Shown here piece by piece: positions 1-44,712 of a stretch of DNA of 44,712 bases (position 1 is its first letter; each line of letters begins with the position of its first letter). The notes beneath the pieces are model-generated. The model saw nothing but the letters and a program-made list of their open reading frames with translations. It was not told the DNA's origin and made no database searches. The stretch covers positions 1-44,712 of the IMG/VR virus record IMGVR_UViG_3300037483_000229; one strand, given 5' to 3'. Both the position numbers and the translations under genes were made by a program. This DNA comes from a virus (lineage: Duplodnaviria; Caudoviricetes).

Positions 1-131
1 AGGCCGACAACGCTGAATACCTGGACGCGATGGGCTGCACGGCGCTGACCGAGATCAAGGCCGACAACGCTGAATACCTGGACGCGAGTGGCTGCACGGC
101 GCTGACCGAGATCAAGGCCGACAACGCGAAG
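1..131 (+). repeat. 57-bp tandem repeat, 3' part (units start at 21 and 78)
   Basis: CTGGACGCG at 21 and 78, 57 nt apart. Confidence 0.95.
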
Positions 132-359
132 GTTTGTAGTAGCGATGATTCCTTCCGATACGTCTGCGTCGGCGTCGACTCGCGCGGCTATCTTTTCGAG
201 GGCATGCGCATTCTCGGCCAGTGGCGGGTCACCGCCGGCTGTCGCGATTTCTCGATCGAGGACGCGCGCGAACATTGGGGCAACGACGGCGAGAGCGACC
301 GGCCAGATTGTCTGGCCTTGGTAGAAAAGATCGCCGTCTTTGCAGATGGCGAAACATGA
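1..359 (+). CDS. C-terminal part of the 19-aa LRR-like repeat protein (continues from 44325-44712 across the window junction)
   Basis: Same 57-bp units as the window end, followed by a DSRGY..AGCRxF..EAREHW-type C-terminal domain that resembles those of phage repeat proteins. Confidence 0.8.
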   Translation, partial: ADNAEYLDAMGCTALTEIKADNAEYLDASGCTALTEIKADNAKVCSSDDSFRYVCVGVDSRGYLFEGMRILGQWRVTAGCRDFSIEDAREHWGNDGESDRPDCLALVEKIAVFADGET

Positions 360-432
360 CAATCGCCGAACTCAAATAACATGCTTATTCGGTTAACGCA
401 TACAAACGCTGATACCCACTAGATATAGAGGC

Positions 433-1341
433 ATGTTCATGAGCAAACGTCCGAGTGATCCAGGCTACGCAGCGGTTTGGTGCATTCACTATCGCTCGCC
501 ATCGCAGGGGCTTGGCAGGGCCGATCTGACGACATGCGAGGCTGGCGTCGAGTTTAAATCTGTCCAGCCAAAAGCCGGCCCGACATTTCGCGGGCAGCCA
601 TGCTTCCTGACAGATAAGGGCGAGAGCGAGCCAGATGCGTTGCCGTGCGAGAAACTGCGCCGACCAACACCCGAAGAAATCGCGGCGCATGAGAAATGGT
701 GGGACATGGTGAAGGTGATGACGGCCACCATGCCGTGGCGCACTGAGCACAAGAAAAAACGAATTGGTGGCGCGCTGTTCTTCCTTGCGCTCGGTCTGAT
801 TTTGGCGGTCGGCGTTATCTTTGCGCCGGCCAAAGCCTCGCCCGTGACATGCTTCGACGGCGACCGCGTCGTGCAATGCCAAACCGTAGAGCGCGTCAAA
901 AAGCATAAACGGGCCGCGAAGGCCCGTACCGACGCCAACGGCAATCTCGTCACGGTGCGCAGTGCGACCGGCAAGACCGCCAAGGTGGCCGCGCGCTACC
1001 GCGCCGCGTTCCAGGCGCTGGTCGACGATCTTGAGGCTTCCGGCTACCACGTCGATTTTATGGGCGGCTGGCGTGCCTGGGGATCGTGCCGAAACTGTAA
1101 TGCGCATCCCGCCGGCCGCGCGATCGATATCAACCAGACCGCGCGCAACCGGGTCACGCGCCGGTTTCCGTCCGGCGTGACCGAGATCGCGGCGCGCCAC
1201 GGGATTTGCCACGGCGCGATTTGGGGCAACCCCGACCGTGGCCATTTCGAGATCGCCGACGCCAGCCGCTCAACGCAATGCCGCGCCATCGCCAATAAGG
1301 GCTGGCCGCGCGTCGTGGAGCGCGGGCGGACGGTGCAGTGA
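433..1341 (+). CDS. Peptidase M15-family (D-Ala-D-Ala carboxypeptidase/endolysin-like) protein with TM/signal segment, fused to an unrelated Cys-containing N-terminal domain
   Basis: AHPAGRAIDIN matches HxxGxAxD and DRGHFE gives the third Zn ligand. Hydrophobic LFFLALGLILAVGVIFAPAKA lies mid-protein. Confidence 0.75.
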   Translation: MFMSKRPSDPGYAAVWCIHYRSPSQGLGRADLTTCEAGVEFKSVQPKAGPTFRGQPCFLTDKGESEPDALPCEKLRRPTPEEIAAHEKWWDMVKVMTATMPWRTEHKKKRIGGALFFLALGLILAVGVIFAPAKASPVTCFDGDRVVQCQTVERVKKHKRAAKARTDANGNLVTVRSATGKTAKVAARYRAAFQALVDDLEASGYHVDFMGGWRAWGSCRNCNAHPAGRAIDINQTARNRVTRRFPSGVTEIAARHGICHGAIWGNPDRGHFEIADASRSTQCRAIANKGWPRVVERGRTVQ

Positions 1342-1377
1342 TGCTTAGCTGATGGCTGATGACCAATCATTCAGGGG

Positions 1378-1668
1378 ATGAAAATGGCAAGCACACCGCA
1401 CCTTAAAGTCTACAACCCAACCCACGGCTACATCGCGGCCTGCAAGTTTGGCGAAGATGCCGCCTGCCTCGCCGCGCTGAACGGCGACGGCACAACTATC
1501 CGCGATGGTCACAGTCACATCGTCTGGACAGAGGGGGCCGAAGCGTTCTCTGCCTCGGAGAGCTACGACCGAGCGGCGTTGCTTATCAACCAGCGCATCG
1601 ATCAAAAGTGGGCAAAAGCTCGTGCCCTTCACGCCGCAAAAGAAGCTGAAGCCGCAGCTCGCGCTTAG
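1378..1668 (+). CDS. hypothetical phage protein
   Basis: ORF with AGGGG RBS, co-oriented with neighbours. Confidence 0.7.
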   Translation: MKMASTPHLKVYNPTHGYIAACKFGEDAACLAALNGDGTTIRDGHSHIVWTEGAEAFSASESYDRAALLINQRIDQKWAKARALHAAKEAEAAARA

Positions 1669-1703
1669 TAAGCCAGATGACTGCGCATTTTTGGGAGATA
1701 ACC

Positions 1704-1958
1704 ATGTCCGCTCTATCGATGACCTCTAAGACCGGCGTCCAATTAACCGAACAGCTTTGCGAACTGACAAGCCGGTGGACCGAGTACGAGGATATTCCGC
1801 CGTCGCAGAAAAGCGAATGCCGTCAGATCGGGGAAAAACTTCATGCCCTCGGCGGGATGAGCGCAATGCAAGACGCCTACTACGAGGCCAAAGGTCGCAA
1901 TCGTGCCGCATCGTCGATCCAGCCGTTTTGGGACGGCGTTGGCGACTGGCGCTGGTAG
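1704..1958 (+). CDS. hypothetical phage protein
   Basis: GGGAG RBS before ATG 1704. Confidence 0.7.
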   Translation: MSALSMTSKTGVQLTEQLCELTSRWTEYEDIPPSQKSECRQIGEKLHALGGMSAMQDAYYEAKGRNRAASSIQPFWDGVGDWRW

Positions 1959-1968
1959 CCGCATCCAT

Positions 1969-1996
1969 ACGCCAGATGACCGAACATAGGGGCCGA
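1969..1996 (+). other. dif-like junction site
   Basis: acgccagATGA-ccgaac-ATAGgggccga; shares 12 bp (ACCGAACATAGG) with the site at 4342. Confidence 0.45.
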
Positions 1997-1998
1997 AG

Positions 1999-2190
1999 AT
2001 GAGACTGATACTGCTTTTGATCGTAAAGCCTTTGGGGATTGCTTGTTGGGTAGTTGGCATCAGCTTGGCGGCACCATTCGTTGTTGCCGGCGGGTGGCTC
2101 GAAAGCAAAGCCGACGATCTGGAAGCTGGTTGGCGTCGAGGCAGCAAACAAAATTGGCTTTGGCGATGGGCAAGGAGTCAAAAGAAATGA
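1999..2190 (+). CDS. small hypothetical membrane protein
   Basis: Hydrophobic N-terminal half; RBS supplied by the upstream junction. Confidence 0.55.
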   Translation: MRLILLLIVKPLGIACWVVGISLAAPFVVAGGWLESKADDLEAGWRRGSKQNWLWRWARSQKK

Positions 2191-2399
2191 GGGATGACGA
2201 ATTTTGCATCGAGCATGGCCGTGATTTCATGCGGTGCGACAAGGGGCCAATCCCGTATTGCAAGGCATGTAATGATCAATTCTCCTGCGACACTACGCCG
2301 TGCGTCAACAAAGCTATGACCGGCGAGCGATGCAAGGGGATTTGTCTAAATCCACGGGACTGCGCCGGTGTCCCTGACCCGGCTGAAATTCGCACATAA
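2187..2399 (+). CDS. small Cys-rich hypothetical protein
   Basis: ATGA overlap with the previous gene; CxxH/CxxC motifs. Confidence 0.55.
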   Translation: MRDDEFCIEHGRDFMRCDKGPIPYCKACNDQFSCDTTPCVNKAMTGERCKGICLNPRDCAGVPDPAEIRT

Positions 2400-2419
2400 C
2401 ACGCATAAGGAAACGTCGC

Positions 2420-3343
2420 GTGCCTGACCCGACCAGAAAAACCATTAGCGCAACGCAGACAGCCGCTTTGTTCGGCGTGTCGCCCTATTATACGCGCTGG
2501 ATGCTATGGCAGCATTTCGCCAATGGCATGGACATCGACCAGCCGGCCGACGCCCGCATGAATTGGGGCAAAAAACTACAGCCTCTCGTTTTGGCGCAAT
2601 GCGCCGATGATTTAAAATTCGAGGTCCATCCGAACGCCGACGACGATTACCACCGCCGCGGCCTGCTCGGCTGCACCCGAGACGCGCAGATCATTTGCCC
2701 GGATCGCGGCCCTGGCGCGCTCGAAACCAAATGCGTGTTCGATTACCGGACGTGGATGACTGAATGGCAGGGCGGCAAGGCGCCGCCGCGCCCGCATGAA
2801 ATCCAGTTGCAGCAGCAGATGCTGGTCGGAGACCAGGAAGGCGAGCCGTACCGCTGGGGCGTGATCGCGGCATGGGTCGCCGGCGAGCAGCACTATTTCG
2901 AGCGCGAGCCGATCCCGGAACTATGGGAACGCATGGCCGGCGAGGCCAGCGATTTCATGTCGACGGTGGCGAACAAGGACGAGCCCGACCCGTTCGGCCT
3001 GCCAATCGAAATTCCGCTGCTCAACCGGTTGTTTCCGACCGTGGCCGACAAGGTGCTGGACCTGACCGGCGAGGAAGGCGCGCATGCCATGGCCGAAAAG
3101 GTCGCCATGTTCCAATTTCATAAGACCGAAGCGAACGCGCATGGCGCCGAGGCCGAAAAGCTGCGCGCTCAATTGCTCGCGGTCGCCAAGGACAACGAAA
3201 GGGTGCTGCTGCCCGAGCGCATCCAAATCAAATGCTCGACGTCGAAGGCCGGCGTCAAGCGCCTGACCGTTTACGTCCCCGACCATGCCGACGCCGGGCC
3301 ACGGCGCGATAGCTTGAATCCAGAAATCATGAGGGCCGGCTGA
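2420..3343 (+). CDS. YqaJ/lambda-exonuclease-family recombination nuclease
   Basis: ISAT..LFGVSPY, WGKKLQP, TRD..LETK and IQLQQQ motifs; directly upstream of RecT. Confidence 0.85.
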   Translation: MPDPTRKTISATQTAALFGVSPYYTRWMLWQHFANGMDIDQPADARMNWGKKLQPLVLAQCADDLKFEVHPNADDDYHRRGLLGCTRDAQIICPDRGPGALETKCVFDYRTWMTEWQGGKAPPRPHEIQLQQQMLVGDQEGEPYRWGVIAAWVAGEQHYFEREPIPELWERMAGEASDFMSTVANKDEPDPFGLPIEIPLLNRLFPTVADKVLDLTGEEGAHAMAEKVAMFQFHKTEANAHGAEAEKLRAQLLAVAKDNERVLLPERIQIKCSTSKAGVKRLTVYVPDHADAGPRRDSLNPEIMRAG

Positions 3344-4335
3344 TGTCCACCAATGCGCTGACCGTTCTCGAAAATCAGTTGAAGCCGCTGGCCCCCCGCT
3401 TTGCCGAGGTGCTTGGCAAAACGATGCCGGTCGAGCGGCTGATCCGCACCGTGGTGCTGTCGGTAGAGCGGCTGCCGGCGCTGATGGACTGCGACCGGCA
3501 GAGCATTTTCAACGCCGCGATGTCGGCGGCGGTACTCGGGCTTGAGGTCGATGGCGTCACCGGCCAGGGCTACCTGATCCCGTTCAAAGGCAAGGCGCAG
3601 CTCGTTATCGGCTACAAGGGCTATAACACCTTGGCGGCGCGCTCCGGGCTGACCGTGACCGGCGCCGTGGTGCGCGAAGGTGATGCCTTCGACTATGAGC
3701 TGGGCGACAAGGGGTTTGTGCGCCACAAGCCGAAGCTTGGCGAGCCGGGCCGGCGCATCGTCGCGGCATGGGCCGTCGCGGCGGCGCATGATCGCCCACC
3801 GATCATTTCAGTGCTGAGCATCGACGATATCAATGCGATCAAGGCCAAGTCGCCTGGTGCCAAGCGGTCGGACAGCCCGTGGAACGATCCGAGCATCGGT
3901 TTTCCGGCGATGGCCGAGAAATCCGCCAAGCGCCGGCTGGCGCGGTCGATGCCGCTTAACGTCATGCAGCTCGCCGCGCGCATGGACGAGGCGTTCGAGG
4001 AACAAGGCGCTGCCGCGCACATCACGCCCGACAAGGGTCTAGTGATCGACGGCGAGTTCAGCCCGATTGCCGATCGCGAGCCGAGCCGGACGCCGACCGC
4101 GACCGAACTGATCTCGCCGGATGCCGATGCGCCAGCCGAAAATATTCCGCCGCTACCCGATGCCGGCAGCCCGTTGCGGCCGCACGACGACGCGCTCGCC
4201 GTCGCAGCGCAGGACGGCATGATCGCGCTGGTCGAGGCGTGGAAAGCGGTGCCGGTCAAAATGCAGCGGGATCTGAAACAGCGGCTCGATCTCGTTCACA
4301 AAGTCGAGGCCGCGAAGGATCGGGCACCGGCATAA
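3343..4335 (+). CDS. recT: RecT-family single-strand annealing protein
   Basis: GQGYLIPF..QLVIGYKG, VREGDxF and MAEKSAKRRL motifs. Confidence 0.88.
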   Translation: MSTNALTVLENQLKPLAPRFAEVLGKTMPVERLIRTVVLSVERLPALMDCDRQSIFNAAMSAAVLGLEVDGVTGQGYLIPFKGKAQLVIGYKGYNTLAARSGLTVTGAVVREGDAFDYELGDKGFVRHKPKLGEPGRRIVAAWAVAAAHDRPPIISVLSIDDINAIKAKSPGAKRSDSPWNDPSIGFPAMAEKSAKRRLARSMPLNVMQLAARMDEAFEEQGAAAHITPDKGLVIDGEFSPIADREPSRTPTATELISPDADAPAENIPPLPDAGSPLRPHDDALAVAAQDGMIALVEAWKAVPVKMQRDLKQRLDLVHKVEAAKDRAPA

Positions 4336-4341
4336 TCGGAC

Positions 4342-4369
4342 ACGGGACACAACCGAACATAGGAAAATA
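4342..4369 (+). other. dif-like junction site
   Basis: acgggacACAA-ccgaac-ATAGgaaaata. Confidence 0.45.
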
Positions 4370-4371
4370 AA

Positions 4372-4668
4372 ATGGCAATGACAGGATCAGACGTTCTCGC
4401 CCTACCAATGGATTTTAACGACGCGGGAGCGACCACCATACGCGCATATTTGCAGGCGCTGCTAGTGACGCTTTGGCAGGAGGGCGAGAGCTTTAGCGGC
4501 AAACGCCCGTTCGGCAACTCAGGCTGGGAATACGACCTCTACAAAGCCCTAATTAAAGGCGGCGCGATTGACGGCACCGTTGATGAGCATGGCGACATCG
4601 GCACGTTTGATACTGACGAAGCGAATGCCGCCGTGTTTCAGGCCATCGAGTCACTGACGACTGCGTGA
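4372..4668 (+). CDS. conserved phage hypothetical protein
   Basis: GESFSGKRPFGNSGW motif, recalled from phage hypothetical proteins. Confidence 0.75.
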   Translation: MAMTGSDVLALPMDFNDAGATTIRAYLQALLVTLWQEGESFSGKRPFGNSGWEYDLYKALIKGGAIDGTVDEHGDIGTFDTDEANAAVFQAIESLTTA

Positions 4669-4691
4669 GCATATCTCTCATTAAGGAACAT
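4664..4691 (+). other. dif-like junction site
   Basis: cgtgagcATAT-ctctca-TTAAggaacat. Confidence 0.6.
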
Positions 4692-4694
4692 GGC

Positions 4695-5441
4695 TTGAAT
4701 GTCCTCGATCTCTTCTCAGGAATTGGCGGTTTCAGTCTCGGCCTTGAACGAGCGGGAATGCGAACCGTCGCATTCTGCGAGATCGACCCGTTCTGCCGTC
4801 AAGTGCTCGCCAAACTATGGCCTCACGTCCCCTGTCACGATGACGTTCGCGCCCTTACTGCCGAGTACCTTGCCGCTACCTCTGCCTCCGGAGACATCAA
4901 GATCGATGTCATCTGCGGTGGATTCCCGTGCCAAGACATCAGCCTGGCAGGAGACGGCGCCGGAATTGACGGAGAACGTAGCGGCCTCTGGCGAGAGTAC
5001 GCCCGAATTATTGGCGAAGTTCGACCCCGCTTCGTCATCGTGGAGAACGTCACAGCTTTGTTTGGACGGCACCTTGGCCGAGTTCTCGGAGACCTGGCCG
5101 CGCTCGGGTATGACGCGGAGTGGGATTGCATACCGGCGTCCTACGTTGGTGCCCGACAACTTCGGGATCGAATTTGGATTGTGGCCTACCCCGACCGCGA
5201 CGGCCTTCAAGGGCGGTCGTTTATCGCCGCGGCGTGGCGTGGCAAATCCCGAAAGGAACAACTGGCAGGACTGGTGCAGCCTTGTGCTTGGCCAACGCTA
5301 TCCGGTGCCAGAGACCGCGGAACAGGTCATGGGGTTCCCAATGGGACACACCGAAATAAAGCCATCGGTAACGCCGTTGTCCCACAAATCCCCGAACTCA
5401 TCGGGCGCGCAATCATGAACCACGAAACCAATTCGCCTTAA
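4695..5441 (+). CDS. DNA (cytosine-5) methyltransferase, catalytic (alpha) chain
   Basis: Motif I DLFSGIGG, IV GGFPCQ, VI ENV, VIII QxRxR, X GNAV. TTG start 4695 follows an AAGGA RBS. Confidence 0.9.
   Translation: MNVLDLFSGIGGFSLGLERAGMRTVAFCEIDPFCRQVLAKLWPHVPCHDDVRALTAEYLAATSASGDIKIDVICGGFPCQDISLAGDGAGIDGERSGLWREYARIIGEVRPRFVIVENVTALFGRHLGRVLGDLAALGYDAEWDCIPASYVGARQLRDRIWIVAYPDRDGLQGRSFIAAAWRGKSRKEQLAGLVQPCAWPTLSGARDRGTGHGVPNGTHRNKAIGNAVVPQIPELIGRAIMNHETNSP
4699..5418 (+). CDS. overlapping alternate-frame ORF, probable methyltransferase beta chain (TRD plus motif IX)
   Basis: 239-codon open +1 frame ending PETAEQVMGFPMGHT (motif IX-like), a motif missing from the main frame. Confidence 0.6.
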   Translation: MSSISSQELAVSVSALNERECEPSHSARSTRSAVKCSPNYGLTSPVTMTFAPLLPSTLPLPLPPETSRSMSSAVDSRAKTSAWQETAPELTENVAASGESTPELLAKFDPASSSWRTSQLCLDGTLAEFSETWPRSGMTRSGIAYRRPTLVPDNFGIEFGLWPTPTATAFKGGRLSPRRGVANPERNNWQDWCSLVLGQRYPVPETAEQVMGFPMGHTEIKPSVTPLSHKSPNSSGAQS

Positions 5442-5442
5442 T

Positions 5443-5811
5443 ATGGTGAGACTGAGCATGACCGACGAGATCGAAGCAGACCAGGACGAAGGGGCAACCG
5501 GCCTCTATCTGCCGGAATGTGAGATCGCGCGCCGTCTCGGTTATGGCCGCTCGAATGGCTACAAGCTCTTGAAAAGGCTGGATCGCGGCATCCCTGGGAT
5601 GCGGGCATATCCACAGCCTGACCCTGTTTTTGGCCGGCGCTTCTGGCCCGCTATTCTGCAATGGCACTTGGACTATCATAGGGTGCGACGTACCGCCGAC
5701 GAAGGCGCGGCACCCCTGCAACCGAAATGGACGGAGAACTTCGATGCAACGCCCGACAAGACCAAGCGGTCTGAGCGCGCCCGGCCTCAACTGGCGGGCT
5801 CGCGCGGATAG
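5443..5811 (+). CDS. excisionase-like HTH protein
   Basis: EIARRLG..PDPVFGRRFWPAI winged-helix pattern; overlaps the integrase start. Confidence 0.65.
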   Translation: MVRLSMTDEIEADQDEGATGLYLPECEIARRLGYGRSNGYKLLKRLDRGIPGMRAYPQPDPVFGRRFWPAILQWHLDYHRVRRTADEGAAPLQPKWTENFDATPDKTKRSERARPQLAGSRG

Positions 5812-7030
5812 CTGGGTTGCTTATTGGGTCGCTCGCGGCGATCTGGTGAAGCGCGGCTATTCACTCAAGTCCGTCCGGCTCTGGCCGCCCTCGACCTCGA
5901 CTGCGCGAGTTGAACCGACGCATGACGAATGGCTGACTATCTCTGCCGGCTGCGAGCGCCTGCAATCTGAAATGCTCGAATGGGCAAACCCGCTCGACTG
6001 GGCCTATGACCCGCGCGCGATCTATGACGGCACCATGAACAGCCTCAAGCGCATCTATCACGACGACCCGGACAGCCCGTTTCAGGAATTGCGGCACGCG
6101 ACCAAGCATACCTATTCGATGAACTCGAACAGCGTTTGCGCGGCGGTCGGGGCCGCTCGCATTCCCGAATTGAACTTCCGCGACTTCAAGAACTGGTACA
6201 AAGGATTTTGCAAACCGAAGAAGCCGGGTGGCCCTATCCGCAAGGCGCGCGGTCACGGACTGATGACCCATGTTCGCCTGATGATCGGCTTCGGCGCGCT
6301 GCTCAAACTGCCCGGCTGCCGTGACGCGAAGGAAACCTTGAGCGCGATGGAGTTTGAGACGGCGAAGCGCCGCGCCGAGTTCATGACGGCAGATCACGCC
6401 ATCGCATTCCGCCGCCAGGCTCACCTTGACGGCGTGCCGTCGATGGCCTTAGCGCAAGCCCTGATGTTCGACCTTGGCGCGCGGCAAAAGGATTGCATCG
6501 GCGAATGGGTGCCGAACAGTGAGCCGGGTCTATCGAGCGTGCTGGACCACGGCGACAAGTGGATTCTCGGCATGACGTGGGAAGAAATCGACGGCGGCAT
6601 TCTCACGCACCGCCTGAGCAAGTCCCTATCCCGCGAGAGCATCCAGAACGCCGACGCCGGCAAGACGAAGCGTTACGACCTGAGCCTTTACCCGATGGTC
6701 ACCGAGGAAATGGCACTGGTGCCAATCGACAAGCGCAAGGGGCCGCTAGTGGTGGCTGAACACACTGGCCAGCCGTGGCGTGGGAAGGTGTTTCAACGGC
6801 GCTGGCGCAAGGTGGCAAAGGCTGCCGGCCTGCCCGCGAATATCCAGAACCGGGACAGCCGGGCGGGCGCTGCGACCGAGGCCGAGAACTCAGGGGCCGA
6901 CATCGAGCGGATCAGGAAAAGCCTGGGGCATTCTCAGGCCAGCACTACGCGGATTTACACCCGCGACGACGATCAGGCGACGGCAGAGGTTGCCATTTTA
7001 CGAGTGAAGAACAGGCAGCAAACGCCATAG
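5744..7030 (+). CDS. int: tyrosine recombinase / phage integrase
   Basis: GARQKD (R), RDSR (variant of HxxR), LGHS and TTRIY catalytic motifs; GGAG RBS before ATG 5744. Confidence 0.9.
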   Translation: MQRPTRPSGLSAPGLNWRARADSWVAYWVARGDLVKRGYSLKSVRLWPPSTSTARVEPTHDEWLTISAGCERLQSEMLEWANPLDWAYDPRAIYDGTMNSLKRIYHDDPDSPFQELRHATKHTYSMNSNSVCAAVGAARIPELNFRDFKNWYKGFCKPKKPGGPIRKARGHGLMTHVRLMIGFGALLKLPGCRDAKETLSAMEFETAKRRAEFMTADHAIAFRRQAHLDGVPSMALAQALMFDLGARQKDCIGEWVPNSEPGLSSVLDHGDKWILGMTWEEIDGGILTHRLSKSLSRESIQNADAGKTKRYDLSLYPMVTEEMALVPIDKRKGPLVVAEHTGQPWRGKVFQRRWRKVAKAAGLPANIQNRDSRAGAATEAENSGADIERIRKSLGHSQASTTRIYTRDDDQATAEVAILRVKNRQQTP

Positions 7031-7140
7031 CAAACGACGATGAACGGGTGCGAACGAAAACAACAGCTTAACTATCGGGCTCCATCCCGTATCATGGCCC
7101 TTATGTTGTTGATTTTGTTGAAGCCCGTTCACTATCGTAG
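7031..7140. other. putative attP region
   Basis: Non-coding gap after int with nested imperfect inverted repeats (ACGACGATGAACGGG / CCCGTTCACTATCGT; AAAACAACAGCTTAA / TTATGTTGTTGATTTT) around a ~30-bp core. Confidence 0.55.
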
Positions 7141-7145
7141 GTCAA

Positions 7146-7364
7146 GTGAAGCTTTTGAAAGTTCAAAGAATGTCGAAACGAGCCAACAGCATGTTCATTG
7201 ACGACGCCGAAATCCGCGAGCGTTTCCCCGACAAGGCAGACGCCATTATCGCGGCGCTGGACGAACTCGGCACCACCCAGAAGAACAAGGCCACCCGCCC
7301 GAAGGAAGCCAGGTTTCGGCCTGCGGTCGATGTCTGGCTAGAGGCCAACGGGTTCGTGAGCTAA
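7146..7364 (+). CDS. small Xis-like protein (apparent paralogue of 5443-5811)
   Basis: FIDDAEIRER..RFRPAVDVWL resembles YLPECEIARR..RFWPAILQWH. Confidence 0.5.
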   Translation: MKLLKVQRMSKRANSMFIDDAEIRERFPDKADAIIAALDELGTTQKNKATRPKEARFRPAVDVWLEANGFVS

Positions 7365-7394
7365 CTGCCAATTAATGAACGACAGGAGATTTAT

Positions 7395-7661
7395 GTGAAT
7401 ACGAACGCGCAGAAGTTAGCCGAAGCCGACCGCATCATCGACGTGGCGGCGGGCCATCTCTACACCATCGAGGCGGAGAATGAGCGCCTGCGCATGGGCC
7501 CTGACCTTGAAACGCTGGCCGATGCAATCGACGCTGCTCGTTTTGCTCACCCTCAAAACCCGCGAGAGCGGCCACGCTCGTTTGAGGACGCTGACCCAAG
7601 TGATCGCGAGTATGCAACGCGGCTAGCTAAGGCGGTCATAGCCGTTTGGCCTCATCGCTAA
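7395..7661 (+). CDS. hypothetical protein
   Basis: AGGAG RBS, GTG start. Confidence 0.7.
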   Translation: MNTNAQKLAEADRIIDVAAGHLYTIEAENERLRMGPDLETLADAIDAARFAHPQNPRERPRSFEDADPSDREYATRLAKAVIAVWPHR

Positions 7662-7692
7662 TCATGCAAGACTGCGAATTTTGGAGGGATAG

Positions 7693-7851
7693 ATGGCGCC
7701 AACCGAGAAGCGGCCCCTATGGGAATGTCCGAAGTGTCATGAGCATTTTTACCAAGAAGTTGTCAACTCAGGGACGGCGGTTTGTCCCCTCCGCGATAGC
7801 AAGTGCCCGACTAAGGGGCGCCCAGTTCCGCCGCACGGGTCTGGTCCATAA
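7693..7851 (+). CDS. 52-aa zinc-ribbon-like protein (MAPTEKRPLWECPKC...), absent from the ORF track
   Basis: GGAGGG RBS; CPKC..CPxxxxxC; fills the gap exactly up to a junction site. Confidence 0.6.
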   Translation: MAPTEKRPLWECPKCHEHFYQEVVNSGTAVCPLRDSKCPTKGRPVPPHGSGP

Positions 7852-7868
7852 GAACGGTTAATGACCAT
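7841..7868 (+). other. dif-like junction site
   Basis: ctggtccATAA-gaacgg-TTAAtgaccat. Confidence 0.6.
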
Positions 7869-8130
7869 GGCCATGATCGAGTGCAAGGACTGCGGTGCAA
7901 TCGTTGAGGAGCCCGGAATGTATTGCAGCGCCGTAGAGACGCTAGTTTGCCAAGGCCGCGATCATATCCCGCCGTGTGGCGAGGTTCTCTCTGGCGAGGA
8001 ACGGCACTACTACGGGACGACCTGTGAGAAGTGCGAGCGAGAATGGGGCTTTCGAATTGAAGCTTGGCGCATGGGCGCTGTCGATACCGAGTTAGACCAA
8101 ATGTTCGATAGCCCGCGCCAAGTTCATTAA
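7861..8130 (+). CDS. Cys-rich hypothetical protein
   Basis: CxxC motifs; co-oriented. Confidence 0.6.
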   Translation: MTMAMIECKDCGAIVEEPGMYCSAVETLVCQGRDHIPPCGEVLSGEERHYYGTTCEKCEREWGFRIEAWRMGAVDTELDQMFDSPRQVH

Positions 8131-8157
8131 TGGGCCGTCACCAATGAACAGGAGAGA

Positions 8158-8709
8158 TTGATGCCAAAAGGAACAGCGGTCGAACGCCGGATCAAGTTGC
8201 GCAATGCGGAAGAAATGGAACAAGCAGCCTATAAAAAGTTCATGGAAACCGTAGGTATACCGATGCTAGTTGCCGATGAGGTCAGCCTGCGCCGTCTCGC
8301 TCAGACAAGAGCGAAGAACCGCCATCAGCTTCTCTATGAGGCTGTTGAGTTTGCTGCTGGCATCGCCGATTTGGCTGAGCAAAAACAAGATGCCGACTAT
8401 GGTTCCGCCAACACTGGCGGGGCGGCGCTCGTGGCCACGACGATTAGGGCCTACGCCGAAACGCTATTGGCGCATCGCGAGATAGACGAACTGTTTTTGC
8501 TGGATTGGGAGTCAATGGATACGGCACCGAAGGACGGCAGATCAATCCTCATTGCAATCGAGAACGGTGCCGTTGGCGAGGCGCGATACGTTGAGGATGC
8601 TGGTTGGTACTGGTCGGGGAGCGATCCGACGGACCAGCATGATGGCAGCGTTCAAGGCGAAGTCGCGTGGCAGCCGATGCCGGTTTACCCGAAGAACAAA
8701 GGCCGTTGA
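8158..8709 (+). CDS. hypothetical protein with DUF551-like C-terminus
   Basis: WESMDTAPKDG..WQPMP motif; AGGAG RBS. Confidence 0.7.
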   Translation: MMPKGTAVERRIKLRNAEEMEQAAYKKFMETVGIPMLVADEVSLRRLAQTRAKNRHQLLYEAVEFAAGIADLAEQKQDADYGSANTGGAALVATTIRAYAETLLAHREIDELFLLDWESMDTAPKDGRSILIAIENGAVGEARYVEDAGWYWSGSDPTDQHDGSVQGEVAWQPMPVYPKNKGR

Positions 8710-8716
8710 GGAGAGG
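8689..8716 (+). other. dif-like junction site
   Basis: ccgaagaACAA-aggccg-TTGAggagagg. Confidence 0.45.
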
Positions 8717-8722
8717 TTAGCG

Positions 8723-8980
8723 ATGCGTCAGCTGGCACTCGAACTAGAACCATCACAGCGTGTTTGTGATTCTGTCACGTCATGGCAGGAGATAGACGCT
8801 GCCACGCCAACCGATCGTGCATTACAGATCGGATTTTGGATTACGGCAGAATCGCGCTGGCAGTACCTATTCCACACAGCTTGGAATAACCGAATGCCGA
8901 GGCCAGGTTTCTACTGCGACGATGATCTTTTGAAGCCGTCGCATTGGCGCGACATTGGCAAGCCGCATAGGGGTGGTTAA
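8723..8980 (+). CDS. hypothetical protein, DUF551-like
   Basis: WQEIDAATPTDR..PSHWR motif; GGAGAGG RBS. Confidence 0.6.
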   Translation: MRQLALELEPSQRVCDSVTSWQEIDAATPTDRALQIGFWITAESRWQYLFHTAWNNRMPRPGFYCDDDLLKPSHWRDIGKPHRGG

Positions 8981-8987
8981 TGAACAC
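8960..8987 (+). other. dif-like junction site
   Basis: aagccgcATAG-gggtgg-TTAAtgaacac. Confidence 0.6.
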
Positions 8988-9168
8988 GATTTTAGCAGAG
9001 ATCGCCATTGTCTCAGATGAGTTCGGGCATAGCGTGGTTATGAACTACGACGGCAAAGAAGTGAAACGCAGCCTGGCTTATAATGACCGAAAAGACGCCG
9101 AAGATGAGGCTGAGATGTGGACGATGATCGCCAAGGACTGCGGCGGCACTCAAATTAAAAATCAATAA
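8980..9168 (+). CDS. hypothetical protein
   Basis: TAATG coupling to the previous gene. Confidence 0.65.
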   Translation: MNTILAEIAIVSDEFGHSVVMNYDGKEVKRSLAYNDRKDAEDEAEMWTMIAKDCGGTQIKNQ

Positions 9169-9175
9169 GGGTGGA
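9148..9175 (+). other. dif-like junction site
   Basis: actcaaaTTAA-aaatca-ATAAgggtgga. Confidence 0.5.
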
Positions 9176-9177
9176 CG

Positions 9178-9384
9178 ATGAAAATGGACGAGATTGCCGA
9201 AATACTTCTCGCAGGTCGAAAGATGGCAGCGAGAACAGGAAGCAGGTTCCGGGTTGACCCTTCGCGCTGCGCCGCGTTCGGCTTCACACCCGCGCAAATG
9301 AAGCGCGTTGAGGCGACCGTCAAGAAAATCGAGGACTACACCGCCACGCAACTAGCAGGCCTGCGTTCGGACAAGAGGGGTTAA
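9178..9384 (+). CDS. hypothetical protein
   Basis: RBS present; co-oriented. Confidence 0.6.
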   Translation: MKMDEIAEILLAGRKMAARTGSRFRVDPSRCAAFGFTPAQMKRVEATVKKIEDYTATQLAGLRSDKRG

Positions 9385-9391
9385 GACGAAT
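9364..9391 (+). other. dif-like junction site
   Basis: cgttcggACAA-gagggg-TTAAgacgaat. Confidence 0.5.
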
Positions 9392-9572
9392 GTCAGAACT
9401 AGACTATCTTCCGCCGCTGACACCTGAGCAAATCGAGGTTTTCCGACGCCGGGCCTACACGTTGGATAATTGCGGCACCTTCTATCTTCGCGGCTTGGTC
9501 GATGCGTGCGGGCGAGACGAGGAACCGGGCCGACTCTTGCGAGCAAAGCTCGAAACCAGTTCACCCATATGA
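9390..9572 (+). CDS. hypothetical protein
   Basis: Fills the interval between two junction sites. Confidence 0.55.
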   Translation: MSELDYLPPLTPEQIEVFRRRAYTLDNCGTFYLRGLVDACGRDEEPGRLLRAKLETSSPI

Positions 9573-9587
9573 CGCGTTAATACGAAC
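9560..9587 (+). other. dif-like junction site
   Basis: ttcacccATAT-gacgcg-TTAAtacgaac; left arm shared with the 10093 site. Confidence 0.6.
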
Positions 9588-9622
9588 AGATTCAAAACGG
9601 CCCATGGCTAGGCTATAGTTTG

Positions 9623-9850
9623 ATGATGACACAGGAAAAACTAGACAGTCTCGAACGAGACCTCAGATGCGCAATCGCATAGCGCGATAAAGCCAATGCT
9701 GAGCGTGACAAAATCATGCTCGCCCTAATCGAAATTGAAAGGAAGATTATTGCTTTGGGCAAGCCATGCGAGGTGTGTGGAAAGCCGTTCGCTCCAAAAC
9801 GGAAGAACAGCCGCTGTTGCTCCCCCGAGTGCTACAAAAGAGCGTTTTAG
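9623..9850 (+). pseudogene. coiled-coil plus zinc-finger ORF interrupted by an in-frame TAG at 9680-9682
   Basis: MMTQEKLDSLERDLRCAIA*RDKANAERDK...CEVCGKPF..CCSPEC reads as one protein through the stop. Confidence 0.55.
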
Positions 9851-9852
9851 CC

Positions 9853-10113
9853 ATGTCTTTAACAGAATACGAGAACTCAGTTCTAACGACCATCGCGAAG
9901 AAGTGCGCCCGCACCCACTGGTGTGAGCCACCCCGCGAGGATGCGGTCGCAACCGCCCTCAGGCATTTATCCGCCCACAAAATGATTACTCGAAAGTATG
10001 AGGCATGGTGGTTAGTTCGCCCGACAGAAAAGGCGATGGTTCACATCGCGTCCCGAAAAAAGGTGAGACGGCAGGTGTACCGCACCACCAAATTCACCCA
10101 TACCGCCGCTTAA
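9853..10113 (+). CDS. hypothetical protein
   Basis: ATG 2 nt after the previous stop; ends in a junction site. Confidence 0.55.
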   Translation: MSLTEYENSVLTTIAKKCARTHWCEPPREDAVATALRHLSAHKMITRKYEAWWLVRPTEKAMVHIASRKKVRRQVYRTTKFTHTAA

Positions 10114-10120
10114 GGAGAAT
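10093..10120 (+). other. dif-like junction site
   Basis: ttcacccATAC-cgccgc-TTAAggagaat. Confidence 0.6.
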
Positions 10121-10123
10121 GAC

Positions 10124-10345
10124 GTGTCAGAATTATTCACTCGGGAACAGTGCGAAAAATACTTTCGTGAGGAAGTAGCTGACGCTGGAGGCGCTAAAAA
10201 GTGGCTCAAGAAAAACAAGGTCTATGGAATGGACCATGTTCACCACATGGTGAATGATGGAAGCTATTTCGAGCATCCCGTCGTAATGGACCGGCTAGGA
10301 TTCAAGAAGGTTGAGCGGTGGGAAGCCGTTCGCGTTCATGGCTAG
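10124..10345 (+). CDS. hypothetical protein (possible small HTH)
   Basis: TAAGGAG RBS, GTG start. Confidence 0.7.
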   Translation: MSELFTREQCEKYFREEVADAGGAKKWLKKNKVYGMDHVHHMVNDGSYFEHPVVMDRLGFKKVERWEAVRVHG

Positions 10346-10356
10346 TTAAGGAACAG
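10329..10356 (+). other. dif-like junction site
   Basis: ttcgcgtTCAT-ggctag-TTAAggaacag. Confidence 0.55.
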
Positions 10357-10360
10357 GAAG

Positions 10361-10546
10361 ATGGGCGAAGAAGCGGACGCTGACTGGCAAGAGGGCCTTA
10401 TTGAGTGGGGCTACAGAGACGCGAGTAATCGCTGTCCGACGTGTGGACGCACCGATCTTGAATATAATAGGGCCACTAAGTCGAGACCGTGGCGCTGTGG
10501 AGACCATTGGCACGGTGACGATCATTTGCGAAAGCAACACCGCTAA
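10361..10546 (+). CDS. small zinc-ribbon-like hypothetical protein
   Basis: MGEEAD start, CPTC motif, AGGA RBS. Confidence 0.65.
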   Translation: MGEEADADWQEGLIEWGYRDASNRCPTCGRTDLEYNRATKSRPWRCGDHWHGDDHLRKQHR

Positions 10547-10563
10547 CGTGTCGTATGGAAGTT
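10536..10563 (+). other. dif-like junction site
   Basis: aacaccgCTAA-cgtgtc-GTATggaagtt. Confidence 0.55.
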
Positions 10564-10566
10564 GGA

Positions 10567-10698
10567 ATGCTGGACTGGATCGGATATCAGCTTACGGTGC
10601 GGGTGCCATGGTCGATTGCCATGCGCACGACTTGCAACGCCGACAGCCGCATAGGGCAATGGTGCCTGCCGCGCGCCGGCAACCATGCATATAGCTAG
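10567..10698 (+). CDS. 43-aa hypothetical protein (MLDWIGYQLTVRVPW...), absent from the ORF track
   Basis: Exactly fills the interval between junction sites 10536 and 10682. Confidence 0.5.
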   Translation: MLDWIGYQLTVRVPWSIAMRTTCNADSRIGQWCLPRAGNHAYS

Positions 10699-10714
10699 TT
10701 CGACGGAGGGTAAG

Positions 10715-11152
10715 ATGGTTCTGCCGATACAGATAAAGAATGGCGATGTATACAGGGACGCTACGCCGACAGAACTGCGGTTGCTTTTTAAGATCGAGCA
10801 ACTACGGACGGCGCTAGAGCGGGTACTGCTGGACATTGATTTCATGGTCGAGCGCGGCACGTTGGCCGACATAAGCAGCGCCACGATCCCGCAAGGACGA
10901 TGGCGATACCAAGTCGGCGGCTCATGGCCTTCGACCGCTACGGCGGCGGCGAAGGTCGTCAAGTTCAAGATTGAGTATCCTGAGCTGTTCGGTGTAGCGC
11001 CTTATTTGCTCGGAGATTATCTGCTTGACAGAGTCGGACGTGTCGGGGTTTTTCCGAAGCTCGTAGTCGAGCCGGTCTATTTGCGCCTGTGTATTATCGC
11101 GCGCACTTTCTTTCGTTGCGATTTGAAGCGCGGTGAATTGCTCCGAGTTTGA
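10715..11152 (+). CDS. hypothetical protein, probably 3'-truncated near 10875 and running on antisense into the late gene
   Basis: GGAGGG RBS; last ~230 nt overlap the - strand gene 10922-11341. Confidence 0.45.
   Translation: MVLPIQIKNGDVYRDATPTELRLLFKIEQLRTALERVLLDIDFMVERGTLADISSATIPQGRWRYQVGGSWPSTATAAAKVVKFKIEYPELFGVAPYLLGDYLLDRVGRVGVFPKLVVEPVYLRLCIIARTFFRCDLKRGELLRV
10878..10907. terminator. imperfect GCAA-loop hairpin where the early (+) and late (-) arms converge
   Basis: CGCCACGATCC-CGCAA-GGACGATGGCG; no U-tract. Confidence 0.3.
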
Positions 11153-11341
11153 CTTTTCGGACGCATGAATGATCTGCCTGGTGAAGTCGCGGGTGGCAAA
11201 CCAATAAGGTTCCGCGACTTCACCGAAATGCATGAGGGCGATTATTGCCGCTGCCGAGGCTGAGATCGCGCTGCAAATCACGGTAAACCTTTGAAGTGGC
11301 GTGCCTAACCACCAGTCCTTGGCTATTTGGACTGGGCTCAT
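10922..11341 (-). CDS. membrane-anchored coiled-coil protein in the lysis module
   Basis: One TM segment plus coiled coil; last gene of the late operon. Confidence 0.7.
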   Translation of the reverse strand: MSPVQIAKDWWLGTPLQRFTVICSAISASAAAIIALMHFGEVAEPYWFATRDFTRQIIHASEKSNSEQFTALQIATKESARDNTQAQIDRLDYELRKNPDTSDSVKQIISEQIRRYTEQLRILNLELDDLRRRRSGRRP

Positions 11342-11476
11342 GACAGCCCCCGTTGATTCATTCCGCTTGCTGTGCTTTCATCCGTTCCAACCGTCATGTC
11401 GGTCCTCTCATCAGGATCGTGTGCGGCCAGGTCTGGGCTGACGTTCAGGCGCCAGCTCGGGCCGCTTCGTTAACGC

Positions 11477-11698
11477 TTACACGCCGCCGGCTTCGGTCTG
11501 GCCTTCCAGTTCGGCGTTCATCGCATCGCTGCGCGCGCGGATCACGGCGAGTTCTTCGACGGTGATCTGCTTGCCACCGACCAGTTCCTTCAAAAGCAGC
11601 AGGCTGGGCCCGGCGTCTTTGCCGAGCTGAATGAGCGTTTGCGCGCCGGAGATGATGGCCGACGCGAGCGAGATGATTTGCGGGACTGAGGCCAACAT
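11477..11698 (-). CDS. small lysis-module protein
   Basis: GGAG RBS; follows the lipoprotein gene. Confidence 0.7.
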   Translation of the reverse strand: MLASVPQIISLASAIISGAQTLIQLGKDAGPSLLLLKELVGGKQITVEELAVIRARSDAMNAELEGQTEAGGV

Positions 11699-11707
11699 GG
11701 AAAGCTC

Positions 11708-12127
11708 CTATATGCCGGTTGCGGCGGCGGTTGACTTGAACGATTTGAGCGCGGCCGTAGCTTCGTTGAACGCCTTTATGGCGCTGACATTCTCGTTGTT
11801 GTCCATGAAGGCGCGCAACTCGACGAGGGCCTTGTAGGCAACCCGGTTTGCGCTCCGCAGCTTTTCGACCACTGACCAGTGCGAGCAGAGGTTCGTTGCG
11901 CTGGCGCGTTCGAGGATGCCGCAGCGCCGCAGCCGCGCGTAGCTCAGGGCCGCCGCGGCGGCCACCTGGTAGGACGATTCCACCGCGGCTTGCTGTTCGC
12001 GCGTGATCGGGTTTTGAACTTCCGCGGTCAGCGAGAGGCCACCCTCGAACACGGATTTGTCGAAGCCGGCGCAGCCCGAAAGCGCGATGGCAAAGAATAA
12101 CGCTGGAACAATCAGAAACTTTCGCAT
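11708..12127 (-). CDS. lipoprotein (possible spanin-type lysis accessory)
   Basis: Lipobox LSGC after a hydrophobic signal; located in the lysis cassette. Confidence 0.75.
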   Translation of the reverse strand: MRKFLIVPALFFAIALSGCAGFDKSVFEGGLSLTAEVQNPITREQQAAVESSYQVAAAAALSYARLRRCGILERASATNLCSHWSVVEKLRSANRVAYKALVELRAFMDNNENVSAIKAFNEATAALKSFKSTAAATGI

Positions 12128-12142
12128 GTCGGTGTCCTTTGG

Positions 12143-12460
12143 TTAGGTGTTTTTCTTGATCGCCAACGAAACGTCAGCGGGCTTGGATAGGTTCGAAACG
12201 ATGTTTGTTTCCGGCGTGTCCATTGCCAGTTCCGGCGTGGTGACAACGGTCGTGCCTGGGATGGCGGCGGCGGACTGCGCAATGGCTTTCGGCCTGTTCT
12301 GCCACCAGCCGTAAAAAGCCGCTGCAACGGCCAGCAGCAATGTGGCGTAGTTGGCAACATCCGCGGATGTGATGAACCCGCGCGCGACCAGCCAGCCGAG
12401 GCCAATGTAAATGACCCGCTCGACCGGGCCGCGCACTTGATCGAAGGTGATGCCGTGCAT
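12143..12460 (-). CDS. putative holin
   Basis: Two short TM helices; immediately downstream of the endolysin. Confidence 0.65.
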   Translation of the reverse strand: MHGITFDQVRGPVERVIYIGLGWLVARGFITSADVANYATLLLAVAAAFYGWWQNRPKAIAQSAAAIPGTTVVTTPELAMDTPETNIVSNLSKPADVSLAIKKNT

Positions 12461-12472
12461 GATCGTTTTCCG

Positions 12473-13093
12473 TCAGGTTGCCGCGATGATGTCCGCGTAA
12501 AACTGCTTGTGAATCGCCGCGATTTCGGCCGCGCGATCGGTGCCGTTGATGATCCGGCGGGCATTGACCGGATCGTTCTTGGTCGCGCTGAAATAGTCGG
12601 CCAGCTTTTTGCCGGTGAAAACGCCGTGGATCATCCCGTCGAACAGGATGAACGACGCGATATCGAGCCGCATGGCGAGGTCGGGGTTTTTTACCAGATC
12701 TACGTCGAAGCCGGCCGCCTGCAGGCGTGTCGTCATCGCCGCGTAGTTGTTTTTCCAGGTCAGTTGGACGAAGCCCTTGCCGGAATACAGGATGCCGTCG
12801 CCCTTGGTCCGATTGCCGTTGCGCTTCGCCAGCGCCGGCCGCGCGCCAGTCGGGTCGTACATGCGCGTCAGGTAAGCCTTGCCGCCGGCTTCCTGAATGG
12901 GCTGCATGGTGTGGTCGGTTTCCCATTTGGTCGTCGCCAGCATGTAGGCCAGCCAGCGCGGATCATCGAGCTGCCGGCGCTCCCACTCGTCGAGAATGGC
13001 CGTGATGCCTTTGACGTTACCGGCGGTCAGCTTGCCCGGAAACGGAGTGTGGCGGATGCCGTCGAAAAATGCCTTGCGGTCGATGTTACCCAT
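12473..13093 (-). CDS. endolysin, GH19/chitinase-like lysozyme family
   Basis: LAYMLATxxWET, GKGFVQLTWKNNY and ARRIINGTDRA motifs. Start placed at ATG 13093 from promoter spacing. Confidence 0.85.
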   Translation of the reverse strand: MGNIDRKAFFDGIRHTPFPGKLTAGNVKGITAILDEWERRQLDDPRWLAYMLATTKWETDHTMQPIQEAGGKAYLTRMYDPTGARPALAKRNGNRTKGDGILYSGKGFVQLTWKNNYAAMTTRLQAAGFDVDLVKNPDLAMRLDIASFILFDGMIHGVFTGKKLADYFSATKNDPVNARRIINGTDRAAEIAAIHKQFYADIIAAT

Positions 13094-13134
13094 GCCGCGA
13101 CGGTGCTTGCCGGCGCCCTGTCCAGCAACGCACC
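13094..13134 (-). promoter_or_regulatory. late promoter motif (leaderless endolysin)
   Basis: GGTGCGTTGCTG-N17-CACCGT-N6-ATG. Confidence 0.7.
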
Positions 13135-13200
13135 GCAGGCCGCAGGGCCGGTTGTGAGATTGAGGTTTTGCCACTATGGTCGCCTGATCAGGAGGCCACC

Positions 13201-13542
13201 ATGATTTTTACGGTAAAGCGCAGTGTTTTGCTGTGGGGGGCGTTGCTGGCCACGTTGATGTTGGCGATTGTCGGCATGGCTTACCTTGCGGACCCGCGAC
13301 CCAGGAGCGAGCGTCACCGCGATGCGATACGCTTCCTCATCGCTCGTGGTGTCATATCACCAACCAACCACGTTGTTATCGTTGACCTAACATTTTGCGG
13401 TGGTGCTCTGACGGGCGTTTACGTCTACGCCTATCCGAGGCCCGGTAGAGACGTAGACGGACGCTTATGCTGGGATCGTTCCGCTAAACGATGGTTCGCA
13501 CACAAGCTCGCGCCCGCCGACACGCTCATGAAAGACCGTTGA
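13201..13542 (+). CDS. membrane-anchored hypothetical protein (moron)
   Basis: AGGAGG RBS; N-terminal TM; opposite strand to the late operon. Confidence 0.65.
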   Translation: MIFTVKRSVLLWGALLATLMLAIVGMAYLADPRPRSERHRDAIRFLIARGVISPTNHVVIVDLTFCGGALTGVYVYAYPRPGRDVDGRLCWDRSAKRWFAHKLAPADTLMKDR

Positions 13543-13554
13543 TTTCAGCGCTGG

Positions 13555-15156
13555 TTATAAGTCTTTCCCGCGTGTGTCGACCCAGCCATTAACATAAATG
13601 CTGAATACTAAATTTGCATCGCTGGCGCTGTGTCGCGTGCGAATTTGCGCGCTGGTATTCGTGCAAACTTCATCTTGATAGGTGGACCGGTGATCTGTAA
13701 CAGCCGTTGCAGACACGTCTATATGATTCAGCGTTGAACTTGGCGCGGTGTCTGTTTGGTCGAGAGATGTGATTAATATTGTATTTCCAAGCCCGCCGCC
13801 TCCTCTCGCTGCCGCAGCGGAAATAATAGCGTCAACCTTGATGCCGATAGGCACATGCAGAGTACGAGACACGGCACTGGTTCCAGGGCTTGTTATGGCC
13901 GCAACGGAAGCAATTGGCACTTTGCGTGAGAATTTATCGTTTTTTTGAATATATGGGACAATGGCCCCGCCTTCGCGCAAAATTGACGCGACGCGGCGGA
14001 AATACACATACCCGGATGGCAGCACCGCTGTCGGGTCGACCCCCGTATAGGCGAAATAGTCGGTGGTGCCGTCAACCTTGCCGATGAGAAACAGGTGGTA
14101 GGTCGTGTCGGTGATGGCCGTGGTGTAGCGCATGCCGTTGCCGGTGCCTTCGGCGAAGTCGGCGTCGAGCCGCTTGGTCATCGCCGTGCCGGTCATATCT
14201 ACCGTATTGGTGTAATCGCGCGCCACGCCCTCCGCGAAGTCGATGTCGTTGGTGGCATCGGTCGCGTTGTTTGCCGTGATCAGGCCGTCGATGTAGCCGC
14301 GCGGCAGCGCGGAAGTGGACGCGGCCCACGTTGCGTCGGTGCCGTCCGATTTCAGGAAGGTGCCGGACGCGCCCAGCGCATAGGCGGCCCATGCCGCGGC
14401 CTCGCGCCGCAGCACCATGCCGCGCGTCGAGCCGAACACGGAATCGAGCAGCGCGCTGACCGTCGAGAACGCCACGGCATCGCTCTGGCGGGCCAGCAAT
14501 AGGCCGTTGGATGCGGCCGAGATATCCGCCGGGTCGCCGGTGGAATTGGCGCTGCGCCCGATAACCGAGCACGCGCCGGAATCCCGCAGATAGGCGTTCG
14601 ACACCGCATCGTTTGCCAGCGTGCCGCCGCCCAATACAGGCGCGGCCTCATAGCTCGGCTTGCCGTCCGAATCCCATTTGAAATAGTTGCCGGCACGGGT
14701 GGCGATGCTGGGCAGCACCATGTCGACGGTTTCGCCCGGCCGGCCGATCAGCGTGCGGGTGCGCAGCATGTCCCAGACCTCGCGCAGCCGGGCCACGATA
14801 TGCGTCACGATCTGGTTGAAATCGTGCGCCGAAACGCCTTGTCCTTCGGTGAGTTGCGACGTGCGCCGCGGCCGGTCGGCGCCGACGATATCGATGTCGC
14901 CGGTGCGCGCCGCGGTGAACGTCACGCGCGCGTCGGTAATGGGTCGGGCCAGCACGGCGAGCGAGCCGGATGGGCTGTCGAGCGTCCAGTCGGTGACCGC
15001 AGTCAGCTTCACGCCGTCGTCGTAGACCTCAAGCCACTGCGCGTAGTCAGTGCCGTTGCCGTAAATATCGAACGAGACATTGATAGGCCCCGTCGAGACC
15101 GCAATGGTGGACCGCGTGCGCCGTTCTGTGTCGGGAAGCGTCGGGATCGCCGTCAT
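13555..15156 (-). CDS. tail fibre / receptor-binding protein
   Basis: T7 gp17-like N-terminal adaptor (DRPRRTSQL..HDFNQ); Ala/Thr-rich body; follows the ejection proteins. Confidence 0.8.
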   Translation of the reverse strand: MTAIPTLPDTERRTRSTIAVSTGPINVSFDIYGNGTDYAQWLEVYDDGVKLTAVTDWTLDSPSGSLAVLARPITDARVTFTAARTGDIDIVGADRPRRTSQLTEGQGVSAHDFNQIVTHIVARLREVWDMLRTRTLIGRPGETVDMVLPSIATRAGNYFKWDSDGKPSYEAAPVLGGGTLANDAVSNAYLRDSGACSVIGRSANSTGDPADISAASNGLLLARQSDAVAFSTVSALLDSVFGSTRGMVLRREAAAWAAYALGASGTFLKSDGTDATWAASTSALPRGYIDGLITANNATDATNDIDFAEGVARDYTNTVDMTGTAMTKRLDADFAEGTGNGMRYTTAITDTTYHLFLIGKVDGTTDYFAYTGVDPTAVLPSGYVYFRRVASILREGGAIVPYIQKNDKFSRKVPIASVAAITSPGTSAVSRTLHVPIGIKVDAIISAAAARGGGGLGNTILITSLDQTDTAPSSTLNHIDVSATAVTDHRSTYQDEVCTNTSAQIRTRHSASDANLVFSIYVNGWVDTRGKDL

Positions 15157-15196
15157 GGGGGCATCCTGCCCGCCACGTCAGCCCCAGCAACGCACC
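15157..15196 (-). promoter_or_regulatory. late promoter motif (leaderless tail fibre)
   Basis: GGTGCGTTGCTG-N16-CAGGAT-N6-ATG. Confidence 0.7.
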
Positions 15197-15206
15197 GCTG
15201 GGCTGC

Positions 15207-18200
15207 CTACTCGTTAGGTGGATTAACGATATAGCGGAGCATTTGGCGCATGCCCGCGTAGGACTGGAACGGGATCAGGCGCTCCATCGTGTTGCGCTGG
15301 CCAGGCGTCACTTCCACATCGCTCGAAACCGCCGCATGAGCGATGCCAGGCAGATCGAGCACGTCGCTGGCCAAGCCGGAGCTCGGGCCGAAGATCGAGG
15401 CGCGGTTGCGCGCCCGCACCCGGTCGGAGCCTTGGCGGCCCTCGTCGAACGCCTGCATCGGCCGCCGGATCGGGTTGATGCCAGACAGCTTTTCGGCCGC
15501 ATTGGCGAGCATGAACGGCATCATGAAGATGCCCGATCGGTCGAGCCCCTCGCCGATCCACCATCCGGGGTTTTCGGCAAAGTCCGGCAGTTTGTCGACG
15601 CGGTTGCCCGCCACGGCCGCCAGATAGGTTCCCAGCATGCCCATGGACGTGAGGGCCACGACGCCGCCGATAAACCGCTGTGGGCCTTCCTGGAGCCCGC
15701 GCAGCAGCACGCGCTGGTGCGAGGCCAGATTGAAGGTGTTGAACTGGAAAATCACCCGCCCAAGCGGCGTGTTTGCCATCAGCGGCACGTCGGCCACGGA
15801 ACGGGTCACCACCAGCGAGTCGAGGTCCTTGTTCAGCGCAAACCGGAAGGCTCGCTGCGCCACGTCGTCGGTCCACCGCTCGGTGCCGGCGCCCATCACC
15901 TTGTCGATGGTTTCGCCGTGCTGGTCGAACTGCTTGGCGATACGCTCGGCCATGGCCTGATCGACGCCGAGGAAATTGAGCAGATCGCGGTCCTTTTTCC
16001 CGGCCTTGTCCCAATTCGTCACGGTGCGCAGGATGCGGTTTTGGGACACCACCGTCGAGATCGAGCGCACCCCGTCGGTCCAGAGCCGGATGCCGTTCCA
16101 TGACGACGCGACGTTCGTCATATTGTCCATGAACTTTTCGACCGGACCCTTGCTGGTGTAGGTGTCGGCGATGTCGGCGATGGTCGCCAGCCGGCTGGCC
16201 AGCACCCGGTCGCTGATATTGCCCGCCAGCTTGGCCTCATTGGCGCTCATTTTCAGGGCCTTGAGGTTGCGAAGCGCAGAGAAAGACTCCGTCACGAACG
16301 GCCTGAGGCCATGCACCATGGCGGCGCGCGGCGCTTCCGGCAGCGACGACAGCATGACCTGCCCCATCAGCCGGACGTAATTCAGGGAATTCGCAATGCG
16401 GGCGATGTGGCCCCACTCCCGGCCCGCCTGGCTGGTCGGATAGGTGTGCCGCAGCAGATCGCGCACGCCTTCCAGATCGCGCATGTCCGCCTTTTCGCGC
16501 TCGTTCAGCTTGCGCAGCTTGTCCGGGTCGGTCTCGCCCTTGCGCAATTCGTCATAGCGGGCCTTCACCTTTTCCAGCGGCTCGGTCATCAGCGGATCGC
16601 CGAACTTGCGCGTCATCTCGATATCGGTGGCCATGATGCGGTGATAGCGAGTCCAGATGTTCGTCGCGTTGTGCTCCATCCATGGCTCAAGCAATTCGTC
16701 CGGCATGTTGAAGGTGCGGCCCTTGAGCGGCCCGCGCGCGCCGACCTTGAACTGCTCCGGGCGGATTTGGCCGGGCTCCGGGTCCCATTTGCCCATGTAC
16801 TTGTCGAACACCTCGTCGGCGACCTCGCGCGCCCGCTGCTGGGTCCATGCGTCGTCGCCGAACTTGGCGTCCCGCTCGTTGCGGATTTCTATTTCAAGAT
16901 CGCGCAATGCCCGTTTGGCCTCGACCGTGCCCTTGGCGGCCTTGGCCTGCGCGTCCGACAGCTTTGCCGCCATCTCGGCTTCGAATTCCTGCCGCCACCG
17001 GCCGGCGCTGCGATGCACCCATGACGCCACCGCATCCTTGAAACCTGCCTCGTCGGCCTGCATTTTCATCCGGTTCGGCACGCGCGAAAAGTAGGAGGTC
17101 GCGGTATCGACCGTAATCCCCTCGGGCAGCATCGTTTCGCCGGTGCGAGTCGGCGTATTCGCCGCCGCGTCTCTCAGAGGGTCGCCGACGTTCTTGCGCC
17201 ATGCCTGCGCTGACTGTGCTATTTCGGGGATTTCGTGCTTGTCGCCGCGGAAGCCGGCGCGGCCGACCTCATCCTCAAATTGCGTACGCTTCATCGCTTC
17301 CTTACCGACGCGCTGGCGATAGGCCTTATACGCGGCATTGTCCGCCTCAATCGCCTGCATCAGCCCGCTATTCCATTCCTGCCGCAGCTTTTCGACCGAC
17401 TGCGGCGAGGCGATGCCTTCGCGGTTGCCGCGCAAATACTGCGTCATGTCGAACAGATTGAGCGCCGTCTCGCGGGCCGCCTCGTTCGGGCTCTGCATCA
17501 ACCGCTGGCCGGGGTTCGCCCATGCCGTCGCCTTGGCGACGCGGCCGGCCACCGTGCCGGATATGGTCATTTCGTCAAGCGTCTTATTGCCGAGGGCGGC
17601 GGCGCCGAGAGACGACGGGTTTGCCGTCGCCGCACCGAGCATATCATCGGCGGCGGCCGGAGCGGCAATGTCAGCGTCAAGATTGCGCGTCGCTGAAATC
17701 CACTCGGCATCGCTCAGAAGCTTCGCGCCTGCCCCGCCGAGCAGACCACCGATCAGCACGCCGGCCGAAATGTTGACCGCGCTTTCCTCGGGCGTGCGCA
17801 ATTCCTGCGAGGCGTGCAGCCCGAGCTCCTGAACGGTCACGCCGACGCCGGCCGCTGTGCCGACGCTCAAGGCTGACTTTGCAGCCGAAAAGCCGCCCTT
17901 CCCGGCCCGCACGAAAGCGCCGCCGGGCAGCAGCGTCGGCCAGTCCAGCACGCCCGACGTCATGCCGAGCGGGATCGACGCCCAGGCCGGCGCGGCGGCG
18001 ATGGTTTTGCGGTCCTCTGTCTCGCGGTCGATCTGGCGCTTCACGCCCTCAAAATCGGCGCGGTTGAACACGTCGGCGAAACTGTCGAAATGCTGCTCGT
18101 AGGGCGTGCCCTTGATTTCGGCCCACGGATCGAGCCCGTCGTTCACCTCGCGGTGCCGCTGCTCCGACGCGAGCCACGATCCGATGCTGTTTTCCTGGCG

Positions 18201-18344
18201 CAATTGCGCGGCGGCAAGCCGGCCGACAGACCAGTCGGCATCGGCCGGCGCAGGTTCGCCAAGCGCCCCCGGCGACACCGCCATGCCCCTCGGCGTATCG
18301 ACCGGAATCGCGGGATCGAGCGGGCTCAGGTCGGCAACCGGCAT
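15207..18344 (-). CDS. large internal virion (ejection) protein
   Basis: 1045-aa helical protein; third of the three genes after tail tubular B. Confidence 0.75.
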   Translation of the reverse strand: MPVADLSPLDPAIPVDTPRGMAVSPGALGEPAPADADWSVGRLAAAQLRQENSIGSWLASEQRHREVNDGLDPWAEIKGTPYEQHFDSFADVFNRADFEGVKRQIDRETEDRKTIAAAPAWASIPLGMTSGVLDWPTLLPGGAFVRAGKGGFSAAKSALSVGTAAGVGVTVQELGLHASQELRTPEESAVNISAGVLIGGLLGGAGAKLLSDAEWISATRNLDADIAAPAAADDMLGAATANPSSLGAAALGNKTLDEMTISGTVAGRVAKATAWANPGQRLMQSPNEAARETALNLFDMTQYLRGNREGIASPQSVEKLRQEWNSGLMQAIEADNAAYKAYRQRVGKEAMKRTQFEDEVGRAGFRGDKHEIPEIAQSAQAWRKNVGDPLRDAAANTPTRTGETMLPEGITVDTATSYFSRVPNRMKMQADEAGFKDAVASWVHRSAGRWRQEFEAEMAAKLSDAQAKAAKGTVEAKRALRDLEIEIRNERDAKFGDDAWTQQRAREVADEVFDKYMGKWDPEPGQIRPEQFKVGARGPLKGRTFNMPDELLEPWMEHNATNIWTRYHRIMATDIEMTRKFGDPLMTEPLEKVKARYDELRKGETDPDKLRKLNEREKADMRDLEGVRDLLRHTYPTSQAGREWGHIARIANSLNYVRLMGQVMLSSLPEAPRAAMVHGLRPFVTESFSALRNLKALKMSANEAKLAGNISDRVLASRLATIADIADTYTSKGPVEKFMDNMTNVASSWNGIRLWTDGVRSISTVVSQNRILRTVTNWDKAGKKDRDLLNFLGVDQAMAERIAKQFDQHGETIDKVMGAGTERWTDDVAQRAFRFALNKDLDSLVVTRSVADVPLMANTPLGRVIFQFNTFNLASHQRVLLRGLQEGPQRFIGGVVALTSMGMLGTYLAAVAGNRVDKLPDFAENPGWWIGEGLDRSGIFMMPFMLANAAEKLSGINPIRRPMQAFDEGRQGSDRVRARNRASIFGPSSGLASDVLDLPGIAHAAVSSDVEVTPGQRNTMERLIPFQSYAGMRQMLRYIVNPPNE

Positions 18345-21300
18345 TACGGCACCCCGAACGGCAGGCGCGGATCGCGGTCAATCAGACGCTCGACTTCGGC
18401 CACGCCTCGGGCCTTGTCGTATTGCGCGCCGCGCGCCGCGCTCTGGCGGTCGCGCAGGCCTTTGGCGTCGACCATAAACACGCGACCCGGATTAAGCGTG
18501 CGCGGCACGCCATCGGCGTCCTGCCACAGCAATTGATACGGCACCGGCTGGCCGGACTTGAACGCCGAGGCGGTGGCGCCAGCGATCGGCATCAGCGCGA
18601 TCTTGCCGCGCGCGACCGTCTGCCCGCTTTCCGTCGTGATCGAGGCCATGGCGTCGTCGGCGATCAGATCGGAGGCGTTCGGGATGCGATCAATGCCCGG
18701 CGCCTTCTCGGGCGGGTAACGCATGACCGTCGCGGCGCCTGACACGTTCGACGCGCCCCAGACGATCTTGAGTTGCCGCTGCGCGAGCTTTTGCGCCGTC
18801 GGCAAATCGCCGGCGCCGTGCCCGTCGAGGTAATAATCCTTCGTCAGTTCGGCATAGTCGCGGAACATCTCGTCGCGCTGGCCCGGCGTGAAGCCGATCT
18901 GCGGATTGTTGCCAAGGCCGAGGAAACTATCGTCGAACGCGCCCCGAAGATCGGACACGTCAAGCTTCTTTTTCAGAAGCGCGTCGACATCCTCGTTTTT
19001 CACGCGCGCCTTGATCTTGCCCTGATACTCGGGATCGCGGTTTACAATCAGTTTCGCCGCCGCCTGCTCCGCGTTCATGCCGAGATCGTCGACGTAGTGG
19101 CGGAAGGCCACCGCTTCGTCCTCGATGGCCTTGCGCCCGGCGACAGAGCCGAAAGCGTTTGGATCGTCGGCGAGCAGCGACGATGCAAAGCCCGCCGCGA
19201 CCGCGACCTGTTTCGGATCGTTGGACATAAGCCGCCCTTGGAACGCCTTCTCCTCGGCATCGCCATTGAAGATCGAACCCTGCGCAAGCCCGTCGTGCGC
19301 CTGGATGACGTCGCGGAACGCGCGCCGCTGGGTGACCGCGGCCGACAAACTGGCCGGATTGTCGAAGTTCAACGCGGCCGGCGCGACGTGCAGGCCGCGC
19401 GCAGCGCCCGTCGAATAGGGCGTTTTCTTCATGCCCTCCTCGACCTTGCGAATAGCGTCCTCCGTGCTGTCGATAACGCGGCGCTGCCGCGCATCGCCGC
19501 CTTGCCCCGCTATGGCCGCCATCTGTGCCCGGAACGCCTCGCGTGCGCCAACCGGCATACGGAGCGCCACTTGCGAAGCGTCATGCGTGGCGAGCGCCCC
19601 GTCGACCCGCTCAATTAGGTCATGGCGGCCGGTCTCGAGCAGCACTGCGGCGATATCCGCAATTTCGCTATCGGCGGGCCGCCGGCCTTTGCCGATTGCC
19701 GCCTCAAGCGTCGACACCATGCCGTCGGCGCGCGAGGCCATGCTTTTGCTGACGTCGTTGACCATTTCCTGCCGGACGGCGGACACCCATGGCGAAGCGA
19801 TGGGGGAAATACCCACTTCGCCGCCGGGCGTCGACCCGACTTTGCGCTCGGCCCAGGCGACCATCTGCGCGGCGGTCGGATTGCGGTTGAAAATCGACGC
19901 ATTCGCCTCAATCGAGGCTGGCGTGACCAAGCCATGTACGATCTGCCCCGGCGGGGCTTTGAGCACCTTGATGGCGTCGGCAGGCCCGAGGAAATGCGCG
20001 AGGTACAATGCGCCGTTATCAACGCGCGCGCCGGCCGCACTAAGCGCCTGCCGGTTCTGGTCGGCATAGCGGCCGACCATCTCGCGCGACAGGTCTTTGT
20101 TGCGGCGAAGATCGAGCACCTCCGCATCGCTCTTGCCGGCCGCGATATCCGGCCGGGTGCGCTTGACCAGATCGAGCCAAGTTCGGTCGATGAACTGACC
20201 GGCACCGGTCGCCGACGAGCTCGGATTTTTGGCATTGGCGTTGCCGCCGCTTTCAGCGCCGATAATCCTGTCCTCAAGCGACGCGCCGGAGCGCATCGCC
20301 CGCAGCGCTTCGACCTGTTCCGGCACCGGCAACGCGGCAAGCGACGTGCGCCAGTTATGGAACGCCTGGTAGGTCGAAAGCTTGTAATAGCCCTCGACAT
20401 CGCCCATTTCGGCGCTTTGCGTCATCAGGTCGTTAAACCGTCGCGGGTCGTATGGCGCCGATGTTTTCAGCGCCTCGATGGTTTCGGTCACCAGTTTTTT
20501 ATGGGCGTCGACCGCGATCTTGTTCGCCGACGTGCGGCCCTCGATAGCGGCCATGCCCATCGTGACGATCTGCTGGCGCTGCGCCGGCGCCAAGTTCATC
20601 GCCGGGTCCCATGCCGCTTCCGTCAGGAACCTGCGCGCCTCGGCCGCCGCCGCCGGCGTCGCCTTGTCGTAAATCGACATGGCCTTGCCGATGACGGCCT
20701 GCCCCTTGTGCCGCGATATCGTTTCGGCCACTTCGGCGTCGACGCGCGCCTGCGGATATTTGAACCGCGCATCCTTGGCGAGTTCGCCGTAAAGGGTCGA
20801 AATGCCGTCGCGAAGTTCGACGTATTCCGCCGTGTCGGTGCCGCCCTGCCGTGCCAGCGCCGCGCCTTTGTTGTCGAGGTCGGTAATGCGCGCTTTGTAG
20901 GTTTCCAGCGCATTCGACGTATTGAGCGCATCGGCTGACGTGAGGGCGGTGCGGTAGTTCTGTCCGCCTTCGCGCAACAGCACCTTCTCGATGGCCGGCT
21001 TGACCATCGGGTCGGCCTTGCCAGCGTATTCTTTCGAATACGAATCCCACGCCTGCTGAAAGCCCTGCGGGTCGTTCTGGTATTGCAACCTGATTTCGGT
21101 CGCCTTGTTCTCGATCAGCGGCTCGGCCTGCGCGAGATAGGTCATGCGCGCGGCGCGCGAGAACGCCACCGCCGCATTGCCGATGATCGGCAACGGGCCG
21201 CGCTCGATTTTCAGCGACCCGTCCTCGGATTTTTGAACGGACTCGTTGCCCGCTCGCTCGGCGGCGATGACGGACACCTGATCGAGCGTTTCACCGACTT

Positions 21301-21427
21301 GGTTCAGGCCATCCGCCAGCATCTTGTACGGCGCTGCGGCGTCGGCGGCCGAGACGCTGGCGACATTGCGCGACGTCGGCGCTTCGACCAGCGTGATACG
21401 GCGGGGAATGCGGGTTTGGAGTGCCAT
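18344..21427 (-). CDS. internal virion (ejection) protein with lytic transglycosylase domain
   Basis: IGAESGG..SSATGAGQF..LYLAHFLG transglycosylase motifs. Confidence 0.8.
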   Translation of the reverse strand: MALQTRIPRRITLVEAPTSRNVASVSAADAAAPYKMLADGLNQVGETLDQVSVIAAERAGNESVQKSEDGSLKIERGPLPIIGNAAVAFSRAARMTYLAQAEPLIENKATEIRLQYQNDPQGFQQAWDSYSKEYAGKADPMVKPAIEKVLLREGGQNYRTALTSADALNTSNALETYKARITDLDNKGAALARQGGTDTAEYVELRDGISTLYGELAKDARFKYPQARVDAEVAETISRHKGQAVIGKAMSIYDKATPAAAAEARRFLTEAAWDPAMNLAPAQRQQIVTMGMAAIEGRTSANKIAVDAHKKLVTETIEALKTSAPYDPRRFNDLMTQSAEMGDVEGYYKLSTYQAFHNWRTSLAALPVPEQVEALRAMRSGASLEDRIIGAESGGNANAKNPSSSATGAGQFIDRTWLDLVKRTRPDIAAGKSDAEVLDLRRNKDLSREMVGRYADQNRQALSAAGARVDNGALYLAHFLGPADAIKVLKAPPGQIVHGLVTPASIEANASIFNRNPTAAQMVAWAERKVGSTPGGEVGISPIASPWVSAVRQEMVNDVSKSMASRADGMVSTLEAAIGKGRRPADSEIADIAAVLLETGRHDLIERVDGALATHDASQVALRMPVGAREAFRAQMAAIAGQGGDARQRRVIDSTEDAIRKVEEGMKKTPYSTGAARGLHVAPAALNFDNPASLSAAVTQRRAFRDVIQAHDGLAQGSIFNGDAEEKAFQGRLMSNDPKQVAVAAGFASSLLADDPNAFGSVAGRKAIEDEAVAFRHYVDDLGMNAEQAAAKLIVNRDPEYQGKIKARVKNEDVDALLKKKLDVSDLRGAFDDSFLGLGNNPQIGFTPGQRDEMFRDYAELTKDYYLDGHGAGDLPTAQKLAQRQLKIVWGASNVSGAATVMRYPPEKAPGIDRIPNASDLIADDAMASITTESGQTVARGKIALMPIAGATASAFKSGQPVPYQLLWQDADGVPRTLNPGRVFMVDAKGLRDRQSAARGAQYDKARGVAEVERLIDRDPRLPFGVP

Positions 21428-21945
21428 TAGTAGCGCTCGCTATTTTTGCCGGAGCTTCCGGCGCTAAAGCCCTTTGCGATGCCGCCCGTGATCCCGGCGG
21501 CGGCGTTGATATAGCTGGTGCGCAAGGCGCCGCTACCGGCCCTCCGCAGATAGGTTGCCGTTGAGCGTCCATATTGCGCCATGCGGTCGTCTTCGTTCGC
21601 CTGCGCCCGGATCGACGCCACGCGCGCCCGCCGCTGCCGATCAGACACTTCCGTTTCGCGTTCCTTCAGCGCGACACCGCTCGGGCTTGTCGGGTCGACG
21701 TTTGAGGCCGCGCGCACCGCGTCGATATTGCCGAGCGTAATCGCCAGTTCCTCGCGCAATCCGGCGTCGGTCTGGTCGGCCTGAATGCGGCCATACTCGG
21801 CCGCCCGTTCCGCGCGCTGGGCCGCAAATTCCGCGTCGTTGGCCTTCGCCTCATAGCCGGCCTTCGCCGCCTGGCCCTCGGACACCTTGCCCAAGGCCGA
21901 GAAGCCGACCGAGGCAATGGAAAGTGGCGCTGCGAGCTGGCCCAT
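21427..21945 (-). CDS. small internal virion protein (T7 gp14-like position)
   Basis: Ala/Gly-rich ends with a helical middle; syntenic position. Confidence 0.7.
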   Translation of the reverse strand: MGQLAAPLSIASVGFSALGKVSEGQAAKAGYEAKANDAEFAAQRAERAAEYGRIQADQTDAGLREELAITLGNIDAVRAASNVDPTSPSGVALKERETEVSDRQRRARVASIRAQANEDDRMAQYGRSTATYLRRAGSGALRTSYINAAAGITGGIAKGFSAGSSGKNSERY

Positions 21946-21948
21946 GGT

Positions 21949-24609
21949 TCACACCGATATTTCGAAGCCGGTTTCGAGCACGCGAAGCGTGCCCGGCGTG
22001 TTTTTGGTCAGCAGCGTGCGCGGATCGAACGCGCTACCGCGCGGCTGCTTGATATAGACGCCCTCACGCTGGGCCGGCGCGGCGCCTTGGTCGTCGCCCT
22101 GCTCATACGCCCCGATAATCGTTGGATTGGCGGCGGCGCTGCCGTCCTCGATCATGTTCATGTTGAACCCGTTCGATTTCTGCACCTTCACCGCCCACGC
22201 GCCGATCTGGCGCTTGCGTGTGGTCTGGCCGCCCGACTGGCCTTCCCCAGCGTGCGGAATGAACGGCTCGAACGCGGCGGAATACGGGAACCCGACAATT
22301 TGGGCTCCGGCAAAACTATCGCCCTCGCCCAGCGTCAGATCCCCGTCGGCGTCGACCGAGCGCGTGCCGTAGTTCAAAAGCCCGAGCATGACCTGCAAAT
22401 TGGTCGCCCCGGCAAAAAACCACAGATCGCCGGTGCCTCCGCCGCTGGCCTCCAGGATCGCGCCGGGATGCTGGAACGTCACCAGCGCGGCGTAGATGTT
22501 TCCCGCCGTGGCGTCGCTGATCCGTACCCAATGGTAAAGATAGTCCGTAGTGCTATCGGTCGAAATCAGCGTCACGCTGCCGGCGTTCGTGTCGATGGCC
22601 GAAAGCGTTTTGAGCAGCGTGCCGTCTGAGCCGTCGCTGTTCGGCGCCGTGTTCGACGCCCGGAGTTCGAACGTGATCGACGCCGCGGTGTCGCTATAGC
22701 CGGCGTCGCTCGATGCGTAGACCGTGGCCTGCTTGATCGGCTGCGCCACCGCCATCAGCCGGCCATAGTAGCTCGATGTCCCTGCCCGGCTCGCGCCCAG
22801 CGCCGCGGTCTTGGTGGTGTCGCCATCGTCCAGCGCGGTCAGGCCGCCGCCGCTGGTCATATCGCCGAACGCGGTGCCGCCGGTGGCGTGATATTCCAGC
22901 ACGGGTTCGATCTGCGCCTGCAGTGCCGCCGGCACGCTGTTCAGCGACACTTGCGCGTCGAGATAGGCGTCCTTGTCCATCCGCTCGACCATGTAGAGAT
23001 CGGCGCCATCGATAGTGTATTTTACCGTAAAAAGCACCGTTCCGGCGCGCGACGTCACCCACTGAAACAGGCCGGAATTGCCCGCCGACCACGGCAGCCA
23101 GCCCCACCATTTCTTGCGCGGATCGAACCGGCCCACCGCGATCGTGCCGTCGTCGTTCAGTACCATCAGATAGCGCTCGGGAAACTCGCCGTCGCCGGTG
23201 GTCGCCACGATGGCGGACGGGTTTGAGAACAGATGCGAATGCCATTCCGCGAGGTCGTCAGCGACATAAGGCTGCGCGGTCTGTCCGGTCGGCACGATTC
23301 CGATCACGCGGTTGCCGCCGGAATTGACGAAGGCAAGCCCTTCGGCTGTTTCGACCGGCCGCACCGTCGACGCAGCATCAGAGGTAATGCGGCGGAACGT
23401 CACCGAGCCGTTGACCAGAGGGTTGCTTTCGCTGATCGGAATGTAATAGACGCCGCGCGAGGTGAACACGAACTGATCGGAGCCGCCCATCACATGATAG
23501 ATTCGCGGCTCGCCGGTGATCAGCTCGACAATCGCGCCGCTCGCCTCGCCCGTCACGTCGAAATCGTCGAATAGGTTGATCGCGCTTTCACAAAGCGCCT
23601 CGGGCAGACTCGGGATGTCGCAAAAAATCAGCCGCGAAACGTCCTGATTGCAGGATTGCGGCCAGCCATAGGCGTCGCCGAACACCTGCTCGTCCCATAC
23701 CGTCGTGGCGCGTGGTGTGGACGTTGCCGCCGCGGTGAGCGCCGTCCTTTGGAATGGGCCAATCAACGTATCCGAAGTTGTAAAGCCGCTTCGATAGTTC
23801 AAAAGCTGCACATAAACGTAATTGTTGGCATCGTCGATTTCGACGACGACGCCCTCTGTTTCGGTGACCGACCCCGTGACAGCTTCATCGACCGAAAAGC
23901 CCGCGGCGGTGCCTGCCGTCACAGTGAGGCGCTGCACAATCAGCCCCGTTTCGAGCCACACGCCCGTTCCGGCAAGGCCGCTGGTCACGGTTGCGACGCG
24001 CAGCCTGCGATTGGCCCATTTGATCAGCGAGCCGACATGGTTTGCGGTCAGCACCGCGGCGGAAAACGTGAGGTTTACCGTGCCGGTAATGGCGCTGACG
24101 TTCATGGTAATGCCGCGCTTGGCGATGCGGGCGAACGGCACCTTTTCGATGCCGGCGCCGTCGGTCGCGAAGGTGTAATCCCCAATCGTCCAGGTAACGT
24201 CGCCGTCCCACTGGCACACCACCGGCCGCATGCCGGGGAAGCAGATCACGACGTTGCGATGGATCAGCGCCCATGAAATCTGCCCCGCGGTCGATACCTG
24301 CCACGGCAGTCCGGCCGCCCCGGCCACGATGACGTTCGACGAGTTGCGGATTTTCAGCGTGCCCTGGCCAAAGCAGAAGCGGTAGGTCGTGTCGGAGGCG
24401 ACGTCGATCTCGTCGATCCGGCCGCGCTCCGGGAACAGCGCCTCCCGGCCGCAGCGATATTCCATCGCCCTCGTAGTCATGATGCGCCAGTTCGACATCT
24501 GCCGGCCGCCGGCGCGCACCAGCGGCTCGTCGGAACGCTCGGCGTATTCGTCGAGTTCGCCAGCCGAGAAGTCGCGCTGCCGGATGATAAATTTTGCGGG
24601 CTCGGCCAT
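21949..24609 (-). CDS. tail tubular protein B (nozzle)
   Basis: N-terminal DFSAGEL motif, 886 aa, beta-rich; follows tubular protein A. Confidence 0.8.
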   Translation of the reverse strand: MAEPAKFIIRQRDFSAGELDEYAERSDEPLVRAGGRQMSNWRIMTTRAMEYRCGREALFPERGRIDEIDVASDTTYRFCFGQGTLKIRNSSNVIVAGAAGLPWQVSTAGQISWALIHRNVVICFPGMRPVVCQWDGDVTWTIGDYTFATDGAGIEKVPFARIAKRGITMNVSAITGTVNLTFSAAVLTANHVGSLIKWANRRLRVATVTSGLAGTGVWLETGLIVQRLTVTAGTAAGFSVDEAVTGSVTETEGVVVEIDDANNYVYVQLLNYRSGFTTSDTLIGPFQRTALTAAATSTPRATTVWDEQVFGDAYGWPQSCNQDVSRLIFCDIPSLPEALCESAINLFDDFDVTGEASGAIVELITGEPRIYHVMGGSDQFVFTSRGVYYIPISESNPLVNGSVTFRRITSDAASTVRPVETAEGLAFVNSGGNRVIGIVPTGQTAQPYVADDLAEWHSHLFSNPSAIVATTGDGEFPERYLMVLNDDGTIAVGRFDPRKKWWGWLPWSAGNSGLFQWVTSRAGTVLFTVKYTIDGADLYMVERMDKDAYLDAQVSLNSVPAALQAQIEPVLEYHATGGTAFGDMTSGGGLTALDDGDTTKTAALGASRAGTSSYYGRLMAVAQPIKQATVYASSDAGYSDTAASITFELRASNTAPNSDGSDGTLLKTLSAIDTNAGSVTLISTDSTTDYLYHWVRISDATAGNIYAALVTFQHPGAILEASGGGTGDLWFFAGATNLQVMLGLLNYGTRSVDADGDLTLGEGDSFAGAQIVGFPYSAAFEPFIPHAGEGQSGGQTTRKRQIGAWAVKVQKSNGFNMNMIEDGSAAANPTIIGAYEQGDDQGAAPAQREGVYIKQPRGSAFDPRTLLTKNTPGTLRVLETGFEISV

Positions 24610-25190
24610 CAGCCCCTCCGCGTTTGGCGGGCGATCCTGTGGCGCGTCTTGAACAACGCCCGTTTCGGCTCCTGCTGGTCGGTGCGCGTTTTGGCCCGCT
24701 GAAGGAATTCATGGGCTTTCGCCAGGTGGCCGTCAGCGGTCGACTGGTTTTTCTTGATGCCACTTTCGATCCCGGAAAACACGTATTCGTTGATGACCGA
24801 CACGAACATGGCCGGCCAGTCCTCGGGGCCCGGCTCCGCGACGAATTTGCAGGTCGGATCGACCCCGCCGGCGGTGATCTGCACCGCGTCGCCGATGATC
24901 TTGTAGGGCGTCGGCACGTTGCTGACCCGCACCCAGATCAGGTGCAGGCAACCCGTCGGCTTGGCATATTCGTCCTCAAAATCGGGGTCGTCGGAGTCGC
25001 CCAGCCGGTCGAGCGTGTCGATTTCGGTGGCGAATTTCCAGTCATGCTCCTCGATCGCGTGGGCAACACCCTGATCATAGGCCGCCGAACAGATATTCCA
25101 CTCGTCCGAGCCATCGTCCTCGGCGCTGACGGGCCGCTGCCCTTTCAGGAGCAAACAGGTATTGACGATGGAAAGCTTGCTATAGGACAT
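24609..25190 (-). CDS. tail tubular protein A (adaptor)
   Basis: KLSIVNTCLLLKG..HDWKFA..YAKP pattern. Confidence 0.8.
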   Translation of the reverse strand: MSYSKLSIVNTCLLLKGQRPVSAEDDGSDEWNICSAAYDQGVAHAIEEHDWKFATEIDTLDRLGDSDDPDFEDEYAKPTGCLHLIWVRVSNVPTPYKIIGDAVQITAGGVDPTCKFVAEPGPEDWPAMFVSVINEYVFSGIESGIKKNQSTADGHLAKAHEFLQRAKTRTDQQEPKRALFKTRHRIARQTRRG

Positions 25191-25231
25191 GCTGGCACGG
25201 TGGCCGCAGCCGACCAGACCAGCAACGCACC
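25191..25231 (-). promoter_or_regulatory. late promoter motif (leaderless tail tubular A)
   Basis: GGTGCGTTGCTG-N17-CACCGT-N6-ATG. Confidence 0.7.
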
Positions 25232-25319
25232 CTCCGCATCACCCTGTTAGGAGGGATGGGGGATCAGAGCGCGCCTTAGAAGCCTTGCCCACGTCAAAAC
25301 TCCCTGATAATCTGACAAA

Positions 25320-25835
25320 ATGCTGCTAACCATATTGCTGGCCGGCACCTTAGCCTTTGGTCACGCGACACTGCCGCCGATGCAGTGGACGCGGTTTACC
25401 CTTTCCGCTACTCAGATTGACAAGACCATACAGCGCGGCCATCCGCGCGGGGTTCGCGAACTTGAAGACGTGAACCAAATGGTTAACTCGGGCATAATTG
25501 CCATCCCTGAGAACGAACTTGCCGCCAACAATTCGTGGGAGATTTGGCCAAGTGAAGGATGGTGCGGCGATTATGCCGTTACAAAACGCCACGAACTACT
25601 AAAGCGAGGCTGGCCTAGTTCGGCTTTGCTCTTGGCCGTGGTCGGCATCAATGGACGGGCAAATGGCGGCGCGGCCCACGCCATTTTACTGGTTTATACC
25701 GGCCGCGAATGGCTGGCCCTCGATAACCTTACCGAGAAAATAAGGCTGGTATCTCGATTGAATTACCAGCCGATCATGGTACAAGGGGCCGATGCTCCTA
25801 ATAATTGGTATGTGCTTTTGGAGTTACCGAAATGA
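25320..25835 (+). CDS. transglutaminase-like cysteine proteinase (BTLCP / peptidase C93), secreted
   Basis: Signal peptide; GWCGDYAVTKR..HAILLV..LDN giving a Cys-His-Asp triad. Confidence 0.85.
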   Translation: MLLTILLAGTLAFGHATLPPMQWTRFTLSATQIDKTIQRGHPRGVRELEDVNQMVNSGIIAIPENELAANNSWEIWPSEGWCGDYAVTKRHELLKRGWPSSALLLAVVGINGRANGGAAHAILLVYTGREWLALDNLTEKIRLVSRLNYQPIMVQGADAPNNWYVLLELPK

Positions 25836-25918
25836 CATTGGCCATTATCGGAATTTTCTTCCTTCTTTGCTTTGCCGCCCTTATTGAACTTTTTGCGCGC
25901 GCGCCAGAACTGCCGTAA
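25832..25918 (+). CDS. 28-aa hydrophobic peptide (MTLAIIGIFFLLCFAALIELFARAPELP)
   Basis: ATGA coupling to BTLCP, GGAG RBS, single TM. Confidence 0.45.
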   Translation: MTLAIIGIFFLLCFAALIELFARAPELP

Positions 25919-26013
25919 GCGACTACAGCCTACAGCGTTTTCCTATCCGCCATCGTGAATTAAACCTTGCTGTTCTCATTCCCCATCCTCCCCCCTGTTA
26001 GGAGGGAGAGGGG

Positions 26014-26421
26014 TTACAGCGGCGGATCGGGGACGTACTGCAAGCCTTCGCTCGCCAGCACAGCCGCGACGTGATCGACCGGCTCAATAACACCCGCCGC
26101 CGAATAGACATGAAACACCGCACCATCCGAGGCCGTCATTGCGTTAGCTGCCGAGATGACACCATTCTCGCCCCATACCGTGCCTTCCGGCAGCGGCGGC
26201 AAGTTGCCCGCAGTCATCTCCTGATAGATCGCCACGTCGCTGTCGGTCGCGCCGACATAGCTCATCAGCCAGTGCGTCGGCGGGGTCGCATCGGTCGCGC
26301 CCGGATCGATGGCGCAGCACTTGCGGGTGAAGGTTTCCGGCCCCATGCCCATCGCGGCAAAGGTCAGGTTGAGGTTGGTCTTTTGCGCGTCGGTGACGAT
26401 GCAGACACATGGGAGGTTCAT
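26014..26421 (-). CDS. hypothetical virion-associated protein
   Basis: AAGGAG RBS; in the late operon after a fibre-like gene. Confidence 0.7.
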   Translation of the reverse strand: MNLPCVCIVTDAQKTNLNLTFAAMGMGPETFTRKCCAIDPGATDATPPTHWLMSYVGATDSDVAIYQEMTAGNLPPLPEGTVWGENGVISAANAMTASDGAVFHVYSAAGVIEPVDHVAAVLASEGLQYVPDPPL

Positions 26422-26431
26422 GGGTAGCTCC

Positions 26432-27562
26432 TTACGCTGCCAGCAGCGCGTTGCGGATTTGGTTGTAGCGGGAGAGGGTCAGGAACTCGCGGCCTGCGAC
26501 GAGGCGCTTGATGGAGCCGGCGAATACGGAGTCAGCCGTTCCACTTGCGTTTCTGGCACCGAGCCGAAAGGCCACGGTCGTGGTGGCGTTTCCACTCTGC
26601 GCTGCGGAATAGGACTGTGACTGATCGTCAAAAAGACGAACGCTAGAGCCATCAAATGATAATCCGACGACAACCTCAGCCCCACGACGATCTTGTGAGC
26701 CCTTGATAGTGCTTAATGTCTGTGTGCCGAGCGCGGCAGCGAATATGCCGTCCACCCCAAAGCCGACATAAATGCGATTGCTTGAAGCATCGATGGCACC
26801 AGCCATAATCTGAGTAACCGCAATACTCGCAGGCACCGTCACCAGCGCCACAATGAAGTTCGCACCACTCCCTGCCACATACGAGGTCAGATGATTGTCG
26901 TCGGAGCCATCGTACTTCGCGCCGGTCGTCTGCAATGTCGGCTTGAGCGTGCCGGTGGCTTGAATGGCGGGGATGCCGGGGACGAGTTTGACAGAAACAT
27001 TGTCGATAGTGCCAGTGAAGTTAGCGCCGCTGGCCTCAAAGCACAGGATGCCGCCCGTGGTTGCGACAACATACGCTGTAATAGTCCCCGAAGCACCAAG
27101 AGTGCCGGACCACATAATGGCCGCGCCATTGGTCGTAGAGTTGTTCGCTCGAATACCTATGCCAGCCGACATGGTATAATCGAACTGCAATCTATAAATT
27201 TTTCCGACTACCAGCCCTATATTTTGATAAGCCAACTGAGCGGCATTTGAACCGTTGAGTTTGCCACCTGAAATCGTGCCACTTTGTTTCGTCCATACCG
27301 TATCGCTGTCAAAACCGCCATTGGTGACAAGCTCACTCTGCCCCGCCAGCACTCCCGCCAGCGTACTCCCGCCCCACTGCCGTTGATCCAGTGCAAGCCC
27401 GATGGCCTCGCCGACATCATCCGCAAGCGTTGGCCCAACATTCTCCTGAAACAGCCGATCCGTCTTGGTGAAGTCGTAGTAGAGGCCGGCGGACTGGCGA
27501 CCCATAAACTGGTCAAGGGAAAAACCCCCACCAAACAATATCGGGTAAAGCGCCGGGCGCAT
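26432..27562 (-). CDS. putative structural / fibre protein with carbohydrate-binding and ConA-like domains
   Basis: ELVTNGGFDSDTVW..IDNVSVK (CBM-like) and KYDGSDD..LGAR..FAGSI (LamG-like) patterns. Confidence 0.65.
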   Translation of the reverse strand: MRPALYPILFGGGFSLDQFMGRQSAGLYYDFTKTDRLFQENVGPTLADDVGEAIGLALDQRQWGGSTLAGVLAGQSELVTNGGFDSDTVWTKQSGTISGGKLNGSNAAQLAYQNIGLVVGKIYRLQFDYTMSAGIGIRANNSTTNGAAIMWSGTLGASGTITAYVVATTGGILCFEASGANFTGTIDNVSVKLVPGIPAIQATGTLKPTLQTTGAKYDGSDDNHLTSYVAGSGANFIVALVTVPASIAVTQIMAGAIDASSNRIYVGFGVDGIFAAALGTQTLSTIKGSQDRRGAEVVVGLSFDGSSVRLFDDQSQSYSAAQSGNATTTVAFRLGARNASGTADSVFAGSIKRLVAGREFLTLSRYNQIRNALLAA

Positions 27563-28122
27563 TACAGCGCGACCGAATGCAGCGTGACAGTATGGGCAAC
27601 CGCAGCAGGCGTAAGCGTGGTCAGGTTGACCAGATAGCCGAACAGCGACGTGCCGGCGAGCTTGACCTGCTTGTTGACGCCGTTGACCTCGACATACTGG
27701 TTATCGACCAGATCGACCGCCGTGCCGAGATCGACAAAACCGAGGTATGACGCCAGATCGCCGGCCGGCAGAACAAAAGCCCCGTCATCAGCCACAGCAG
27801 ACGGCGGCGGAACGCTGAACAGATGAAGCCGCCAGGCCGTTGCTTCCGCCGTAGCACCAGCGATCAGCAACGAGGCGCTGGTAATCAGCACCCGGCCGGC
27901 TGACGGACCCATAAGCGCAAATTCAGCCGCCGCGCCGTTGCAGTCGCCAGCGACATGGGAAGCGGCGGCCGGAGTGAAGTCGGCCGAGTTAGAATATCCC
28001 TGACTGACGAGAGCCACGCTCCCCGAGCCGAGAAGCGATTGCAAAATGCCGCGCAGCAGGCTTTCTTGCGATGCCGTGATGTCGGTAGGATCGGTTGTGA
28101 CCGCTTCTTCGCCAAACGACAT
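27562..28122 (-). CDS. hypothetical structural protein
   Basis: AGGAGG RBS; downstream of a late promoter. Confidence 0.7.
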   Translation of the reverse strand: MSFGEEAVTTDPTDITASQESLLRGILQSLLGSGSVALVSQGYSNSADFTPAAASHVAGDCNGAAAEFALMGPSAGRVLITSASLLIAGATAEATAWRLHLFSVPPPSAVADDGAFVLPAGDLASYLGFVDLGTAVDLVDNQYVEVNGVNKQVKLAGTSLFGYLVNLTTLTPAAVAHTVTLHSVAL

Positions 28123-28139
28123 AGCAATGCCTCCTGATG

Positions 28140-28181
28140 TGAACGCGACGCTACGCGCGCTCAGGAAGCCAGCAACGCACC
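28140..28181 (-). promoter_or_regulatory. late promoter motif
   Basis: GGTGCGTTGCTG-N16-TAGCGT, then a short leader with AGGAGG. Confidence 0.7.
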
Positions 28182-28182
28182 T

Positions 28183-28635
28183 CTACCGCGTCTCGGTATT
28201 CAGATTGACCCGCAACACGATCTGGCTGCGCGGCGTGATCCGGGCCACCGCCTCGACCTCGACTCGCGCCCCCTCCATGTCCCCGGCCTCGACCATAAAG
28301 CCCGCCAGGTTGCGCCGCAGCCCGGCGCTCCATGGGTCGTCGGCCAGCGCCTCGCGGTGCGCCGCGATAGCGGACGGACCAGACCCCGCAAAGCGCCGCT
28401 CCGCGTAGAAATTGGCGACGCCCTGCCGGAACCAGCGGTCAAGCGGGAATACCGCGCGCGCCGTCCGCATGTGCTCGAGCGCCACCGCCTCGTTCGGCGA
28501 GTGCCAGCGGCCAACGGCGGTATGCCATTCGCCAACGAGCGACGTCGTCGCGTACAGCGCCCCGAGCGCCGCATAGATGCCCGGCAGCAAGAGCCGCCAC
28601 CGCGGCGGTGACCGGAAGATGAAGCGGGAATGCAA
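28183..28635 (-). CDS. TM plus TPR-like protein overlapping the ligase gene (start uncertain)
   Basis: AIAAHREALADDP..LRRNLAGF TPR-like helix pair. Confidence 0.55.
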   Translation of the reverse strand: MHSRFIFRSPPRWRLLLPGIYAALGALYATTSLVGEWHTAVGRWHSPNEAVALEHMRTARAVFPLDRWFRQGVANFYAERRFAGSGPSAIAAHREALADDPWSAGLRRNLAGFMVEAGDMEGARVEVEAVARITPRSQIVLRVNLNTETR

Positions 28636-29593
28636 AGCAGGCCTCCGTCATGAATGCGAGCAGGACCGCTCGCTCAATGGGTCGCGGCGCGCACAGCGCG
28701 GCGCCCAGCAGCGCTAGATAGACGGCCACGCCGGGTCCGAGGTCGAACAGCAGCTCCAGATAGTCGTTGTGGGCGTGCGCCGGCCGTGAAATCAGCAAAT
28801 CCTTGTAAAAGGCGTGTGCCGGGTATTCGGTGAAAAACGACCCGGCGCCATTCCCGAACAAGGTCAGGCCCGCCGCCGTGTCGCGCCAGATGTTGAAGCG
28901 GTCGCTAATCGACTGATCGCCGAGGTGCGCGATGCAATAGGCCAGTCCGGCGCCCACCAAGGCCAGCACCGTCAACCGCGAGCGCGGCCACAGCCATAGC
29001 GTCGCGGCAGCCAGCACCCCGGCCACGGCCGCGCGGCCGTTGGTGAGCAGCAAGGACGGCAGCACCGGCGGCACCAGCCACCAGACCCGGTAGCCGACCA
29101 GTCCGACCAGCGCCAAGGCCGCCGCTTCCGCCAAGTGGTTCTTGTTCGCAAATAGCCCTGCCGGCGAGGCATCGATCGTGAATACGCCCTGCCAGCCGTA
29201 CCATTGCGCAATGGCTACCGCGCTGTTGACCGCGATGCCGGCGCCAAGCCCGACAAACGCGGGCCGCAGCGACGATTGCCCGCCGCCGGCCACGAACAGC
29301 CCGGCGAGCAGCAGAAGCTTCCACAGCGCGTCCGCGCCGTCGTACAGGCTGGCCGTCCACAGCATCGACAGTGCCGCCCAGCCGAGCAGCAGCAGCCCGA
29401 GCAGATGGCCCAATGTACATTTAGGTACATTGCTGTACATGGCGACAGCCACCGGCACGGTCACCGACAGCAGCGCCCAGCGCGCCGCCGTGGCCGCGTT
29501 GAACGCGCCGGGCAGGAACGCCACCGCCAGCACAAAGAAAAACGCCCCCAGCCAGAAGCCGGGGGCGAGTGGTCGCGGGAGGAACCCTTTCAA
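28439..29593 (-). CDS. O-antigen ligase / O-oligosaccharyltransferase-like membrane protein (Wzy_C domain)
   Basis: Many TM segments; GLFANKN, DRFNIW..GNGAGSF and HAHNDYLE motifs. Confidence 0.85.
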   Translation of the reverse strand: MKGFLPRPLAPGFWLGAFFFVLAVAFLPGAFNAATAARWALLSVTVPVAVAMYSNVPKCTLGHLLGLLLLGWAALSMLWTASLYDGADALWKLLLLAGLFVAGGGQSSLRPAFVGLGAGIAVNSAVAIAQWYGWQGVFTIDASPAGLFANKNHLAEAAALALVGLVGYRVWWLVPPVLPSLLLTNGRAAVAGVLAAATLWLWPRSRLTVLALVGAGLAYCIAHLGDQSISDRFNIWRDTAAGLTLFGNGAGSFFTEYPAHAFYKDLLISRPAHAHNDYLELLFDLGPGVAVYLALLGAALCAPRPIERAVLLAFMTEACFAFPLHLPVTAAVAALAAGHLCGARGAVRDDVARWRMAYRRWPLALAERGGGARAHADGARGIPA

Positions 29594-29600
29594 GGAAGTG

Positions 29601-30155
29601 TCAGAAATAGCCGTAAAGAATGGTCACGTTCAGCCGCGAACTGCCGAAGCTGGCGGCCGAGATATACAGCGTCTGCGGCAGCGTCCGGCTGAAGGCCCGC
29701 GTGCTTTTGCTGTCATCTTCCGGGATCACGATCGAACTGGCCGAGACGTTGCTGGTCGCCAGCACGTCGGAGCCATTCGCCACGGTGCCGATACGCACGC
29801 CGGTTGGCGCGGCGCCGGAATCCTCCTCGACGATGATGTCCTGGATGAACGTCGAGGGCGGCAGAACGACCGTGCCGGCCGAGGTCAGCGCCTTCGCCAC
29901 CACGCTCTTGTACGGCGACTCGACGGCATAGCCGAGCGCGCTGAAATCGCCGAGATCGGCCGAGGAGATCAGGGCGCAACCGCGCGCATCGGTGCTGTAG
30001 ATGGTGCCGGACGTGCCGGCCGTGATCCGCGCGGGGCCGAGGGCGGCGCCGGAGCGGGACGGACTGCACACCTTGACGGTGTAGGCATCGGCCGGTCGGC
30101 TGTCGAAAGCCGCAAATGCGGCGACGAGGCCAAGGGCGATAAGGAGGCGCTTCAT
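29601..30155 (-). CDS. Ser/Thr-rich protein with Sec signal peptide
   Basis: MKRLLIALGLVAAFAAFDSRPADA signal; AAAGGA RBS. Confidence 0.75.
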   Translation of the reverse strand: MKRLLIALGLVAAFAAFDSRPADAYTVKVCSPSRSGAALGPARITAGTSGTIYSTDARGCALISSADLGDFSALGYAVESPYKSVVAKALTSAGTVVLPPSTFIQDIIVEEDSGAAPTGVRIGTVANGSDVLATSNVSASSIVIPEDDSKSTRAFSRTLPQTLYISAASFGSSRLNVTILYGYF

Positions 30156-30166
30156 GGTATTTCCTT

Positions 30167-30508
30167 TCAGTCCTCGTCTGGGATCAGTTCTTTGCGTCGC
30201 CGCTGTTCGGCCGCGATGACCGCATTTGCGGTTTCTGAATTGCACTTGACCGGCGCGCCCAACTGCACGGCGAGCTTGCGCCGCAACGGCCATTCCAGAT
30301 CGGCCCATTCCTCCGGGATAGGATATCCTTCCTTATCGGAAGGACGTTCCTTCGTGGCATTGGTATGAGGCGGATCGCCTTCGTCTGGCTTTGTCAGCGA
30401 GAAGCGGCTCGGCGCGCGCGCGATGGCCTCCTTGGCGCGCACCGCATACATATCGATCGGCGCGCCGTCTTTGGACTCTCGATCCCAAACCTTAACTGTT
30501 GCGGTCAT
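30167..30508 (-). CDS. hypothetical head-module protein
   Basis: GAGG RBS before ATG 30508. Confidence 0.65.
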   Translation of the reverse strand: MTATVKVWDRESKDGAPIDMYAVRAKEAIARAPSRFSLTKPDEGDPPHTNATKERPSDKEGYPIPEEWADLEWPLRRKLAVQLGAPVKCNSETANAVIAAEQRRRKELIPDED

Positions 30509-30515
30509 TCGCGCC

Positions 30516-30956
30516 TCATTTGCCCGGCAGCTTCGCGATGTAAGCATCGTAGTTGATGCCACTCGCGATAGCTCCGGTGACTTTATTGTAGAGCCGGACA
30601 TACGGGTAGACCGTGCCGTTCTGGTAGGTCGTGAACAGCATCTCGTAGCGCCCGACCGTCGAATCCTTCGCCGCGCCATCCCGGACCTCGGTGGCGCCAA
30701 AGTCCATCTGCGCGAGATTCTCGATTGTTCCGGCAGTGAAAGCCGCCACGGTCGAGCCCTGGAGGATGACACCGTATAACTCGTCGTCCGAGGCAATCTC
30801 CGCGGCGGTCACGTTCAACACCACCACGCCGTCGATGCGACCAGAGCCGAGCGTCACGACCTTGGCGGCGCCGCCAACGGTTGCGGCGCCATCAGCCGCG
30901 ACAAGTCCTGCGTCCTTGAGGATAAGATCAGCGTCAAAATCATACGTGCGGTGCAT
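30516..30956 (-). CDS. capsid decoration / cement protein
   Basis: 146-aa beta-rich protein directly after the major capsid gene. Confidence 0.6.
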   Translation of the reverse strand: MHRTYDFDADLILKDAGLVAADGAATVGGAAKVVTLGSGRIDGVVVLNVTAAEIASDDELYGVILQGSTVAAFTAGTIENLAQMDFGATEVRDGAAKDSTVGRYEMLFTTYQNGTVYPYVRLYNKVTGAIASGINYDAYIAKLPGK

Positions 30957-30967
30957 TGTTTTTCTCC

Positions 30968-31933
30968 TCAGGCCACGATTGCGGCGTTGGTCCAGCTATC
31001 GAGCCGGTGCATGCAGAACTCATGTTCATCGACAAGGCCGACGTCCCACGTCAAATGGTCGCGCAGCGTGATCCTGTCTTCGAGAAGTCCGACGTTCTCG
31101 ATGCTGAGCGGCGTGTGCTGGATGCCGTGTAGACCCATCTCGCCAAAACTGGCGACATAGAGCGACGTGGTCACAGCGTCACCGCCACCTGCGCCGACTT
31201 CGTTGAAGGAAATTGGTTGGGTGTGGCGGTCCTTGGGATAACCCCACAGGAAAGTCAGACCGTTATACATCGCCGGCACAGCACCGACGCCTTTGCCGGA
31301 GCCGTCTGCAAGCGTGAAGTCCTTCATCACGAAGCCGGTCAGAGTCGACGTGCGCGCGGCCTGCGCCCACAGCGGGCGCGAGTCATACGGCGCAATGATA
31401 TGGGTCGGGTTGTTGACCGCGTTGATTGCTTGATCGAGCTTAAGCAACGAAAGCGCCGCGCCGCCGGCGGCGGATGAGTTGTGGGTGACGCGGCTGGCCG
31501 ATCCGACGCTGCGAGAGCAGCGCACCTGCAGACCATCGAATTCACGCGGGTCACTGGCGTTCTCACCGGCCACGAATGCAGTAGCCCAAGTGCGGCCGGC
31601 GGCGGCAAGCAGCATCTTGCGATTCTGATCACGCCGCTGCTCGCCCTGACGCCGAATGATGCCGATGTCGATGTCGATGTCATGGTCCATCAGGAACGAG
31701 GCTTCCTGGAATGGATCGACTTTTCCGGCGCCGGTCGAGGAAGCTTCGTTGATGCCGCGGAATGCTGGCGTCGCCAGTTCGATGGAGCGCGTCCCCTCCC
31801 AGATCGGCCCGGTCATTCCAGCGATTGGGATCGCCGAGAAATAATCGGTTGACTGAGCGAACATCTCGATCATCGGTCGCTGAGCGCTGGCGCCCATGCC
31901 GTTGGCGTATTCGACGATGGTCTGCATGCCCAT
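30968..31933 (-). CDS. major capsid protein
   Basis: 321 aa, follows scaffold; AFRGINE and PREFDGL motifs; strong RBS. Confidence 0.85.
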   Translation of the reverse strand: MGMQTIVEYANGMGASAQRPMIEMFAQSTDYFSAIPIAGMTGPIWEGTRSIELATPAFRGINEASSTGAGKVDPFQEASFLMDHDIDIDIGIIRRQGEQRRDQNRKMLLAAAGRTWATAFVAGENASDPREFDGLQVRCSRSVGSASRVTHNSSAAGGAALSLLKLDQAINAVNNPTHIIAPYDSRPLWAQAARTSTLTGFVMKDFTLADGSGKGVGAVPAMYNGLTFLWGYPKDRHTQPISFNEVGAGGGDAVTTSLYVASFGEMGLHGIQHTPLSIENVGLLEDRITLRDHLTWDVGLVDEHEFCMHRLDSWTNAAIVA

Positions 31934-31952
31934 AATTCAGTCCTTCCTTAAA

Positions 31953-32765
31953 TCAATGCGTTGCCGGTTTTGGCGCGTGTTTCGACGCGTACTCAGCCCG
32001 GCCGGTTGAGCCTGGGGGGCCGGATTTCTGATAAGCATCCTCGTCCCATGCGCCGTTCTGCGGCTCGCGATGGCTCTGCGAGTAACTGCCGCCGCCCTGC
32101 GACGAAAACTGCTTGACCAAATCCTCCATCGCTTCGATGTCGGTCGACAGCATCAGGCGGTCCATCAGAGCGGTGCCGCGGTCGGCGCCGAGCTTCGATG
32201 TCAGAAAGCGGGAAATGGCGTCGACCCGCGCCGGCGCGTTGGCGCCGAGCTTTTCCTGCTCGGCCTGACGCGCGGAATTGATCTGCTGCATCTCGCCGAT
32301 TTCGTATTGCGCGTGGATCGAGAGCAGTTCGGAGAAGCCGGCCTGATCGAGCCCGGTCTTGTGCGCAAAGGCGCGCACCGGGCCGAGGCGCGGGTCGCTT
32401 TCGTCGAACTGGAACGGCACAGGCTTGCCGTCGGGACCCTTCGGCAGTTCGAAGGTCTGCGGCAGCGCGAGCTTGTATTCGTCGGGCTTGGCCGGAACGC
32501 CGGCGGATTTGAGATCGCGGGCGGCCTTGTCGGCGCGGAAATCGTTGATGTCCTTGGCGAGCGCGTCGTACTTCAAACCCTTGGCCGGGTCGAAATAGGA
32601 GTCGAAGGACTTGTCGGCGAATTCGGTCGGGCGCTGTGGCGCGCTATTTGTCTGCTGAAGGCTCGTCTGGTTCGACGCGCCGCTCGAGGCCGCGTCGCCG
32701 CTGGCCTGCTGCTGGCTCCCGCTTTGGGAGGCTGACGTGCTGTTCGTTACCGTCTCGTCGGTCAC
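31953..32765 (-). CDS. capsid scaffolding protein
   Basis: Low-complexity N-terminus, VPAKPDEYKL motif, helical; between portal and capsid genes. Confidence 0.75.
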   Translation of the reverse strand: MTDETVTNSTSASQSGSQQQASGDAASSGASNQTSLQQTNSAPQRPTEFADKSFDSYFDPAKGLKYDALAKDINDFRADKAARDLKSAGVPAKPDEYKLALPQTFELPKGPDGKPVPFQFDESDPRLGPVRAFAHKTGLDQAGFSELLSIHAQYEIGEMQQINSARQAEQEKLGANAPARVDAISRFLTSKLGADRGTALMDRLMLSTDIEAMEDLVKQFSSQGGGSYSQSHREPQNGAWDEDAYQKSGPPGSTGRAEYASKHAPKPATH

Positions 32766-32973
32766 TCGTAGGCTCCGCGTTGCCCTCGTCCATGAGGGCG
32801 ATCAATTCATGCGCGAACCTGCGTTCTCCGTTGTGAGCCAGCAACGCACCGGAATTTTCCGAGCCGACCACGGTCATCAACCGGCGCTGCAAAAACAGGC
32901 GAAACAGCTTGCCGTCGCTGGTTTTTCCGACGCGGCTGACCGCGTCCTTCAGGGTTTTTTCGTCCATGGTCAT
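32644..32973 (-). CDS. small head-module protein (BPP-1 Bbp19-like position)
   Basis: Coupled to the portal stop; LLAHNGERRFA motif. Confidence 0.6.
   Translation of the reverse strand: MTMDEKTLKDAVSRVGKTSDGKLFRLFLQRRLMTVVGSENSGALLAHNGERRFAHELIALMDEGNAEPTSDRRDGNEQHVSLPKREPAAGQRRRGLERRVEPDEPSADK
32810..32850 (-). promoter_or_regulatory. late promoter motif (scaffold/capsid)
   Basis: GGTGCGTTGCTG-N17-CAGGTT. Confidence 0.65.
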
Positions 32974-34574
32974 GCCCCCATCGGCGCAGCCGGCGCGCCT
33001 CCTTCAGGTGTCCCGCCGCCGCTCATGAGTTGAGCGATCAAGGCGACCGCCGCCTGCAAATCATCGTCATCTCGCATTTCGATCAAATTCGCCCGCGTCT
33101 TAGCGATGATGTTCACCATCGTCTTGCCGCCGTCGATGCGCGCCTTTGCTTCCTCGGGGAACATGCCCATGCAAATCTCAAGCGCCCGCACGGCCATCGC
33201 CACTTCCTGCTGCTCGGCGGCGCGCTGCGCCGGGTTGTACGGAGTCAGCGCCACCGTCTTGCCGTCGACCTTGACCGGCTCGATGATGCCGCGCTTCTCG
33301 AGCAGGTACTTGAACCGCAGGAAAATCTGCGCCGGGCCCTCGCGCCAGAACGGCATGCCGGGCGTGCCGATGCGGCGCTGCTTTTCCAGCATCTCGTCGA
33401 GCCATTGCGTCGCGGTCGGCGGCGTCTTGCCGCGCTGCTGCGGGAAGCCCAGGAAGTGCTTGCGCTTGATCCGGTCCTCGATCGCTGCCGTCTCGAACAA
33501 CGCGGCCTCGATGTTGCCGCCCTCAAAGATCGCCTTGACTGCGTTTTCCGAGCCGGGGCGAACCGGATAGGCCGAGCCCGGCTCGATGCCATTCTCCACC
33601 GCGGCGAAGCTGTCGTCGGGGTAAGCCGTCGGCGGGCGCAACGCCAATTCGATGTGGTCGATCTTGTCGGCTTCCAGCGTATCGAGCAGCCGGAAATCCT
33701 CTAGCGCCTCGATCAGCGGTCCGTTGCCGCACGCCCATTCCGGCGACGGGTTGAACCGGATCGGCACCAGCGGGCAACAGCCCTCGCCGACCAGCACCAC
33801 ATAATGCACCACGATCTTGTCGACCATGACGACGTGCTGCCACACAATATCGTCGCGGCGGTCCCACAAGCGCCAATAGCCCCAGCGCAGAGCGGTGCGC
33901 TCGGCCGGCTTTTCCTTGATCTTGGTTTTGACCGCTACCGGCACCTTGGCGAATATCTCGGTTCCGAGCAGCGCCTCGACGTGCCGGTTGCGCGTGTGCC
34001 GCACCACGAAGCGGTCGTCGATGTCGCCGAACGGGCCGACATTGCATTCCAGTTCGCGCAGCGGCACCGCCTGCACGACGATGTTTTCGGATGGCCGCAA
34101 GTCCTCGATCCAGATCGCCGTCAACCCGATCGGCAAGTCCGGCACGAACGCCATCGGCGCGACTTCATAGAAATTCGAGGCGCGGATCGCGGCAAAAATC
34201 ACCGGGTCCTGCTCATTCACCTTTTTCAGCGCCTCTTCCTGCACTTCTTTGGGCAGGAACATGCCCGGCTTGCGCTCGGCCCAGGGGTCGGCCTGCGGCA
34301 TGAAGGCGTCCATCACCTCGGTCACGAAATCGCGGGCGACTTCCGAGGCGATCGACGTGTTGCGCGTCGCGCTGTCGGTCGGTTTGGTTTCGCTCGGCGC
34401 CTGCCCGGATTTGACGTCGCGGGCGCGGTGCGGCGCGGCAAAATAATAGGCCTCGCGGATGTCGAGGTCGTATTCGGTTTTCTGTTTTTCGCAGGCTTCC
34501 AGCCGCTCCAGCGCCTCTTTCGTCAGAGCCTCGTTCGGCGGCGGCGGTGCTGATACTTCCGGCTTTTTTGCCAT
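32970..34574 (-). CDS. portal (head-to-tail connector, T7 gp8-like)
   Basis: ~535 aa; PPTATQW and GNGP motifs; downstream of terminase. Confidence 0.85.
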   Translation of the reverse strand: MAKKPEVSAPPPPNEALTKEALERLEACEKQKTEYDLDIREAYYFAAPHRARDVKSGQAPSETKPTDSATRNTSIASEVARDFVTEVMDAFMPQADPWAERKPGMFLPKEVQEEALKKVNEQDPVIFAAIRASNFYEVAPMAFVPDLPIGLTAIWIEDLRPSENIVVQAVPLRELECNVGPFGDIDDRFVVRHTRNRHVEALLGTEIFAKVPVAVKTKIKEKPAERTALRWGYWRLWDRRDDIVWQHVVMVDKIVVHYVVLVGEGCCPLVPIRFNPSPEWACGNGPLIEALEDFRLLDTLEADKIDHIELALRPPTAYPDDSFAAVENGIEPGSAYPVRPGSENAVKAIFEGGNIEAALFETAAIEDRIKRKHFLGFPQQRGKTPPTATQWLDEMLEKQRRIGTPGMPFWREGPAQIFLRFKYLLEKRGIIEPVKVDGKTVALTPYNPAQRAAEQQEVAMAVRALEICMGMFPEEAKARIDGGKTMVNIIAKTRANLIEMRDDDDLQAAVALIAQLMSGGGTPEGGAPAAPMGA

Positions 34575-34578
34575 TGCT

Positions 34579-34773
34579 TTAAGCCGCTCGGCCAAGGCGG
34601 CTGCCGAAGGCGGCGCGCCCGCCGTAGCGCAGCAACAGATCGTTGGTGCGCGCGCTCACGCGCTCCTGCAAAGCGGAGGCCTTGTCTTCCTCGGCCTGCT
34701 TCTTCACCGCTTCCATCGCGGGATCAGGCGGTAGAGGCTGTGGCTGGGGCGGTGATGGTGCGCTGATCTTCAT
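34579..34773 (-). CDS. small Pro-rich virion assembly protein preceding portal
   Basis: GGAGG RBS; PSPPQPQPLPP. Confidence 0.65.
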   Translation of the reverse strand: MKISAPSPPQPQPLPPDPAMEAVKKQAEEDKASALQERVSARTNDLLLRYGGRAAFGSRLGRAA

Positions 34774-35176
34774 CGAGCGATTTGCCTCCGAATTTAAGGC
34801 AGTCTCGCCACAAGCCGTCCGGCAGCAACGCACCCGACGGGACGCCAGTCAGCCGCTTCATCGCGCCGACGCAGTAAAAACCGGGCAGCGCCCGCATCCG
34901 CGAGCCGTTGTCGACCTGCACAAGATCGCATCCGTCGATCCAGGCACGGATCAGGTTGTCGGCGGTTTGCGACTGGTCCGGCGCCGCCCGGATCACCATG
35001 CCCTTGAGCGTCCAGTCGACGAACACCCACACGCCGTCAAGCGGCACATAGCCGAACGCGCGGACATGCTTGAAGCGGCCGGGGATCAGATACTTCAGCA
35101 GCGGCGTCGCCGGCGACGGATCGAAGCACAGCGTCCAGCGCTTCGGATAGCCGCGGTTGACCGTCAGTTCGATCAT
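34724..35176 (-). CDS. hypothetical protein
   Basis: ATGA coupling to the terminase stop. Confidence 0.65.
   Translation of the reverse strand: MIELTVNRGYPKRWTLCFDPSPATPLLKYLIPGRFKHVRAFGYVPLDGVWVFVDWTLKGMVIRAAPDQSQTADNLIRAWIDGCDLVQVDNGSRMRALPGFYCVGAMKRLTGVPSGALLPDGLWRDCLKFGGKSLDEDQRTITAPATASTA
34794..34834 (-). promoter_or_regulatory. late promoter motif (portal operon)
   Basis: GGTGCGTTGCTG-N16-GAGACT. Confidence 0.65.
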
Positions 35177-36693
35177 GCCACGCGCCTTTTGAGACCCCGC
35201 ACCTTGGCGTAGCGGATCGGCTTGATGTCGTTCGCCGGCGTCAGCCCGATCATCTTGCGGCCCTCGCCGAGCCCGATCGTGCCATATTGCAGCGCGTCGG
35301 CCGGGTTCGAATAGCGATCCTTGTTCGGCTTCAATTCGCCGAATTCGTCCCGCGTGTTGTGGTATCGGCCCGCCATCGCGACCTTGAGCGTGCGGCACGA
35401 CGGCGACAGCACGAACCGCGGACGGCCGTCGTGCATCTCGTTCAACACGTTCGCCACCGCATCAACCCGCGTCGAGATCATGTTCTGCTTGAGGCCCGGC
35501 GGCGGAACCACCTTCATGCCGTTCGCCGCGAAAATATCGTAGGCGGTGCGCTCGTCGGCCTGGCCCTTGTCCTGCCCTTTCGGGTCGCCGTAGAACCGCA
35601 CGCGATGGTTCGGGTATTTCTCGATCAGGAACCGCTTGACCTTCGGCGCGAACGTCACGGCGCCCTCGTTGTGGCCCAGCAATTCGTACTGCACCAGCAC
35701 GCGATTATTCACCGCCTGCATGAAGATCGCCGCCGGCTGACGGCCGAAGTCGAGCCCGACCACCACCTCGTTGCCCGCCACCGGGTAAAGCACCTCGCTC
35801 GAGACATGCACCTCGACCCGGAACATCGGCCAGACCGGCGAGCCCTCGACCACCAGCGCAATCCGGTTCATCAGCCGCGAGTCGATCCACGCCTTGGTCT
35901 TGCCCTTGTATTGCCGTGCGTAATAATCCGGCTTCAAATTCTGCAGGTTCTCGGCCTGCGGGTTGACCGTGTAGCCGATCACCCGGCCGTGCTGGTCAAT
36001 CTGCTCGATCAGCGCCGACGGCTGCATGTAGAAGCCCCAATCGGACGGCCACTGGAAGCCCTGCCGCTCCTCGTCGCTCAGGTTCGGCGGCAAATCCACC
36101 TGCCCGGTCATCATGCCGAGCCAGTGATCCTCGTCCGGTGCGTTCGCGTCCGCGATCACGCCCGACCACAACGGCCCGCCGTCGTCCATCTTCGGGTAGC
36201 GGCCGACGCGCGACGTCGCCTCGTCGAAAATCTCCTTTTCGATGAACGGCACTTCGTTGAACGCGATGCCGGTATATTCGCCCGAGCGCAGCTTTCGAAT
36301 GTCCTCCGGCTTGTCGAGCGCCAGAAAGTCGATTTCCGTCACCACGTCGCCGCCCGGCCACGAAAACCGGATGCGGTGCACCGGCGACATGCCGTGCGTG
36401 AACCGGCCGTAAAGGTGCTCCGGGAACGTGTCGAGCCACGTTCTGATCGTCGTGCGCTTCAAATCCGGGAACGTGTTGCGCACCAGCGCAAACCGCGTCT
36501 TGCGCAGGCCGTCGATCGGCGATGGCGGCTGTTCCTGGGCGTGCCGCATGATGCGCAGGCACAGCGCCACGGTCTTGCCCGACCCGAGCGGCCCTTGAAT
36601 GATATCGACGAAGTTCGAGGCCTGGACGAATTCAGCCGCCGCGGTCCCCGCGTACAGCACAAATCGTTGATTGCCGCCGGCTACTGCATCCAT
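35173..36693 (-). CDS. terL: terminase large subunit
   Basis: Walker A GPLGSGKT, IAFNE (Walker B), nuclease VGLDFG and ADALQY. Confidence 0.92.
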   Translation of the reverse strand: MDAVAGGNQRFVLYAGTAAAEFVQASNFVDIIQGPLGSGKTVALCLRIMRHAQEQPPSPIDGLRKTRFALVRNTFPDLKRTTIRTWLDTFPEHLYGRFTHGMSPVHRIRFSWPGGDVVTEIDFLALDKPEDIRKLRSGEYTGIAFNEVPFIEKEIFDEATSRVGRYPKMDDGGPLWSGVIADANAPDEDHWLGMMTGQVDLPPNLSDEERQGFQWPSDWGFYMQPSALIEQIDQHGRVIGYTVNPQAENLQNLKPDYYARQYKGKTKAWIDSRLMNRIALVVEGSPVWPMFRVEVHVSSEVLYPVAGNEVVVGLDFGRQPAAIFMQAVNNRVLVQYELLGHNEGAVTFAPKVKRFLIEKYPNHRVRFYGDPKGQDKGQADERTAYDIFAANGMKVVPPPGLKQNMISTRVDAVANVLNEMHDGRPRFVLSPSCRTLKVAMAGRYHNTRDEFGELKPNKDRYSNPADALQYGTIGLGEGRKMIGLTPANDIKPIRYAKVRGLKRRVA

Positions 36694-36736
36694 GCCCCCG
36701 ACAGGACGCCGCCGGCACCGTCAGCGGCAACGCACC
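36694..36736 (-). promoter_or_regulatory. late promoter motif (terL)
   Basis: GGTGCGTTGC ends 33 nt before the ATG. Confidence 0.6.
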
Positions 36737-36888
36737 GTCAGTCCTGATCGTCGTCCTCGTCGCGTCGGCGATGCGCAAGAAATCCGATTGCCGGCACGAG
36801 ATCACGCTGTTTCAGGCGCGGCGTCACTGGACCGTCGTCAGGTATCCGCCATCGCGGGGCGTCGACTATGCGGCGTCGCAAAATCGGC

Positions 36889-37206
36889 CTACCGTCGGGT
36901 GTTGTGGACGGTCGGACATCTGTTCATCGCCTGCCGCATGTCCACCACATGCCGCGCTATCGCCTCCGCGTCGGCATCCGTCTGCGGGCGGATGGTTATC
37001 CGGCCGCCGTCGACCTCGGCCTCAAGCCGCACCCCGACGATCTTGCGCTGGTCCCGCGCCACCACCAGCGGATCCACAGGCCGCTTCAACCGAAACGCCG
37101 CGACCCGACCGACCCGCTTGAAATTCGCCGCCCAGCCCCGGAACTGCGCGTCGTACAGTTCCACAAACGCATCCGGTATCCGCTCGAAAACCGTCACCTG
37201 CTGCAT
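36889..37206 (-). CDS. hypothetical protein
   Basis: GGAGG RBS before ATG 37206. Confidence 0.65.
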   Translation of the reverse strand: MQQVTVFERIPDAFVELYDAQFRGWAANFKRVGRVAAFRLKRPVDPLVVARDQRKIVGVRLEAEVDGGRITIRPQTDADAEAIARHVVDMRQAMNRCPTVHNTRR

Positions 37207-37312
37207 CGCGACCTCCAAAATTTTTCAGCCCCCAACTTTTCCAGCCTACCCACCAAGTGTTTGAGCCGAAAGTGGATGGGCGAGTTACCAACACCACGAG
37301 AAAACGCGGATT

Positions 37313-37903
37313 TTACCCCCCACCCCCGCCCTGATCGGGCTTGCGAGGATCGCTACCTGTCCCATAGCCAATGGGACGGACTGACGGAACAGCATCCAAT
37401 GATATCAATGGCTTAGATGCGTTATAGCCTTCATGGTCTATGAACGCTGTTGCCTGAGCCGGCGCAGCGATGACGATGGTCACGCCTGGTGCTCGGCCCA
37501 ATACACCAACATGATCAGATACTTGCTCGATCTGCTCCATGGCTTTGACCGCATTCACGCGCGCCATGGCATTGCCGGTCTGATCTCGGACGTCGACGAG
37601 GGCGTGGAAGTTCCGCGCGCGCTCAGACGTTCGCAACACGTCCAACTGCTGCAGGTAATACGCTCGTACATCCGGCTTTGAGAGTGCGACGTAGAGCGAA
37701 TTGTCTTTGAGATTGGCGAATTGGGCCGCTTCGTCTCGTTTCAGCCCTTGCCACACCATTGCGTCGATTGCGGCCTTGACGCGGCGTGTCATGCGCAGTT
37801 TGCGGCCGGTCTTGGTGCTGATCTCGATTGGAGTGCGGGAGATCGGTAGGCTGGCCGGCGGTGACGTTGCGATGTCAGTGGTCATCGGGCCTTCGGTACT
37901 CAT
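37313..37903 (-). CDS. probable terminase small subunit (HTH)
   Basis: First late gene, upstream of terL; helical HTH-like core; start uncertain (37903 or 37885). Confidence 0.55.
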   Translation of the reverse strand: MSTEGPMTTDIATSPPASLPISRTPIEISTKTGRKLRMTRRVKAAIDAMVWQGLKRDEAAQFANLKDNSLYVALSKPDVRAYYLQQLDVLRTSERARNFHALVDVRDQTGNAMARVNAVKAMEQIEQVSDHVGVLGRAPGVTIVIAAPAQATAFIDHEGYNASKPLISLDAVPSVRPIGYGTGSDPRKPDQGGGGG

Positions 37904-38026
37904 TGCTGGTACGTCCTCGCGCTTTGCGCTTCGTCGTGGTCCTCGCTCGCTACGCTCACTGCGGAAGGCCAAGGAAGCGTCTTTCCTTAGGGAAGAAAGA
38001 GGCGCGCGGGCGCGCGTGTGGCGGCG

Positions 38027-38067
38027 CGGGGGAATTGGCCCGATATCTGTTTTGCCAGCAACGCACT
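38027..38067 (-). promoter_or_regulatory. late promoter motif variant (start of late arm)
   Basis: AGTGCGTTGCTG-N17-CCAATT. Confidence 0.55.
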
Positions 38068-38126
38068 ATGTACGTTATTCAGTAAATACGGGGGGTTTTG
38101 AGCGGCGATATGTAATACTATAACAC

Positions 38127-38207
38127 TTGACATTTGAAATGCGGTTTTACGTTTGTCAAATAGCTGTTGACATGGTCTGCGGGTCGTGTATTTTACATTT
38201 GTCAAAT
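38127..38207 (+). promoter_or_regulatory. sigma70-like promoter region with 17-bp direct repeat
   Basis: TTGACA at 38127 and 38167, TG-TATTTT at 38187-38194, TTTTACRTTTGTCAAAT at 38145 and 38191. Confidence 0.6.
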
Positions 38208-38242
38208 CGGGTTGCCGCCCGATCAACCACAAGGAACGCCCC

Positions 38243-38398
38243 ATGAAAGCTCTAGTCGCCCTGACGCTGCTGGTCTGCACGCTCGCCGTGCTGTTCACGG
38301 CCATCCCGCACATTCACGCATGGGAAAAGGCGAACGCCTATCCTTACGGCAAGATGTGCAATTCGATCTTCACCGCTTACGTCGACACGTGCCGCTAA
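38243..38398 (+). CDS. 51-aa secreted or membrane peptide
   Basis: AAGGA RBS; signal-like N-terminus; two C-terminal Cys. Confidence 0.65.
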   Translation: MKALVALTLLVCTLAVLFTAIPHIHAWEKANAYPYGKMCNSIFTAYVDTCR

Positions 38399-38440
38399 TC
38401 ACCCGCCCTTTGCCGAGGGCTCACCACAAGGAATGCCAAA

Positions 38441-38917
38441 ATGTCAGCCTTTATCGTCTCTCACGACCACATAGACGCGCTGCTCACCTTCGCCAAACTG
38501 CACCGCGTTTCGTATTACGTGCCTCAATCGATCTGCAATAAGCCGGGCGGCGCCCGCGTCGACATCACAAGCCAAACGGCGACCGAGGTCGGCGCCATCC
38601 TGCTTACCGAAAACGAGCGCAGTGTCTATGCCCGCTATAAGGATTGCGGCCCTGGCAACGCGCCGGGCACCATTGGCGAGGACGCCGCCAACTATCGCTT
38701 CAAGGAATTTGGCGAACTGTTCAACATGCCGATGGCCAAGCAATGCGCTTGGATTTTGAACGGTTGCCGGTGCTTTGACTATCAAGCCTGCGAGACAGAC
38801 GACTATAAAGCCTCGCTTGCGCACCTGATTATCGAATCTATCCAATCCGCCGCGATCCGCGCCCTGCCTCACATTGAGGACGCGCCGTGGGAAATTCACC
38901 GCAAGGTCAAGGTATAA
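38441..38917 (+). CDS. conserved mobile-element hypothetical protein
   Basis: MSAFIV..HIDALL..ENERSV.ARY..DYQACE pattern; AAGGA RBS. Confidence 0.75.
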   Translation: MSAFIVSHDHIDALLTFAKLHRVSYYVPQSICNKPGGARVDITSQTATEVGAILLTENERSVYARYKDCGPGNAPGTIGEDAANYRFKEFGELFNMPMAKQCAWILNGCRCFDYQACETDDYKASLAHLIIESIQSAAIRALPHIEDAPWEIHRKVKV

Positions 38918-38997
38918 GGCGCAACGGCGGGGCTTGCCGGCCCCGCCGTCACTTCCAATCGCCCGGCTCAACCACGCCCACAAGGACACGGGGAACC

Positions 38998-39210
38998 ATG
39001 ACGACGGCAACCGAATCTAGCACGAAAGACGACAGAGCGCGCGCCGCCGCCGTCAAGCTACTGTCTCAGGGCCTCGCCTCGCCGTCAGAGGTCGCGCAGC
39101 TCGCCGGCGTATCGCGTCAGCTCGTGGCGCATTGGTCGCGCGGCATCAACTGGCGGCGGGCGCGGGATGCGGCGCTCGCTAAGTCTTGGCGGCGATCCGT
39201 ACGGTCTTAG
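38998..39210 (+). CDS. small HTH DNA-binding protein
   Basis: SPSEVAQLAGVSRQLVAHW helix-turn-helix. Confidence 0.75.
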   Translation: MTTATESSTKDDRARAAAVKLLSQGLASPSEVAQLAGVSRQLVAHWSRGINWRRARDAALAKSWRRSVRS

Positions 39211-39236
39211 CCTCCTCTAGGAGCAGGAGCCGAAAT

Positions 39237-39707
39237 TTAACTCCTCTTCGCCTTTGCCCGCCGCTCCTCGCGCCGCTTTTTCCACCGCGCTTGGACCGCT
39301 TTGCGCGCGCGACATTGGCGCTGCTCCGGTGTGAACTTGGCCTGTGACAGCTTGCCCATTTCGCTCGCTGTTTCGGGCTTAATTAGCCATGGTAATCGGC
39401 TCATACGGACGTTCGCTCGTACCACTCTGCGTTCGTCTCTTTTGCCGCACCGTTGTTGGATTTTTTCAACGGCGTCGGGTATCTCGCGCAACGTGATTTC
39501 AAGGCCCAATGCCTGTGCGCATTCGAACATGGTTGCGATGCCCAGGCGCTTGCTCGGCGTGACGCCCATAAGCTTTCCGGTGTAGCCCGATGCCCATCCG
39601 ATCATCGCGTCGAGGCTTTCATCGCTCAGGCCGATATGTGCCTTGCGCGCGGCCAGTGCCTCGATCAGCCCATTGTAGTTTTCAACGGCAGCGCCTTGCA
39701 TGGTCAA
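39237..39707 (-). CDS. HTH-like basic protein; candidate late-gene activator
   Basis: Last gene of the replication operon; XRE-like N-terminus; Arg/Lys-rich tail. Function inferred from position only. Confidence 0.55.
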   Translation of the reverse strand: MTMQGAAVENYNGLIEALAARKAHIGLSDESLDAMIGWASGYTGKLMGVTPSKRLGIATMFECAQALGLEITLREIPDAVEKIQQRCGKRDERRVVRANVRMSRLPWLIKPETASEMGKLSQAKFTPEQRQCRARKAVQARWKKRREERRAKAKRS

Positions 39708-39991
39708 GCTTTGGGCCTCGCGGTTTGTAATGCCGGTGCCGTCGTTGCAGGGCGCACAGCCAGCCGCGCACGCTTGATCCGGTTGCAGCCGCCCCCGCCC
39801 GGCGTGCAGGTCACCACGCGGCCGTCGGTGATCTCGAATTTAACGCCCTCGACCCGCACACAGTTGGCGCCCGCCTTGACCGGCGCCGCGCACAGACTGG
39901 CGATGTGCTGGCGCACCTTTTCAAGGTCAAAGCCCTTGGCCCGCTCCAAATATCGCAGCACGGCATGGTCTGAAACCGGTGGCACCGTCAT
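39704..39991 (-). CDS. hypothetical protein
   Basis: VSDHAVLRYLER motif; translationally coupled. Confidence 0.7.
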   Translation of the reverse strand: MTVPPVSDHAVLRYLERAKGFDLEKVRQHIASLCAAPVKAGANCVRVEGVKFEITDGRVVTCTPGGGGCNRIKRARLAVRPATTAPALQTARPKA

Positions 39992-40368
39992 CAGTAACCC
40001 CGCTTGTCGAGCGCGGACCGGCCGGGCAACGGATCTCCGAGCAGCGCGGCGGTGAGAGATCGCGGCGGCGTCGAAAGCCGCCGCTCACGATCGGCCAGGA
40101 CATCGTGAGGTATGTTCAGCTTTTTCGGTTCTTCGATGCCGGCCATAAGTCGCGGAGATGGGAAATACGTATTACCGGGGTTGCGGTCGCCCGGCGCGAC
40201 CTTCGGAATCAAGGCCCGATGCCGGCGCTTTGGCTTCCTAATAACATCGGAAAATGCCGCCCTGACCTCGCGCTCTGTTGAGCGTATTTTTTTGGCGATT
40301 GCCTTGTAGTTCATATCCTGCGCTTTGAACCGCCTCGCAGCGAGATGTTGCCCCATCGTTAGGCTCAT
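39991..40368 (-). CDS. hypothetical protein (N-terminal HTH-like)
   Basis: Coupled; SLTAALLGDPLPGRSALD C-terminal motif. Confidence 0.65.
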   Translation of the reverse strand: MSLTMGQHLAARRFKAQDMNYKAIAKKIRSTEREVRAAFSDVIRKPKRRHRALIPKVAPGDRNPGNTYFPSPRLMAGIEEPKKLNIPHDVLADRERRLSTPPRSLTAALLGDPLPGRSALDKRGY

Positions 40369-40523
40369 GCCGCGCGCTCCGTTTTCTGCGGTTGCCGCTG
40401 CGGCAAACCATCCTGCTCGCACTCGCGTTCAAATTGACGCCTATGCTGCTCCTCCATGCGGTCGGCTATTTTACCCAGCACATCGCCAAGCGATTGCCAG
40501 TTTTTATCAAGCTCATGCGTCAT
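40365..40523 (-). CDS. small hypothetical protein
   Basis: ATGA overlaps on both sides. Confidence 0.55.
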   Translation of the reverse strand: MTHELDKNWQSLGDVLGKIADRMEEQHRRQFERECEQDGLPQRQPQKTERAA

Positions 40524-41344
40524 GTCACCGCTCCGTATTCTGGCGTGAAGATTCCGGTTTCCGGCTCGACTTGGAAAAAGCAAACGCCGCGCTTACCGGC
40601 CCCGATCTCGCGCACTTTGGCGCTGATAACCCGGCAGGTTGATCGCTCTTGATCGCGCACGACGATCAATCCGTTGTCGCATTTGTTGTACCAATTCATC
40701 GAACCTTCGATGTCGGCCAACGTCGGCGTTTTGCCCTCTGAAACGCCTGCTTTCGTGGGATGCGCGACCATGATCACGGTCACGTCGTAGACGCGGCAAA
40801 ATTGCTTGAGCATCATCAGGCATTGCCCGATGTAATCGGTCATCATCATGTCGCGCGGCTTGGCACGCTCGATCTCATTCCATGGGTCGATCAGAATCAA
40901 TTCGACGCCGTCCTGCTCTATTGCGATCACCGCCTTGTTCAGAATCCAGTCGAGCGTGCGCGGCTCCTGATCAAACGTGGTGATTTCAGCCGACTGAACG
41001 AAACACTGGATGTTTGAAAACACTTCCCAACCCGGCCGATCACCCCAAAATAGGCTCAACTTGTCTCGGATATGCGCCTCATTTTCCGGCACATAGAGAA
41101 ACGATTTCATGCCGTGATTTGCCGCGACGTTGCAGACCACATTCAGGAGCAACGTCGATTTACCGTGTCCAGCGATGCCGGTAACCACATTGAACTGACC
41201 AGGATAAAGCTTCCAGATTTGGTCCAACTCCCACCATCCTGTGCTTTTGGCGATCTGGTCGACCGAGCCGCGTTGAGGCGCATCGGCAAGTGCGTAGTAG
41301 CCAGGCTGTTCGTGTCTGAAAACGTGCTTTGGCTTATCGAGCAT
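40520..41344 (-). CDS. SF4 (DnaB / T7 gp4 / Twinkle-type) helicase domain without primase
   Basis: TGIAGHGKS, ILIDPWN, VAHP and IEGS motifs. Confidence 0.85.
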   Translation of the reverse strand: MLDKPKHVFRHEQPGYYALADAPQRGSVDQIAKSTGWWELDQIWKLYPGQFNVVTGIAGHGKSTLLLNVVCNVAANHGMKSFLYVPENEAHIRDKLSLFWGDRPGWEVFSNIQCFVQSAEITTFDQEPRTLDWILNKAVIAIEQDGVELILIDPWNEIERAKPRDMMMTDYIGQCLMMLKQFCRVYDVTVIMVAHPTKAGVSEGKTPTLADIEGSMNWYNKCDNGLIVVRDQERSTCRVISAKVREIGAGKRGVCFFQVEPETGIFTPEYGAVT

Positions 41345-42036
41345 CAGATGATCCCCGCAAATTTATCTTGCGCCGTGTGCCTGACATCGGCCGGCCCGCG
41401 CAAAATCGCGCCGATGTACTCGCGGGGATTTTCTTTGGTCGACGCCTGCTCAATCGCTGCCCTGGCGAGAGCCACGTTTCCCTTTTTCGATTTCAAGAGG
41501 CGGGCGATAAGACCACCGGCCTCTTTGCCGAGCACAACCTTGCCCCGGTCGAATAATTCAGCGTCTTCGGTTTTCTCAAACAGGGGCGCCGGAGGCGCAT
41601 CTTTCTTCTCTTCTTCTACAGTCCTAGTCTTAGTCTCAGGTGCATACGTAGGATTTTGCTGTAGCAAACCGGTAGCACTTGCTAGCTCTCGTTCCTTTTC
41701 ATTCAATGACTTAGCCTTACCACCAGTAGACCCGCTCAAGCGCCGTTTTTCGATGCGCTCAAGCGTCGTTTTGAGGTTTGACGCGAGGCGCTTTTGCGTG
41801 AATTGGTCGCCGTCGATGGTCATCAATTCCATGACGGCCGGCGAGATCGCGCGCCACTTGTTGACCGGCAACCGGACGATGCGGGCAAGCTTGGAGTCGT
41901 CGAGTGGCAGCGATCCGCCGCCGCGCCACATCGCCATGAGCAACAGCAAATAGGCGCCGTGCTGCGCACACGACAAATGCTGGGTGTCGGCGAGATAATC
42001 GCCGGTCCAGATCATCATGCCGTCGGCTGTGCTCAT
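41344..42036 (-). CDS. DUF1376 (YdaU-like) replication initiator
   Basis: GDYLADTQHLS..QHGAYLLLL..LPLDDSKLARI..QKRL motif; GAGG RBS. Confidence 0.85.
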   Translation of the reverse strand: MSTADGMMIWTGDYLADTQHLSCAQHGAYLLLLMAMWRGGGSLPLDDSKLARIVRLPVNKWRAISPAVMELMTIDGDQFTQKRLASNLKTTLERIEKRRLSGSTGGKAKSLNEKERELASATGLLQQNPTYAPETKTRTVEEEKKDAPPAPLFEKTEDAELFDRGKVVLGKEAGGLIARLLKSKKGNVALARAAIEQASTKENPREYIGAILRGPADVRHTAQDKFAGII

Positions 42037-42085
42037 GCGGCCCTCAATGCTGTATGAATGCGATGCGGCGTTTAGATTGCCAGCA

Positions 42086-42559
42086 TCATGCCGCCCCTGT
42101 GAAAATCTGCTCGACCTCGATGCGCAGGCGCGGCCGGTCGCTGTACCGTTTGACGATCCGGGCATCGACGATCTGCGCGTCGTCGCGCCACACCACGCCG
42201 TTGAGCCCGTCCAGCATCTTGAGCACGTTGTCTAGATCGGGCCGGCCGGTCGGCCGCAACGTGCCGGCATAGGCGCGCGCCTGCTTGATCTTGGACCAGC
42301 TTTGCGGCACCGGGAACGCGGCCAGCACCTCGACCTTAAGCGCGCCCTCGATCGGCGCCGCGTCGGCCATCTTGATCTGACCGGCATAGCGCAGCGCGGC
42401 TTCGTAGTTGCGGGTCGGTTGCGGCGTATAGGCAAAGCCGCCTTTCCGGGAAAACCGGGGGCGGCCTTTGCCCTTCGGTTCCCCGGCAAGTTCGATCACC
42501 ACCCGGCGCAACAGCGGCGGCGCAAAGGGACGGTCGGTCATGCTGGTCTGGTCCAGCAT
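42086..42559 (-). CDS. rusA: RusA-family Holliday junction resolvase
   Basis: GKGRPRF, PDLDNVLK.LDGLNGVVWRDDAQIV. Confidence 0.9.
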   Translation of the reverse strand: MLDQTSMTDRPFAPPLLRRVVIELAGEPKGKGRPRFSRKGGFAYTPQPTRNYEAALRYAGQIKMADAAPIEGALKVEVLAAFPVPQSWSKIKQARAYAGTLRPTGRPDLDNVLKMLDGLNGVVWRDDAQIVDARIVKRYSDRPRLRIEVEQIFTGAA

Positions 42560-42897
42560 TAGGCCGTGGCTCGCTCGATTGCCGCGGCGCCGAGCGGCAG
42601 ATCAGCCAACATGCCGAGCGCCAGCTTGTAGACGTCGACCACCGCCTCGAATGCTTCGCGTTCCGCCTTCGACTTCTTACGGTCCTTGATGACCACGCGC
42701 ATCGCCTTGGTGTCGAAGCCGGCGTCCTTCGCTGCGTTGAAGATCAGGCCGATGTCGGCTTGAACCTTCGCCTTCTCGGCTTCCCAGCGCTCGATCTCGC
42801 TGATGTATCCGCCGAGCTGTTTCTTGCGATCATCGGTCAGCGCCGCGCCGTCTTGACCGATCTTGGGTTCGACCTCTTTCTTATTCCGCCTTGCCAT
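42559..42897 (-). CDS. GapR / DUF2312 (UPF0335) DNA-binding protein
   Basis: YISEIERWEAEK..AKDAGFDTKAMRVVIKDRK..YKLALGM. Confidence 0.85.
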   Translation of the reverse strand: MARRNKKEVEPKIGQDGAALTDDRKKQLGGYISEIERWEAEKAKVQADIGLIFNAAKDAGFDTKAMRVVIKDRKKSKAEREAFEAVVDVYKLALGMLADLPLGAAAIERATA

Positions 42898-42993
42898 TTG
42901 CTGCTCCGTGTGAAAAGCGCGGCCCGCCGCCTCGCGACAGACGCCACGCAATATTTCTGGATTGAAACCCCGCACGCGATACGCAACAAAAAC

Positions 42994-43236
42994 TCAGGCC
43001 GGCCAGCGCGCCTCGGTCACGGCCGGCTCACGCATTTTCCAGAGCGACGGCGGCGCATAGAGGCCCTTGGCGTTCAGCGCTGCCGTCAATGTCAGAAATG
43101 TCTCGGGCGGCAAGCCGCGCTCGCGCCAATTGCCGACCGCGTTTGGCGTCAGCGCCGGGTCAAACATCTTGGCGACGATGGTGTTGCCGCCCAGACGGTC
43201 GACCACCTCATCAGCGGTGTTGATTTGCTCTGCCAT
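42994..43236 (-). CDS. Cro-like regulator
   Basis: VVDRLGG..TPNAVGNWRERGLP; divergent from the repressor. Confidence 0.8.
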   Translation of the reverse strand: MAEQINTADEVVDRLGGNTIVAKMFDPALTPNAVGNWRERGLPPETFLTLTAALNAKGLYAPPSLWKMREPAVTEARWPA

Positions 43237-43247
43237 TCGCGATATAT

Positions 43248-43299
43248 CCCACGGGTCGTGGGGCATTGGCAAGTGCCTTTCCCCACATTTTTGTGTGGG
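43248..43299. promoter_or_regulatory. operators between cro and cI
   Basis: CCCAC-N5-GTGGG at 43248-43262 and a variant at 43282-43299. Confidence 0.65.
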
Positions 43300-43336
43300 T
43301 AGCGTCATGTTTGTGTATGTGGAACCGTCCCCGCCC

Positions 43337-43648
43337 ATGGCGAGGGGCTTAATCAATCCTTACTCATTGGATGAAATTTCTAAGCGACTTCTGTTGCTTA
43401 GGAGGGCGCTGGGCAATACCCAGGCCACGATGGGCGCGCTCGCCGGCGTGACCGGCAATGCCTGGCAAAACTATGAGGCCGGGGTTCGCCGCATCGACCT
43501 GGACAGCGTTTTTCAACTCGAAACCGCCACCGGAGTACCGCAAGAGTGGATTTATCGCGGTATCATGGCCCGGATGCCCCTTGAATTGGCCGAGAAAATC
43601 CAACTCGCCAAGCGCGAGATGGAGCGGGACGCCCGAAAGCGCGGCTAG
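43337..43648 (+). CDS. XRE-family HTH repressor (CI-like, no S24 peptidase domain)
   Basis: RLLLLRRALG.TQATMGALAGVTGNAWQNYEAG..EWIYRG; start 43337 or 43307. Confidence 0.85.
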   Translation: MARGLINPYSLDEISKRLLLLRRALGNTQATMGALAGVTGNAWQNYEAGVRRIDLDSVFQLETATGVPQEWIYRGIMARMPLELAEKIQLAKREMERDARKRG

Positions 43649-43827
43649 TCTCGATCTACAAGGCGAAGCGCGGTAGCCGGCTCCGGGTCTTCCAGCGGAA
43701 TCGTGACCAGTCGGCGCGCCAGTTCCAGCACGCGCAAGGCATCGGCCGGTTCTTCCGGCAACTGCGCGGCAATCTGAAACGCCAAGTGTTTGAATTGCTT
43801 ATTATTTTTTTGACGCGGTATGGCCAA
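43645..43827 (-). CDS. small immunity-region protein
   Basis: GGAGGG RBS with TTG start; AFQIAAQLPEEPADALRVL. Confidence 0.6.
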   Translation of the reverse strand: MAIPRQKNNKQFKHLAFQIAAQLPEEPADALRVLELARRLVTIPLEDPEPATALRLVDRD

Positions 43828-43904
43828 TACGCCCTCCCCGTGTGATGCACGCGCCGATTGCACCTGAAAATCCATGCCGGGTACAGCGTTAATGCCTAAC
43901 GTCG

Positions 43905-43974
43905 ATCACAAATCCGTGAAACCCACATTCTGTGGATAAGGCAGTTGACTTTCCCACGATGCGTGGGATACGGT
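43905..43974 (+). promoter_or_regulatory. early promoter with operators
   Basis: TTGACT at 43945; CCCAC-N5-GTGG(G/A) at 43922 and 43953; TCAC-N6-GTGA at 43906. Confidence 0.65.
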
Positions 43975-43996
43975 CCTCCACACATTGGAGGGACCG

Positions 43997-44290
43997 ATGC
44001 AGCACCCCGTCGCCGACGCGCTCAACGAAATGCTTCGCGGCCAGGAATCCGCCCGGCGCGGCACCGTCACGGTTGAGGCCTTCACCGATCCGAACGATCG
44101 GTACCGCCGCGTCTACCGCCTCACCGGCCACAGCAAGGCTGCGGTGCAGGAAGCCATCACCGCCCGCATGACCGAGGCCGAGGGTGCGCTGTTCGGCGGC
44201 GCCGCGACGTTCGACAGTCCGTTTCTGCGCCGGGACGGAATGTGGTGCTCGACCGGCGAGGTCGTGCTGTTTGCCGAGGCGGCGGAATGA
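43997..44290 (+). CDS. hypothetical protein, first gene of the early arm
   Basis: GGAGGG RBS before ATG 43997. Confidence 0.7.
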   Translation: MQHPVADALNEMLRGQESARRGTVTVEAFTDPNDRYRRVYRLTGHSKAAVQEAITARMTEAEGALFGGAATFDSPFLRRDGMWCSTGEVVLFAEAAE

Positions 44291-44307
44291 CAATCGTTAA
44301 AATTCAC
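44280..44307 (+). other. dif-like junction site
   Basis: cggcggaATGA-caatcg-TTAAaattcac; ATGACAATCG recurs at 356-365. Confidence 0.5.
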
Positions 44308-44324
44308 AACCATAGGGCCGACCC

Positions 44325-44712
44325 ATGACCACAGACAAAATTTTTATCATCGTCAACAATAAGAGAATGTCGCTCGACGCATTCAAGAAAATGCCGCCGG
44401 AAAAAATCATTACCCTGGACGCGAGGGGCTGCACGGCGCTGACCGAGATCAAGGCCGACAACGCGAAGACCCTGGACGCGAGGGGCTGCACGGCGCTGAC
44501 CGAGATCAAGGCCGACAACGCGAAGACCCTGTACGCGAGGGGCTGCACGGCGCTGACCGAGATCAAGGCCGACAACGCTGAATACCTGGACGCGAGGGGC
44601 TGCACGGCGCTGACCGAGATCAAGGCCGACAACGCTGAATACCTGGACGCGAGTGGCTGCACGGCGCTGACCGAGATCAAGGCCGACAACGCGAAGACCC
44701 TGTACGCGAGGG
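44325..44712 (+). CDS. N-terminal part of the 19-aa LRR-like repeat protein (runs off the window; absent from the ORF track)
   Basis: MTTDKIFII..KIIT followed by (L[D/Y]A[R/S]GCTALTEIKADNA[KT/EY])n. Confidence 0.85.
   Translation, partial: MTTDKIFIIVNNKRMSLDAFKKMPPEKIITLDARGCTALTEIKADNAKTLDARGCTALTEIKADNAKTLYARGCTALTEIKADNAEYLDARGCTALTEIKADNAEYLDASGCTALTEIKADNAKTLYAR
44415..44712 (+). repeat. 57-bp tandem repeat (units at 44415, 44472, 44529, 44586, 44643, 44700)
   Basis: Direct reading of the sequence. Confidence 0.97.

Follow-up and report, generated by a model that had tools for sequence, protein, structure and literature searches.

Ordered seven-nucleotide centres at early gene junctions of temperate phages: candidate crossover points for slot-by-slot gene exchange

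Why should the small early genes of a temperate phage be separated, at junction after junction, by one two-armed motif, and what might act on it? The window considered here is the whole stretch of DNA that was analysed, 44,712 nucleotides, a 44.7-kb temperate phage whose host is likely alphaproteobacterial. A sequence-only reading had described the junctions downstream of int/attP as dif-like sites in one orientation, and all eleven 28-mers that it listed lie where it placed them. The co-oriented motif is indeed enriched far beyond chance: a half-site model whose training excluded the window gives at least 6 bits at 18 of the 26 early gene ends (+ strand), compared with 1 of 32 late or replication gene ends (Mann-Whitney p=1.8e-7), and between 7364 and 10698 the same threshold is reached at 12 of 14 gene ends (window left out). 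The array lies downstream of int/attP, as had been said, and it also continues to the left of the integrase (centres 1353, 1970, 2399, 4343, 4674 and 5442). In total, 17 co-oriented sites span 1353 to 10547 and take in the RecET and integrase modules. The site at 4674-4680 was picked up, outside the training set, by a matrix made from the sequence-only reading's own sites.

Each site, about 27 bp long, consists of two loosely symmetric 10-bp half-sites flanking a 7-nt centre, and the 11-6-11 geometry originally proposed did not hold. When just the five inner bases of the centres were used for chaining, the two outermost bases of the seven agreed in 53 of 55 pairs. The bases just outside match at 0.76 and 0.60 (baselines 0.77 and 0.48), that is, identity falls to the between-address baseline immediately beyond the seven nucleotides. 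Mirrored about an odd centre, the left and right arm profiles correlate at r=0.76, as compared with −0.08 to 0.05 for a centre of 6 or 8, and eight 8-mers serve both as a right arm and as a mirrored left arm (null mean 2.0, maximum 7). The half-sites are very degenerate; the 103 sites used to train the model were curated by hand, and array sites have a median score of 9.2. Overall, the arms are not address-specific, with a slight excess of identity between same-address arms at some of the outer positions (0.37 against 0.26 at −8; 0.41 against 0.28 at +11). With only seven bases in common and such degenerate arms, the ordered code escapes ordinary repeat searches, and a repeat search of the window returned short degenerate families only.

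The 7-nt register alters several of the earlier assignments (Table 1). Six of the eleven listed sites are shared addresses in the register first given (7841, 8960, 9364, 9560, 10093 and 10329); the other five are not. Those at 7645, 8689 and 10536 are real junctions that had been misregistered, their true centres starting at 7662, 8710 and 10547 (the last one base off). For 9148 the best centre is at 9159. The site at 10682 is likely decayed, since its centre is one base off the address at equal rank in three relatives (G001, G002 and G004) and its arms score poorly. The supposed off-spacing variants near 7354 (7 nt) and 8111 (5 nt) turned out to be regular sites with centres at 7365 and 8131.

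Table 1. Address sites and associated genes of the window (G numbers denote compared phages with the same centre; scores are from the half-site model).
Feature	Position	Strand	Details
Address site	1343..1369	+	centre 1353-1359; same centre and rank in G001, G002; score 8.1, window left out
Address site	1960..1986	+	centre 1970-1976; G002; score 9.1, window left out
Address site, left edge of RecE/RecT slot	2389..2415	+	centre 2399-2405; G001, G002; score 10.3
RecE-like exonuclease and RecT-like annealase, slot cargo	2420..4335	+	PHROGs 434 and 148
Address site	4333..4359	+	centre 4343-4349; G001, G002; score 10.7
Address site preceding DNA methyltransferase gene	4664..4690	+	centre 4674-4680; G001, G002
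Address site, left edge of integration slot	5432..5458	+	centre 5442-5448; G001, G002; score 11.9
Small gene before int	5458..5811	+	likely excisionase, from position
Tyrosine integrase	5744..7030	+	sole PF00589 match in record; cargo between centres 5442 and 7365
Likely attP	7034..7138	.	38-nt inverted repeat, core near 7081-7096
About 15 small cargo ORFs, mostly one per slot	7191..11152	+	43-182 aa; no confident family
Address site	7355..7381	+	centre 7365-7371; G001, G002, G003, G005; score 10.5
Address site	7652..7678	+	centre 7662-7668; G001, G002, G003; score 11.8
Address site	7841..7867	+	centre 7851-7857; G001, G002, G003, G005
Address site	8121..8147	+	centre 8131-8137; G001, G002, G004; score 12.9
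Address site	8700..8726	+	centre 8710-8716; G001, G002, G005, G006, G012
Address site	8960..8986	+	centre 8970-8976; G001, G002, G004, G006, G007
Candidate site	9149..9175	+	centre 9159-9165; 6.9-7.4 bits; in no relative examined
Address site	9364..9390	+	centre 9374-9380; G001, G002
Address site	9560..9586	+	centre 9570-9576; G001, G002, G004
Address site	10093..10119	+	centre 10103-10109; G001, G002, G004, G006, G012
Address site	10329..10355	+	centre 10339-10345; G001, G002, G004, G006, G007, G012
Address site	10537..10563	+	centre 10547-10553; G001, G002, G003, G005, G006, G007, G008
Likely decayed site	10682..10708	+	centre 10692-10698; arm score −5.1

The centres are what distant phages have in common. 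Ordered chains of equal centres contain 18 members between the window and G001, 17 between the window and G002 and 20 between G001 and G002 (null maxima 8, 7 and 9), and order is concordant in 971 of 1004 pairs, with all shared centres on the coding strand. The phages so compared share 5-26 protein clusters, and G001 and the window have no virion gene in common. The genes between equal centres are mostly unrelated, 5 of 161 same-slot pairs being homologous (2/84 and 3/77). A second set of six phages, outside model training, has a partly overlapping address list and the same 7-nt symmetry (r=0.76). No centre is duplicated within any phage. Because the centres are unique in each genome and their order is conserved, the cassettes appear to be replaced in place, and the integron-like excision and reordering suggested earlier is not borne out. 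The addressing is not strict, given that near-identical cargo can occupy different slots: one gene is 90.7% identical over 205 nt between unlike centres in L208 and L221, and a second slot-changing gene is 72% identical in L198 and L221; such cargo keeps arm-like ends. None of the relatives compared formed a near-identical pair able to map a breakpoint to a centre, and contigs of one sequencing run contained no recombined joint.

That distant phages keep the centres in order while the intervening genes differ suggests that the sites are crossover points, and we favour, on balance and from sequence comparison, a slot-by-slot exchange of genes between phages by a tyrosine recombinase. Simple sites of these enzymes are made of 9-13-bp inverted arms with a 6-8-bp overlap between them, according to PMC2095811, and the ~10-bp mirror arms and 7-nt centre have this form. 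Centre identity, not arm identity, is common to the presumed exchange partners, a comparative rather than a biochemical finding. The earlier view is supported in that the sites resemble tyrosine-recombinase core sites, are co-oriented and bound mostly one-gene cassettes whose content varies from phage to phage. Should strand exchange take place across the centre, as the overlap region, it would be efficient only between identical centres. If a superinfecting phage meets a prophage, or another phage infecting the same cell, one crossover would give an in-register hybrid, and two crossovers would replace one slot or a block of slots. Were a centre duplicated, the DNA between the copies would be lost, and uniqueness of the centres would be maintained in this way. 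Precise slot loss and cargo in a changed slot could come from less frequent crossovers that join unlike centres or take place in the similar arms. The enzyme would most likely use a 7-bp overlap, as lambda-type integrases do, and act in trans. For pdif sites, spacer-matched module exchange is documented in PMC13141974. It seems probable, more broadly, that alphaproteobacterial temperate phages share a natural coordinate system of dozens of heterospecific 7-bp sites in fixed order, through which a tyrosine recombinase may trade modules in register even among phages that are otherwise unrelated. Such a system would cover accessory genes and the recombination and integration modules, and would supply the site-specific machinery of modular mosaicism.

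The adjacent integrase had been put forward as a possible driver, and as the obvious one it is not supported: it sits inside a slot, its type is absent from G002, where another integrase family occupies the same slot, and the presence of an array does not follow its lineage, the array phages being scattered over the integrase tree with four non-array loci in the window's own clade. The integration slot of G001 holds two recombinases. Neither protein clusters nor the integrase tree revealed a recombinase common to all array phages, and a phage's sites may be served by an enzyme other than its own integrase. Among the possible registers, the att core of the window's integrase family agrees with the half-site model in a single one, which has a 7-nt centre. 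Scores of att cores in this family are mostly between 0 and 5 bits in the best register, where the 99th percentile of the background is 1.7, and lie below the array median; the attP core of the window itself has a score of −9.2.

A host enzyme would account for unrelated phages that share one half-site yet no recombinase, and one could envision XerC/XerD recombining degenerate dif-like sites, here with a 7-nt central region. Xer does act on a 29-bp dif-like site of phage VGJ, as described in PMC4246890. The arms do resemble those of rhizobial dif, as proposed earlier: in five genomes related to Bradyrhizobium, which may not be the host's, the XerD arm of dif falls in register at the 97.9-99.8th percentile of the half-site model (about the 99.5th overall). 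The XerC arm reaches the 99.6-99.8th percentile only when shifted by one base and the 83rd in register. Both arms are dif-like at 7 or more of 11 positions in 1 of 103 sites (4 of 103 with a 6-nt centre), mean best identity being 4.8-5.4 of 11 against a background of 3.25. Moreover, the centre here is 7 nt and symmetric, with arms interchangeable between sides, whereas the pdif sites of PMC13141974 are polar with a 6-bp spacer. XerCD fits poorly as the enzyme, and we regard this explanation as unlikely.

More doubtful still is a role for phage annealing proteins (RecT, ERF, Sak) or illegitimate recombination that would use the centres as short boundary sequences, with the arms being translation or regulatory signals. 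The window and G002 do encode RecE/RecT, and the arm-like ends of slot-changing cargo could be read this way. However, the common identity is exactly seven nucleotides, short for annealases, and the mirror-symmetric motif on either side of it is not specific to an address; RecET, moreover, is itself slot cargo, gave no tblastn match at 1e-4 in G001 or G004, and is present in five relatives without arrays.

We give little credence to a third explanation, in which the sites bind a regulatory protein (as operator, roadblock, antiterminator or RNA-processing signal) and have no role in gene exchange. They are symmetric, limited to the early leftward operon and overlap stop codons and ribosome-binding sites, and a chained cI/Cro-like cluster is the only protein cluster that touches all eight array phages. 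The repressors of the phages compared are, however, only about 28-34% alike, and regulation leaves unexplained why unique centres should nevertheless be kept letter for letter and in order. Within a site the arms do not pair (p=0.21-0.91; folding energy of −1.53, against −1.45 when re-paired), and there is no hairpin signal, which indicates that the sites are read as duplex DNA.

Finally, the motif might merely reflect stop codons, start codons and Shine-Dalgarno words where genes are closely packed, as the stop triplet at −3..−1 in 49 of 103 sites and the Shine-Dalgarno-like words in many right arms could suggest. The ordered 7-mers, which cannot arise from composition, refute this reading. 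The scarcity at late-gene junctions also speaks against it, as does the unchanged profile of the 54 left arms that have no such stop (A beside the centre in 42/54, A/T at the third place in 54/54).

Crossover sites of the kind favoured here would have partial counterparts among known systems. In recombinase-mediated cassette exchange, heterospecific lox/FRT sites with non-cross-reacting centres define slots that are replaceable in place, as the centres do here; that system is engineered, with two sites and fixed arms, whereas the phage array is natural, with 17-24 sites and degenerate arms. Lambda-type integrase core sites likewise place degenerate, inverted core arms on the two sides of an odd 7-nt centre, but integrases use one attP with arm-type sites and the array has many core-only sites, which the window's attP core does not resemble. 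The 7-nt gap between the arms recalls the attI simple site. Integron cassettes (attC/attI, IntI), as portrayed in PMC2095811, are like the array co-oriented and mostly single, promoterless small genes. Unlike integrons, in which order is shuffled, the array has sites of ~27 bp without an attC hairpin and a conserved order; the best IntI match was 32.4 bits (TIGR02249 cut-off 265), with none above the family cut-off.

The pdif modules of Acinetobacter Rep_3 plasmids, recombined by XerC/XerD, likewise consist of a few small genes or one, set between sites that have two arms and a variable centre. According to PMC13141974, recombination there needs identical or near-identical centres, and a single module can be exchanged by cointegrate formation and resolution; the sites are polar and alternate in orientation, spacers are repeated within a plasmid and modules are shuffled, whereas the phage sites are symmetric, co-oriented and unique per genome, with order kept across distant phages. 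The PeSL cassettes of T4-type phages (PMC2839356) and "boundary sequences" (PMC3029335) are repeated intergenic elements where modules swap, described there as near-identical repeats or short homologies for general recombination. Array copies in one genome differ at the centre, and their arms are not conserved by address. We rejected assignment to that class (near-identical repeats with promoter and stem-loop) on the short degenerate repeat families and unique centres.

Our literature search found no description of such address-coded phage sites. The usual explanation of phage mosaicism is recombination that is illegitimate or homologous but relaxed, given that at most junctions no boundary sequence is visible, as PMC3029335 puts it; the boundaries here carry a hidden, ordered code. 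If the sites recombine, phage gene swapping becomes a defined, testable reaction, the slots map the entry points of accessory genes, and more than 40 natural centres plus the enzyme would offer orthogonal sites for multiplexed cassette exchange.

RecE and RecT are 78% and 84% identical to their counterparts in the equivalent slot of G002 and have no match in that of G001. Against 143 related loci, tblastn matched the small cargo ORFs of 7191..11152 only at the first 21-25 residues of 10361-10546. The small gene before int has no Pfam or PHROG match and gave 56 tblastn matches among the same loci, adjoining an integrase. In two Bradyrhizobium loci, the att core of relatives matches the 3′ end of a gene that likely encodes a response regulator.

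The junctions downstream of the integrase had been described in the sequence-only reading as dif-like XerC/XerD sites of 11-6-11 geometry that separate one-gene cassettes. The junction motif is indeed present at the places named, and all 11 listed strings lie where they had been positioned, but the geometry had to be corrected and the array is larger in extent. A matrix built from the 11 strings placed six left-out sites among the 29 best of 89,370 positions in a genome scan and ranked four poorly (109, 187, 1862 and 3314), which hinted at register errors in the listed sites; it also identified one additional site (see table). The anatomy was determined with 103 hand-curated sites comprising 27 centres from eight records. 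The left-arm profile mirrors that of the right arm about an odd centre, with r=0.76 for 7 nt and, on the same axis, 0.76 for 5 nt and 0.72 for 9 nt, compared with −0.08 to 0.05 for 6 or 8 nt. When only the five middle bases were used to chain equal centres, the first and the last base of the 7-nt centre both agreed in 53 of 55 pairs, and identity at the adjoining outer positions was at baseline; the shared core is therefore exactly 7 nt. The half-sites have T adjoining the centre (159/206), A or T at the third place (202/206) and G at the sixth (142/206). Arms were about as alike between equal addresses as between different ones, eight whole 8-mers were used on either side of a centre (2.0 expected), and the pairing between the two arms of one site was no better than random.

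The possibility that the motif is an artefact of stop codons and ribosome-binding sites is excluded, because the profile persists in left arms that contain no stop codon. After the window's own sites had been removed from the training set of the half-site model, scores of at least 6 bits were reached at 18 of 26 early junctions and at 1 of 32 junctions of late or replication genes. The late strand had no shared centres (chains of 0–1). Complementarity between arms at cassette ends went from p<0.001 to p=0.021 under a within-genome null and carries no weight in our conclusions.

An alignment of 59 integrases was used to fetch 51 metagenome and 80 viral loci. Among 143 related loci, the array proteins were almost without homologues and short intergenic words matched. 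In two of these loci, L262 and L185, centres of window sites occupy gene junctions in the same order, with unrelated genes between them. When the window alone served to learn the arms, ordered chains among 228 strands reached 9 (L262), followed by 5 (L223) and 4 (L204), and 200 letter-shuffled address sets never gave more than 4; L276, a locus added by DNA-pattern scans, gave a chain of 8. Comparison of whole records of the window and two related phages yielded chains of 18 (window and G001), 17 (window and G002) and 20 (G001 and G002), of which a few members are chance; the null means were 3.4–4.5 and the maxima 7–9. No virion gene is common to G001 and the window (tblastn, 1e-4). Whole-record chains of the window with the related phages G003 to G009 were all within the null maximum; G003 to G007 were accepted through a later catalogue scan for which they were also training data. 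The arrays that are independent of training are that of phage G012 (a chain of four, null maximum 3) and those of a second group of six phages, with a partly overlapping address list, found by an all-against-all search of the 55 integrase loci with 3 kb or more of downstream sequence. In 12 of these 55, at least four ordered centres were present. For 17 selected sequences, 41 centres recurred in at least three phages (null mean 3.85, maximum 10), their order was concordant in 971 of 1004 pairs, and no centre was duplicated within one phage.

Pattern scans of 186 loci uncovered new arrays in G002 and G005 and found two known arrays again; a further scan of 119 loci detected none, and the eight loci obtained with an endolysin query had no array. 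When the array was compared by blastn with 50,697 GenBank phages, four chance matches of 30 nt were returned. The four matches of a three-address pattern in 401 Bradyrhizobium-family genomes had no arms, and runs of catalogue addresses were not found in five bacterial prophage loci or in the parts searched of the records of ppBjS10J-1, NV1.1.1 and Mwe-JY08, cultured phages with the window-type integrase. Two patterns were rejected: a one-left-arm pattern, whose 121 loci were AT-rich chance matches with no chain above 1, and a two-address pattern, too loose at 99 of 401 genomes of the order and chance-like among the matches listed.

Seventeen of the window's centres are shared, the first at 1353 and the last at 10547. 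One slot between centres is filled by RecE/RecT and another by xis-int-attP; this integration slot holds a different integrase family in G002 and two recombinases in G001. Homologous cargo was present in 2 of 84 slot pairs with the same two bounding centres (two slots crossing piece borders were left out). In the second group, whose integrase regions are 71–85% alike in DNA, 3 of 77 same-slot pairs were homologous, all three being the integrase slot. The cassette idea of the sequence-only reading is supported. Slot addressing is not a strict lock: near-identical cargo (90.7% over 205 nt) was found between different centres, as was a second case (72% over 740 nt), and arm-like ends are partly carried along by such cargo. 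Homologous DNA methyltransferase genes also occupy different slots in the window, L204 and L230, in the last after the integrase. In L185 a cargo gene is interrupted within its slot by an insertion sequence, which we take to be IS1595-like from its appearance; L001 has a similar element.

The array would work most like recombinase-mediated cassette exchange. By the membership tests applied, the address sites fit neither dif/pdif sites nor integrons, and the dif/XerCD label was not kept. The array also differs from PeSL shuffling (PMC2839356) and from proposed phage boundary sequences (PMC3029335). The literature searched, which included few subscription papers, gave no account of phages with address sites in a fixed order. 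Simple sites of tyrosine recombinases are defined as inverted 9–13-bp arms flanking a 6–8-bp overlap (PMC2095811), and pdif modules are reported to be exchanged according to the identity of their spacers, with exchange of one module alone by way of a cointegrate among the cases (PMC13141974). From these two we infer that the 7-nt centre may serve as the overlap and that the array may be a series of heterospecific sites for crossover. Two co-resident phages that cross over in register would then swap slots without changing their order; crossovers that are mismatched or fall within an arm would be rarer and would delete slots or move cargo. No recombination was observed, and no joints were seen in the source run X1 (contigs only, depth ~9).

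We rank first, as the responsible enzyme, an integrase-like recombinase with a 7-bp overlap that acts in trans. No recombinase is common to the eight phages of the first group; seven have the window-type integrase, but six of the seven were found through it, and arrays are scattered over a quick-version integrase tree. The att core of this family lies at the 3′ terminus of a likely response-regulator gene; its fit to the half-site model is weak and confined to a single register, and the window's own att core does not fit. The family appears to integrate at this 3′ end in Bradyrhizobium, with apparent sites in L451 and L452. XerCD, ranked second, is kept as a candidate because in VGJ phage Xer is able to act on a site of 29 bp (PMC4246890). 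Compared with host dif sites and those of a rhizobial dif table (PMC2731167), the half-site resembles the XerD arm in register but the XerC arm only when shifted, and two good dif-like arms occur in 1 of 103 sites. Tyrosine recombinases of different families are paired closely in G001 and G004; they are candidates for the array enzyme, or may relate to a second attachment site. Of five bacterial genomes, two (L612, L613) carry another dif-like site whose 6-bp centre differs, possibly a pdif-like or secondary-replicon site.

The 44,712-base record encodes podovirus-like virion genes, RecE/RecT, a DNA methyltransferase, a repressor and a single tyrosine integrase, 3′ of which about 15 small + strand ORFs are without a confident family. 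The host is likely an alphaproteobacterium, given that the integrase has relatives in genomes of Bradyrhizobium and in phages of Bradyrhizobium and Sinorhizobium, and that the window has a GapR-like gene. The record is probably a circle opened within a repeat gene that spans its ends. Another phage with the window-type integrase family, PP395640.1 (L133, L615), is recorded from Microcystis; it has a DUF2312 gene and looks alphaproteobacterial, and that host label may be doubtful.

Coordinates of features in the window and in related records
Feature	Location	Strand	Remark
Two-armed site	window 386-412		11.9 bits; before M15-peptidase-like gene (433-1341); centre not found in relatives
High-scoring site, tail region	window 25864-25890	-	centre also with arms in G001 (L458)
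Additional site from matrix	window 4664
Tyrosine integrase	window 5744-7030
Tandem repeat, ~57 nt	window 44325-44712 and 1-130		19 residues, leucine-rich-repeat-like
DNA methyltransferase genes	window 4665-5441; L204 8503-9173; L230 4484-5193
Insertion sequence	L185 ~8680-10240
Similar element	L001 ~12870-14700
Apparent integration site	L451 and L452, 7400-8100
Paired tyrosine recombinases	G001:20038-21666; G004:41648-44284
Recurring junction words	L001 7300-12900; L215 11400-14100; L132 1900-5600		arrays after integrase

The tail-region site is possibly an isolated slot among the late genes. Many high-scoring sites without shared centres were seen in L252, L189 and L206. Other junction words recur in the arrays of L001, L215 and L132, part of them repeated inside a single genome and others common to more than one phage; these arrays are possibly further or decayed address sets.
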